Position numbers and translations under genes: made by a program. The notes under the pieces were generated by a model. It was given only the letters and a program-made list of their open reading frames with translations. It was not told the DNA's origin and searched no databases. Shown in pieces: positions 1-64,000 of a DNA stretch of 64,000 bases. The stretch's first letter is position 1. Each line of letters opens with the position of its first letter. The DNA is from Octopus sinensis (lineage: Eukaryota). The stretch lies in assembly GCF_006345805.1 (NCBI RefSeq), contig NC_043021.1:17980001-18044000 (forward strand), given 5' to 3'.

Positions 1-48
1 TATGACCGCGTGTCCACTGCCCTAACCACTGGGCCATTGCGCCTCCAC
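1..48 (-). mobile_element. 5' tRNA-like head of a SINE family D copy, cut by the window edge
   Basis: Near-identical to 60211-60258 (tatgaccgcg..ccctaaccactgggccattgcgcctccac). Confidence 0.85.
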
Positions 49-659
49 CTTCAAAACAAAATAGTAACTCCAACATAACATAATCCCATCCATTCCATCG
101 TGGAAGAAAAGTAGATATAAAACATTAATTAGAAATATCTAAAATATCTTTATAATTTATATTTTATAAAACAAAAAATTGATGGATTATGATCTTGTGA
201 GTTCATATTTATAATAAAGTATGTTTTAAAATCTGAGCAGGACACTTAATTCCAAATTCTTCGGTCCACCAGTCCGGCAAAATAGACACTAATTCTGAAG
301 AAAAGCTAACTTTCCCTGTGATATTTAACAATTTTTTTCATGAAATCATTAATTCTTTTTACGACAATTTTCATTTTTCAAACATTACCAAATATAGCTA
401 ATTAGTAATTTCTATCGAGCTAATTACTAATTTCCATTGAGCTTATCTTCCTATTCTTTTAATTTGATTGAACTCAAATTAAGGAATTTCTTTAACTCAA
501 TTTGTTTTCTTGTCAGGATTTAATAATACAATGTTTTATCTGTGTTTAATGACTGATGTATTTTATTGTCACTTTAATGTTAAAAACATAGCAAACTTTT
601 TTTGTCAAGCAATAGACTGCTCTACCTCTGTCATCATATTTTCTTCTATTATTAGCATC

Positions 660-1365
660 AAGGAGGGCAGCAAGATTACATAAAATGCTTAGTGATATTT
701 CTCAACTCTTTACATTCTTAGTTTAGATACTGCCTAGGTTGATCTGGCCTTTCATCAGTAAAATAAGTACTAAATGTTGAAGTTGATGAAATTGACTCCT
801 CTTCCCCTCAAAATTGTTGGGCTTGTCTCAAAAATTAGAATCATTAGCACCAATGTAAGGCACTGGAGTGGCTGAATTATTAGGGTGGCTGACAAAAGTG
901 TCTTGTTTCAGCTCTTTACATTCCAAGTTCAATTCTTGCCAAGTTTTGGGTTTAATGGCATCACCTAACACCTTCACCTCCTCCCAAAATGTCAGGCCTT
1001 GTGCCTTTATAAGAAACATTTATTAGCACCAAAGTAGGGTAATAGAAGATAGGATTAGTATGATGCTGGGCAAATGCTTTGTGCTCTTACATCACTTAAC
1101 ATTTTGTGTTCAATTCCTATTGGATTTGACTTTTTGCCTTTCATCTTTCAACTCTCTACTGACACTAAAATGGTGGGGTGATAGAAAAGGTGGAACACCA
1201 GGCAAGATGTCCTGCTCTGTTTTGCTGCATCCTGTGTGTGAAAACCTGGTATTCACTTTGTTTATCATTGCTCTGGGCTACATTAGATTTACACTAGTGA
1301 AGTCCTGGAGTTTGCTTTGATTATATTCCTCTCTCAAAATTCATTTCCTTGCGCCAAATTCTCGA
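660..1365 (+). mobile_element. About 4 head-to-tail degenerate SINE-C copies (older C2 tail variant)
   Basis: Repeated aaatgctt...gttc/ttcatc...aagtac...ccctcaaaatt..ggccttgtgcc modules resembling 47497-47672. Confidence 0.55.
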
Positions 1366-2529
1366 CACTGTTGATGCTAGGGCCTTCACTAATAGGCCTT
1401 TCTTAACAGTTGTTTCTAAAGTATACCCCTCCCTACTATCTCCCTTACCTGTATATGAAGAGATTAAAGATAAGAGCCATCTCATCCAAGCCTAATTTAC
1501 CTGTAGATTGTATTATTATGAAGTCAGGAAGTCTTCATAGTGTCATTGTGTGCAGTTACTGATATTGTCTGATATTGCAGTCTACATTATTGTCACACTG
1601 ATGAATTATCATTCAGGCTTCCTTGGTTCTAATTTAACTTTTGTTTTGCTCTGTGGATTAAGCTGATCACAAATAGATTATTTATAAGATTTGTTTATAA
1701 TGAACTATTCTTGAGAGAAGACATTTGATGTTTCCATGGTTGCTTGTGGAAGACACAGTAAAAAGTTACTTTCTCCATTATGTATTTTGTCTTAGAAAAA
1801 CAACAGTAATAAGTGGAATCTTTTGCAAAGGCATCAAATAATTGTTTTCAAAAGAGGAAGGTATACAAAGGATTGAATTGAAACTGTTCTGGTAATTATT
1901 TTATGGAATGGTGGAAAGTGTAGTAACTATAATTATTCCAATGTACTACAAAAAAACTATATTGTACAGCAAACTACAATGTGCAATACAGGCTATAATT
2001 ATTTGCATGCACAACACAAACTTTAATGCACAGCATACAGTGTAATTATTTGTATGTGCAACTGTAACTATATTGTGCAGTACTGGCTCGAATGACAGGT
2101 TTGATGCAAATGAGTTGAGGAGAAAGCCTGTGTCTTCTGGAGAGATAGTAGTGTATCCTGGAGGAATGGTTGAGATGCCAGGAGAGGTAACAGTATCCCA
2201 GCATGATGACTTATATAATCTGGAGAAATGAGGACAGCTGACTCCTGTAAAAGTGAGTGAGCAGGGTGCTGTGTATGCGGTAGGGCAGCCATGTAGCCAG
2301 AGGAAATAGCAGTGCAACCAAGAGGGATAAACTGGGTAGCCAAGAAAGGTACTACAAAATTAGGAGGCAGGCCATGTAGCAAGGCAATAAGATTTGTGCA
2401 GTTTGGGGGAAATGGCCTTATTGTCAAGAGGGATGATTGCATAGCCGAAGAGATCACCATTAAACCAGAAAAGATGACTATGTAGTGAGGAGATGATTGT
2501 ATTACAGTTAAGCGATGCAATATGAGAAT

Positions 2530-2635
2530 CTCACTGTGGTTACTGACTTGCCAGAAATAGCTATCAAATCTCCCTCAAATCACTGTCTAGTGTCTTAGAA
2601 AGGGATTGGTCTGCTTGACTTGGGGCTAAATAGCC
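2530..2635 (+). repeat. Repeat family E copy, internally deleted
   Basis: gaaatagctatcaaatctccctcaaatcac...ttggggctaaa matches the E consensus. Confidence 0.6.
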
Positions 2636-3221
2636 ACATGTCCAGTGAGTTGTGTTTTATAAGAGACTCAGCACTATATCAGTAAGTAATATGATATGAA
2701 TTGGCTATCTTTTGACCAGTAGACTAACACTCTTTATCAAACAATTAGGAAGGAAATTTTTCAAAATTTCTTCTATCACCTCTTAGAATTGGTGGTGTTA
2801 ACTTAATATTAATAGCTAAGCACACATTTCTTTGTAATGAGGCTACCTTAAATTTGCTGCTAAATTTTATGATGTAATCATATTTGTGATATTCACAATT
2901 ATTGATTTTCTTTTTTTTTTTCTCTCAATAATATAAATTAGGATTATACACAGTAAATTCATCAATTAACTTTTTATTGGTAATGATTGGCTGTTTATTG
3001 GCCTACTAGAGACAGACAGAGCTAATCTATTTGTTATTTGAAATACAATGTCTAATCTATGAATTACTAATTCTGTAAAATGTAAACTAATCTACTAGTG
3101 ACCAACTAAAACCATTATGAAGTTATTTGGTAGTCAAAACAACTTATTTATTTTTATATTCCTCTGTTTTTTTTGTTCATATGTTAAATTTTTCTCTTCA
3201 TTGATTACCATTATTGAAAGG

Positions 3222-3415
3222 TGGTGGTTTTATCCCAGGTTAGTTCTGTGCCAGCAGATCTTTGATCAAAGGATGTTCCATTTGTGACCATCTATACTGG
3301 GGGCTTCATTATCCAATGTCTTTTTTTAATTGAAAACAATAGGATGTGATCTAAGAATGATTTGGTTGCTATTTTTAGTATGTCAAGTGACCACTTTGTG
3401 TCAAAGCTCCATCAT
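3222..3415 (-). repeat. Repeat family E copy
   Basis: cccaggt..gcagatctttgatcaaagg..gtgaccatc..cattatccaatgt..gatttggttgctatttttag. Confidence 0.65.
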
Positions 3416-3558
3416 TGAAGGTTTTGCAGTGTATTACAGCTTAACAAGTTTTTCAAAATATCAAGTAGATCCCGAGCAAATCATTAAATTGCATCTGATG
3501 CTGAGGGTCCAGTTTGGAAGTTCAGGAGTTTTGGAGAAGTGTGGAATTACTTTTTAGT

Positions 3559-3675
3559 CATCCCCCACTAATTTGTTCATTCTGGCTCAAGGTGGTGGAA
3601 CATATAAAGGGTTCCACATCCCCCACTAATTTGTTCATTCTGGCTCAAGGTGGTGGAACATATAAAAGGGTTCCA
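3559..3675. repeat. 58-bp direct tandem duplication
   Basis: 3559-3616 and 3617-3675 are identical except for one extra A. Confidence 0.95.
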
Positions 3676-4027
3676 GTTATGGATTAAATAACAGAAAATG
3701 GTCCTGTGGCCAAGGCAAACAAGATTCTGGGGAGGGCTAACCTGCTAGACACGTGTCACTCATGCCCACCATTCAGGACATTCTTTGATGTCACATAAAT
3801 TAGGTCCTGTGCTTCAAGAGTAGGCTCAAGAGAACAAAAGACTAGCAGAGTAAACTGTAAATAAAATGGCAAACAGCAATGGGAAACTACTGCTGTATTT
3901 TTCTCAAGGAAAATGTGAATTCTTTGGATTTTGACATGGAGGTTGCTGATATTTGTAGGCATGACACCTGAAAAAGAAGTAAATCAATGATACTTCTTTA
4001 GTTCGATAGGAAACTATTCTATTACAG

Positions 4028-4405
4028 GTTGTTAACTATTTAGCTCTTGAACAGCTCTGATCTAGCACACTTATGATATCAAAGAAGTTCCAGCCATGAC
4101 CATCTCATCTTTTACTCAATATGTGTCTACAACTAAATTATTTGGTATGTCTTTCCTTTTAAGGAGGTAGGATTCAGTTTTTGAGGGAAATTTTTCTGTT
4201 TCTACATTTGAGGTTTACTCTTTGGTTACCACAGTTTGTTAATGGTATTGTTGAATAGACCTAGGGTCAAAGCATTTCAGCCGTGACCATCTCATTTGTT
4301 TTTACAGACACAGTGCATCTAGGACTACATTAATGTATCTCATTTTTAAAATACTAAGGTGATATTAGGAAGATTCAGCTGCTATTTCTAGCATATGGAG
4401 GTTGC
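4028..4405 (-). repeat. Two adjacent family E copies
   Basis: ttccagccatgaccatctc / atttcagccgtgaccatctc...ggactacatt...gctgctatttctagca. Confidence 0.6.
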
Positions 4406-4464
4406 TTATTTAGCCTACAAGAATTTGGGAGTTCAGTACTGCAAGCTTAATTTCATGCTACATG

Positions 4465-5040
4465 AAGACATGTAGTCCAGTGGTTGAGGTGTGGGCTCAC
4501 AGTCGGGAAATTGCAAGTTCAGTTTTCCACCACATTGGAGCACTATGTTGCTCCGGCCTACTCAGCTGAAATGAGTACCAGCAGTTGCTGGGAGTTAATC
4601 TAATAGTGGACTGGCATCCCACCAGGAGAGTCATCTTGTACTCTTGCTTCTGCACCTTTCAAACTAGAATGCTGAGACCCTCTTCGGTCATGACTGACCA
4701 TGGATTGCACCTAGAAAGTTACCCTCCTAGGCACAAGTCTGGGCAAGGTTGTTTATGGAAGTCCAGCAGTCACCCATGCATGCCGGCCTCCCCTCTCCAC
4801 ACCACCAGTGTTATCCAAGGGAAAGGCAAAGGGGCCGATACAGCTTGACACCTGTGATGTCGCAACTCATTTCTACAGCTAAGTGAACTGGAGCAACATG
4901 AAATAAAGTGTCTTGCTCAAGAACACAACACGCAGCCCGGTCCGGGATTTGAACTCACTACCTCATGATCATAAGCTCGACGCTCTAATCACTGAGCCAT
5001 GCGCCTTCACTAACTAGAATAAGCTCCAACATAATGAGCC
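4465..5040 (+). mobile_element. Old tRNA-derived SINE with V-SINE-like central motif, split by a SINE-F insertion
   Basis: tagtccagtggttg head, ctcagctgaaatgagtacc and gtggactggcatcccaccagg motifs; resumes at about 5021 (aagctcc..tgagcc). Confidence 0.5.
4673..5010 (-). mobile_element. SINE family F, full-length, tRNA head
   Basis: Minus strand has A box TGGCTCAGTGATT and B box GTTCAAATCC, then gtgttgtgttcttgagcaagacactt. Flanked by aactagaat (4662-4670 and 5012-5020). Second copy at 41588-41917. Confidence 0.85.
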
Positions 5041-5042
5041 TT

Positions 5043-5260
5043 TTAACCCTTTTGTTACTGTATTTATTTTGAGATGCTCTGTGTTTCTTTCAATTACTTT
5101 AAATATAACAAAGAATTTAGTAAAATAACTTAGTTATCATTAAGTGTTAGGAACATAAATTGTGACTAAGGTTTGATGGAAGATTTTAATTCAAAGTTTA
5201 TGAAAACAAGATATTTTTACTCAGAGCCGGTTTCAGCCGGGTTGGTAACGAAAGGGTTAA
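5043..5260. mobile_element. TTAA-flanked piggyBac-like MITE (family H)
   Basis: ttaa-cccttttgttac ... gtaacgaaaggg-ttaa terminal inverted repeats. Confidence 0.8.
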
Positions 5261-5262
5261 CC

Positions 5263-5481
5263 CAGTGCTTTTCAAACGTTTTGCTGGAGCGGAACCCCAA
5301 GGAAACATTCCACTGGCTCGAGGAACCCCTGTGCAATAATTTAATAGTCTTATGCACACATATCTGCACAGGAGAATTAAAAATTACTGCCGATTTTAGC
5401 AGTTTTGTAACTTCTTGCGGAATCCCTGGACTGTACTGGCGGAACCCTAAGGTTCCGCGGAACACTGGTTGAAAACCACTG
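5263..5481. mobile_element. hAT (Charlie-like) MITE
   Basis: TIRs cagtgcttttcaaac / ggttgaaaaccactg; exact 8-bp TSD ggttaacc at 5255-5262 and 5482-5489; subterminal ggaaccc motifs. Confidence 0.88.
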
Positions 5482-6054
5482 GGTTAACCTATTATTTACA
5501 TTGGTATTTTATATATCTCCCTCTGGTGGTATTTGTAACAAGGTGAAATGGGTAAATGTTCCTGTCAGGGGGCAGTGCTGTTGACAAGCTATGCATTTTC
5601 AATCCTTTACAAATTGTTTAACTGTGACTGTCTACAGTGAAGTTTGATAATGTTCGGGAAACACATGTAATCATAGATATAATATTTGTCTTTTCATTTC
5701 AATGAATTAATTTTATTATTTCCAAATTATTCTATAAGATGTAATCAAATGATAGTAATTATATTTCATTTTCTGTTTTTACTCATTAATTGTAGACTTC
5801 ACAAAATTTCTAAGAGTTGGATTTCTTTTTACAAAACACACATACTAAATAAATTAGGTATTATTTTGGTATTACATCGATGACAATATGATTTTATATT
5901 TTGTTCTGCTGTTCTGAATTTGTCAGCTGGATTAGATTAAGCTGATTTAAATTGATTTAATAGTTTTTATTGTTTGTTTGTGAAATGCTTTAAAATTTAG
6001 CATGACAAATATGATTAAATATCTTAGAAATACATTGACTGAATGATAGCTTTG

Positions 6055-6670
6055 TATGTACAGATATGTGTGTGTGTGAGTGTGTATGTATATATATGTA
6101 TATATGTGTGTATATATATGTATATATGTGTGTGTATATATATGTGTATGTATATGTGTATATATATACGTATATATGTGTGTATATATACGTATATATG
6201 TGTGTATATATACGTATATATGTGTGTATATATACGTATATATGCGTGTATATACTTATATATGCGTGTATATATACGTATATATGCGTGTATATATATA
6301 TGTATATATATACGTATATATGCGTGTATATATACGTATATATGCATGTATATATACGTATATATGTATGTGTATGTATATGTGTATATACGTTTATATA
6401 TATGTATATACGTTTATATATATATATATATGTATATACGTTTATATATATATATATTTGTATATACGTTTATACATATATGTATATACGTTTATATATA
6501 TATATATTTGTATATACGTTTATACATATATGTATATATGTTTATATATATATGTATATATGTGTGTATATATACGTATATATGCATGTATATATACGTA
6601 TATATGTGTATATATATACGTATATATGCATGTATATATACGTATATATGTGTGTTTATATATGTATATG
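6055..6670. repeat. Compound (TA)/(TG) microsatellite evolving into a ~20-bp minisatellite
   Basis: Recurring gtgtatatatacgtatatat and gtatatacgtttatata units; explains the I/Y/V/C-rich ORFs. Confidence 0.95.
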
Positions 6671-6966
6671 TAGGTTTAATTGTATGAATGAATGTGTGTA
6701 TTTGTGCAAATAAAAGTACTCTGTATTTATTCCCTTTTGCTTTCAAGATTTAAACTGAACTGACTTTTAATTGAATAGATTTTGATTTATTGTTGGCTGT
6801 TGCTGAGTAGTTCCATCAGGTTCTGGCTGATCTGGTATATAACATTTGATCAAGTTTTCAGGTTATAGCTATTGTTTCTTCATCAGACACATGTTTCCCC
6901 CTAAGATTTAGAATTTTAAAAACTCCCCTCTCTCTAATTTCATGAAATGTTTGAGGTAGATTTGAA

Positions 6967-7248
6967 TCATCATCATCATCATCATTTAGCGTCCACTTTC
7001 CATGCTAGCATGGGTTGGACGGTTCAACTGGGGTCTGTGAAGCCAAAAGGCTGCATCAGGCCCAGTCTGATCTGGCAGTGTTTCTACGGCTGGATGCCCT
7101 TCCTAACGCCAACCACTCCGTGAGTGTAGTGGGTGCTTTTTACGTGCCACCTGCACAGGAGCCAGACGGAGCTGGCAAACGGCCACGGACGGATGGTGCT
7201 TTTTACGTGCCACTGGCACGGGGGCCAGGTGAGGCTGGCAACGGCCAA
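6967..7248 (-). mobile_element. SINE family B copy with (GAT)n tail
   Basis: Highly similar to 38768-39126 and to the reverse complement of 17873-18184. Confidence 0.9.
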
Positions 7249-7252
7249 TATG

Positions 7253-7261
<9 letters not shown>

Positions 7262-7284
<23 letters not shown>

Positions 7285-7395
7285 CGTCTGTACTTGCGCC
7301 CCCAACATCGCCTAACAACCGATGCTGGCGCGTTCACACCCCCGCAACCTAGCGGTTCGGCAAAAGAGACCGACAGTCCAAGCACCGGGCCTAAA
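7262..7395 (+). mobile_element. Internal SINE-A fragment with strong T>C excess
   Basis: Aligns to about 12114-12225 with 15 T>C changes versus the family consensus. Confidence 0.85.
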
Positions 7396-7702
7396 AAAAA
7401 AACAAAAAAACACTATGAATGACTATCTAAATGTTTATCTCTAACATCAATATGATTGCAGGTTAAGGCAGCTAATACATATTTTCATATTTTGTTAGAA
7501 AAATAAACACACTCACACAAAAAACACCTTTGTGTTTTTTTCTAATAAGGCCTGTCTGCAGCTAAAGAAAGATCTCAAAGCAAATGAACAGATAATTATT
7601 CATTGCTAGGAATATAGCTCAAGCTTATCCAAAAACCCAGTCTTCAGTGACACCACTAATAATAACGTATATAAATGAGATATCTTTTTGTAAAATGTTA
7701 CA

Positions 7703-7865
7703 TCATCATCATAATCATCATCACTAAATGTCCCTTTTTCCCTACTGGTATGTGTTGGACAGTTTGACCAAAGCTGGTGAGCCAGAGTACTGCACCAGGT
7801 TCCATCGTCTGCTTTGGCATGGTTTCTACTGCTGGATACCCTTCCTAATACTAACCACTTAATGT
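7703..7865 (-). mobile_element. Degenerate SINE-B
   Basis: catcatc tail, gttggacagtttgac, gctggatacccttcctaatactaacc. Confidence 0.65.
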
Positions 7866-7974
7866 GTACTGTTAGAGCAAGGCTTCCTCCTTGATAATCT
7901 TCATAATGCTCCCCACTTAACTGTGGAGTGGAACAAGATATCGATTACCATGTTGTATCCTGGCAGGTTACAAT

Positions 7975-8350
7975 ATGATGGTATCATGTGGTTAAGATGT
8001 TTGTTTCATATTCTCAGGATTCTGGGTTTAGTCCTCTGCAGAGCACCTTGGCCAAGAATCTTCTACCAGAGTCTTGGAGCAACACAGCTGTGGTGTCACT
8101 GAAATTTGGTAAATGGAAATTGTGGTGAAGCCTGTTGGAAGTTCGTGTCTGTATCTATTAATGAGCCATAGAAGACTCAGTGTGTCAAACAAAAATACCT
8201 TGTAATAATTACTTCTGTCTTTAACACTCTAGTCGCTTTTGCTTTTCACTCTTATGAGATCACCAGAATAAATAGTAGGAAAATCAGCTAAAGTTCTTGA
8301 AGGTTGTACCCCAGCATGGCCACAATACAATGACTAAAAGGAGTAAAAGA
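7975..8350 (+). mobile_element. Degenerate SINE-A-like copy
   Basis: gtggttaagatgtttg..gcaccttggccaag..tttggtaaatggaaat..cccagcatggccacaatacaatgactaaa. Confidence 0.55.
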
Positions 8351-8859
8351 ACATAAGTAGTATAGATAATCTAGCCAATATTTTGCAATACCATTAACAC
8401 AGTGAAGTCTTTTATATTGTTCTGAATCCTTACTGATTGTTATCAAAGAATCTCAAACTTGAACGATCTCTTATCTTCACATTTGCTGAGGGAAAAAATC
8501 TCTTCTTGTTGCTAACATCTCCAATGACTACGCATTTCCATCAGAATAATCATTGTAAGGTTGCACACTTGTCACTTAAACTGTACATAGTCAGAGACAA
8601 ATTACATTAATGTAGACACCTACACACTGCCTCTTAATCTCTATTCTTCATATAATCCTTGTTTTCATAGGAACATAGGCAATTAAGACTGGATATGATA
8701 ATTTCTTTTTTTACTTTTCTTCATGCAGTTGTAATAATGATACTTCCTAAAGACTCCTCCATTTACATAGAAAACTACCCTTGACACTGTCACATATAAT
8801 ACATAATATTTTAACATGTATATAAGACATAGTAGTGTTTATACTCAATTGTTGGTATT

Positions 8860-9870
8860 GTTCTTCTGCTCTGGGTCAGTATTCCAATGTTCAAAAATAT
8901 TCCAGCCATGACCATCCCGTCTTTTTAGGGTTATCAAAGATGACATTATCTAATGTGCACCTGTTCTTGATTAAGACAGTAGGATTTGATTTGAGGGAAA
9001 TTTGTCTTTTGTTTCTAGCATGCTGAATAAGGATGTAGAGATTCTTTCATGCGTTCATTTATTTCTAGTACTTTCTCAGGTGGTGGTGGGGTTTGGGGTG
9101 GGTCATCCTCTCTGATTAAAATAAATCTTGGGGTAACAAATGGTCTCTAGGACAAGGAAAAATAAGTATCAATTAATCCTGTCAACTTAATTATGTTTGA
9201 CAGACTATAAAGGTGCTTATCACCTAGTTTCTGTAATTTTAAGAGAATGAGAAACAAATATGTTTATGGACAGGGTGCTAAAGTCTGTTGGCAATAACTT
9301 TCCCAAAGTAAGCCGGGTAATTATAATCCAGCTGGGTAAACTGAGGTGAGTGGAATTGTTGTTTAGTCTTAAGATAATTCTGATCAAGCAGATCATTTTT
9401 TTTTGTATTTCTCAGACTATTTTGTTTAATATATTCCTTTCTTAAAGTAGTATGTAATGATTTGAGGAAGATTTGTTTGCTATCTCTGGCCAGTTGAAGT
9501 TTCCTCTCTCAAAGATATAACAAAATGACTGTGGTAGACATGAACTAATTATTCATGAACTGATAACCTTATCCAACTTACCATTCAAACTTTTATATTG
9601 TACATGACTCAAACATATCTGCCCTGCAGGACTTAGATCATCAAATATATTTCCTTACCTAATTAATTTTGATTGACAGCTTGTTGATTTTTAGATTTTT
9701 GTCAACTCTCATTAAGTAAGCCTATGATCAAAGGCCTTTTTTGTATAGCTAGAACTACATTATATATAATGTAGAGAGTGAATTTCCAGCTCTGAAGACA
9801 GTAGAGAGTGAATTGAGGTAATTTCACTGCTATTTCTACCAAGGTGAGCAATCATACAGTGGCTCCTTTG
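8860..9870 (-). repeat. Three family E copies (8860-9050, 9356-9510, 9700-9870)
   Basis: ttccagccatgaccatcccgtc, tgatcaagcaga, cctatgatcaaaggc and gatttgagg..gctatttcta motifs. Confidence 0.6.
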
Positions 9871-9916
9871 TGGTTGATGTAATTGGTAGCAGTCATGTAG
9901 TGAGACTACATTATTT

Positions 9917-10124
9917 GTTTCTTTATTACTCACAAGGGGCTAAACACAGAGAGAACAAACAAGGACAGACAAATGGGTTAAGTCGATTACATCGACCCCA
10001 GTGCGTAACTGGTACTTAATTTATCGACCCCCGAAAGGATGAAAGGCAAAGTTGACCTCGGCGGAATTTGAACTCAGAACGTAAAGGCAGACGAAATACA
10101 GCTACGCATTTCGCCCGGTGTGCT
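9917..10124 (-). mobile_element. SINE family C (C1 tail), Nin-domain-like
   Basis: Reverse complement of 19430-19648; core gcctttcatcctttcggggtcgataaattaagtaccag. Confidence 0.88.
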
Positions 10125-10906
10125 ATATTATTGACCTGAAATGGAAAAGGTATGAACTTCACTGCCTCCCATTATGCAAGAAATTTTTCACCTAGCCTAA
10201 GAAAAGCACTATGCCTTGTGCTTGTGTGCATATATGCATTCATACATCACACATGCACACACACACACACACATACACATTCACTCTTCAATGTGAAGAT
10301 GTTTATCTTGTTGAAGTTCATCACCTCATGAGCAAACAAATAGGATTATTGCACTTTTCATAGGATATGGCTTAGCAATCTGTGTTTTCTGTTTTCCATT
10401 CCAAATAATTCATACAAACTCTCCATAAGCCGGAAATGGCTTTCTGTGCAATAATACAATCAATTGATTGGTTACCCCTTTCGATGGACTCAAGTAAGGA
10501 AAGCAAATCAATCAAGTAGTTTCTAATAGAAACACACATATCCCCGTGCTTCAGCCAATCCCCAAGCCCCACTCACCCCCACACATCCTCATTAAGGACT
10601 CAAGGCCATGGATCAATATGCTTTGTCATGTCTATCCATCTTATGGATACATAATTATGAGCTTTTTTTTTTTTTCCTTTCCTTTTTTTTCTTTCTTTTT
10701 CTGTAACCCTTAAGCCGCTGAAATATATTGAAGCAGGTTCATGTTGCAAAGCTGATCAATCAATCAATCAATCAATATATACTTTTGTACTTCCGTCCGT
10801 CCATATCTGGAATGTGTGCAAACTGTTGATAGTAAAGGTTGAAATGTATTCTGTGAGTTTGCATAAGTATGTCAGCTACATCAACTACCAAAATAATGTG
10901 GGTTTT

Positions 10907-11125
10907 ATTATTATTATTATTATTATTATAATAATTATTATTATAATAATTATTATTGTTATTATTATTATTATTATTGTTATTATTATTATTATTATTA
11001 TTATAATAATTATTATTATAATAATTATTATTGTTATTATTATTATTATATTATTATTATTATTATTATTATAATTATTATTGTTATTATTATTATTATT
11101 ATTGTTACCTTATTATTATTATTTT
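10907..11125. repeat. (ATT)n microsatellite
   Basis: Direct; gives the poly-Ile ORF. Confidence 0.97.
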
Positions 11126-11201
11126 CATTAATTAGTATTTTATTATGGGAAAGAAATCCCTCGTAAACCAATTATAAACTTGTCAAATAAAAGAATAAAA
11201 A

Positions 11202-11585
11202 TCTTTATATCGAAAAGTAAGGTTGTGTGTCTGTCTCCTACGATTTAGATTCCTAACTACTCCCACATTTTGCGGTGCAGTTTAACCAAAACCGGGTGAT
11301 TCATATCGAGCCCTTCTGGGTATTAGCGCGCGTCTACGATGAGTCTACGATTTAAAAAAAAATTTACCATCATTTTTTTCCATTTTAATGCATTTTTTCG
11401 CTATTATATAAGGGAAGTAACTCTCTAAAAATGTCTACGATGAGTCAACGATTTAAAAAAAATTTACCATCATTTTTTCCCCATTTTTAATGCATTTTTT
11501 TGCTAATTTTTGGCTATAACTCTCTAAAAATGCTTATATAGTTATTTCCCTTACAAACCTGAGCAACGCCGGGCGATACTGCTAG
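11202..11585 (+). mobile_element. Non-autonomous Helitron
   Basis: A|TC 5' end at 11202; subterminal hairpin cctgagcaacgccggg; CTAG|T 3' end at 11582-11586; no TSD or TIR; internal ~100-bp tandem duplication (11332-11432 / 11433-11531). Confidence 0.8.
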
Positions 11586-11677
11586 TAATGAATGTAATAA
11601 GAAACTTTAATATGGTTAATATAATTTTTAAATAGTTATACATATTGATTCCTTCACACCTACACAATCACAAATAC

Positions 11678-11702
11678 AACACACACACACACACACATAC
11701 AC

Positions 11703-11733
<31 letters not shown>

Positions 11734-11760
11734 GATATACAAACACAGATATACAAACAC
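11678..11760. repeat. (CA)n microsatellite
   Basis: Direct. Confidence 0.95.
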
Positions 11761-11915
11761 AAAATGTATGCGCATTTATCATCATCTGGCACTTCCGTTT
11801 GGTTGAAGAATTTCCGTAGGGCACCAATTGGAGACTATTTTTGTAGCACAAATCTGAGGAATTTTCACCAGTATTTCAAGAAAAGAAGCATAATATCTTC
11901 AAGCTGCATCACATG

Positions 11916-12321
11916 GGCGTATGAGTGGCTGTGTGGTAAGTAGCTTGCTTACGAACCACATGGTTCCGGGTTCAGTCCCACTACGTGGCACCTTGGGCAA
12001 GTGTCTTCTGCTATAGCCTCGGGCCGACCGAAGCCTTGTGAGTGGATTTGGTAGACGGAAACTGAAAGAAGCCCGTCGTATATATGTATATATATATATG
12101 CGTGTGTGTGTTTGTGTGTCTGTGTTTGTCCCCCCAACATCGCTTGACAACCGATGCTGGTGTGTTTACGTCCCCGTAACTTAGCGGTTCGGCAAAAGAG
12201 ACTGATAGAATAAGTACTAGGCTTACAAGGAATAAATCCTGGGGTCGATTTGCTCGACTAAAGGCGGTGCTCCAGCATGGCCACAGTCACGTGACTGAAA
12301 CAAGTAAAAAGAGTAAAGAGT
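11916..12321 (+). mobile_element. SINE family A, full-length, tRNA head
   Basis: A box TGGCTGTGTGG and B box GGTTCAGTCCC; internal (TA)(TG) tract; (GTAAAAGA)n-like tail; at least 5 near-identical copies in the window. Confidence 0.92.
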
Positions 12322-12754
12322 ATATGCAAGGTAAATACATGACACAGGTGTCAGAAAGCATTCTCTCTAATATTCCCATTTTTTTTTCACAAGAATATGT
12401 CAGAATATCTATTAAAAACATTTAAACCAACTTCGTTTTGCTTTGACTTAGTTGTTGTTCGTTAGTCTCAAAGCTACCTGTCTTTTCTTTTCTTTTTTTT
12501 TTCCCAAGCATTATTTACCCTGAACTACATTATTATAAAATATTGTCTATTTTTTTAAAAATGTACTTTAGAAATTTAGCTGCTATTTGTAGTAGGTCAA
12601 TCAATCATGTAAAGTAGTGGGGGCGAGAGTGAAGGGGCAAGGCTTTTTAGTACCAAGGATGACTTGCAAGTGTATAAGAACTAGTAGGGTTTATCTTTAC
12701 TGAGAAAAGTTACAAATCTTTAATTTCAATAAATTCACAGGTATATAACTTATC

Positions 12755-12968
12755 TTGGTTTCAAATTTTGGTACAAGGCCAGCAATTTTGGGGGACGGGT
12801 AGATCTATTACATTGATCCTGGTATCCAACTGGTATTTATTTTATTGATCATGAAAGGATGAAGGGCAAAGTCGACCTTGATGGAATTTGGAATCAAGAA
12901 ATTGTAAAGATGAACAACATACTGCTAGGTATTTTACTCAGTGTGCTAACGATTCTGCCAGCTCCCTA
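12755..12968 (-). mobile_element. SINE-C (C2 tail)
   Basis: ttttggtacaaggccagcaatttt..aaaggatgaagggcaaagtcgacc..gctaacgattctgccagctc. Confidence 0.75.
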
Positions 12969-13301
12969 CCTTATGGATAACTTATATCAAATACTGTTAT
13001 GGGCCTTATGGTTTTAACTGTGTTTTTTTACATGGGCTTTTAGAGACCTGAAGAAATTTAAAACAGAGAAGAGCATTATTACTATTTCAACTGTTTTATT
13101 TATTTCTGTAAAATTATCTTCTGCTGACATTATTTTTATTCATGATCTCTCTCTTTTTTTTTTTTACCAAACGTTTTGGATCACTTATATTCTCATTGTC
13201 TTATAGTATATAATTGGTTGTTACAGGCAGAAAACTAGTAAAGCCTTACAATTGTAATTTTCTGGACTATTAATCATAACTTTAGAATCTATCTTTAATA
13301 T

Positions 13302-13800
13302 TTATTCAGTCTTTGATGCATTGACATCAAGACCGATATCTTCTGCTGCATTTCCTAAGTCATATAGAAGAGTATAAGCTTCTGAGATGTCTTTGCTGAT
13401 GATGTTGCTCTCTTCACAATCTGCATCTGTTATTGATGTAATCTTAGCAGATGATAAATAGGACAGTGTTTCTGTTAGATGATTGTACTTTAACTCCTGT
13501 GTTCTTGTAGTGCACATTACTATTGCTACAACTTTCTGGAGTTGTGCTGTAAGAAGAATTTGCCTCAGTTGACAAAGTTGAAAGTAAATGTCTGTAAACA
13601 ATAAGGCTGCCTGTAGATTTGAAACCCTGACCTCCTTAGCAATATGTCTCACACAATCAGGAGTGCTCAGTATGCACAATTAAACAAAACCCTCTAAAAT
13701 CTGTATACTCCTTCATATATTTAAGAAGTAGCATCACATCGAAAGAAAAGTATGCAAAATTTATCTCTTGAAACCATTGACTGTTCTTGATGCCCTCAGG
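13302..13800 (-). pseudogene. Decayed reverse-transcriptase fragment of an RTE-clade LINE
   Basis: Minus-strand remnants NGFKR (QNGFR motif), RHIAKEVRVSNLQAALLFTD and ITDAD..LLYDLGNAAEDIGLDVNASKTE. Confidence 0.6.
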
Positions 13801-13849
13801 GTCATTGTTTTTTTTTTTATGGCTTTTGTATCATCTGGAAGTCATTCTT

Positions 13850-14290
13850 ATCAGCTGATCATATGAGAAGCTTCCTCCATGCCACTGTGCAATTCAGAGC
13901 TATTGTATAGTTCCAGTTACCAAATATTTGGAACACAAGGTTCGATGGTTTTTACATCTGCATGTTAGAGGCAATTCTGAATATTTCATAGAAAAAGTAT
14001 TTGATGAAAAGAAACCTACAGGAGCAGTATGACAGTCTTCTTGCAAGCACAGATGTCATTGGAGAAAGACACACGAGATTTTGCTGGACATAATTGGAAA
14101 GATAAGCTAAAACTTACAAGTGATATGGTTTTGTGAACACCTTGACATGGATCTACGCACGGGCCAGTTGCCTAGCAAAAACCTTCATCTACTAGCACTG
14201 TGCAGACAGGATATTTCTCTGCTGATCTCCCAAATGCTATGCAAGATTGTAATGTGTGGTGTGATTGAATTGGGCAAATCTAAGGAAGCT
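13850..14290 (+). pseudogene. Decayed C-terminal part of an RTE-clade LINE ORF
   Basis: Frameshifted remnants RSFLHATV, RFDGFYICMLEAILNIS, ERHTRFAGHNW and DLPNAMQD. Confidence 0.55.
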
Positions 14291-15221
14291 CAAAATAAGG
14301 ATAATTATATGTACATGACATCTCAATAAGTTGAAACTTTGTCGTTAAATGTAGTGTTTCTTGGTTTGTACATTGTTGCCAGATTGAATTCAAATCAGGA
14401 ACCTTTGTTTCTAAACTAATGTCAGTTATTTTAGCAGTGGCTTAGCTTAGAAATAAAGGCCTATGACCATGTTCATATATCTAGAAATAAGTTTCTTCAC
14501 GAACAGCTTGAAACATAAGTGTAGACAATAAATATTGTAAATACGTCACTGTAAAGATGAGTTTAATAGTCTGGAAAATGATAATCTTAGCTCATTTAAA
14601 CATTTAATTACAGTGAAGCATTATTTAAATGATGCATGATGCAGGCTAATGATTAAATTTATTAGCACACAAATCTATAGATTCAGTAGTACTTTTATTT
14701 TAAATTTTTGTTCTGTTATGCCAAAAGTTGGCTTTTGAATTTTTATCTGCAGCTAACTCTTGTCATTGTAAATTAACCAATCCTTTTATTATTTTTATTA
14801 TTCTACACAGTTTAACAGAAGTCACCCCTAATCTTTATCATAGTCTCTTCATTATTTAACTGTGATACCTGTGTATTTAATATGTGCATTTATTTGTCAG
14901 TTTTTTTTATCAATGCACGTGTGTGTGTGTGTGTGTGTGTGTATGGGCATGTGTTGGATAATATGTAGATGCGTGCACTTGTAATCTATCACTTTTATCA
15001 TTCATGCACATATGTATGACCATGTACTTGGGGTGTATGTACATCAGTGTCTCTGTATGTAAATGTGTAACGTATGTGTTTGTATCTGCTGATATGTTTA
15101 TATACATACACAATAATAACATTTTTAAAGCAGACAAAAAAGTGAAGCTGTAAATGGGATCCATAAAAATAAGCATTTTGAATGATGTAAATTTTATTTA
15201 ATGGCCAGAAGTCATTGCGTT

Positions 15222-15502
15222 ATCTCTCTCTCTCTCACACACACACACTTTTTCTTTCTCTCTCTCCTTCCCCCCCCTCTCTCTCTCTCGTTCTGTTTTT
15301 CTTTTTCTCAGCTTCACTCTTTATGTCTTTGTTTCTTATTTATTCTTCCCCCTCTCTCTCTCTCTCTTTTTCTCTCTCTCTCTGTCTTTCAGTTTAAGTG
15401 TATTTTATTTTTTCTTTCTTTTTTCTCTTCCTCTGTCTGTTTCTTTCTGTCACTTCTCTCTCCCTCTCTCTCATCATTCTTTCTTTGTCTGTCTTTCTCT
15501 CT
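15222..15502. repeat. CT-rich low-complexity polypyrimidine tract
   Basis: Direct. Confidence 0.9.
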
Positions 15503-15839
15503 AAATGGAATTGCCAGCAGGAAATTGTTAAATGGAGATATTGAAATTACTGAAGTCATTGAATCTCGTGTAACAATAAAGATAGTTGAAATATCTGCCA
15601 TAAACAGTAGAGACCTTTTCTCATCAATACAGATTTCATATCTTTTTTTCTTTTTTATCTCACTTAAGATCTTATTCAGTCAGCTGAAATGTACTTTGGT
15701 GATCTCATTCTCCTTTCTAGATGTAACTATTGTTAACTTAAGATATTTTCTATAGTAAGTCAGACCATCATTTCACTTCACTTTGTATCTCTTTTCAATG
15801 CCATGACTGTCTTATTGTCATGGATTACTATTGACCTAT

Positions 15840-16020
15840 GAAGGAGTTTCTACATGGTTGCCTAACCTACTAAATATAGTGATTAAATATCCCTGAAATC
15901 ACAGCTTGCTGTTTTGAATAAAGGTTACACGAGATGATATAGTTCTACATACCTCCAAAAAGATGAGGTGGTTGTAGCTAGACTGTCTTTGATTAATGTA
16001 GGTCTGCTCAATCAGGTCTG
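15840..16020 (+). repeat. Repeat family E copy
   Basis: ggagtttctacatggttg..aaatatccctgaaatcaca..tttgatt..aggtctgctcaatcagg. Confidence 0.55.
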
Positions 16021-16161
16021 ATAATTAAAGTCCTCAAAAGTTGCCACAAAATGTTTGGTCTTACAGCTGTGTGCCATTTAGAACTTTAGAGCAGTAATAG
16101 TACTATATGCATAAACAATTTAGATTGTTACTGATGGAGAGCCAGGCCATTCCTATGGATG

Positions 16162-16280
16162 TCATCATCATCATCATCGTTTAACGTCCGTTCTCCATGC
16201 TGGCATGGGTTGGACGGTTCGACCGGGGATCTGGGAAGCCAGAAGGCTGCACCAGGCTCCAGTCTGATCTGGCAGTGTTT
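16162..16280 (-). mobile_element. 5'-truncated young SINE-B (3' ~120 bp)
   Basis: Near-exact reverse complement of about 56500-56613. Confidence 0.9.
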
Positions 16281-16618
16281 CAAGAATTGAAATGAGAATA
16301 TAGAAAATGTGAAGGAGTGAGGTGGGAAGAAGTGCTCTGTTATTTACAGTAAGTTGAATGTTTACCAGACTCAGGGTATTTAATTCCTTACAACTATAAG
16401 TTAAGCCTCAAAAACTCCACTCTGTCTGTCTGTCTCTCGTGCACAGTGCTGTGTTGTCATATGACATATGTAGCAAAAAAGCATTGCTCTCATGTTGGTA
16501 CTGTTATTGTTTGTTGTTGCCAGTTGTGTATTCAAAAGTTGATGGATAGATGGTTGTTGTTTTGGTGTTGGTGATAGTGGTGGTTATGTTGTTCTTGTTA
16601 ATTGTTGTTGGTTAGTCT

Positions 16619-16784
16619 CAAGTGGTATCAAAGAGATCAGAAAGAGCCACTTAGAAGGCCTTCTTGATGATGGGAAGACAATTTAGTTAAGCAATTTAGG
16701 TCAAGATGGAAAAGAATAGCACTTAAGACAGAATTGGAAGCACATTGTGACCAGTGGCGTATAACAGCATCTAATGGTCTGGTC
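16619..16784 (+). mobile_element. 3' end of an RTE LINE, same family as 28155-28759
   Basis: Aligns to about 28576-28741, including the cattgtgaccagtgg..cagcatct..gtctggt tail. Confidence 0.75.
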
Positions 16785-16986
16785 TATATATATATATATA
16801 TATATATATGCCTGGGAAACGTTACAGAGTAGGACACATGGAATTACCCAATTAAAGAATTCACTGAGTGACTAACAACTAATTGTAGATACTGACCGTT
16901 GTGGTTAGCCGACATCTAGAACCCAACAGAGAGCTAACATGATCTCCGCCTAGATGATATAGCCTTCCAAACTCACTTTTATATAT

Positions 16987-17381
16987 AGGAGTGGCTGTGT
17001 GGTAAGTAGCTTGCTTACCAACCACATGGTTCTGGGTTCAGTCCCACTGCGTGACACCTTGGGCAAGTGTCTTCTACTATAGCCTCGGGCCGACCAAAGC
17101 CTTGTGAGTGGATTTGGTAGACGGAAACTGAAAGAAGCCTGTCGTATATATGTATATATATGTGTCTGCGTTTGTGTGTCTGTGTTTGTCCCCCCAACAT
17201 CGCTTGACAACCGATGCTGGTGTGTTTACGTTGCCGTAACTTAGCGGTTCAGCAAAAGAGACCGATAGAATAAGTACTAAGCTTACAAAGAATAAGTCCT
17301 GGTGGTAGATTTCCTCGACTAAAGGTGGTGCTCCAGCATGGCTGCAGTCAAATGACTGAAACAAGTAAAAGAGTAAAAAGA

Positions 17382-17382
<1 letters not shown>
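16987..17382 (+). mobile_element. SINE-A
   Basis: Near-identical to 11916-12321. Confidence 0.92.
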
Positions 17383-17420
<38 letters not shown>

Positions 17421-17437
17421 TATACATATATATATAT

Positions 17438-17781
17438 GTTGTGTGGTAAGAAGTTTGCTTCCCAACTATAAAGTTCCAGGTTCAACCTCACTTTGTGGCA
17501 CCTTGGGAAAGTGTCTTCTGTTTGAGAATCAGGCCTTGTAGTTGTGGATTTGGTAGTTGGAAACTGAAAGAAGCCTATCATATGTATATGTACATATTTG
17601 TGTGACTGTTGCTTGACAAGCAATGTTGGTGTGTTTACGTCTCCATAACTTAGTGGTTCAATGAAAGAGACTGATAGAATAAGTACTAGGCTTACAAAGA
17701 ATAAGTCCTGGGGTCAATTTGTTTGACTAAAGGTGGTACTCCAGCATGGCCACAGTCAAATGACTGAAACAAGTAAAAGAA
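17438..17781 (+). mobile_element. SINE-A, more diverged, tandem to the previous copy
   Basis: Same head and tail with internal deletions. Confidence 0.85.
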
Positions 17782-17872
17782 TATATATATTTATACACAT
17801 GCACACAAGAGAATATACAAAATATACACACAATGTATGTATACACACACACACATATATATATATATGAAT

Positions 17873-18184
17873 GGTGGCACGTAAAAGCACCATCCGTTCG
17901 TGTCCGTTGCCAGCATCGCCTGGCCCCGTGCCGGTGACACGTAAAAGCACCATCCGTTCGTGGCTGTCTGCCAGCTCTGTCTGGCACCTGTGCAGGTGGC
18001 ACGTAAAAAACACCCACTACACTTGCGGAGTGGTTGGCGTTAGGAAGGGCATCCAGCCGTAGAAACACTGCCAGATCTGACTGGGCCTGACGAAGCCTTC
18101 CAGCTTCACAGACCCCAGTTGACCCGTCCAACCCATGCTAGCATGGAAAACGGACGCTAAACGATGATGATGATGATGATGATG
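17873..18184 (+). mobile_element. SINE-B
   Basis: Three ggcacgtaaaagcacc-type units, gttggcgttaggaagggcatcc core, (GAT)n tail. Confidence 0.9.
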
Positions 18185-18345
18185 AATGTTTCATGATTAT
18201 AGATCTTCAAATTGTTAACTATATTTTAATCTTAGCTGAAGCACTGAGAAGTTGCTTCTTGGTTAAGAAGAAAGTGTAGGTTTTAAATTTGTTAAATTTA
18301 TCCAAGTTTCTGTAATGGGAAAATTATAGACTGTATCCTGAAATT

Positions 18346-18423
18346 AGTGTTCGTACTTTACAATTTGTGTAGGCACAAGATCCTGTCACGAGAAGTTTCT
18401 ATAATTTGATGGGGAGGTTTGCC

Positions 18424-18481
<58 letters not shown>

Positions 18482-18500
18482 TGATGATGATGATATAAAT
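18346..18500 (+). repeat. Dispersed direct duplicate of 19662-19801
   Basis: agtgttc(g/a)tactttacaatttgtgtaggcacaagatcctgtcacgagaagtttct...gcctgca-(TA)n-(TGA)n-tataaat present twice. Confidence 0.92.
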
Positions 18501-18664
18501 TTACTTTTTTGAGTTAAATGAAATTATTGCTATGTTAAATTTTCCTTTTATCCTTCCAGGGATGAGTACCAGCTATTAACTGGTGTCACTTTTTTATGAA
18601 ATTGCAGTCCTGTGTGAATGTAACAGGCATAATTTTATTTGGGCTTTGTGCCAATGGCAAAAGC

Positions 18665-18880
18665 TGTTGCTGAGTTCAAAGTCAGCTCTGATCAAGCAAA
18701 TTTATGATTAAATGTTTTCCAGGTGGCCATCCTATTTTTAAAATCCAGGTTTAGTGCATCTAAGATCACATTATCCAATGCAACCTTCCATTTTTATTCT
18801 TAAAGATGGTGTGATATAATATGAAGGAGATCTGGCTGCTGTTTTTAGCAAGTTGAATGACCATTTAGAAGCTTCCTCAC
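18665..18880 (-). repeat. Repeat family E copy
   Basis: gtcagctctgatcaagca..cattatccaatg..ggagatctggctgctgtttttagca. Confidence 0.65.
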
Positions 18881-19429
18881 TAGTTTATGAAGAGTGATAG
18901 TAATTACAGCGGCAGGCGTTGTGGTGAAGTGGTACATTGTCAGTGACACAAAGCTGTAATATGTTTTTTAATTACCAGTTGATTACCGCTTACATCACCC
19001 ACACCCTCCACATAAGTCACTGCTTACTGTTTCCCATTACTTCATACTTATCTAAGAAGAATTCAATATTATCATAGTTAATTTGAGGTTTAATTGTTAG
19101 TTAAGACAGTTGACATTGCTCACTGACAATATATTCATATCCTAACAGGAGAAAACTCTATTTAAAAACTAACAACAATTACTAGAAAGAAAGAAAGAAA
19201 GAAGTCTTTGAAGATATTTCCAGGAGATGTCAGTTTGAGTTTCAATTAGTGCTGGTGTCTTTTACTTATTATGTCTTCTTGTCTATGTAGGCAGACAGTA
19301 AAACGAAAAAGATACCCACATATATTCTTGTAAGAATTGTTGGCAGCTGAAATATCTTCTGGCCTTGAAGAGAAGGGCCAGTCATTGATTGGGATGTGGG
19401 TCCTAGCTATGATAGGTATGTATCAGTGT

Positions 19430-19648
19430 CTGGTAGAAACGTTAGCACGCCGGGCGAAATGCTTAGTGGTATTTCGTCTGTCGTTACGTCCTGAGTTCAA
19501 ATTCTGCCGAGGTCGACTTTGCCTTTCATCCTTTCGGGGTCGATAAATTAAGTACTAGTTACGCACTGGGGTCGATATGATCGACTTAATCCGTTTGTCT
19601 GTCCTTGTTTGTCCTCTCTGTGTTTAGCCCCTTGTGGGTAGCAAAGAA
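19430..19648 (+). mobile_element. SINE-C (C1 tail) with 18-bp TSD
   Basis: TSD ataggtatgtatcagtgt at 19412-19429 and 19649-19666; B box GAGTTCAAATTC. Confidence 0.92.
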
Positions 19649-20204
19649 ATAGGTATGTATCAGTGTTCATACTTTACAATTTGTGTAGGCACAAGATCCT
19701 GTCACGAGAAGTTTCTGTAATGTGATGGGGAGGTTTGCCTGCATATATATATAATATATATATATATATATACATACATATATGATGATGATGATATAAA
19801 TATAAATTATAGGTTTGTGTATGGGCTTGTATGTGCATGTGTATATATGTAAGTGTATGTATACATTTGTGTCAATGAAATGTGTGTATGCATACACTTG
19901 TGAATATATATGTACCTATCACAAAACACCATGTTGTTTGTGGTCAGCTGGCTGATCTCTACCTGGCCAACACCATTGTCGGTCAGCAAGTTCAGAAAAG
20001 TTCCTTTGATTTCCCTCTCACTTCTCACTCTTTCTCTTTTCAGTCTCACTACTCTCTCTCTCTCTCTCTCTCTTTTTCCCTTTCCTTTTCTAATATCAAC
20101 AATCATGCAGTTCCTCATGGATTGTGCACATACTCATCCACACACAGCCAATCACAAATTTATATCATTATCATTTAACATACACACACAAACACACACA
20201 CATA

Positions 20205-20330
20205 GTTGTTAGTAATGGGTCTTCCCTAACACAGCATCTCACAACTCATTGAGGTTCATCATCGTTTCCTTTGTGAGGTTAGGTCCTCTTAAATCAGCCA
20301 CTGTTACTTGTTTGGTACTCCTCCTTCAGT
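20205..20330 (-). mobile_element. RTE LINE 3' remnant, same type as 57175-57710
   Basis: Minus strand VTVADLRGPNLTKETMMNLNEL*DAVLGKT resembles the C-terminus at about 57575-57665. Confidence 0.4.
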
Positions 20331-20388
20331 CTTGAAGTTTAACACCTGAGAGTAAGAGGAGAGTTTCTGGTGGTGACAGCTACAAAAA

Positions 20389-20424
<36 letters not shown>

Positions 20425-20794
20425 TGAGAAAGAGAGAGAGAGAGAGCTCATATGTGAAAAGATTATCATCAGTCTATGGCTAGTTATCTTACTGGAATGT
20501 CTGCCTCATCATTAAAGTACAGTGTCTACAGAAAGGAAATAATTGATTAAATGTCTGCGATGAGTTCATGTTAATAAGATTATAATAGTTTTCCCAGACT
20601 ATTAATCTCATCTCTGCTGTGTATATTTACAATATTTTTATCTACACTGTTTTGTTTTCATTTCCTATTGTCCTCAGGTTTCTTACTTCTGATTATTTAT
20701 TATAGTCCCAGACAAGATTCAAACATGACCCATTATTTTTTTTAAACTGAGGGTAATAACCTCCTTATCCACTAAGGTATTCAAGCATGTTAAT

Positions 20795-20970
20795 ATACCT
20801 GGTCTACATAGCTGTCCAAAATAGCAGCTAAACCTCCCTCAAAGTATGCACTACTGTCTTAAAGTAAATACAGTAAATCTGAAATAAAGACAGGATTGTC
20901 GTTGCAGGAAATTATTTGATTTATAGATCGATTAGTTCTTTAGTGACCTGGGGGTAAACAATTACAACAA
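20795..20970 (+). repeat. Repeat family E copy
   Basis: aaatagcagctaaacctccctcaaa..tgacctgggggtaaacaattacaacaa. Confidence 0.65.
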
Positions 20971-21162
20971 AAGCTGTCAATAACATTTAGCTAAGGTCAC
21001 ATGTTTGGCATAGGATTGAAAAACGGTTTTACATGGACATACATTGTTTGAAACTGGGCCCACATTGGGTTCATGTAGCATGTTAGTTAATGCAGCAACA
21101 TATTTAGAGCTGTACACACTATTTTCATACTCAGTACCCATGCTTTGTTTTAAGAATATACA

Positions 21163-21557
21163 GGCGCAGGAGTGGCTGTGTGGTAAGTAGCTTGCTTACC
21201 AACCACATGGTTCCAGGTTCAGTCCCACTGCATGGCACCTTGGGCAAGTGTCGTCTACTATAGCCTCGGGCCGACCAAAGCCTTGTGAGTGGATTTGGTA
21301 GACGGAAACTGAAAGAAGCCTGTCGTATATATATATATATGCGTGTGTGTGTTTGTGTATCTGTGTTTGTCCCCCTAGCATTGCTTGACAACCGATGCTG
21401 GTGTGTTTATGTCCCCGTTACTTAGCGGTTCGGCAAAAGAGACCGATAGAATAAGTACTGGGCTTACAAAAGAATAAGTCCCGGGGTCGAGTTGCTCGAT
21501 TAAAGGCGGTGCTCCAGCATGGCCGTAGTCAAATGACTGAAATGAGTAAAAGAGTAA
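21163..21557 (+). mobile_element. SINE-A
   Basis: Near-identical to 40673-41065. Confidence 0.92.
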
Positions 21558-21601
21558 GTGTATATCCTGTTGTTAGATGACGTATGCGGGTTCGACAACT
21601 T

Positions 21602-21740
21602 CGTAACTTAGCGGTTCGGCAAGAGAGACCGATAGAATAAGTACTAGGCTTACAAATAATAAGTCCTGGGGTCGATTTGCTCGACTAAAGGCGGTGCTCC
21701 AGCATGGCTGCAGTCAAATGACTGAAACAAGTAAAAGAAA
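21602..21740 (+). mobile_element. 5'-truncated SINE-A (3' ~140 bp)
   Basis: cgtaacttagcggttcggc...gactgaaacaagtaaaag. Confidence 0.88.
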
Positions 21741-21990
21741 AAAAAAGTGTATTCTGAGCTCATCAAATAAATTGGTGTGTGTGTATGTGTGTGTATTAAT
21801 ATACATATATGCACATAAAAGGTTCAAACATGTTTTTTAGTCAACGATTCCTAAGTCTGATCCCACTATTTGATACGATGGATAGAACATAGGGTAGAAA
21901 TATCTCTTTATTCTTGCCAAGGACATTACAACTTCTCTAGTGTTGGTGCTACTTAAGAGTAAATCTGTTAAGTGGCCGGTATTAGGAAAA

Positions 21991-22207
21991 GGTGGCGAGC
22001 TGGCAGAATCGTTAGCACGTCGGGCGAAATGCTTAGCGGTATTTCGTCTGCTGTTACGTTCTGAGTTCAAATTCCGTCGAGGTCGACTTTGCCTTTCATC
22101 CTTTCGGGGTCGATTAAATAAGTACCAGTTACGCACTGGGGTCGATATAATCGACTTAATCCCTGTGTCTGTCCTTGTTTGTCCTCTCTGTGGGTAGTAA
22201 AGAAATT
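21991..22207 (+). mobile_element. SINE-C, full-length
   Basis: ggtggcgagctggcagaatcgttagc head; TSD ggtatta(g/a)gaaaa at 21978-21990 and 22208-22220. Confidence 0.92.
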
Positions 22208-22409
22208 GGTATTAAGAAAAGTATCCAAGTATACCAAAAGTGGAATGCATGAGGAAGATTGGTTGAGGGCTCTTTCAATTTCCATACATTTTTCTTCAGA
22301 TTGTCTTGGATTTCTTGATCAGTTTAGCTCTTTAAAGTCACTAATTATTAGTGTATGTTAGGTGTAGTTCTTCACCAAGAAAAGATTTTTCATTCAAAAC
22401 AGTCTGTCT

Positions 22410-22600
22410 TGCTTTCTGGTAAGTAGGAGGATCTCATAAAACTGGTCCTTCTGTTCATCTGCCACTCCTAAGTGTGGTGTGTATGTAGATGTGATAGTCA
22501 TGTTGTCTAAGGCTTCATTATTCTACTACACTCTCTATCTCAGTTACTTTATCCACTTCTCTGCTAACAATGTGCCTATTCTGCTCACCTCATTGCTGTT
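22410..22600 (-). pseudogene. Decayed APE-endonuclease fragment of an RTE-clade LINE
   Basis: Minus strand IGTLLAEKW..TITSTYTPHLGVADEQKDQFYEILL resembles the GVGILL / YAP / KDxFY motifs. Confidence 0.5.
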
Positions 22601-22619
22601 ACCTGTCCAGAAGAATTTG

Positions 22620-22860
22620 TAAAAAGCATCAGTGCTGGTGTCACATAAAAAGGAAACCAATGCCAGTTCCACATAAAAAGCACCATTTAAAAAGCAACCA
22701 ATGCACTTCGTAATGTAGTTGACATTAGGAAGGGCATCCAGTCTTAGAAACCATGCCACAACAGACAATTGGAACCTGGGCAGCTCTCTGACTGGTTGAC
22801 TTCTGTCAAAACGTCCAACCCATGACAGCACGGAAAACAAACATTAAATGATGATGATGA
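22620..22860 (+). mobile_element. Older SINE-B
   Basis: gttgacattaggaagggcatcc..cgtccaacccatg..atgatgatga. Confidence 0.78.
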
Positions 22861-23682
22861 ATACAATATCTATAATGTGTGTCTGTGTGTGTACATACAT
22901 ATGTATATATATATATAACTTTTGGATAATTGAATTGTAACTTATTAAATTAGGTCTTCTTCTGAAAGGAATATTAAGAAATTTTAACCAGTTCAATTTA
23001 CAGTCAGTGATTTCAGTATTTCTTTTGTCATCAAAATCATTTTAATGAAAATGCTTGAAATATCTTTTTCATAAAAAGCTATTTTTATTTTTGGTCAGAA
23101 AACCAAAAATACCAGGAAAAGAAAATGCAAAAAAAAAAAACTCCCAAAAAACAAAACAAAACATAAGCAAACAAACGAAAGAAGTATTTTAACAACTCCA
23201 ACCACCCTTCCTTGCTCTGTTTTCAATGAGTCATTAGTAAAAAATTGATACAGTTCTGTTTGTTCTGTTTTTTGTTTAATTATTTATTCTTATGAAAAAT
23301 GTTGGTTATTCATCTGAGCTTGATTTAAAATTCTGCCTTGTCTGTGTGCATTTAAAAAACTGTAATGTCTTGTTTATAGTTGTCACTTTATTCTATTTTA
23401 CATGGCAATATTTAGAAAACTATTAAAACATTCAAAATATATATTTATATATAGGGGAAGCTTATATAAGGTAATGTGAACTATTAAACCTTCCTTTTTG
23501 GAACTCTTGCTCTTTGTAACTGGAGGTGCAATTTTCTGACTCATCTTGTCTCTGTTCTTTCACAATACACTCTACTGCACTATTTCCTTCTATCATTTTC
23601 AGCTTGCAAACTAATTCTTAAATTATAATTAGATTATTTGTTTTCAGTAATTTTATGTAAATTTCATCCTTCTTAATACTGT

Positions 23683-24120
23683 GATGGATTAGCGAAATCA
23701 CGAGAATGTCAGACAAAATGGCCTGGCAGTATTGTTTTTGAGCCTACATTCTGAGTTCAAATCCTGCCAGGGTCAACCTTCATCCTTTCTGTGCTGATGA
23801 AATATAATATCTGTCAAGTACTGGAGTAGATTTAATCGATTAATCCACCAAATTTAGGTCTCCCAGGTTCTCTGTGTATGTTGGAAACAGCTATTATAGG
23901 GTGGTAATGTGTTAGCTTTGTTAGAATATCAAATAAAATACCTTATAGTATGTAGTTATGGTGTTTTATAGTCCAAGTTCAAATACCACTAGGTCAAATT
24001 TGCCTTTCATCCTTTTGGAGTCTATAAAATAAAGTACCAGTTAAGTACCAGGATTAATGTATTTATTTATTCTCCTATCCCCAAATTTGAGGCCTTGTAT
24101 CTATTTTAAAAAAACTATAA
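23683..24120 (+). mobile_element. Two tandem degenerate SINE-C copies
   Basis: ttctgagttcaaatcctgcc..ttcatcctt and gttcaaatacc..tttgcctttcatcctttt..aaagtaccag. Confidence 0.6.
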
Positions 24121-24929
24121 TTATTGTTATTTTCTTCATTAGGTCACTTGTACTAAAGGAGTTTGGGTGGTTCCTAAAGGTCCTGAACAATGTCGAAATC
24201 TCACAACTGTAGAGCAAGGCAGGACTAGAGACCTAAAGACCTGAACCTTTGTCCTCCTGTTCAGATATCAGCAGTGCCAAACATCCTTGTTCAATGAGTT
24301 CACAATTGCACCAGTCCATCTCGGTCTTTTTTAGGACTTCAGACTCACAGCTTATGTGACTGAATTTTGCTGCTTGAGAACTCTGACAACAACTCTGACA
24401 TTCTCCCCCAGAACAGAGACAGACAAAGTAGAGTCCTCCAAGAAGCTAATGAAAGACTTGACTTTTGTCTTGGCCCAAAAGACTTTAAGACTGAGTGGTG
24501 TCATTTCCTCATTCAGTTAAAAGAGAGCACTTCTTAAGATGGCTCATGTTGGTCAACCACATGCCACATGGTCACAGCAGATAAGGACGTATCTTGTGGA
24601 GATGGGGACTGACTGGGACCCTGCTCAGTGGGTTGCTCAGGGTGACCTGAGAATATACTGACAAATGAAGAATGCAGCAATGCGCTGCTACAGCACAAGC
24701 CCCCACATCTGACCTGACCTTTATTAGGTTGTTGAGCTGACAGAACAACTTTATAGTATTGTTTCATTTCTCCCTATTTTAAGTTTGATCCTGTCTTTGC
24801 CAATTTTATTGTTTTTCTCTTAGGGTTGATGGAATAAATACCAAGTCTGTAATTGGGTTCATTAAATTGATCATATTTATCCCTCAAATATGTGTAGTCT
24901 GTGTAAAAATCATGATTATAAGTACCTTG

Positions 24930-25140
24930 TTGCTAAAGCCAGATCCTATCTATATGTGGTACTTTGTGTTGGTCTATAGCATCCAACTGATAATCCAGGC
25001 ATGGCCATCCCATTTACTTTTCCGGCATATTATATCCAGGAATAAATTGTCCTGTATTGATTTTTAGACTGATAAGATGAAGTTTGAAGATTTGGCTGTT
25101 ACATTGGTAAGGTCAAGCAACTTACATAGAGATTCTCTTG
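24930..25140 (-). repeat. Repeat family E copy
   Basis: tccaggcatggccatccc..tttgaagatttggctgtt..ggtcaagcaac. Confidence 0.5.
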
Positions 25141-25661
25141 TTGCTGTGATGGATGGTTATTTCTATTGCTGTCCACTGAACTCTACAAGGGGCTGTGATA
25201 TGTGGTTGCTGAAGTTTTCACAACAGCAACAAAAGAGGTTGAAAAATTATGCTTTGTTTTCTAAATTTTAAAAATTCTTTTAGTCAGTAGGGAAGGTCGA
25301 GCCATATGACCCTTCATAAAACCCCCAAAACTAGAGGGAGAGAGGTAGTGGAGTATCCTCAATCTGGAGACCTGATTTGAATGCTTGTAACAGGAGTCGA
25401 CTTTGCTAAAGGCTTGTAAAGGTGCTGGGGGTGTTAAACTGGGTGGAGGGGTTAAATCTATCACCCAACGGACCACACTGGGACTAGAACTCAGAATGTA
25501 AAGAACCAGGACAAAAGCCACAAAGGATCCAATCTGATGTTCTTTATTTATCAAGCTCTGAAAGGATGGAAGGCAAAGTCAACTTCAACAGGACTTGAAT
25601 GCAGAACACCAAATATTGGAACAAATCCCATGAGGTTTTCTGTTCAATGCTCCAATTTACC

Positions 25662-25875
25662 TATTTCTTTATTACCCACAAGGGGTTAAACACAGAGGGG
25701 ACAAACATAGGTATTAAGTCGATTACATCGACCCCAGTGCGTAACTGGTACTTAATTTATCAACCCCGAAAGGATGAAAGGCAAAGTCGACCTCGGCGGA
25801 ATTTGAACTCACAACGTAACGCAGACGAAATACCGCTAAGCATTTCGCCCGGCGTGCTAACGTTTCTGCCAGCTC
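25662..25875 (-). mobile_element. SINE-C (C1 tail)
   Basis: Reverse complement of 21991-22207; flanking direct repeat gctccaatttacc (25649-25661 and 25872-25884). Confidence 0.9.
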
Positions 25876-25899
25876 CAATTTACCACCTTGTGATAGTAA

Positions 25900-26325
25900 T
25901 TCGCTCACTCGCTCTTGCTTGATGGGGCTGGGGTCATCCCAGATTAGTAGAGCTGACTAGGTCCACCAGTGTCCCCCCCCCCATAGCTAGTGGTCTTTTG
26001 CCAGACCCTTTGCATTCTTTTTGGTCGGGGGCATGCAGGGGCCCAGCCTGATGTTGGGCTGTCCAGTTTCTTCTGGTTGGTGTTGTAATAGGTTGAAGGT
26101 TCTTTTGGGCAGGTTGTTGGCTCTCTGCAGAATAGTTAGAATAGTGGAGCTGCCATCTAGGTGGTGAGCCGACATGCTGTAGATCACCATTAGTCTGGAA
26201 CTTTCCTGGGAGACTGGCCCACCTAGAATGGCCCTACCAGGAGCAATGCTCCAGATGGTAACATTCTCCCTGATCTACAGAGCATACAAACCCCCTCACC
26301 ACAACAAGGCCAAACTCAGGAGGAG
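25900..26325 (-). mobile_element. Probable 5' leader/UTR of an RTE-clade LINE
   Basis: Minus strand CCTTGTTGTGGTGAGGGGGTTTGTATGCTC..GGAGCATTGCTCCTGGTAGGGCC..CCAGACTAA resembles RTE/Expander 5' ends as I recall them. Confidence 0.55.
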
Positions 26326-26614
26326 GTGTTATAGTAATTAAAAAGCTAAAGAATGGTTGTTAATATAAATGTCAAACTGATTACATCTAATCTCATAAGG
26401 GACAGAATTTTACTGATTGAAAAGGTCATTGACTCAAAATGTTTTTTCTAAGTCATAAAATACAAAATTGACTAAAATCCAATAGAGTAGATACATAAAT
26501 ATTTTTCAATGGAGACAAGCCAAATATTTGAAATAATTTCAAGGATGTACTTATTAAACCAGGGACTGAACAGCAATAGTATTAAAGCAATTACCTCCCA
26601 AACCAAAGATGAGT

Positions 26615-27040
26615 CTCTGTGTAATTAGTCAACCTGCTTGAAATATTAGCTGAATCACTTTCAAATTACACTCTAATGTAATAACACTTTTGCATTTAAA
26701 TCATCTGTGTATGGTCCAAATATTCTACCTGTTTTATTTTGTTCAAACCAGCCAGATCTGGTCTCTGACACCTACCCTACAATGTCACTGAAAAATAAAA
26801 TAACCACAACATTGAAATTATGAAGCTATGAGATAATGCATGATAAATTCGAAACTGTGTGAATGAATAAGCATTACGTTTGACAGAGTAATCTAAATGT
26901 TGAAAGGTGAAAGCAAAGAGATACATGCATTCAAAATAATGTTATCTTGGGTACATTATATCAAATAACTGATTTTAATGGCTTGAACACTTTTGATCAT
27001 AGGTTTATGCAACAAGCGTGACCTAGGGTTAAAAAACAAT
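26615..27040 (+). repeat. Family E copy with nested degenerate MITE-G (26682-26910)
   Basis: E halves flank tttgcatttaaa..ccagatctggtctc..taagcattac..aaaggtgaa. Confidence 0.6.
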
Positions 27041-27124
27041 ATATACCCTTTTAGTTTTTTTCTGTCCAAAGGTGTGCAAATGGATCACTGTAGATAGGAT
27101 TAAGCATCTTTTCTCTTAATCATT

Positions 27125-27335
27125 TTGTTGTTGTTTAATTATAGGTCAGCCCTGTTTTAGCAGACTTTTGATCAAAGGCTTTCCAGATGTGACCACACCG
27201 TTTTGTTTTCAGGAATAGGGTATCTATGACTGTTTAAATGGGAGCTTTTTTTTATTTAGATAGTAAGGTGTGATTTGAGGGGATTTGATTGCTGTATCTA
27301 ACAGGTCACATGATCACTTACAGGCTTCCCCAGTT
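27125..27335 (-). repeat. Repeat family E copy
   Basis: ttgttgttgtttaa..ggtcagccctg..gatcaaaggctttccag..gtgtgatttgaggggatttg. Confidence 0.7.
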
Positions 27336-28154
27336 TATCATGTTGTTTGAGATGGGACAGTGCCCCATACACTAAAGGTTCTCCAAACTGATGAGGTTGA
27401 CTGTTCTGCAAGTTGATGCTTTTAGAAATAAATATGGACAAGAAGGGAGTTCTAGAAGGTTGCAGTTCCATGGAAGAAGGATTAGTTGAGGTATATAGTG
27501 TTGAATCTGGTATCTGAGACACATTTGGGATGATAAGGGCTTATGTTCTGCTGCTGTTTAGTTTGCTAGTTCAGATAAACAGAAACTGTTGTAGTGGGAG
27601 TAGATGAAACAAAGGAAGGATACAGCATGTTGGTTACCTACTGATTATTGTGTCATGCTGTCAGTCTGCTATTCCCCTGTTTAGGATTTGGCCTAGAATG
27701 TTTGTATTTAGAAACATTAATCCCTTTGTCTTTGGTGTTTGAATAGTACTCTAATGTAAGTCACACTTGCACTTTGTAGAGGATTAAAAACTACTCACAG
27801 CAGAAGGATTTTCTATCTCTCTGGCAAAGAAGCATAATTTTGGGTTGCAGTTTTGGCTATTAGTGATACGTAATTCATCCTATTGCTCTGAGTGAACTCA
27901 TTAGGGCTCCATTATATATATAACCTATATGTGGGGTAACAATATTTCTTGTAACTGTCTCCTCTGTAAGCTGTGTGAAAATTTTAACCCAAGACTGCTT
28001 CCTAATGAAACAGTTAAGGACCCTTGCAGCTGCAGCATAGGGCTGTACTTTCTAAATGTGTTATTGGTAGCAAGATATGAACCTTTGACACTTGGTGTGT
28101 TTGGCTGGTATACTATTGGTTCAACCAGATGTGACTGTCATAATATTGCTACCT

Positions 28155-28759
28155 TACAAGAAATCGAAGAGGTGAAGGATTACATCTACTTGGGGCACAC
28201 AGTGAATATTTGCTGAGATATGGATGTTGAAATCTCAAAGAGAATAAGAGTTGGGTGGAAGGCATTTAACTCAATAAAAGGATGAGCTCAAAACAAAGGC
28301 TAGACAATGCCTTACATGCCAGACTCTTCAGTAGCACTGTCCTACCTGTGCTCTTATATGCAGGTGAGATGTGGGTCATTGCGACTAGGATAGAACATCG
28401 GCTGGCCACAACGCAAAGGGCCATTGAAAGATCAATGCTAGGAATATAATTAAGAGAGTACATTCAAAATGAGATAATTCGAGAATGGAGCAGAGTGAAT
28501 AATGTGATCGCAAGTTCCACTGAGTTGGACATGTCATAAGGTTCATGGACAACAGGTGGAGCCATGCAGTTGCTGAGTGGTATCTAAGAGATTAAGCAAG
28601 ACCACTCAGAAGGCCTCTATGATGATGGGAAAACGATTTGATTAAGCAATTTGGGTCAAGCTGGAAAAGAAGGGGCAACCAAGACAGAATTAGAAGCGCA
28701 TTGTGACCAGTGGTGTATAACAGCATCTGATTGTCTGGTTGATACTGTGACACTGTGAT
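28155..28759 (+). pseudogene. 5'-truncated RTE LINE (decayed RT C-terminus plus 3' tail)
   Basis: EIEEVKDYIYLGH..EISKRIRVGWKAF..LFSSTVLPVLLYAGEMW..TQRAIERSMLGI..DNRWSHAVAEWY, with stops and frameshifts. Confidence 0.85.
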
Positions 28760-31700
28760 ATAGAAATGCAGTCTTTGGATTGTGGGCTTAAGATTTACAG
28801 TGTTGAGTTTATGGAGATGTACTTGCATAGCAAGTGACTTGATCTGAGATTGTGTGCTGAAACAAACACAGTTGCAGCATGGAAGGTGTTTATAAGCCAT
28901 TTAAAAAATGTACATAAAAAAACCCATTAGACTCACTTCAGCATTTAAATTTAATTTGTGTCAAAATATTTTCGTTGCTTTGAAACCGCGACCTGTTCAC
29001 TGACAAAACTTTGCATTGAGTTTATAGAAGCATTATTGACCATTTTTATGTCTGTGTTGTAATGTAATTTCATATGAAAGATTCCATTAAAATTTTCATT
29101 GGTAATGATATGTGGTACAGATAATTCTATTTGACATTATTTCTGTTCTCATGGGTACTGTCAATGAGTTTTTTTCAAGTTTAAGCACGGCTATATTAGT
29201 TAACAGTTATTTATGAAAGAAAATATTGATGGTATGAACTTGGTCTGGAGTCGCAACGGTTTTGAATATAGCATGAAATTATCATAACTGCTGTAAATGG
29301 AAGGTAGAATAGCACAATGAGATAAGGCCTGCACTATTGTGCAAGATGATCTAGCTTAGAATTTGAGGAAATGGAATAAGGTTAGTAGAATGTTATAGCT
29401 TGAGTGAGCATTATATATAAAAAAAAAAAAGTTGGGGGGAAGAAAGAAATTCAAGAGTTGAATTTCAGATAATAATCATTATAGAACCATATGGAGAGAA
29501 AAGCTGTATGTTGATAAGATGATGAAGGAAATATCACAAGAAGCTGAGAGGTGTGGCTGAGAAATGAGAAAGTGTAGAGTGTATTATAAGTGTATTTATC
29601 AAAACAGTAATTGAAGTGAGAATTCTTGTGTTTGAAATGGTGTCATTACTACTTTTATGTAGCAGTGGGAGGAAGAGGAGGAGGGGGAAGGAAAGAAAGA
29701 AAGAAAGTGAAATCCTTGTAGTATTTAACAAACACCAATCCTTTTGAATAATGTTTTTAGATTTCAGTGTTTCTCTGCAATTATAATTATAGTTGAATGT
29801 AGTGATATGATATGATGGCCTTGTCAACTATAGCAAATGTGATACACTGACGGAGAGAGACAAACAGTTATTAATTTCCTTGTTGAATGAGGTATAATCA
29901 CATACAATCATTTGGTTGTGTTCAATCTTTGTTTTCGGCTTTAAACAAAACATTAAAGTGATAAATGTGGCCATAACACTTCAAATGTTCATATTATCAT
30001 GTATTGTTTGATTTCAGATAATAATAATAACAGACAACAATGAACCATATATAGCAACACATTAAGTCGACTGATTTGATTGAGAGGAATAAATTACATT
30101 TCTTCTTTTTTTTTTTTATCATCATTGCTTGACTAAGCAAAAAGATCATTTGAGATCAGATTTTTTCCACCAATTCCTGTCTGCATGTAAGACAGTCTTT
30201 TGTTAATTTAGTGGTTTTAGAAACAGTTCAGTTAATTTGGATATTGCTTGAAAATACACTTTATTAGTCAAGCAGAATTATTATCATTATTAATTATTTC
30301 GATAAAGATAGGTTCTATTGTATTGTGAAGAGTAAGCTAATCCCCACTCTTCTAACAGTTGTAGTCAATTATAGACATAATCTAATTTAATATGAAGCAG
30401 ACAGTAACGTGTACATAGAAAGAAGAAGTGACTAGGTTATCATCAAATGTCTGTACATGTTTCAGTGTGTTTATCTATTCTTTTGAATATTTACCTTTTG
30501 AGGCTACAATCCCACTGAAATTTTATTTAATTTCTGATTTGTATTTAATTATTGTTTTTTTTTTTACTTTTTATATTGTACATAAAGGGAGTCATCTTGA
30601 AAAGATTCAGCTATCAGATGATTAATTACAAACTGAATAAAGGGCAAACGATGATTTCAAATTATACTCCCACATTGTTCCTGCTATATAGTATTTTCAC
30701 TTACAAATTCCAATCACCTTCACTTACCATAAATATTTAAATCTAGGCTTGCTGATTTAGTCAGCTTTTAGAAAAACCACAGATACACTACTTCTTTGAT
30801 GCCTCTTCCTCCTCCTCCTCTTCCCCCCTGCCTCCATTCTCTTTGTGACTGTCAGTTAATTATGGAAACTTTAGTTCTGTTGTGAAAGCTGATTGGTGTT
30901 TTCTTTTCAAACATGGATTGACATTACTGATTTTTCCCTAAACTTCTAACGTGGAAGGTATTAGAAATTAGAACTCTTGAAATGTTGAACAAACTAGCAT
31001 CAAAGAATAGAAATATATTATAAATCTGTATGTGGTGATGATGATGATGATGATGGCATTACGACGACGAAACGTTTGTAATAACTCAGATTCCATTGCC
31101 TTAACCATAGTCAGGCAGGTCACCATCTGGCAGCAAATAATGGCAAATCTCAACCCACAAAGGGTTCCTTATTTGTTCTTTACAATCCACAGCTGCTGAT
31201 GAATGGAAGTTCTACTGCTGCATCTGGAAGTGGGCGGGGTGGGATGCAGAAAGAACTTTGGACCTATCATAATATTAAAAAATGTGATGTTTGTAACACA
31301 AATATTAAATAAATTACATATATAGCAAGCATCTTTTTAATTGCGTGTACACAAACGAACACGTCTATAATGAGACACCCGTTTGGATATAACCAAGGGA
31401 AGGCAGTATAGATTATCACTAGGAGGAAGAGCAGGTGATTAGAGAGAGAGGAATGAAGAGGAGGAGGTTGGGACCTGCAGCAAGCAATGTCGTGTGAATG
31501 AGGTGGGTTGGTGAGGGAAAACTGCAGAAGTATTCCTAGGGAACAGCTACTGTTCTGTTACATGATACCACCTCATCTTAAAAATTGCTAATTAAACTAG
31601 CTTTTATTTGTTTGTTTGTCATTCTAATGCTTTATCAACATCTTTAAGAATCTCAACCAGCTTCTTTACATAACACTTGCGTTTGTTTACCCTTAACCTT

Positions 31701-32043
31701 AGATAAATGTAAAATTTTGAAATATTTGTTGATTGAGAATTCCAAACAAAAATAACATACATTCATACATATATACTTCTGTGTTCACACACACACACAC
31801 ACAGAGTATGTATCTCATACTACACCATTTTTTAATGCCACTTTATCTCAACAGATTTATTGGGGTGGGGTTCTTTGGTAATAGAATGTACCAATACTAC
31901 AATATTCTAACATGTATAATAGTATACAATATTTTAGTGTATATAATGTCTCGCGTGATATTTTACACATTAGAGAAGGTTTATATGAGCTTTGCAGTTC
32001 TACAAGATATTAAATTGTACACACAGACAGACTCACACACATA

Positions 32044-32744
32044 CAGGTTGCCGTTGACTTACAGCCTATCTAACTTATGACCAATCGACTTTACGATGAT
32101 TGGCACTCCAGCTCCAAGGCAGCAATAAAAAATAGTCCAGTTGAAATCTAATAGATTTAGTTTCTTTGAATTTAACCCATCTATGGATGATGTCAGCTAA
32201 CAAATGCTTCCCCTAGGTTTGGTTATTGATCACCACTGTTAGCTGCCTTGACTGGCTTCCGTGCCGGTGGCACGTAAAAAGCACCAATCCGATCGTGGCC
32301 GTTGCCAGCCTCGCCTGGCATGTAAAAAGCACCCACTACACTCACAGAGTGGTTGGCGTTAGGAAGGGCATCCAGCTGTAGAAACACTGCCAGATCAGAC
32401 TGGAGCCTGGTGCAGCCTTCTGGCTTCTCAGATCCCCGGTCGAACCGTCCAACCCATGCTAGCATGGAGAACGGACGTTAAACGATGATGATGATGTGTT
32501 GGATGATTGTCCTGTTGTGGAGACATCGAGGCAATTTCGTATTTGCTTATAAGACGATTGCTTGAGACTCCAAAATTTTTGACTAACACCAGTGTAATAG
32601 TATAATACAGAATGCTGTGTGTGACTTTTACCTTTGAATATACCTTAAAGATGTAAAAATATAAAACAAAGCTATGTAAGCCCACAGGCCAACTTATGAC
32701 CAGTCAGTTGGAACCAACTATGGTAGTAAGTCAACAACAACCTG
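32044..32744. mobile_element. Tigger/pogo-like MITE interrupted by SINE-B
   Basis: TA|caggttgccgttgacttac ... gtaagtcaacaacaacctg|TA; subterminal aacttatgacca repeats. Confidence 0.72.
32224..32495 (+). mobile_element. SINE-B
   Basis: Closely matches about 56365-56613. Confidence 0.9.
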
Positions 32745-32759
32745 TATTGTGTAACTAAA

Positions 32760-33850
32760 AAGCTTGGCTTAGCTGTGTGACTGAGAAGTTTGCTTCCTGA
32801 CACTGTGGTTTTCAGGTTCAGTTCTTCTGTGCAGCATCTTGCATAAATGTCTTTTACTGTAGTTGATTCAACTTGCCTCAGTACATACCTGGTGCTTATT
32901 TCATCAATTGGAGAAAGATAAAATGCAAGGCCAGCTTCAGTAGGATTTGAACATAAAATGTTACAAGGCATTATCATTTAACATCCATCTTCTGTGCTGG
33001 CACAGGATGGACTGTCTGGCAAGATCTGATGCATTGGAGGAATGCATCATGCTCCAGTACCTGTTTTGACATGACTTCTACAGCTGGATGCCCTTCCTTA
33101 TGCCAGCCACTTTACAGAGTGTACTAGGTGCTTTTCTTGTTGACTATCACTAATAAAGACTAGTTTATACCATCAACCTTAAGATTTGGCTGGTACTTTA
33201 TTTCATTAACCTTTAAAGGATGAAAGGTGAAGTTGACCTCGGCAGGAATTAAACTCAGAATGTAAAGAATTAGGATAAATACTTCAGGGTATTTTGTCCA
33301 GGACTGTAATGATTCTGCCATTCCACTGTTAATGATGATAATTCTAATTTTGGCATAAGGTAGGGACTTTTGAGGGGAATGGTATAATTGATCCCCCACT
33401 ACTTATTTTAGTTAAGCCTGGTATTTATTCAAGCAGCCTCTTTTGCTGGACTGCTAAGTTATGGGGATGTAAACACACCAACACTTGTTGTCTAGCAGTG
33501 GTGGGAGACAAACACAGATGCCAACACACACATGACAGGCTTCTTTTAGTTTGTGTCTACCAAATCCACTCCCAAGGCTTTGGTCAGCCTGAGGCTATAT
33601 TAGAAGATTCTTGCCCTATGTGCCATGCAATAGGAGTGACATGTTAGTGGTTGTGCCAGTTTGTTGCCTATAATAATAATAATAATAACAACAACACAAC
33701 AACAACAACAATGCTTTCTAATTTTGGCACAAGGCCAGCAATTTTATGGAGAAGCAGGATAGTCAATAACATCGATCCCAGTGCTCAACTGGTTCTTAAT
33801 TAATTTGTTGACCCTGAAAGGATGAAAGGCAAAGTTGATCTCAGTGGCAA
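32760..33850. mobile_element. Cluster of degenerate SINEs: A head (+), B (- 32972-33135), C (- 33160-33325), A (- 33421-33640), C2 (- 33715-33850)
   Basis: Diagnostic cores gctggatgcccttcct, aaaggatgaaagg and ctaccaaatccact. Confidence 0.65.
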
Positions 33851-34337
33851 CAATTCTTCCTCACTGCTACTACTACCACTACCACCACCACCACTACTAT
33901 TACTACTAACAATAATAATATTAATAATAATTTCTTCTAACATTGACATAAGCTATGAACTTGTAGAGATGAATATGATTACTTGGCTTGAATGCAGTAA
34001 ATTACTGGTACTTCTCAGTTGCAGAGAAGTTGGTAAAGTGACTGAAATGCTAATGTTAAACTTGACTAATTTGCAGTATATTCTGAGTATGATGATGATG
34101 ATGATTTCTAATTGTGTCACAAGGTCAGACATTTTGTTGCGAGGAGTTTGAAGATGTAGTTGATTTAATCAACCTCATTGCTTGATCAATATTTATCATA
34201 TTGACCTCAGAAAAAAAAATCAATAAAAAAACAGTCAATCTTGGCAAAATTTGAACTCAAGATATAAGGCTGTAACTAAACACCATAAAAAAATTTTCAT
34301 GATTGACTGACTTTTCACCTGTGTATTACTGGTAGTT

Positions 34338-34680
34338 ATTGCTGTTATTTAACACAAGGTCACTGTTAGGATCAAAGGCATTCTGTTCATGATCATCCCA
34401 TCTCTTTTTATAAGTTCAGTGTATTCAGGACTACATTACTCAATGTGTCCAAATTGGTTTGTGTTATTTTTTACTGGTGTTGCTGCTTAACTTCAGGTCA
34501 GTCCTGTTCAAATACGTCTTTGATCAAAAATGTTCAGGCCATCATCATCTTGTCTTTATTGATTTTCAACAATAACATATATTTTTTTGTTTGTTTTTGC
34601 TTTTAAGGAAGTAGGATGTAATTTGGAAGGAGATTCGGTTATTAATTATAGTGAGTCAAGCAACCATATCTCTCTGTTGG
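34338..34680 (-). repeat. Two tandem family E copies
   Basis: gatcaaaggcattc..ggactacattactcaatgtgtcc; caggtcagtcctg..tttgatcaaa..ggagattcggtt. Confidence 0.55.
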
Positions 34681-35405
34681 GGTAAAAGATGAAGTCTATC
34701 CTGGATATTTGAAAATAAATTATAATAAACATGTGTTCAAATCTTGCCTTCTCTTTCTGCCAGTTTACTGCTCCAAGGAACAATTATTGAACTGATACAA
34801 ATCAAAATCAACAATCCTTTGTAGCTAAGCAGATTTGCTTTACACCAGAATGAGTTCAATAGCAATTATATTTAAAATGGCACAGGCATACTCCAATGCT
34901 TAAACCATTTGCTTCAGCACCTTTGGCAACTGTCTTTAACCATATACTTGGTCTGACCCCAAGTAACCATTACATAGACAAAATCTGTAGAGGCTTGTTG
35001 AATGGACTGTAGTTGTAATTTAAAGAGTCAGCTTTGTTGTGTGATTCTCTGCCTAAGGCTTGCATTAAAAGTACAAGTGTCTGCAGAATATTCAGTGATT
35101 TACGATATAATAATTGACTGTGTAGTTAGTTGTGTTGATCAAACTAATGGGAGACTCCTTTATTTTTGTTTATATTTTATATCACATTTTGTGAACAATA
35201 TCATCAGAGTTGCAAGTTCCCAGCAGGCTAATCACTGGTTCGTTGTGTTGACATATTAACTGCCACCTGTACCACTGGTGGTTCACTGCAAACTTCACAC
35301 AACTGCCATATGCACCACCAGTGGTACATTTTCATAATTTGAGAAAATATGTCACTTTGTGTCTTTGACATGGTTTTGAGGATATTTAAATGACATAAGT
35401 TCTAA

Positions 35406-35735
35406 ATCATCATCATCATCGTTTAGCGTCCACTTTCCATGCTAGCATGGGTTGGACGGTTCAACTGAGGTCTGGGAAGTCAGAAGGCTGCACCAGGCCT
35501 AGTCTGATCTGGCAATTTTTTCTACGGCTGGAAGCCCTTCCTAACGCCAACCACTCCGTGAGTGTAGTGGGTGCTTTTTATGTGCCACCGGCACAATTGC
35601 CAGGCGAGGCTGGCAAACGGCCACGATCGGATGGTGCTTTTTACATGCCACCGGCACAGAGGCCAGTGAGGCTGGTAATGGCCACGATTGGATATAGTGC
35701 TTTTTACGTGCCACCGGCATGGTTTTACATGCCAT
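35406..35735 (-). mobile_element. SINE-B
   Basis: (CAT)n start, B core, 3-4 gtgctttttacgtgccacc-type units. Confidence 0.9.
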
Positions 35736-36570
35736 TAAAGTTTAACAATGAAACATTGTAAAAATGCAAAATAAGATACATTTCCATGTAATAAAACTAT
35801 GTAGTGTGACCACATGAAATACATGGCACCATTAATAAGTTCCAGTTACAGGCTGTGGCAATTAATGTATTAAAAAAGACAAGAGTGACAAGGGAGAATT
35901 TGTGAAACTCAGAGAAAAATCACTAAGCATATTTCCCTTCTCAAGTGCTGGATTATCAGTTTTGTTGCTGACATTAACGTAAGATATTCTCACACATGTA
36001 CCCATGTCACAGGCTTCCATATAGTTTCTGCTTGACATTGGTCACTTCAAGTTATGTTTTGCATGATGACACTTTGCCAGAAAAGGATCAAACTTGGTCA
36101 TTTATCCTAACAACCCCATGTCAGAAAAATGCCTTATATTATTTTTTCTGGCTCTTCACATTCTGAGTTCAAGTGATACTGACATCAACTTTACTCTTCA
36201 TCCTCCCAGGGTTGATAGAATAAAGTACTAGTCTACTACTAGGGTTGATGTAATTGACTAGCCTCCTTTCAAAATTGCTGGCCTTGTTCCTAAATTAGAA
36301 ACCATTATGAGGTTGACCAACAGTTTCAGCACTACCATGAAGTGCAAACTTTGGTCTGTACAAGCGAAAAGAGGGCTTGTAGTGATTATACCTACAAAAT
36401 ATTTATATTAACTTATGAGCTGAACTTCAAAAAATTTTGAATAAAATAAAATATATTTTGATTTAAAAAAATATATCTGAGTATCAGTTCTCATATGGTA
36501 TTTTTTCAAATTGAGAAATGTCTCATTTTTGAGAGTTCTATTATGTGTGTGTGTGTGTATATGTGTATAT

Positions 36571-36680
36571 ATCACTGTGATCACTGTGACTGACCAGACT
36601 ATCAGATGTTGCTACACATCGCTGGTCACAATGTGCTTCGCATTGTTTTTTTTAGCCTTCAAATGACACCACCCCACTGT
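36571..36680 (-). mobile_element. 3' fragment of SINE-D2
   Basis: Reverse complement of about 38167-38260. Confidence 0.8.
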
Positions 36681-36711
36681 GTATATATGTATATATATAT
36701 ATATATATATC

Positions 36712-37941
36712 TCAGGTCATTAAGAATTAAATGTCTGATTTTGAACTGAAATTTTATTTTTATCTCAACAAAAAGCAATGTAGTTAATCAAAGTATATAC
36801 TTAAATTATCAACACAATTTTGCCATTTTATCAGTAGCTTATTTATGCCGGCAGCAAAGAATTCTGGAGAGCAAGAGGTGATGAAATCACGAAAGGCTGT
36901 TTTTGCATCTTCTTCGAATTTGAAACTTTTTCCTTGCAAAAAGTTGTCTAATGCCTGGAAAACATGATAGCCAATTGGTGTAAGGTCTGGTGAATATAGT
37001 GGATGACAGAGTACTTCCAAGTTCAATTCCTCTAACTTGAGTAGCGTTCTTTGTGCAACATGTAGTTGAGCATTGTCTTGCAAGAGAATTGGTCTGTCTC
37101 TATTGACCAATCTTGGTTGTTTAATTGCAAGTTCACCCATCATTTCATCCAGTTGGTTGATGTATACATCTGCTGTAATTGACTTACAGGTCTCCTGAAG
37201 CTGCAGTGGATGACACCAGTGCTGGACCACCAAACAGGCACCATTAGCTTTCTTGGGTGTATATTCTTTTTTGGATTGTGTTTTGGCACTTTGTCTCTAT
37301 CCAACCACCACACAGAATGCTGGCTATTGTTGAAAAGAATCCATTTTTTATCACATGTAACAATACAATGCAAAGAACAGCAAGTTTCAAGATAATGTGT
37401 CATTTGATGCTTATTCAGTTCATGTAGTACCCACTTGCCCAGCTTCTTTACCTTGTTGATTTGTTTTAGATGGTACAATACAGTTGGAATCAAAACATCA
37501 AACCTTATGACCTGCGTAGTTTGAGATGTATCCGCTTCCACTACAGTTTTCAGCTCATCATCATTCACCTTGGTCTCAGGTCTACCACGGGACTGATTTT
37601 CGAGATCAGAACTTCTTAAACCATTGATGTTCAGTGCACTCATTTGCCACATCATCACCAAATACCTCATTGATGTTTAGAGCTGTCTGGGATGCATTGG
37701 TTCCACGATGGAACTCATATTCATAAGCTACACGAATTTTTTATCTATCCATGGGCTCACAAAAATTGATTTACAAGAGAAAACTCACAATATAATCAGA
37801 CACCATTAATTGCAATTCGCAAAGTGACAATGCAACTCTTCAATGTTGTTAAACAAAGAATTGTCAGGATAAAACATTAGAGTTGATGACTGTCAAATTT
37901 GGTGCATAAGAAAATCAGACATTTCATTCTTAATGACCTGA
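36712..37941 (-). mobile_element. Full-length decayed mariner (Tc1/mariner) transposon
   Basis: 31-bp TIRs tcaggtcattaagaat(t/g)aaatgtctgatttt (30/31 match); TA at 37942-37943; inserted in a (TA)n tract. Confidence 0.93.
36784..37752 (-). pseudogene. Mariner transposase pseudogene
   Basis: YEYEFHRGTNASQTALNINEVFG (HTH region), SRGRP, WVLHEL (WVPHEL), VTCDKKW, LQDNAQLHV and HPLYSPDLTPIGYHVF (YSPDL; third catalytic D replaced); frameshifted. Confidence 0.92.
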
Positions 37942-37982
37942 TAAATATGTGTGTGTGTGTGTATATATATATTTTATATTAT

Positions 37983-38260
37983 ATGGCCCAGTGGTTAGGG
38001 CAGCAGACTCGTGGTCGTAGGATCGCGGTTTTGATTGCCAGACCGGGCGTTGTGAGTGTTTATTGAGTAAAAGCTCCACGAGGCTCCGGCAGAGGGTGTT
38101 AACCCCTGCTGTACTCTTTCACCACTCTTTCTCCCACTCTTTCTTCTGTTGGCCTGCTCGCTTAGCCAGCGGAGTGGCGTCATTCGAAGGCTAAAACAAT
38201 GTGAATGCATTGTGACCAGCGATGTGTAACAACATCTGATGGTCTGGTCGGTCACGTGAT
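37983..38260 (+). mobile_element. SINE-D2: family D head plus RTE-derived tail
   Basis: Head matches the reverse complement of about 60060-60250; tail matches the LINE end at 28698-28759. Confidence 0.88.
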
Positions 38261-38264
38261 TACA

Positions 38265-38329
<65 letters not shown>

Positions 38330-38767
38330 CACACACTTGTTTCAGTCATTTGACTGCATCCATATTAGACCACCACCTTTAATGTATATTTTAACATCCA
38401 CTCTTCCATACTTGTATAAATTGAATGGAATTTGTCAAGGTGCAGTTTCTACAGCAGGATGCCCCTCCTGTCACCAATCCTCATCTGTTTCCCAGCAAGG
38501 TAATATTCCTCCACAACCACACATTGGGTTTTGGAAGAGTGGAAACAAAAGACATTGCTGGTAAGATGGTGATACTCTATTACAACTATCAGGCAATGTC
38601 AATACAAGGCGACAGTAGCTCAATATACGGACAGACATATGATGGCTGTTGACTCATTAAATGAATATGACCACGGTCAACTAAATAAAGTGTATCATAG
38701 CATTACATGTGGGCACAACAATGATTCTTGAATCCTGTCAGTGATTCACAGGACTTATCGCAGATTT

Positions 38768-39126
38768 CATCATCATCATCATCATCATCATTTAGCGTTC
38801 GCTTTCCATGCTAGCATGGGTTGGACGGTTCAACTGGGGTCTGTGAAGCCAGAAGGCTGCATCAGGCCCAGTCTGATCTGGCAGTGTTTCTACGGCTGGA
38901 TGCCCTTCCTAATGCCAACCACTCCGTGAGTGTAGTAGGTGCTTTTTACATGCCACCCGCACAGGTGCCAGACGGAGCTGGCAAACGGCCACGGACGGAT
39001 GGTGCTTTTTACGTGTCACCGGCATGGGGGCCAGGCAAGGCTGGCAACGGCCACGAACAGATGGAGCTTTTACGTCCCACCGGCACGGGGGCCAGGCGAG
39101 GCTGGCAACGACCATGAACGGATGGT
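38768..39126 (-). mobile_element. SINE-B
   Basis: Close match to 6967-7248 with an extra internal unit. Confidence 0.9.
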
Positions 39127-39451
39127 TTTAAATCCGGGTTTTGTCTCTGTTAACGGGGGTGGCCAGATCTGCCTCAGTGCCATACCTGTTGTTCTGAATC
39201 ATTCAGATGATTTTCTCTGTACACACTGAGCAATTTATATATGTTTCTTGGCAGACAATGCATGTGAGGTTGGCCCCAGCAAGAAAGTTGTAGTTTGTAA
39301 CATGTCTTTCTGCATGGCTTCTTAGATCACAATGTGGATTCCTTCACATTGACATCTGACATCCACATTCACATCTGGGTGATTATAATGTAATGAAAGT
39401 ATAATTCTAGCAAAGGAAGTACAGTAAAGTCTCAATTTAACGGACTCTGAT

Positions 39452-39681
39452 TTAATCCTTTAGTGTTCACATTATTCTGCCAAAACTAATGCTTTTTTGT
39501 CCACATTGTTTTGAACTAATCATGCATTATCTTGAGGCTATGAGATTTTGATGGAGGTAGCTGTTAATTTTTAAAACGATATTGTAGGGTTGGTGTGAGA
39601 GACCAGATCTGGCCATTTTGAACATAGAACAGGCAGAATACTTTTGGCCGGATATGGCCGGTTTAATTGCTAAAGGGTTAA
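39452..39681. mobile_element. TTAA piggyBac-like MITE family G, inserted into a Tigger-like left end (39422-39710)
   Basis: ttaa-tcctttag ... ctaaaggg-ttaa; near-identical to 60888-61116; flanks rejoin as cagtaaagtctcaatttaacggactctgat|ttaa|tggcttttggatttaatggac. Confidence 0.85.
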
Positions 39682-40553
39682 TGGCTTTTGGATTTAATGG
39701 ACTGAACTGTGATAAATAAAACAATACTGTGTTACCACTGAGTAAAATATTCTTCAATCTCACTGCTAAAAAGGGAATTAAAAATTATACTTTATTATAA
39801 TTTTTCTATTTTTTTATATCAAAAACAGTAAAATATGATTCCTAGGCTACCTTCAATTTAAAAGACTTTTAGCAGACATTAAGAGACACACCTCTTTCCT
39901 CCCCCTATATCAGCCCATTGAATCAAGGGTTTACTGTTTATCAAAATAAGTAATTTCATTTCTAGTACACCCTTCTCCTCCCTCTCTCTTGCCCTCTCTT
40001 CCCCCTCCCTCCACTACAAAAATGTCAGGAGGAATTGAATTCAAATTATTGTTGAAGGTCAAGGTCAAAGTATGACAGACAGAAGGACACACACACACAC
40101 ACACACACACACTATATGAAATACGTTTTTGTGGTTTTAACATTAATGGTGTGGTTGCATTAATTTAAACTTTTTATTTGTGACAACTTATGTTTTGCAT
40201 TTTTTAGCTGTTATATATAAAACCTGATTCAAATTAATGGGGATGGTTAGCACTGCAGTGTTTATAATAATCTCATTTGTGTAACCGGGCTAATTTATGA
40301 GAAAAATAATAATAATAAAGTTCAATTATTGTTTGATGAATTTAATGCATTGAAATAGAGAGAAATGGAATGCCAAGTGTATTAATTGGTGTCTGACAAT
40401 AATGAAATAAGTCTGCTCTTTTACTGTTGCCATCAATTTGATTATTGTAATTTATTTAATTTGAAGTATAGCAGAATGTATTTGGAGTATTTGATCAACC
40501 TTTAAACTCCCGGTTCATAAAAGTCAACAGCTGCAAGGTACTATATCAATAAT

Positions 40554-41175
40554 TATACTTCAGCATTTAAACCAGCCATATCTGGACAAAATATTCCACT
40601 TGTTAAATGCTCAAACAGGCCATATTTGGTCTCTTACACCTACCCTGCAATATCATACTAAAAGTAAACATAGGCGCAGGAGTGGCTGTGTGGTAAGTAG
40701 CTTGTTTACCAACCACATAGTTCCGGGTTCAGTCCCACTGCGTGGCACCTTGGGCAAGTGTCTTCTACTATAGCCTCGGGCCGACCAAAGCTTTGTGAGT
40801 GGATTTGGTAGACGGAAACTGAAAGAAGCCCGTTGTATATATGTATATATATATATGTGTGCGTGTATGTTTGTGTTTGTCCCCCTAGCATTGCTTGACA
40901 ACTGATGCTGGTGTGTTTATGTCCCCGTCACTTAGCGGTTTGGCAAAAGAGACCGATAGAATAAGTACTGGGCTTACAAAAGAATAAGTCCCAGGGTCGA
41001 GTTGCTCGATTAAAGGCGGTGCTCCAGCATGGCCGCAGTCAAATGCCTGAAAGAAGTAAAAGAGTAATCATGCCATTGAAATCTCAAGACTACAAGTTAA
41101 TGTAGGATTAATTTAAGAGAATGTCAATAAATAAGCATTACATTTAAGAGAATAATATGAATGCTAAAGGGTTAA
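40554..41175. mobile_element. MITE-G in opposite orientation, split by SINE-A
   Basis: cagcatttaaaccagccatatctgg.. resumes at about 41066 (aatcatgccattgaaatctc..gctaaagggttaa). Confidence 0.75.
40673..41065 (+). mobile_element. SINE-A
   Basis: Near-identical to 21163-21557; TSD-like agtaa(a/t)cat. Confidence 0.92.
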
Positions 41176-41232
41176 TAGTGGTGCTACAGTAATAGTTATA
41201 TTAATGGTGGTGCTGTAGTAATAGTTATACTA

Positions 41233-41448
41233 TGAGGGGTGTTGAAAAGTTCCTGGCTTTCGGTAAAAGAATATACAGGAGGATCCGTTAATGATGATTT
41301 TATTCAACATATTTTCCTCTCAAATTCACACACTTATTGCAGTGGTCCTTCAGTTCTTCTAAGCCCTGTATAAGATCTCAGAAGGTTGGGCCTCCAACCA
41401 GGCCTTTCATGATACCCTTAAAGCCAGGAGCTTTTCAGTACCGCCTCA
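41233..41448. mobile_element. Mariner-derived MITE with Hsmar2/irritans-like TIR
   Basis: TA|tgaggggtgttgaaaagttcctggcttt ... aaagccaggagcttttcagtaccgcctca|TA. Confidence 0.8.
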
Positions 41449-41587
41449 TATATTAATATATATTAATAGTACTATAGTAATAGTTGTACTGTTAATAGTG
41501 GTGCTATAGTAATTAGTAGAGCATGTGCTAAATCATCAAATTGGAATTGTTAGCTTATAGTCCTGCTGTGTAGGGCCTCTGTGGATA

Positions 41588-41917
41588 AAGACCTCCTTCG
41601 GTCATGAATGACAATGGGATTGCACCCAGAAAGATTTCTGAGGCATAAGTGTCTGGACAAAGTTGTTTATGGAAGACCAGCAGTCACTCGTGCATACCAG
41701 TCTCCCCTCTCCACACCACTGATCTTATCCAAGGGAAAGGGCAAGGGGTCCAATACAACTTGTGGCACTAGTGATGTTGTAGCTCATTTCTACAGCTGAG
41801 TGAACTGGAGCAACGCAAACTAAAGTGTCCTTCTCAAGAACACAGCACACAGCCCGGTCTGGGAATTGAACTCACTACCTCATGATTGTGAGCCCTATGC
41901 TGTAACCACTGAGCCAT
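41588..41917 (-). mobile_element. SINE-F
   Basis: Aligns along its length to about 4675-5000. Confidence 0.85.
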
Positions 41918-42220
41918 TTATCAGTTTCTTTTGCTGAACAAAGTCATGGAGATGTAAACAAACCAATACTGGTTGTCAAACTGTGATGTAGTATAAATAC
42001 AATGATGCACACACAACACACACACACCACACACACACACACACCACACACACACACACTATGGCTTCCCACACAGTTTCCGTCTACCAAATTCATTAAT
42101 AAGGCACTGGTTGGCCCTGAGCTCTAGTAGAAGACAGTCACCCAGGGTTCCATACAGTGGGACTGAACCTGAAACGATGTAGTTGCAAAATGAGCTTCTT
42201 AGCCACACAGCCATACCTGC
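41918..42220 (-). mobile_element. Degenerate SINE-A
   Basis: cttttgctgaac..cagtttccgtctaccaaatt..gtgggactgaacc..ccacacagcca. Confidence 0.75.
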
Positions 42221-42757
42221 TTACTAGATCTCATGGAAGAAGTAGTTGTCAAGGAGTTATTGAACTGCAATGGCAGAATCTGAAATAGATGTACACTCAT
42301 AAAAAAAAAAATCTTGAAGTAGGAAGTTGTTATTCTTCTATGTGTGTGTGTGTGTGTGTGGTGAGAGAGAGTGTGTGCCAAGTAAAGTAAAGGTTATATA
42401 CACCATAACCTTGTCCTATATTTCCTGTATGGAAAAACTGTACCAATTCTGCATTTCTATATCTGTTTCAACATTTAAAGAAATAGACTGAGAAAACAAC
42501 ATTTTAGTTCTTGTAGCCAATTTTCCTCCCATATGGGATCACTACTCCTTAATTATGTGTAACTTGATACTAAATAATGGAGTCCTATTTTCAAACTGGA
42601 TATTCTCATCCTTAAATAAACTGACTTGAAATAAATATCACTGAAAAGAAAGAGATAATTTATGTCAGAATCAAATGATTATTTGTATTTTTTCCTGTTA
42701 TTTTTGTTTTGATTTTTGTGTTGTAGAAACTTATTGTGTGTCCATTAAATCAAAACA

Positions 42758-43312
42758 TGTTATTTAACCCTAGGTTGGTCGTAACTGGCTGGTTTTATGA
42801 ATTAGTCATTCCAGCCATAATCATCATTTAACCTTTTTGTGTATTTTGAACTATATTATACAATGGGTCCTTCCTTTTTTAAGATGGTCGAGTGTGATTT
42901 GAAGTGATTTGGTTGCAGTTTCTAGCAGGGTGAACTTGAATAAACATACCTGTCTCAGAACACTGTGTACTCCTATCACACATTCCTTTCATAACTATCA
43001 TTCATTCCTTTATCACTCATGCTTCTCACTCTGTAAAGAGGCTGGTGAGCAAATAGATGTGAGGTTGTCAAGGACATGGCTATCTCTCTAGTGACGGTGC
43101 CATGAGATAAAGTAACCATTACACCCAGAAAGTGGTTTGTGTTAGGAAGGGCATTCAGCTGTGGCAGCCAATCAAAAATGAAATCCATGTAATAAGTGCC
43201 TCCACCTGTTCATCTAGGTGAATAAGTACCTTTCATTATGTGCTGACTCTGACCACAATGACCCAGCCAACACATGCTAGCATGGAAAGCAGATGCAAAA
43301 TGATGACAACAA
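42758..43312. repeat. Family E copy (-, 42758-42945) and old SINE-B (+, 43090-43312)
   Basis: gtgtgatttgaagtgatttggttgcagtttctagcagg; gttaggaagggcattcagctg..ccaacacatgctagcatggaaa. Confidence 0.6.
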
Positions 43313-44029
43313 TAATTTAAATAGAAGCACTTAAAGTGTGGATGCTCTAAGGTTGGTTGGTAATGTTATATTTGATTGACATAATCGGCACTTCTTTTGT
43401 TTAAAAAATACCTTCTAGCTCAAAATAATTCTCTCCCACAGAAACCTGTCACATATCTATTCAATGGAAATTACCATCAGGTACTGATGCGTCACCAAAG
43501 AATATTGCTTAAGATTTGCTTGTATCATATTTCTAGCTGTTATGCCTGTTAATGTCTCTAGGCCCTCCATCAACATCTGTTAAACCTTGTAGAGCTAAAT
43601 AATAATTTTTTTCTGCTGTAATATCTAGACACAGCCAAAGAAGATATCATTTCAAGCATCTTTTCTAACTCATTTTGTGTAATCTTTCCATGCCAAAACT
43701 TAACCCTTGCTGAATGGGAACCAGGTATACTTGGCTCTGCACATGTGCACTTGAGATACAGGAATATGAGTTAGCTCATTCTTAATAAAGAGGCACCTTC
43801 TGAAATTCTCTGCATTTCATATTACATAGTATATACATTTTCTTTTCACTGGCCAATAGAAAGGGTGTTGCGAGAACTGATTTGCATATGATTAAAGTTT
43901 TTACATCACACAAAAATTTCATTACCAAAGAGAAGCTCTAATGTTTATATAGCTTAATATATTGGAAAAGTATTAAAGTACCTGAAATATTTTAGAGTAT
44001 TTGTTTCTGACTTTATACAATCTAAATTT

Positions 44030-44415
44030 GGATCTTTTGGTTTGAACGGCAGTTTTTTCTAGCGGTGTCATGAAATTCTCACCCATAATTATGACCCTAG
44101 TATCGATCTATTGCATTTCAATCTATTTTATTATTAGTTGGGGTTAGGGTATCTTTTTTTCTTCACAAATGTAAATAAACCCAATCTGTTTCTTAAACGA
44201 GGGACATGTTGTTTACCTCAATGGACGTCAGTGATTGGTTGAAATTGCAGAAATTGAAGAAAAAAACAACAAATATCTTACAAACTATAGAATTTTCTCG
44301 ATAAAGCCAAGAGAAAAAGATGTTTTATAAACACATTCTACCAGTATGCGAAGTTTAACATTTTTTAGTTACCTAGAAATTATGTTAGAAACTGCCGTTC
44401 AAACCGAAAAGATCC
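44030..44415. mobile_element. TIR MITE with 8-bp TSD, superfamily unassigned
   Basis: TIRs ggatcttttggtttgaacggcagttt / aaactgccgttcaaaccgaaaagatcc; flanks ctaaattt and cttaattt (7/8); splits an old SINE-C. Confidence 0.82.
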
Positions 44416-44606
44416 CTTAATTTAAATCCTGCCTGGTTCACTTTGCTCTTTCATCGTTTTTAGAATGATATAAGAAGTACTTGGGGCTCAGTGTAATTAG
44501 CTATGTAAATTCTGGGAAGTAATTCCCCAGCCTGGCTACATTACTGTGACTGGCACCAGTAAAAGAATAAAAGACTGAAATTTGTTGAAATAAACTTAAC
44601 AGGAGT

Positions 44607-45022
44607 GGTGCAGGAGTGGCTGTGTGGTAAGTAGCTTGCTAACCAACCACATGGTTCCGGGTTCAGTCCCACTGCGTGGCATCTTGGGCAAGTGTCTTCT
44701 GCTATAGCCCCGGGCCGACCAATGCCTTGTGAGTGGATTTGGTAGACGGAAACTGAAAGAAGCCTGTCGTATATATGTATATATATGTGTGTGTATATGT
44801 GTTTGTATGTCTGTGTTTGTCCCCCTAGCATTGCTTGACAACCGATGCTGGTGTGTTTACGTCCCCGTCACTTAGCGGTTCGGCAAAAGAGACCGATAGA
44901 ATAAGTACTGGGCTTACAAAGAATAAGTCCTGGGGTCGATTTGCTCGACTAAAGGCGGTGCTCCAGCATGGCCACAGTCAAATGACTGAAACAAGTAAAA
45001 GAGTAAAAAGAGTAAAAGAGTA
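44607..45022 (+). mobile_element. SINE-A
   Basis: Near-identical to other A copies; three gtaaaaga tail repeats. Confidence 0.92.
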
Positions 45023-46066
45023 ATATGTTTAATTTGCTTCATATGTCAGCTAACACTTCTCTCTCATAATGTCTTCATTTTCTGGCTGAAAATGTTTTGT
45101 TTTTACTCTAGCAATGTATGACCTGAAGGAGGTTAGAAAAATGTCTGAATAATGGAAGAGCTGGTAGAAATTAATTGATATCACTGCTAAGAGCAAAACA
45201 TCAGTAAATTCAAACATAGCTCAAGGCCACAAATGTTGTGGTGGGGATTGACGCTAGTACATAACTATTTCTGGAAGGACAAATGGTAACGCCAGTCTGT
45301 GGGATGTTTCCTCAGACACTAAAGAAATTTGTAAGTTAATACTACAAGGTATTTTGTCTGCAGGTTTACTGATTGTGCTAGTAAGTAATTTAGTAGATAA
45401 ACCTGGGTTTGATTCTCAGTTATTGCTTTTTAAACTCTTTATATATCTGGCACCTTTATAAAACATGAACATTACAATTATCATTTTTCATTTCCTGAGA
45501 ACTTAATAAAGCTGATCGCATGAAAGATCAAGCAATTGACTATTTATTGCACTAATACTTGACCCATATATTTATCCCTTCTTAATTAAAATGTCTGAAA
45601 CTGTTTAACTGATTAAGTATGTAAATATGATTAGGGAAAAAAGTTACTGAATTATCTAAGTGTTTGACATGAGTTGTCATTAATCAAGTTATTTTAGAAA
45701 GGAAGAAACGGAAGGCATGTGGACTTTGTAAACCCTAACAAATCTACTCTGTCTAGGGGAACAGTAGATCTGAATAAATTGATATGGATTGAAGAGGACT
45801 CCAGATTTGCCCTAGTGCTGGTGTCATGATGAACAACATCCGATGCATGCTATAAAGCAGTTGGTGATAAGAAGGATATCCAACCCTAAAACAATGCCTG
45901 CCTCTGTCAAAAAGCCAAAATGATTTACTTACACAACCACAAAGATTGGCAGTTTTTCTCAAGAACTGTGACAGGAGGAGAGATGCTGAGATCTGTCCAA
46001 CCCATGCCTACATGTAATAACAGACATAAACTAATTCTTGAACTATATGTAAATACATAAATCAGA

Positions 46067-46610
46067 AATAAGACGGTGGATAGTACTAGGCAGAGAGGCA
46101 ATGGTCAGCATGAGCAGGGTCTGGAAGAGTAGAGACATCAGACTCGCTACCAAATGCAGATTGGTGAATGCAATTGTCTTCCCAATAGCAACATATGGAT
46201 GTGAGACCTGGACACTAAAGAAAGCTGACCAAAAGCGAATTAATGCATTCGAGCTTTGGTGTTGGAGAAGACTTTTACGGATTCCATGGACAGTGAGGCT
46301 CACCAATGGAGAAGTTCTTAAGCAGATCAGGCCGAAAATGTCGCTAGAAGCTAGGATCACCAAGCATAGATTGGCATATTTCGGTCATATTATGCGGAGA
46401 AAATCCCTGGAGAAGGACATCATGCTCGGAATGGTCAGTGGCAAGAGAGGAAGAGGCCGACCAAGAACCTGCTGGCTTGACACCATCAAGAGTGATACTG
46501 GAATGGACATAGCCAGTCTGAAAGAAGCGGCCCAGGATAGAACTGACTGGAGGACACTGATCCAACGAGTGACTGAGAGTCAACTTTGACTGAGCGGTTA
46601 GAAGAAGAAG
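46067..46610 (+). mobile_element. 5'-truncated RTE (BovB-like) LINE, young
   Basis: Uninterrupted C-terminal frame EIRRWIVLGREAM..TKCRLVNAIVFPIATYGCETWTL..INAFELWCWRRLLRIPW..YFGHIMR..GKRGRGRPRTCWLD..AQDRTDWR; (GAA)n tail; candidate TSD aaatcaga (46059-46066 / 46611-46618). Confidence 0.92.
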
Positions 46611-47023
46611 AAATCAGATGTAAAATGATGATGATATGTCTTAGTCTGTATATTGACAGTCTTTAGAGCATTGGATCAAACATTTCATGGTATTTGCTCC
46701 AACTTCCTTAACTCTGAGTTAAAATCCTGTTGAGGTCAATTTTTCCTTGGCAGAAGAGGGTTGGGCAAGATGCTTAGTGGTGTCTGCTCTGGTTCTTATA
46801 GCAGCACCTATGATGACAGTGATGCCAAGCTGCCTCAACTCAAATCATTGGCTTTTTTCTTGGATAAAGTTGTGGGAAAGGGAGACTTGCATGCATGTAA
46901 GGGCCACTGCCAGTCTTACTCAAATAGATAATTAAAAACAAGAAATTTAGCCCGGGTATGCCGATGTATGGCCAACCTTGAGTAATGGAGGCCCTATTTT
47001 ACATATATTGAGTCACAGGGCCC

Positions 47024-47059
<36 letters not shown>

Positions 47060-47309
47060 AGTCACAAGTGACTAAGTTATTGTTGTGAGACAATTGACCT
47101 AGAGGTACATGGTTTCAATCTTGTTAACAGTGCTGTACTATGCCCATGGTCAAGGCATTTAACTTTCAGGTGGTTCACAAGTATAAGCAGCAGGAACCGC
47201 TTAAGTAATGATTATACAAGTAGTGATGCAAACTAACGTAGTTCTATAATGTACAGAGTCAACATTGCTGTTCATAACGTTTGGAGAGGAATAGTCAACA
47301 TAACTGTTG

Positions 47310-47672
47310 ATGCCTTTCATCCTTTCGGGGTCAATTAAATAAGTACCAGTTACGCACTGGGGTCGATATAATTGACTTAATCCGTTTGTCTGTCCTTGTT
47401 TGTCCTCTCTGTGTTTAGCCCTGTGTGGGTAGTAAAGAAATTCATAATTATTATTGTTTAGAGATGGATAGAGCCTACATGTTGTTGGTATAATATCTGG
47501 GCAAAATGCTTAGTGGTATTTTGTCTAAGTTCAAATTCCGCCGAGGTCGACTTTGCCTTTCATCCTTTCGGGGTTGATAAATTAAGTACCAGTTGTGTAC
47601 TAGGGTCAATCTAATCGACTGCCCCCCCTCCCCCAAAATTTCGCGCCTTATGCCTAGAGTAGGAAAGAATAT
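47310..47672 (+). mobile_element. SINE-C 3' half (C1 tail, 47310-47442) and SINE-C with C2 tail (47497-47672)
   Basis: gcctttcatcctttcggggt core in both; different tails. Confidence 0.85.
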
Positions 47673-47754
47673 TTGTTGTTGTTTAGAGATGTGTGAAGCT
47701 GATATGCTGTTGGTATAGTTGTTGTAAGAGAGATATTACACTGACATGCTATAC

Positions 47755-47942
47755 TGCCCAATGTCAGTCCTGATCAAGCAAAAACCCCTGATCAAGTCTT
47801 TCAGCTCTGACCATCCTTTTCAGAACTGCATATCTAGAACTAAATTTTTAATGTGATCTTTTTTAAGACAGTAGTGTAAGATTTGATGTGGATTTGGCTA
47901 CTGTTTCTGGCAGGTTGAACAACAATGTGGTGGCTCCTTCAT
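47755..47942 (-). repeat. Repeat family E copy
   Basis: gtcagtcctgatcaagca..tgaccatcc..gatttggctactgtttctggcagg. Confidence 0.65.
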
Positions 47943-49537
47943 TGTTTGCTGTTGACATAGTAGTAGTATTACACGAAAGGTGAAGTATCCAGCTAATCTA
48001 TCCTTCCATGCAAGTGCTACAATTACATCTGAAATGTACTATTACAGGACTCACACACAGTTTCTTTTCGAGTAAAAACATATGATACAGCTTAAGAGAA
48101 ATTAGTCAGGGTTTTTTTTTTCTCATTTAACTTTAATCTTCTATAGAGAAAATTGTTAAGTTAGAACCAAATCTGTTGTAATTATTAATTGATAAAGATC
48201 TGATAACACTGTATCAAATTTTTAATGAAGTCTATGGCTATTTCAGTTAGTCTAATATCCTTATTTCAACTCAGTCAAACTTCAGTTCCTTATTATAATT
48301 AGGGATTTCCACCATAATTGTTTTAAAATCCTCTATATTTACTCTCTCTTAGCTATTAATTTCCTTGTTTTTATATTCCCTAGGCTCTCAAAGAGTATCA
48401 TTTTCTTTTGACATTTTTAAGGGTATGCAGTGCAATTACTGGGAGAGATTTATGAAATTATAGCATCTTCCTGTAATGGAAAGAGTTTTATTGTTTTATG
48501 TGTGTGTGTGTGTTTCACATAGGTAAAGGCATGAAAGGGAGGTTGGCTTAATGTCTAATTTATTTTAATAGAACTCTCTAAGGTGACTTCTCAAATTTAG
48601 TTTATGTCTGAATTAGTGAATGATAAAGAGATTCAGCTGAGGGTATAATTAATAAGTTATAAAAACTATTTCCAGATCCACTTGCCTGGCAGAAGACTAG
48701 TAATGGTGTCACGTTGTAATGTTCATGCCTTACTAAGCTGATTGCAATAAATTTGACTGGGAATCAAAGCCAGGTGGCTCATGGCCGTTCATTTTGAAAG
48801 TGTTATAGTCATTTGAATTTATCCCCAAAAGTGCTGGGTTTGACCTTGGTTGTTGGATTGAAACTCAGGATGAAGGGACATGACCAAACACCACAAGGAA
48901 TTCTATACAATGCTCTTCTGATGAGTTTGATTTTTAGCATAAATATAATAGTCCATTGTTGCATAGGGATGATGACATGTGATTGTGCGATATGGTGACA
49001 TTCAGCAATACAGATGAGGAAACAACTGCTTGAGAATCACTTAACAAAGGAGATAAATAGAATATTATGTTCTTACACAGGCCCAAGGTGTGAGTCACGG
49101 GAAAGAAGCAGGGGAGGAGGGGAATGAGATTGTTACACAATCATAAGTTGGTCACTTGAGACAGTTGAAATATTTCACTTGCAATGTCATCTTTATGTTC
49201 TGGGATTTAAAAACTGCAACAACAACAAGAGCAAAAAAAAAAAAAAAGCATACCTTTTGTCATTGTTTAAATTTGGCAGATGAACTATTATTGTCTCTGT
49301 GAAGTAGTTCCCGGAGAGGAATTAAGATATTGTCAGGAATGTGGTGCATGTGAAATATGATGTAACCGTGTCAATAACAAACCTTCATCAATTTATCATA
49401 GAGGAGATCAGAGTTAATTAGAAGTACCTGGCTTGAAAAAAAGGATTTGTTCAACTAAAATTCTCATGGCAATGCCCCAGCATGGCCGCAATCAAATAAC
49501 TGAAACTGGTATAAAACTATAAGAAAAGCATTAAGGC

Positions 49538-49762
49538 ACTGAGCTGACTGAATGCTGAGCATGTCCAACAAAATGCTTTACAGTATTTCTTCTGGCCTTT
49601 GCATCCTGAGTTCAAGTACTGCCAAGTCAGCTCTTCCTTTCATCTTTTCACAAGTCAATAAAATAAGTACCAGTTGAGTGCTGGGTGGGTGGTGTTGATG
49701 TAATTGACCTCATCCTCCCCTCAAAATTTCTGGTCTTGTGCCAAAATTTTAAACCATTATTA

Positions 49763-49796
<34 letters not shown>

Positions 49797-49800
49797 GATT
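49538..49800 (+). mobile_element. Degenerate SINE-C2 with (ATT)n tail
   Basis: ctgagttcaagt..cctttcatc..aataagtaccag..ccctcaaaattt..cttgtgccaaa. Confidence 0.7.
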
Positions 49801-50543
49801 ATAATGAAAGTCAATTTAATCAAAATACTCTACCATTTTTGCCAACTCATTGCCCTGAAGACATTAAATATTAATGATAAAAACCCACAGACATTGTCAA
49901 AGCTAACACAGAAACCTTTTCACTTGTTATATTGATTCTTTTGTAAAGAAACAGAAACAGAAATAGCTTCAGGGATGAAACGAGGTGGTGGTGGTGGTAG
50001 GAGAGGCAATGCTCTTTCCCCTAGCTCTCCCCCACACCCTGGCTCTCTACTTCATTCTCTTCAACTATCATTTTTGTAATATTTATACAGAGGACAATGT
50101 AACGGTGCAGTGATTTTTGTCTTTTAATAGTTTTTCCCATTAAAGTGAACATAGTTCCGCTTTAATCTCTCTCTCTTTCACTCTCTCTCTCTCTTACACA
50201 CACACTCTCTCTCTCTCTCAGCTTTTGCCCCTGTTACAAACAAAGATCTCATTCAAGATGTATTTTTGTTAACTAGAATTCAGAATGTTGTTCACTTTCT
50301 CTGGTCATTGAACTGTCTTTCAAGTGGATTGCATTTGGTTTTTTTTTTCTTCTTTTCCATTGATACAGTAAGTATGATGGCTTAACACAAATGGTAGCGT
50401 GCCAGACTTAAATACTTTATACAATTTAGTTATTGTTGTTTAGTCCAAGATCAACCTGAGTAAAGCAGATATAGGACTAATGGTGTTCCAACCATGACTA
50501 TCCTGATGATATATCTAGCAATATATTATCAAGGATTTTTTTT

Positions 50544-50984
50544 TTAATCCTTTAGCATTTAAATTGGCCATACCCAGTCCAAATATTCTATTTGTTTTAT
50601 ATTTGAGCTTGCCAGATCCAGTCTTTTGCACCTGCCCTACAATGTCACTCTGAAAAAATCACATCATTGAAACCTTAAAGCTATGAGATAATGCATGATT
50701 AAGTCAAAACAATGTGAATCATCATCATCATTGTTTAATGTCCGTTTTCTGCGCTAAACGATGATGATGATGATGATGATTCACATTGTTTTGACTTAAT
50801 CATGCATTATTTCATAGCTGTAAGGTTTCAATGATGTGATTTTTTTAGAGTGACATTGTAGGGCAGGTGCAAAAGACTGGATCTGGCAAGCTCAAATATA
50901 AAACAAATAGAATATTTGGACTGGGTATGGCCAGTTTAAATAAGCATTACATTTAGTGGGGTAACCTGAATGCTAAGAGGTTAA
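50544..50984. mobile_element. MITE-G carrying an internal inverted duplication, nested in a family E copy (50430-51055)
   Basis: ttaatcctttagc ... gctaagaggttaa ends; palindrome at 50557-50941. Confidence 0.85.
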
Positions 50985-51569
50985 AATGGTAGGCTGTGAT
51001 TTCAGGGAGAATAAGCTGCTATATCTAGCAAGTTGACTGACCACTTAAATGCTCTCAGCATTTAGTTGTAGCCTGTTGCAGTCTCCAAATTCAAGAGAGT
51101 TGATATTAACTTCACATGTCATCTTTCCAGGTTTATAATAAAGCTACTACTAGTAATATCCTGGTTGATATTAACTGCTTCAGCTATACATAATTCTTCT
51201 CTTTAAACAATATTTATTGCATATTGGTAATAATTGATCAATACATTTTGACTTTATATCAATTGGTAGGCTGAGACAATTGATATCTCTCAATTATGCA
51301 GAATTCTTCATATACTGTTAGAAAAATATGTTTTTAACCCATTAACTTTTAATTGCAATTAAATCTCTTTCCAGCAGATTTAGCAGATGTTATTGCCAGA
51401 AATATGGCACAGGTGACTCGAAAGACTGTATTTAGTGATACATTAATACTAAAAGTAATTAGTTGATTGTACAGTTAGAGAGTCCACTAACTATCAGTCT
51501 TTCTACTTTTACTATAACAATTTGTTGAAACAAGCAATTAATGAAATTTTATTCGTTTAGATTTGAAGC

Positions 51570-51950
51570 ACAGACATGGCTCTGTGGTTAAGAAGTTAGC
51601 TTTGTAACCACTTAGCTCCTGGTTTAATCTCATTGTGTGGCACATTGGGCAAGAGTCTTCTACCATAGCCTCAGATTGGCCAATGCTTTGTGAGTGGAAT
51701 TTAATGGATAGAATCTTTGTGAAAACTGGTTGTGTGCTTGTGTGTGTGTATTCAGACATAAACATCAAGAACACTGATAGCATGGTGCTTTGAAGGTGCA
51801 TGGCCTAATGGTTAGGGTGTTGGGCTCACTGTCATGAGGTTGTGAGTTTGATCCCTGGACTGAATAGTGTGTTGTGTCTTTGAGCAAACACTTTATTTCA
51901 TGTTGTTCCAATCTACTCAGTAGAGAATGAGTACCAGCCTAGTGCAGGTG
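51570..51950 (+). mobile_element. Degenerate SINE-A head (51570-51750) followed by an F-like head (51792-51950)
   Basis: tggctctgtggttaagaag..ttgggcaagagtcttc; gaaggtgcatggcctaatggttagg..gtgttgtgtctttgagcaa. Confidence 0.65.
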
Positions 51951-52374
51951 CAGCCCTCCTACTTGAGAGGGTGTCTGTGCCTGCTTATGATTATATAAGC
52001 CTATGAGTGACAGCATGGTACATGTTACTAAGTTATACTCACTTGCAAGTGACAGCTATGACTTTGGTGCTTTCAAACAGTTTCACGTGATATTTGTTCT
52101 GTCCGAGTTGCCTAGATAATCTTTTGTTGCTCTTGCCAGTAAAAAATACTGTGAAATAGTGATTGGCTCATTGTAAACCTTTGACCAACAATACTCTTGT
52201 ACATAAAATACATAGCATAAACATTCACTTTATCTCCTCCCATCAAGACAGCCACCTTTCGATTATGTAATTGACACCTTGATCCAAGAACTGAACAATG
52301 GTTTTTCTGAACTCCTCCTCAACTTCTCTCGCATGGAATAATCCAAAGCCTATATTAACTGTGAGCCACCAAGG

Positions 52375-53228
52375 GTCCTATGTAATCATTTGACTGTTAG
52401 AAATAGCAGCTACATCTAACTCTCTTAAAAAGAGGAGGACACATTGGAAAATGTAGTCTTCAGTGTACACTAAAAATGAATGATATTCATGGCTGTGAGG
52501 CTTTTGATCAGTAATCTGCTTAATCTAATTTGACTTCGGTTGAACAACATCAACAGTTTTTAACTATCCTCGATTGAGTTATTTTTGTCCTTCACACAAG
52601 CATACACATACTCAGTCACCCTCACACCAACACTCTCACACACCAACAGTCTCACCCACACTAACAACCATACACTCCCACACTCTCACCCACACATTTT
52701 AGGACAGTGGAGTGTATCTAAAAGTACTGTGATTTTACTCTCCCCTTTGATTGCCAATAAAACCAAGGAAATCATAGAAACCGATTCTTTAACTCTAATG
52801 CTGATATTACAATACTTTGAGGGTGGTGAATTGGAAGAATCATTAGAATGTCAAGAAAAGTGCTTTGCTACATTTGTTCTAGTTCTTCGTGTTTTGAGTT
52901 GAAACTCCACCAAGGTCAAATTTGCCTCTCATTCCTCTGAGAGTTGGTAAGATGAAGTATCACACAAGTCCTGAGATTGATAGTGTTGGCTAAACCCCTT
53001 CCCTCAAATCTGCTGGCCTTGTGCCTAATTAGAAGCAATTGTAAAAATGCCTTGCAGCATTTAGTTACAATCCTTTACATTCTGAACTTAAATCCTGCCA
53101 AGATCAGCTTTGCTTTCCATTCCTCTGGGCTTCATAAAATAAAGGACCGACCATGAATTGGGTCAATATAATCGATTGTGCCCTTCTTTTGAAATGTATG
53201 GCCTTGTACCAATGTCAGGAATCGTTAT
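52375..53228 (+). repeat. Family E copy (52375-52556) and two tandem degenerate SINE-C2 copies (52820-53228)
   Basis: gaaatagcagc..ggacacattgg..aatgtagtc; ccctcaaatc..ggccttgtgcc twice. Confidence 0.6.
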
Positions 53229-53700
53229 TATACAACTCTCTTCAATATCCCTTCCCCCTTTGCCTGTCTAGTCTCCAAGTGTGAAGAACTAGAAATGAGA
53301 AGAAATTTGTTGATTACCACAGTTTTGAATGACTTCAGTTGTAAACAAGCCAGTGGCATGTAGTGGTTGTGTGCACTGGATATGCTGCCACACCCAATGC
53401 CACCAAATTTCAAGCAAGGTTATGGCAAAAGTTTTCCATTAAGATTTCTGATTAAATTAATGAGTTAGGTGTTAATATTTGTAATGAATTTGCCATTTTT
53501 GATGGGTATGCAGTGCACACCTAGCACACCTGAAATATATACCCCTGCAAGAAGCCAACCTTGATGTGGTTTTTCAACAAGTTTAAAATAGTAGCTGAAT
53601 ATACCAACAGTTATTTGACCAAATACCTTGTGAATGAAATTTTATAGACAGAAACTGGGAAATGCTGTCAAGTGTGTGTATGTGTATACATACACATATA

Positions 53701-53738
<38 letters not shown>

Positions 53739-53742
<4 letters not shown>

Positions 53743-54633
53743 GTTGAGGAATAATTCATGAGTGTTTTTTCAAATTTAAAAATGCACACAGAAATAAAAT
53801 GTTTTATGTTTTATGTTATTTGAAAGAGAATGTTTTACTCTACAAGATAGGGTGCTTTGATTTTTTTTAAATTTTGAGTTTTGTGTATTTTCAGATCATT
53901 AAAAAGGAATGTCAAGTGGACAAAACTGAGCATTTTTGACACCATTTGCTTTTTGCATTTAATTGAGGTATTAAGGCCACCAAAGCTGCTTGTGAGATTT
54001 GTGCTACGTATGGAGAAGGAGCAATACCTCAAAATACCACCCACTGTTGGTTTTTGTGCTTCAAAAATGGGAATTTTGACATCAAGGACAGATCACACTC
54101 TGGTTGACCAATTAAATTTGATGATCTCTGCCCATTGAATGAAGGTGGTTCACCATAATTATTTGATCACAATCCATCTGATCCACCAATTCTCTGGTTG
54201 TTTGTGTGGATTTTTGTGGAGGAGTTGATTCAATCGCTCTTCATCAAACTCAATTAGTTGACTGGTGTGTGATCTGTCCTTGACATTAAAATTCCCATTT
54301 TTGAAGTACAAAAACCAATGGCGGGCAGTACTTTGAGGCATTGTTCCTTCTCCATACGTAGCACAAATCTCATGAGCAGCTTAGGCAGCCTTAACACCTC
54401 GATAAAATACAAAAAATCAAATGGAGTTGAAAATGCTCAGTTTTGTCCACTTGACATTCCATTTTAATGATCTGAAAATGCACAAAAATCAATAAAATTT
54501 TTAAAAAATCAAAGCACACTACCTTGTAGAGCAAAAAATTCTCTTTCTAATGACATAAAACATTTTGCCAATGCATTTTATTTCTGCATGCATTTTCAAA
54601 TTTGAAAAAAGTGCTCATAAATTATTTCTCATC

Positions 54634-54637
<4 letters not shown>
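53739..54637. mobile_element. Foldback mariner derivative: two 5' halves in inverted orientation
   Basis: TA|ttgggttgaggaataattcatgag ... ctcataaattatttctcatcccaa|TA; both arms encode the transposase N-terminus MECQVDKTEHF..EICATYGEG..STARHWF..FKNGNF..IEFDEERL. Confidence 0.9.
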
Positions 54638-54706
<69 letters not shown>

Positions 54707-55005
54707 GCACATACACATATATACACCCACACAACTATATATATTTGTGTATATATCTTTCACTGTTGTATATTAGTGATGAATGTAAATATCATGGAGA
54801 AAACTGAACAAGGGGTACTTTTTGAATGAAGTCCCATGTTATGTTTGCTCTGTAGCAAGTTACAGACACTGCCTTCTTACTCTCACCATTAAAACTGCTG
54901 TGAGACAGAAACTGACAACTGTACTTTTTACCAATTGTGACAGAAAACAAATGAATAATTAATAAATATATTAAATCTCATTCAAATCACAACCTACTCT
55001 CTACA

Positions 55006-55047
<42 letters not shown>

Positions 55048-56019
55048 CAGAGATAAACAAAAAAACGGAGAAAAAAAAAGGACAACAAGCAAAAAAAACG
55101 TGAGGATGTGGTGCATGCAAAATATTAAGACGCTCAGAGAAGAAAAGAAAGGGTGTTTTAGGTTTCTTCAGAAACAGGAGACAGAGAGAAACTGGAGTCC
55201 AAGAGAAAAGGAAGATGGAGGGAAAAAATCACAAACAGTCCACATGTGGTTACATTTTGGAAATAAACCCTGGTATGCAAGCAATCTGGATGGCCACAGT
55301 GGTAATGCCTTTGACCACAGGTCTTTTCAATGAGAGCTGACCTGGGGTAAAGAGCCACATTTCAGGCGAGAAGAAGAATTCTGTCAGATTGAAGTGTAGA
55401 CTGTTTATGGAATTAGTCTTTAATTCCAATATTAAACTTTTTGCTTGGTTGGATTTTAAGAAAGTTGATCTTCATTCCTTCCTTTTATGTCTTTTTCTTT
55501 TTTTCCTTCCATGTTTAGTTGTTACAAATATGAATAACATTAATTAAAAGTTGTGCTATGTGATTAACATTAAACAGAAAAATGTATAAGAAAATCTTCA
55601 AATATTAACTGCCCTGAAACAAAATAAAAAAGAAATTAAGCAATACAAATGACACTAACAACTTAAAAGACAATCAAATCAAGATCAGCTGTTGCCAGTG
55701 TTAAGAGACAGGATGTAGGTTTGTTAACACAGCAGGCTATAATTTAACAGAACTCTTCATACACAAATCCTTCATATGTTTTATTTTTCTATAAATTACA
55801 AAAGTCTTTTAGGACAAGTAATTAGTTTTCACTTCAGTAAGTAATTTAGAAAAAAAAAATTGAAATTTCATATATTGAGTTTATTTTTGTTTATATATTT
55901 ATATGGCAGAACCATTAGAGTTTTACCATATTTGTTCCAGCAGCTCCTTATATGTTGAGTTCAAATCCTACTGAGGTTAGCTTTTATGTTTTGGGGATCA
56001 ATAAAATATATAAAGCACT

Positions 56020-56230
56020 AGTGCTGGTGCCTCATAAAAGGAACTGCTGCTGGTGCCATATAAAAAGCACCCAGTACACTCTGCAAGTGGTTGACATTAG
56101 GAAGGACATCTGGCTGTAGAAACCATGCCAAAATTGACAATGGGGCCTGGTGTGGCTCCTAGCCTTGCCAGCTCCTGTCAAACTGTCCAATCCATGCCAG
56201 CATGGAAAATGATTGTTGAATGATGATGAT
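56020..56230 (+). mobile_element. Older SINE-B
   Basis: ggttgacattaggaaggacatc..gtccaatccatgccagcatggaaa..tgatgatgat. Confidence 0.78.
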
Positions 56231-56243
56231 TATATATATATGT

Positions 56244-56613
56244 GTTTGAGGAGACCTATTGAGTCAAGTACACCAACATCAAAAATCAATGGAAATTGTA
56301 GTTGTGATCCCTGTGCTGGTGGCACGTAAAAAGCACCATCCGAATGTGGCTGATGCCAGTGCCACCTTGACTGGCTCCCGTGCCGGTGGCATGTAAAAAG
56401 CATAAATCCAATCATGGCCATTGCCAGCCTCGCCTGGCACGTAAAAAGCACCCACTACACTCACGGAGTGGTTGGCATTAGGAAGGGCATCCAGCTGTAG
56501 AAACACTGCCAGATCAGACTGGAGCCTGGTGCAGCCTTCTGGCTTCCCAGATCCCCGGTCGAACCGTCCAACCCATGCTAGCATGGAGAACGGACGTTAA
56601 ACGATGATAATGA
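56244..56613 (+). mobile_element. SINE-B, longest 5' extension in the window
   Basis: Three internal units, core and (GAT)n tail. Confidence 0.88.
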
Positions 56614-56839
56614 TTATATATATATCCTCTGCATTATGGAACTATTACATTCGAGAAATCTTATCATAGTATAGGATGGATTCCAGAAAATGATAAACTT
56701 TTTCCTATTGACTTCCATGTAAAATTGAAGTCAGTTGGAAAATAGGTTGCACCTTATGGAATTCCATGTGGCAAGATTTTCAGGAATGCAATACTTCTAT
56801 AATGTGTGATGTGCCTCTACATATAAATCATAATAATTA

Positions 56840-57020
56840 TTGTTTCAAATTTTGGAACAAGGCCAGAAATTTTAAGGAAGGGATAAGTCAATTACATTGA
56901 CCCCAATGATCAACCTCAAAAGGAGCTGGAATGAAAGGCACAATCAACCTTGGCAAAATTTGAACTCTGATGCTGCTAAGCATTTTTGTTGGGAGTGCTA
57001 ACAATTCTGTCAGCTCACTG
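56840..57020 (-). mobile_element. Degenerate SINE-C2
   Basis: ttttggaacaaggccagaaatttt..atgaaaggca..tttgaactc..gctaacaattctgtcagctc. Confidence 0.65.
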
Positions 57021-57174
57021 TCAATAATAACAATCATCCTTTCTAATATAGGCACAAGGCCTTATGTATAACAGATGTGCAGGTGTAGGAAGTGAGCCAA
57101 ATAAATTCAATCAAATGTTCTGAAGGCTTGATAAGTGGAGTCAATTTCTTACCTTTTACTTTGGTGACCTAATT

Positions 57175-57710
57175 AGCAATGGATGTGGGTGTTCTGAAAG
57201 CTTAGTCAGGTGTAAAATATTTAGGGAGTTGTTACCGCTGCTGGTAATAAAGGGATTCTCTGTTTTTGCAAGTGAAGGGTAGAGTATGATGGTTGTATAC
57301 AAAGGGTGATGTTGTATGATAGTGAGCCATATTGGATGCTGAAGATGTGCAAAAGCTTGAAAGAAATGAGGTGAGCACGCTCCCCTGGAGTATGTAATGT
57401 TACTGTGCATTAGCAACCACAAATGAGCCAAGAGAAGAAATCAGATGTAGCACACAAAAGAGGAGGTTGTGCTGGTACAGGTATGTGGGGGCGTATGAAG
57501 GACGATAGTTGGGTAAGTGCCAAGTGGAAGGAATCTTTGGAAGAGGGAAACTAAGGAAGAAGACATAGGCAGAAGTGTCGAAGTTGATCTCAAGGCGATG
57601 AACTTTATGAGAAATGATGATGAAAGACTGAGACAAGTGATGGGACACTGTGTGGGAGAAGATCCATCAAACCCATGCATACAAGGGAAAATGAATGGAA
57701 AACAATGATC
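57175..57710 (+). pseudogene. Decayed 3' part of another RTE-clade LINE
   Basis: FRELLPLLVIKGFS..VMLYDSE..KLERNE..RRLCWY..GRGKLRK..DLKAMN remnants; ends aacccatgc..ggaaaatgaatggaaaacaatgat. Confidence 0.65.
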
Positions 57711-58313
57711 ACACACGCGCACATGCGTATATATCTATGCATGTAAACAGAATATCATATGTATCGGGAGGCAGGAGGTCTCTGGGTTTAGAACAGACTA
57801 TGTCCTTGCATGTGATAAGAGATGGAGACAAGAAAATCCTTGGGGTTGATGCTAGAATAGAGATCAGAAAAGCCAGCCAACCCATACCAGCAGAGAGAAG
57901 CTGATGTAAAACATACAGTGTTGATGATGATGAATATGAGCAATGGGTAGGGGGTAAAAATATAGTACCTGTAACAATTGAATTTATGCTAGACTCAGGA
58001 TAACTTGTTTATAGAAATGTAGACAGATCTTACTACTGTGACACTTTTTAATTCTTTACAAATTCCAGATGCATCTCACTTTGGAGTACAGCTCCTATAT
58101 CTGGAATCTGAGACATCTGCCTCTTTTTTTTTCTTTTTTTTTTTTCCTGTATGGCTTGTAGTGTCCTGATTCTATTCTTACTCTGACCCTATGGTTATTA
58201 TCTTCATTTCTGCCGACAGGGGATTCATCATTGTATATATTATCTTCTGAAGGAATAGAGTAATTGAAGATGAATAGATGTTAAACAAAAACAAAATATG
58301 AGTAAAGCAAATG

Positions 58314-58317
<4 letters not shown>

Positions 58318-58349
<32 letters not shown>
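58318..58349. repeat. (CT)n microsatellite
   Basis: Direct. Confidence 0.95.
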
Positions 58350-58350
<1 letters not shown>

Positions 58351-59713
58351 AATGCTGTCTGTGTTGTGTTCACTTTCTCTGGTTCTGCTGTTGTTGAGTG
58401 GTTCTTTATGTCTATAAAACATTCAGAATTGGAAGGAAGGAAGGAAAACAGACATTGCTATGAATATGTTTGACATGATTTGTGCTTCAGCAGGGATGAA
58501 GTGTGTTAGGTGGATGGGGAGCAGCAAACAATTTATTTGACTGCAGCAATAGTTGATGTTATATAGCCTTGCTGTCTAAGATAAAACATAAGGAATGGGT
58601 GGGATGGGTGCTGTAGGAGGAGCTACCACAGAAAATCAGTCAGTTTTTATAGCTTTCCTTAAGAATTTACAGAAATTATAACATTAGCAGGGGTGGGGGA
58701 GTATTGAATAGCTTGGAGTGAAGTCTATTTGAAGACTCAGAGAACAGTGTCACTGCGTGTCTAGTTTTTCTTGTCGAAATATACATTATGGCATCATCAT
58801 CTCTGCTGGAGAAAGAAAGACCAAGGAAGAACAAACAGAAAACAATGATTATATGGAGAGGGAATCCAGGTTAGTCTCTTTAACCTGGTGCTTTCAACTG
58901 TCTCTCTTCACCAGATCATGAATATTTGTAGGGATCGTTGGTGCAAATTGACTTAGGGTTAAATGAATATCTTGTTGAAATTGTGCAATTGCAGCAATAT
59001 CTGTTTTTTTGGATAGGAAAATGTAAGCACGGTGATGTTCCTTGCCATTGGGTACAATACAAAATTTCAACTATTCTGGGACCATGACTCGTGTGTCTCC
59101 TCCTCCTCCTCCCTCTAACCCCCTGGGGAGACATATTATGTCCACTCCTTCAGATCCTGCATTAACTGCAATGCCTAGTTCTTCTGCCACAGAACATTAT
59201 CCCACTTGAATTTTCTTCCTGCTCATATTTTCCCTGTAGCTTTCCCCTTGCAACTATTCTATGGGGAAAGCAGAACATTAACTGTGCTGATCTTGCCGTT
59301 TGTGTCCAGGGAGCAATGACAGTGGATATACATATATTAGGCAATGAGCAAAAAAAAAAAAAAAAAAGAAGCCAGTATGGGAGGGACAAGTTTGTTTAAA
59401 TTAAAAAGAAAGGGAAGTCTTGCTATATCAGAAAAAAATAAAACAATAAAATAAAAGAATGAGAAAAAGTGGTAGGAAAAATAAAAAAGAATGAGAAATG
59501 CTGGTTGGGGGAAAAAGGGTGAATTAGGGAGCAGAGCCCCTTCTGCTAGACTATAAAAAAAAAAAAAATAAATCAAACTGGTAGTGCTTCAGCATGGCCG
59601 CAGCCTCAAGGCTGAAGCATATAAAAGAATAAACCCAAAACAATTCATTTTCAAAATAACTGACATTAGAAGAGCATTGTAGCTCTCTGTCTTCACTATT
59701 TTGTTAACTACGA

Positions 59714-59872
59714 TGTTGTTGTTTAACGTTCAGATCAGGGCTGTTCAAGCAGATCTGTGATCAGTGAGTGTTTCTGGTGAGACCATCTCATCTTTGTATT
59801 TTTCAATATGTTCTTTCCTTTTGACGACAGGGTGTGATTTATGGGGAGATTTGGCTACTATTCTATCAAATT
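59714..59872 (-). repeat. Family E copy, interrupted by SINE-D1
   Basis: gttgttgtttaa..agggctgttcaagcaga..gggtgtgatttatggggagatttggctactatt. Confidence 0.7.
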
Positions 59873-60258
59873 GTGGAAGCACTCCGTCGGTTACAACGAC
59901 GAGGGTTCCGGTTGATCCGAATCAACGGAACAGCCTGCTCGTGAAATTAACGTGTAAGTGGCTGAGCACTCCACAGACACGTGTACCCTTAACGTAGTTC
60001 TCGGGGATATTCAGTGTGACAAAGAGAGTGACAAGGCCGGCCCTTTGAAATACAGGTACAACAGAAGCAGGAAGTAAGAGTGAGAGAAAGTTGTGGTGAA
60101 AGAGTACAGCAGGGATCACCACCATCCCCTGCCGGAGCCTCGTGGAGCTTTAGGTGTTTTCGGTCAATAAACATTCACAACGCCCGGTCTGGGAATCGAA
60201 ACCGCGATCCTATGACCGCGAGTCTGCTGCCCTAACCACTGGGCCATTGCGCCTCCAC
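59873..60258 (-). mobile_element. SINE-D1, full-length, young
   Basis: Minus strand has A box TGGCCCAGTGGTT and B box GGTTTCGATTCC; 14-bp TSD tattctatcaaatt (59859-59872 / 60259-60272); CpGs retained. Confidence 0.92.
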
Positions 60259-60887
60259 TATTCTATCAAATTAAACTGGTGTTTAGAAAATTACATTACA
60301 AAAGATACATTTTACTTATCGAACCCTTTGAATAACAAAACATTTTACACTTTCATTGGTTTCAGTGACTGGATTGCAACAATGCTGGGGCACGGTAGGC
60401 AAGGAATCTGCTCAATTACTTTAACCTTGGTACTTTATCTAGTTGTCTTTTCATTGAATCACTAAGTTTACCAGAGTCACACCTTTGCAGGGAGTTATCT
60501 CCTTCTTCACTAACTTAAATATGATATGGTAGTTATACTGGTATGCACACACACACACACAAATGTAATCAATAGCTTTCTCTGTGTTGGTCTTCATTGG
60601 CAACAATTATTCAGTGAAATTGATAACTTTAGATAAGTTTGTATGCAAAGAAGCATCTGATGCTTTTGGAGTATGTGTGTATATGATAGGCTTCTACACA
60701 GTTTCTGCTATCAAATTTCATTCATAAGGCATTGGTCAATTGCAGTCTAAATGAATAAACTCAAAAGTGCTGTGCTGTGTATTGGAACCAGAGTTGTGTG
60801 ATTGTGAAGCAAATTTCTTTCCTACTTGGCCATGCCATCACCTATTTTGATCAAGATTTTAATTTAAATGTGAGCTTTTAAATGTCT

Positions 60888-61116
60888 TTAACCCTTTAGT
60901 GTTCACATTATTCTACCAAAATTAATGCTTTTTCATCCACACTGTTTTGAACTAATCATGCATTATCTTGTAGCCATGAGATTTTGATGAGGTAGCTGTT
61001 AATTTTTAAAACGATATTGTAGGGTTGGTGTGAGAGACCAGATCTGGCCAGTTTGAACATAAAACAGGCAGAATACTTTTGGCTGGATATGGCCAGTTTA
61101 AATGCTAAAGAGTTAA
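60888..61116. mobile_element. TTAA MITE family G
   Basis: ttaa-ccctttag ... ctaaagag-ttaa; near-identical to 39452-39681. Confidence 0.88.
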
Positions 61117-61834
61117 ATTGTGAACATCATTTAAACCCTAACTCTAAAGACATCATGACCACATAAAGCTGGAATAACGATAAACATTTGGTTAGTCAGC
61201 TGTTTCTGGGTTAAAACAGAATTATGAAAACATTTTACTTTAAGAAGCATTGCAACAATTTGGAATACTGAGATTTGAAATCACCGTGTTATAGTTTGCA
61301 GTGTTAAACGGATTAACTTAGTCTCGTGATCATGCAGTAAACACAACTGATAGAATAATGAACTTAATGAGTGAACTCATCTTTAAAATTGGAGTCATAT
61401 TTCCGATAATGAAACTAATTACTCCCATGTTCGTTATTCAGGTGAGTTTTAATTCACTAAATCAAATGTTGCTTTTAAAGTGATCATCTGCAGCCTCCTC
61501 TTGTTTATTCTCTTATTTCCATTGGGCTGTTGCTACTTCCACTGTAATTATTCAATCACCATATCTGATGTTTTAATGGTTAACATCAACTACCATTATT
61601 GTCGCTGCTGCTGTTGTCGTTGTTGTTTTCCTCACTTACTTGCTGATTATCGAGACCATAGTGTTCTGTCATTAGACTGCTTTAAGATTTTTGGCAAATT
61701 AATAATTATATTGTGATTATTCCTCATATCTACCTAATTGTTCTGCTCAGTAAATTAAGTTGTTGTTGTTATAACTTTCATCATTACTGCTTCATTAAGA
61801 GCTTTCAGCTAATCTGTTAACTACTATTATTTTC

Positions 61835-61856
61835 TTCATCATCATCATCTTCATCA

Positions 61857-61900
<44 letters not shown>
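61835..61900. repeat. (CAT)n/(ATT)n microsatellite
   Basis: Direct. Confidence 0.93.
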
Positions 61901-61902
<2 letters not shown>

Positions 61903-62289
61903 TACAGCGTTAAATATTTCTTTCAGTGAAACTGTTAATATTGAATTGGCTATGATTATTTAATTTAACCTTTTTTTTATGGCACTAAATTAGTGACATT
62001 ATGATTTCTAAATGCTAATTTTGGCAATGTGATGCCTCACCATTTTCTACTGATTACTTGACATTATCAAACATGGAGTAGTGGAAAGACAAATGTTTAT
62101 ATTTTTCTTCTTTACTTGTCAGGAAGGAAAGTAATAAATTCTTCATGCAGTTGGAATCTAACTGTTACACATAAAAACATCTTCATTTACTAATAAACAT
62201 TTCTATTTGCAATGCTGTGTTTTTGTATTAATTGATAAGATCAAAAAAATTACATCACCTGATATAAACTGGTTTTCTGCTTTCATAAA

Positions 62290-62570
62290 AACCTTTTAAT
62301 GACTATTTTTAATGAAATAATGAAATACACTCCCTGTATGTTTGAATTGCTTTAAAGATAATGAAGAATTTAAAGAAACTTAGTAAAATTTGAAGAAATT
62401 TAGTAAAATAACTAAATTCTTCATCTTCAGCTGCTGTTTTGAACATAACTTAAATCTTTATATAAAATTATACTGGGCAGTTTTAATTTAAATATGAACC
62501 CTGTAAAAGAGGAAATTTTATATCATTGAACCAGAATTGATCCTAGGCAGGTCGGTGTCATCAGAGTTGC
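62290..62570. mobile_element. Degenerate relative of MITE-H
   Basis: ctttaaagataatgaagaattt..tagtaaaataact..gaacataa resembles about 5097-5160. Confidence 0.45.
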
Positions 62571-62834
62571 CTTAGTAACAAAATATGATTTCATTGCAAA
62601 GGCAAAAATGTTTTTTGGAATATTTGTTTCCCAGGGTTTCCTTCACTTTAGATACACACTCCAGTCATTTGTTCAAGTATTTTCATGGTAACTTTTAGAG
62701 TCTATGAAAGTTGCAATATTGTTACTGCATGCATTGAATTATGGAACAAGTTCCTCTTGGAAAATTACTATCTGCAAATCTCACAATGAGAGATATTCAG
62801 CAACAGTACTTTGGAGTAAAGATTGTTTGCTAAC

Positions 62835-63030
62835 ATAACATGACAGTCCTGGTTTAGGACGAATGTTGCTGTAATTTAGCCCCAGGAGACATCGTCTCCA
62901 GCTGGCTGTATGACACAATCTGTGTTCGAAAATATAAGGACACAGATCATGTTGTATAGCCAGCTGGCGATGATGTCTCCTGGGGCTAAATTGCAGCAAC
63001 ATTCGTCCTGAACCAGGACTATCATGTTAT
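62835..63030. repeat. ~195-bp palindrome (foldback MITE-like)
   Basis: Arms of about 93 bp pair with 11 mismatches around a loop of about 11 nt. Confidence 0.9.
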
Positions 63031-63086
63031 TTTATTTATTTATCTAGTTTCAGCTCACGAGCTGTGGCCATGCTGGGGCACCACCA
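63031..63086 (-). mobile_element. Isolated SINE-A-type 3' tail variant
   Basis: Minus strand ggtggtgccccagcatggccacagctcgtgagctgaaactagataaataaa. Confidence 0.7.
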
Positions 63087-63834
63087 TTTATTCCAAGTTC
63101 CTCTTGGTTTGCTCACTTGAACAAAAGTTGCATACACACACACACACACACAAATATATATATATATGGGCTGGTGATATTCCAGACATCCAATCCATTA
63201 GACAGACATGTGTTCTTTTGCTTGTAAAACTCTGAGTAATGGCCATATGCATGACATCAGCTGTCTGCATACAAATACAGACTCTGCATAATATATTGTA
63301 TGCTCTTTACTTTGTACACTGACATGTTTGAAATATCTTCACTATGTGAGATAGTAGATGTTTGACCACAGACTACATATGTCTATGAAGCGATCAGTGA
63401 GGGCCTCTCTGAAATGGAAGCCAGAGGTGAAGTAGACTTGTCAAGATTTGATGGAGGACTATAGAGCAGGACCTGGCAAATATGAGGGTTTTTTTTTTTT
63501 TTATCCCATCCATATCACTGGAGTTGTGTTCTAATGACTAAAATGACTTTACCACATTGCAATTGGTAATGTGAAATGTCAGATGGGGAAATGTTATTCT
63601 CAATTTCTTTAATGACAAAGTTATCTCAGATAAATGTGATTAAATTAATCTTTACATAAATCACAGAGATTTGGAGTGATGGTTTTTTTTGTTTTTTTTT
63701 TTACTCAGGTTTTTGTGATGTTAAGCAGATGAGATACAGTCCAATCGAGTAGAGGGTACTTATTGCTTTCAGGTGAATTCCCTTGAAGAGTATTATTTTA
63801 CACTCACACTGAATGAGATGAAACTAGCAAACAA

Positions 63835-64000
63835 GGGAGATTGCATGTAGTTGATCAACCTAGTAGAAAATCAACCAAAATATCCAGTGAAATCATGTCT
63901 GGATAATGTAGTCCTGGATACTCTTAGATATGGATGGTGGTCATGGCTGGAGTGCTTTTTGATTGTAAATCCAAGACAGATTCAAGGCTAAACTATAAGA
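63835..64000 (+). repeat. Repeat family E copy
   Basis: ggataatgtagtcc..ggtcatggctggagtgctttttgat. Confidence 0.6.

Follow-up and report, generated by a model that had tools for sequence, protein, structure and literature searches.

Candidate genomic copies of ADAR-hyperedited SINE RNA in an octopus: an antisense SINE-A arm joined to a tailed SINE-B, and a larger set of sense-strand SINE-A copies with A>G clusters

Retroelements that carry the marks of an editing enzyme in the genome itself have been described for vertebrates, in the form of APOBEC-edited LTR retrotransposons (Knisbacher and Levanon, PMC4866542); according to the accessible text of that study, non-LTR elements were left out of the screen and invertebrates were devoid of such editing. 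ADAR-type hypermutation has been reported for Rous-associated and avian leukosis viruses (reviewed in PMC12925331). At the level of RNA, hyper-edited clusters occur in repeats (PMC5625713; PMC9068888); the accessible sections of these papers describe the depletion of G upstream of the edited site as a trait shared by ADARs (Porath 2017, PMC5625713), give octopus the largest number of hyper-edited sites in the table of that study, and include a widespread repeat-directed class in the editing of coleoids (PMC9068888). Further related literature, available in part, comprises PMC5974252, PMC4758252, PMC4982230 and PMC5224506. In our search of the literature, which covered few subscription papers, ADAR-edited SINE copies fixed in a genome were unreported.

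The locus described here lies in a 64-kb stretch of the Octopus sinensis genome (hereafter the window; coordinates refer to it unless stated otherwise), and combines parts of two repeat families. These, SINE-A and SINE-B, we take to be tRNA-headed, LINE-driven SINEs, the tRNA-like head having been read from the sequence; searches of the window with Rfam and ARAGORN gave 0 matches. At its left end, the locus has the (GAT)n 3′ tail of a SINE-B on the minus strand (6966–6986; six full units), where reverse transcription would have been primed; GAT units also end all of 20 unselected SINE-B copies. The tail is followed by the body of this SINE-B (6987–7247, minus strand), which is young, 5′-truncated and unedited, and which ends within tandem units of about 60 bases; tail and body together (6966–7247) are 94.5% like positions 38762–39053. 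A (TA)n(TG)n tract (7248–7284), the core of SINE-A, forms the junction with a SINE-A 3′ half (7285–7392), which reads in the sense direction on the plus strand, opposite to the tailed SINE-B, and is thus an antisense arm of the latter's strand; it carries 15 T>C changes when read on the plus strand, equivalent to A>G on the minus strand. SINE-A likeness ends in an A-rich run (7393–7413), spanned by contigs X2, X3 and X4 (see below), which may represent decayed A-rich SINE-A sequence, a tail or target DNA. As a sequence-only reading of this DNA had maintained, the minus strand is the sense strand of the adjoining SINE-B, and no SINE-A head was seen upstream of the arm. The 3′ simple-repeat tail and the end of SINE-A likeness at about 7392, which amounts to a 5′ truncation, are both traits of a retrocopy.

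The same reading had pointed to TGAAT on both flanks. The two copies are present (6963–6967 and 7416–7420), and as a possible target-site duplication they are weak, being five letters long, with a two-letter overlap between the left copy and the tail; in other SINE-B copies target duplications are short or not evident. Elsewhere in the window, a SINE-B copy at 17874–18185 has ATGAATG on both flanks and adjoins a (TA)n(CA)n tract, and a compound (TA/TG) microsatellite of 587 bases, with a higher period of 22/44 bases, occupies 6083–6669, 300 bases to the left of the focal locus. Two protein-coding remnants were also seen. An open frame of 178 residues on the plus strand (46053–46612), followed by a short (GAA)n tail and lacking a Pfam match, presumably resembles the C-terminal end of an RTE-type LINE protein. 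A broken DDE transposase lies on the minus strand at 36784–37676, in two overlapping frames (PF01359, E 2.5e-13; PF13358 below the cut-off).

The changes in the SINE-A arm run in one direction. When 7282–7394 is compared with a consensus built from the most frequent letter in each column of 45 SINE-A 3′ halves, there are 15 T>C changes, the number originally claimed, at 7285, 7293, 7297, 7312, 7329, 7331, 7335, 7339, 7345, 7349, 7374, 7379, 7383, 7386 and 7391, together with eight others, slightly above the six or so in that claim (7292 G>A, 7298 C>G, 7314 G>A, 7338 G>A, 7377 A>T, 7378 A>C, 7387 A>G and 7394 C>A). The closest SINE-A copy among those compared, L005, differs from the focal arm by 15 T>C and five other letters, and has the same letters as the arm at 7298, 7314 and 7338; several of the "other" changes are therefore inherited variants. 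Positions 7312 and 7387 are known variant columns of SINE-A.

A second reference was drawn from 800 kb of unselected DNA plus the window (864 kb), which yielded 79 5′ halves and 73 3′ halves of SINE-A. At stable columns, the focal arm has T>C at 14 of 28 sites and A>G at 0 of 28 (binomial p 2e-19), against a background in the unselected halves of 53/5794 for A>G and 74/5579 (1.3%) for T>C. The largest counts in any unselected half are two A>G and four T>C, the latter among the 73 3′ halves. Five of the seven TA-context sites of the arm are changed, in agreement with the earlier count, and the SINE-B part is indeed unedited: A>G on its sense strand is 0/43, with one mismatch across 173 stable columns. 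The strand that bears the edits is also the one on which the adjoining tailed SINE-B reads in sense, which supports the reading of the changes as RNA edits. An APOBEC-type reading, which would appear as sense-strand G>A, was rejected, as the excess is A>G or T>C instead; G>A stands at 4/25 in the focal arm, 106/2059 in the set of sense-strand copies described below and 245/6607 in the background.

The reality of these letters was examined in assembled short-read contigs from three samples of two studies (two of the runs, X1 and X3, may be the source of the assembly). Among the runs listed as holding this sequence, whose types are assigned by guess, none is of RNA. An X3 contig spans 7297–7625 with no gap and two other letters, and has the C-rich version. 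The X2 and X4 contigs both span 7347–7836, X2 with three other letters, two of them at 7667 and 7676 in the right flank, and X4 with two, one of them at 7667; these flank differences mark other individuals. For X1, the piece among the matches listed begins at 7418, to the right of the arm. From 7297 on, at least 11 of 13 T>C sites were confirmed in one sample (X3), and from 7347 on, at least five of six in two samples of the other study (X2 and X4); the contig comparison skipped 7245–7296 as a repeat, a zone that includes 7285 and 7293. The possibility that the genome has consensus T's here, raised in the sequence-only reading, thus did not hold, the C's being present in X2, X3 and X4. An error of sequencing or assembly following the (GT)n tract would suit changes that begin right past a microsatellite and end in an A-rich run, and clustered sequencing errors do enter reference genomes, as the accessible part of PMC2873906 documents; moreover, the evidence consists of contigs, not raw reads, with 7245–7296 skipped. 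However, since the short-read contigs of three samples carry the burst, it is no assembly error, and an error at the focal locus, largely refuted by these contigs, appears very improbable.

The sequence is also single-copy. The best paralog, among the 40 of 2414 candidates that were scored in a genome of 2.72 billion bases, is 88% identical, and a motif of three edits from the focal arm has a single match genome-wide, the focal locus itself. The second objection that had been foreseen, a multi-copy C-rich subfamily, is ruled out by these two results. A related account, in which such a subfamily or ordinary drift with GC-biased conversion produced the C's, draws on 7312 and 7387, where single changes fall at known variant columns; however, it is at odds with a single-copy sequence, and a GC bias would add A>G on the same strand, where none is seen at the 28 stable sites. 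We hold it to be scarcely credible, and refuted within the limits of those searches. The focal burst is genuine, single-copy chromosomal DNA.

We consider it probable that the focal arm (7285–7392) is a germline DNA copy of an ADAR-hyperedited RNA, carried in through the SINE-B tail. Such an RNA would have comprised, in order, the 3′ half of SINE-A in antisense, the (CA)n(TA)n core, and SINE-B in sense with its (GAT)n tail. Its antisense arm would have paired with a sense SINE-A RNA, and ADAR would have turned about half of the adenosines of the arm into inosine, leaving SINE-B, without a partner, unedited. The reverse transcriptase of a LINE, primed on the SINE-B tail, would then have read inosine as G and stopped within the arm. 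Arm and SINE-B may have belonged to one read-through transcript, or the (AT)n core may mark a template switch that joined them. The action of ADAR on RNA, the priming on the SINE-B tail and the pairing with sense SINE-A RNA are inferences. Among the points against this reading are the target duplication, which is five letters long, and the A-rich run on the plus strand, which could be read as a sense tail.

The core of the original proposal, a read-through RNA hyperedited and then retrotransposed through the SINE-B tail, gained from the reality of the bases, their one-way change, the strand, the sister copies and the L153 locus (see below); the donor was not found. Of six matches, none is an unedited donor with the focal junction: the sole match to the exact gapped junction pattern is the focal locus, and the five other copies that share the focal SINE-B end each inserted separately into an (AT)n tract; a donor may have diverged, been lost or be missing from the assembly. 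Such tracts are a frequent site of SINE-B copies, and in one case (L037) the site is a SINE-A core. As to an empty site, four more distant runs were compared: both focal flanks are found in separate contigs of X14, with none bridging, and X5, X9 and X16 have no flank piece among the matches listed, which were dominated by SINE contigs. The left flank (6880–6919) is without contig cover even in the close runs, of which there are four, and such a lack proves nothing by itself. Between a point 10 kb ahead of the window and position 30,000, every other SINE-A copy is on the plus strand; for a retrocopy, pairing would have taken place at the donor or with a partner in trans.

If edited RNA is retrotransposed, A>G on the sense strand is expected far more often than T>C, and this is what the genome holds. 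A first sense motif (five A>G at UA or AA sites, up to two mismatches) was found at 32 places, two exact and 11 with one mismatch, where about 1.8 were expected by chance, and a second, in the 5′ half, at 39 places against 0.03, both expectations being computed for some 235,000 SINE-A copies. A T>C mirror motif of similar stringency (4 of 6) had 0 matches, as did reversed-pattern controls. The two sense motifs together mark 66 places, five of them common to both and some of them duplicates; a crude capture-recapture calculation gives about 250 edited SINE-A places, likely an underestimate. All but two of the 32 places and nine of the 39 were taken in as loci. L062 (a duplicate of L061), L157, L158, L169, L180 and L184 (the same places as in the first set), and L165, L166 and L178 (tandem or nearby duplicates) were dropped before the counts. 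To avoid circularity, changes were counted outside each search motif, in the letters of the assembly. So counted, 29 loci have A>G at 284/1792 and T>C at 32/1759 sites, and 22 further loci 83/1154 and 22/1292; the A>G excess has p<0.001 in 31 of the 51. The larger result is this population of sense-strand edited SINE-A copies, of which the focal locus is a rarer antisense form.

Among the neighbours of the changed adenosines within the clusters, G is depleted on the 5′ side, the trait that ADARs share. The rates are 0.44 after U (63/144), 0.38 after A (117/312), 0.19 after C (42/225) and 0.09 after G (15/165; column-level test, p=0.0009), and 0.43 before G (92/212), 0.25 before C, 0.24 before A and 0.17 before U (column test, p=0.095), the twins L042 and L185 having also been removed for these counts; background SINE-A changes have no such bias. 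The genome-wide comparison that the sequence-only reading had called for thus returned dozens of strand-specific A>G outliers with 5′ G depleted, while 3′ G, also predicted to be enriched, ranked first at p=0.095. When the neighbour rates of the sense set were applied to the changed T's of the focal arm, the permutation p was 0.17 (14 edited and 14 unedited sites); with editing at 50% and 28 sites this is unsurprising, and it lends no support.

The clusters lie on whole or 5′-truncated SINE-A copies, dozens of them on many contigs (L038–L067 and L156–L185). L064 bears the heaviest A>G load (22/38 and 8/30 outside the motif); L044 has changes even in its tail repeats. At L164–L166 (G000:C15:20470711-20471341), an edited SINE-A is followed by two tandem copies of its last 300 or so bases, each beginning at the edited motif, which could be a true tandem duplication or an assembly repeat. 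The edits overlap little between loci (median Jaccard 0.19, 490 pairs), and the loci belong to several subfamily backgrounds; these are therefore mostly separate events. Unselected DNA contains no edited half (0/79 for the 5′ and 0/73 for the 3′ half), as expected for a rare class. Two of the common A/G variant columns of SINE-A (94 in the 5′ half, 101 in the 3′ half) have the contexts UAC and UAG, in which editing is most frequent; letters that now define SINE-A subfamilies may have originated as edits of source copies. Sense motifs for SINE-B had one match and none in the genome, and that for a third SINE family one match; the A>G effect seems largely confined to SINE-A. The internal fold of SINE-A, considered as an editing substrate, is no better than that of shuffled sequences (z −1.3).

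Two of these loci, L041 on C4 and L042 on C6, have 14 of 15 edits in common; they share the SINE alone, with unrelated flanks, from which it follows that one edited source gave rise to two insertions. This bears on a further alternative, namely that the letters changed in DNA already in place: R-loop DNA may have been deaminated, repair synthesis may have been error-prone, or cDNA of an edited host transcript may have served for conversion. Y-family polymerases place G opposite T, and neither an empty nor an unedited orthologous site was seen at the focal locus (no bridging contig), which leaves room for such a change. However, the L041/L042 edits travel with the element and not with the flanks; the two polarities should be equally frequent, or else a link to inverted neighbours should be seen, whereas about 66 sense A>G places stand against two or three T>C arms, and 13 of 50 edited copies lie beside an inverted copy as compared with 19 of 61 (L159 also being left out of this count), no excess; and at the focal locus the change goes no further than the core, leaving the adjoining SINE-B untouched. 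Change after insertion is therefore quite unlikely.

Looser T>C motifs were used to find further antisense arms. They gave seven matches at 3 of 6, five of them chance-like, and then eight, of which seven were chance-like. Outside the motif, 12 of the 15 are thus indistinguishable from chance, and the exceptions are the focal locus, L153 and, weakly, L188, all three upstream of an opposite-strand tailed element. L153 (G000:C18:18229383-18232411) has an inverted SINE-A 3′ half with T>C at 22/41 sites (assembly letters) and 26 other changes; its junction with the head of a complete sense SINE-A copy lies at the core. In that sense copy, A>G is present at 10/47 sites of the 3′ half, against 0/31 of the 5′ half (Fisher p=0.005). 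The stretch forms a single long hairpin; the half of the copy that pairs carries A>G, and the half that does not pair carries none; reciprocal changes on both arms are as the editing of a fold-back RNA predicts. The sense-set neighbour rates gave p=0.11 for the changed T's of its arm. L153 is built like the focal locus (tail, element, core, antisense arm, other half missing), and its sequence has the look of a fold-back RNA that was edited on its two arms and then retrotransposed. L188 (G000:C3:10570083-10573113), a whole SINE-A with nine T>C and no A>G (T>C 6/63 outside the motif), stands head-to-head with a 5′ half in sense orientation (A>G 3/26), which continues into a tailed SINE-B; L188 is possibly a lightly edited third case.

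In a different origin of the focal locus, a piece of SINE-A would have gone in along its own sense direction, with priming at the A-rich run, gained its T>C changes during copying, either from dG placed opposite rU or from deamination of the new strand in the RNA:DNA hybrid, and been joined separately by SINE-B at the (AT)n core. Errors of the rU:dG type arise at low dATP. The plus strand does have an A-rich run at 7393–7413, six of 72 unselected 3′ halves are without a 5′ half anyway, and the focal copy lacks a significant ADAR neighbour bias (p=0.17); in addition, hyperactive ADAR mutants can edit DNA in hybrids, although the review that reports this, as far as its accessible text goes, calls DNA editing in reverse-transcription intermediates unknown (PMC12925331). 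Insertion in the SINE-A sense, however, leaves unexplained both the many sense-strand A>G copies and the reciprocal, pairing-limited changes on the two arms of L153; it also predicts T>C bursts in ordinary whole copies, and of the 15 T>C motif matches, 12 are chance-like and the remaining three all lie upstream of an opposite-strand tailed element. We judge this origin unlikely.

Ordinary sense SINE-A RNAs, hyperedited and retrotransposed in the same way, likely account for the A>G-clustered copies, dozens to a few hundred in number. More generally, ADAR hyperediting of SINE RNA has probably been a recurrent germline mutagen in this genome, which would hold a few hundred fossil SINE-A insertions, some edited copies having spawned more, and rare antisense arms recording the duplex partner. 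Edited RNA letters would in this way pass directly into the inherited sequence, and would do so in the animals most renowned for RNA editing. With dozens of such insertions, independent of one another and patterned like ADAR editing, DNA alone suffices to test the rate at which edited RNA is retrotransposed, the mobility of edited copies, as with L041 and L042, and the preference of the germline enzyme; if the reading is true, the genome preserves, in a form that can be dated, both the activity of editing in the germline and its choice of sites. There is a practical side as well, in that genomic A>G clusters can pass for RNA editing if reads map to the wrong copy.

In non-LTR 5′ transduction and in template-switch chimeras, extra sequence is found upstream of a tailed element within one insertion. 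The focal locus has the same kind of joining, and differs in that what was added comes from another SINE, as an antisense arm, and bears a record of editing. Of known kinds, the nearest are the APOBEC-edited LTR elements of vertebrates and the hypermutated avian retroviruses. The former, as presented in the accessible text of the study, are alike in their strand-biased, fixed clusters of a single change, found by comparison with the family, but theirs is G>A, from editing of cDNA in vertebrate LTR elements, whereas here it is A>G, on the RNA strand of an invertebrate SINE (PMC4866542). The ADAR-type hypermutation of the avian viruses likewise affects, in the portion of the review that deals with it, nearly half of the adenosines of paired regions as A>G; those cases are exogenous retroviruses, whereas ours are chromosomal copies of a non-LTR SINE at dozens of independent places (PMC12925331). 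The hyper-edited clusters of repeat RNA, as described in the sections available, show the same dense A>G in SINE duplexes and the same depletion of upstream G (PMC5625713; PMC9068888). Downstream, A is enriched in invertebrates according to the former, whereas G ranks highest here, though not significantly (PMC5625713). Those clusters are differences between RNA and genome, whereas in the copies described here the G sits in the DNA (PMC5625713; PMC9068888).
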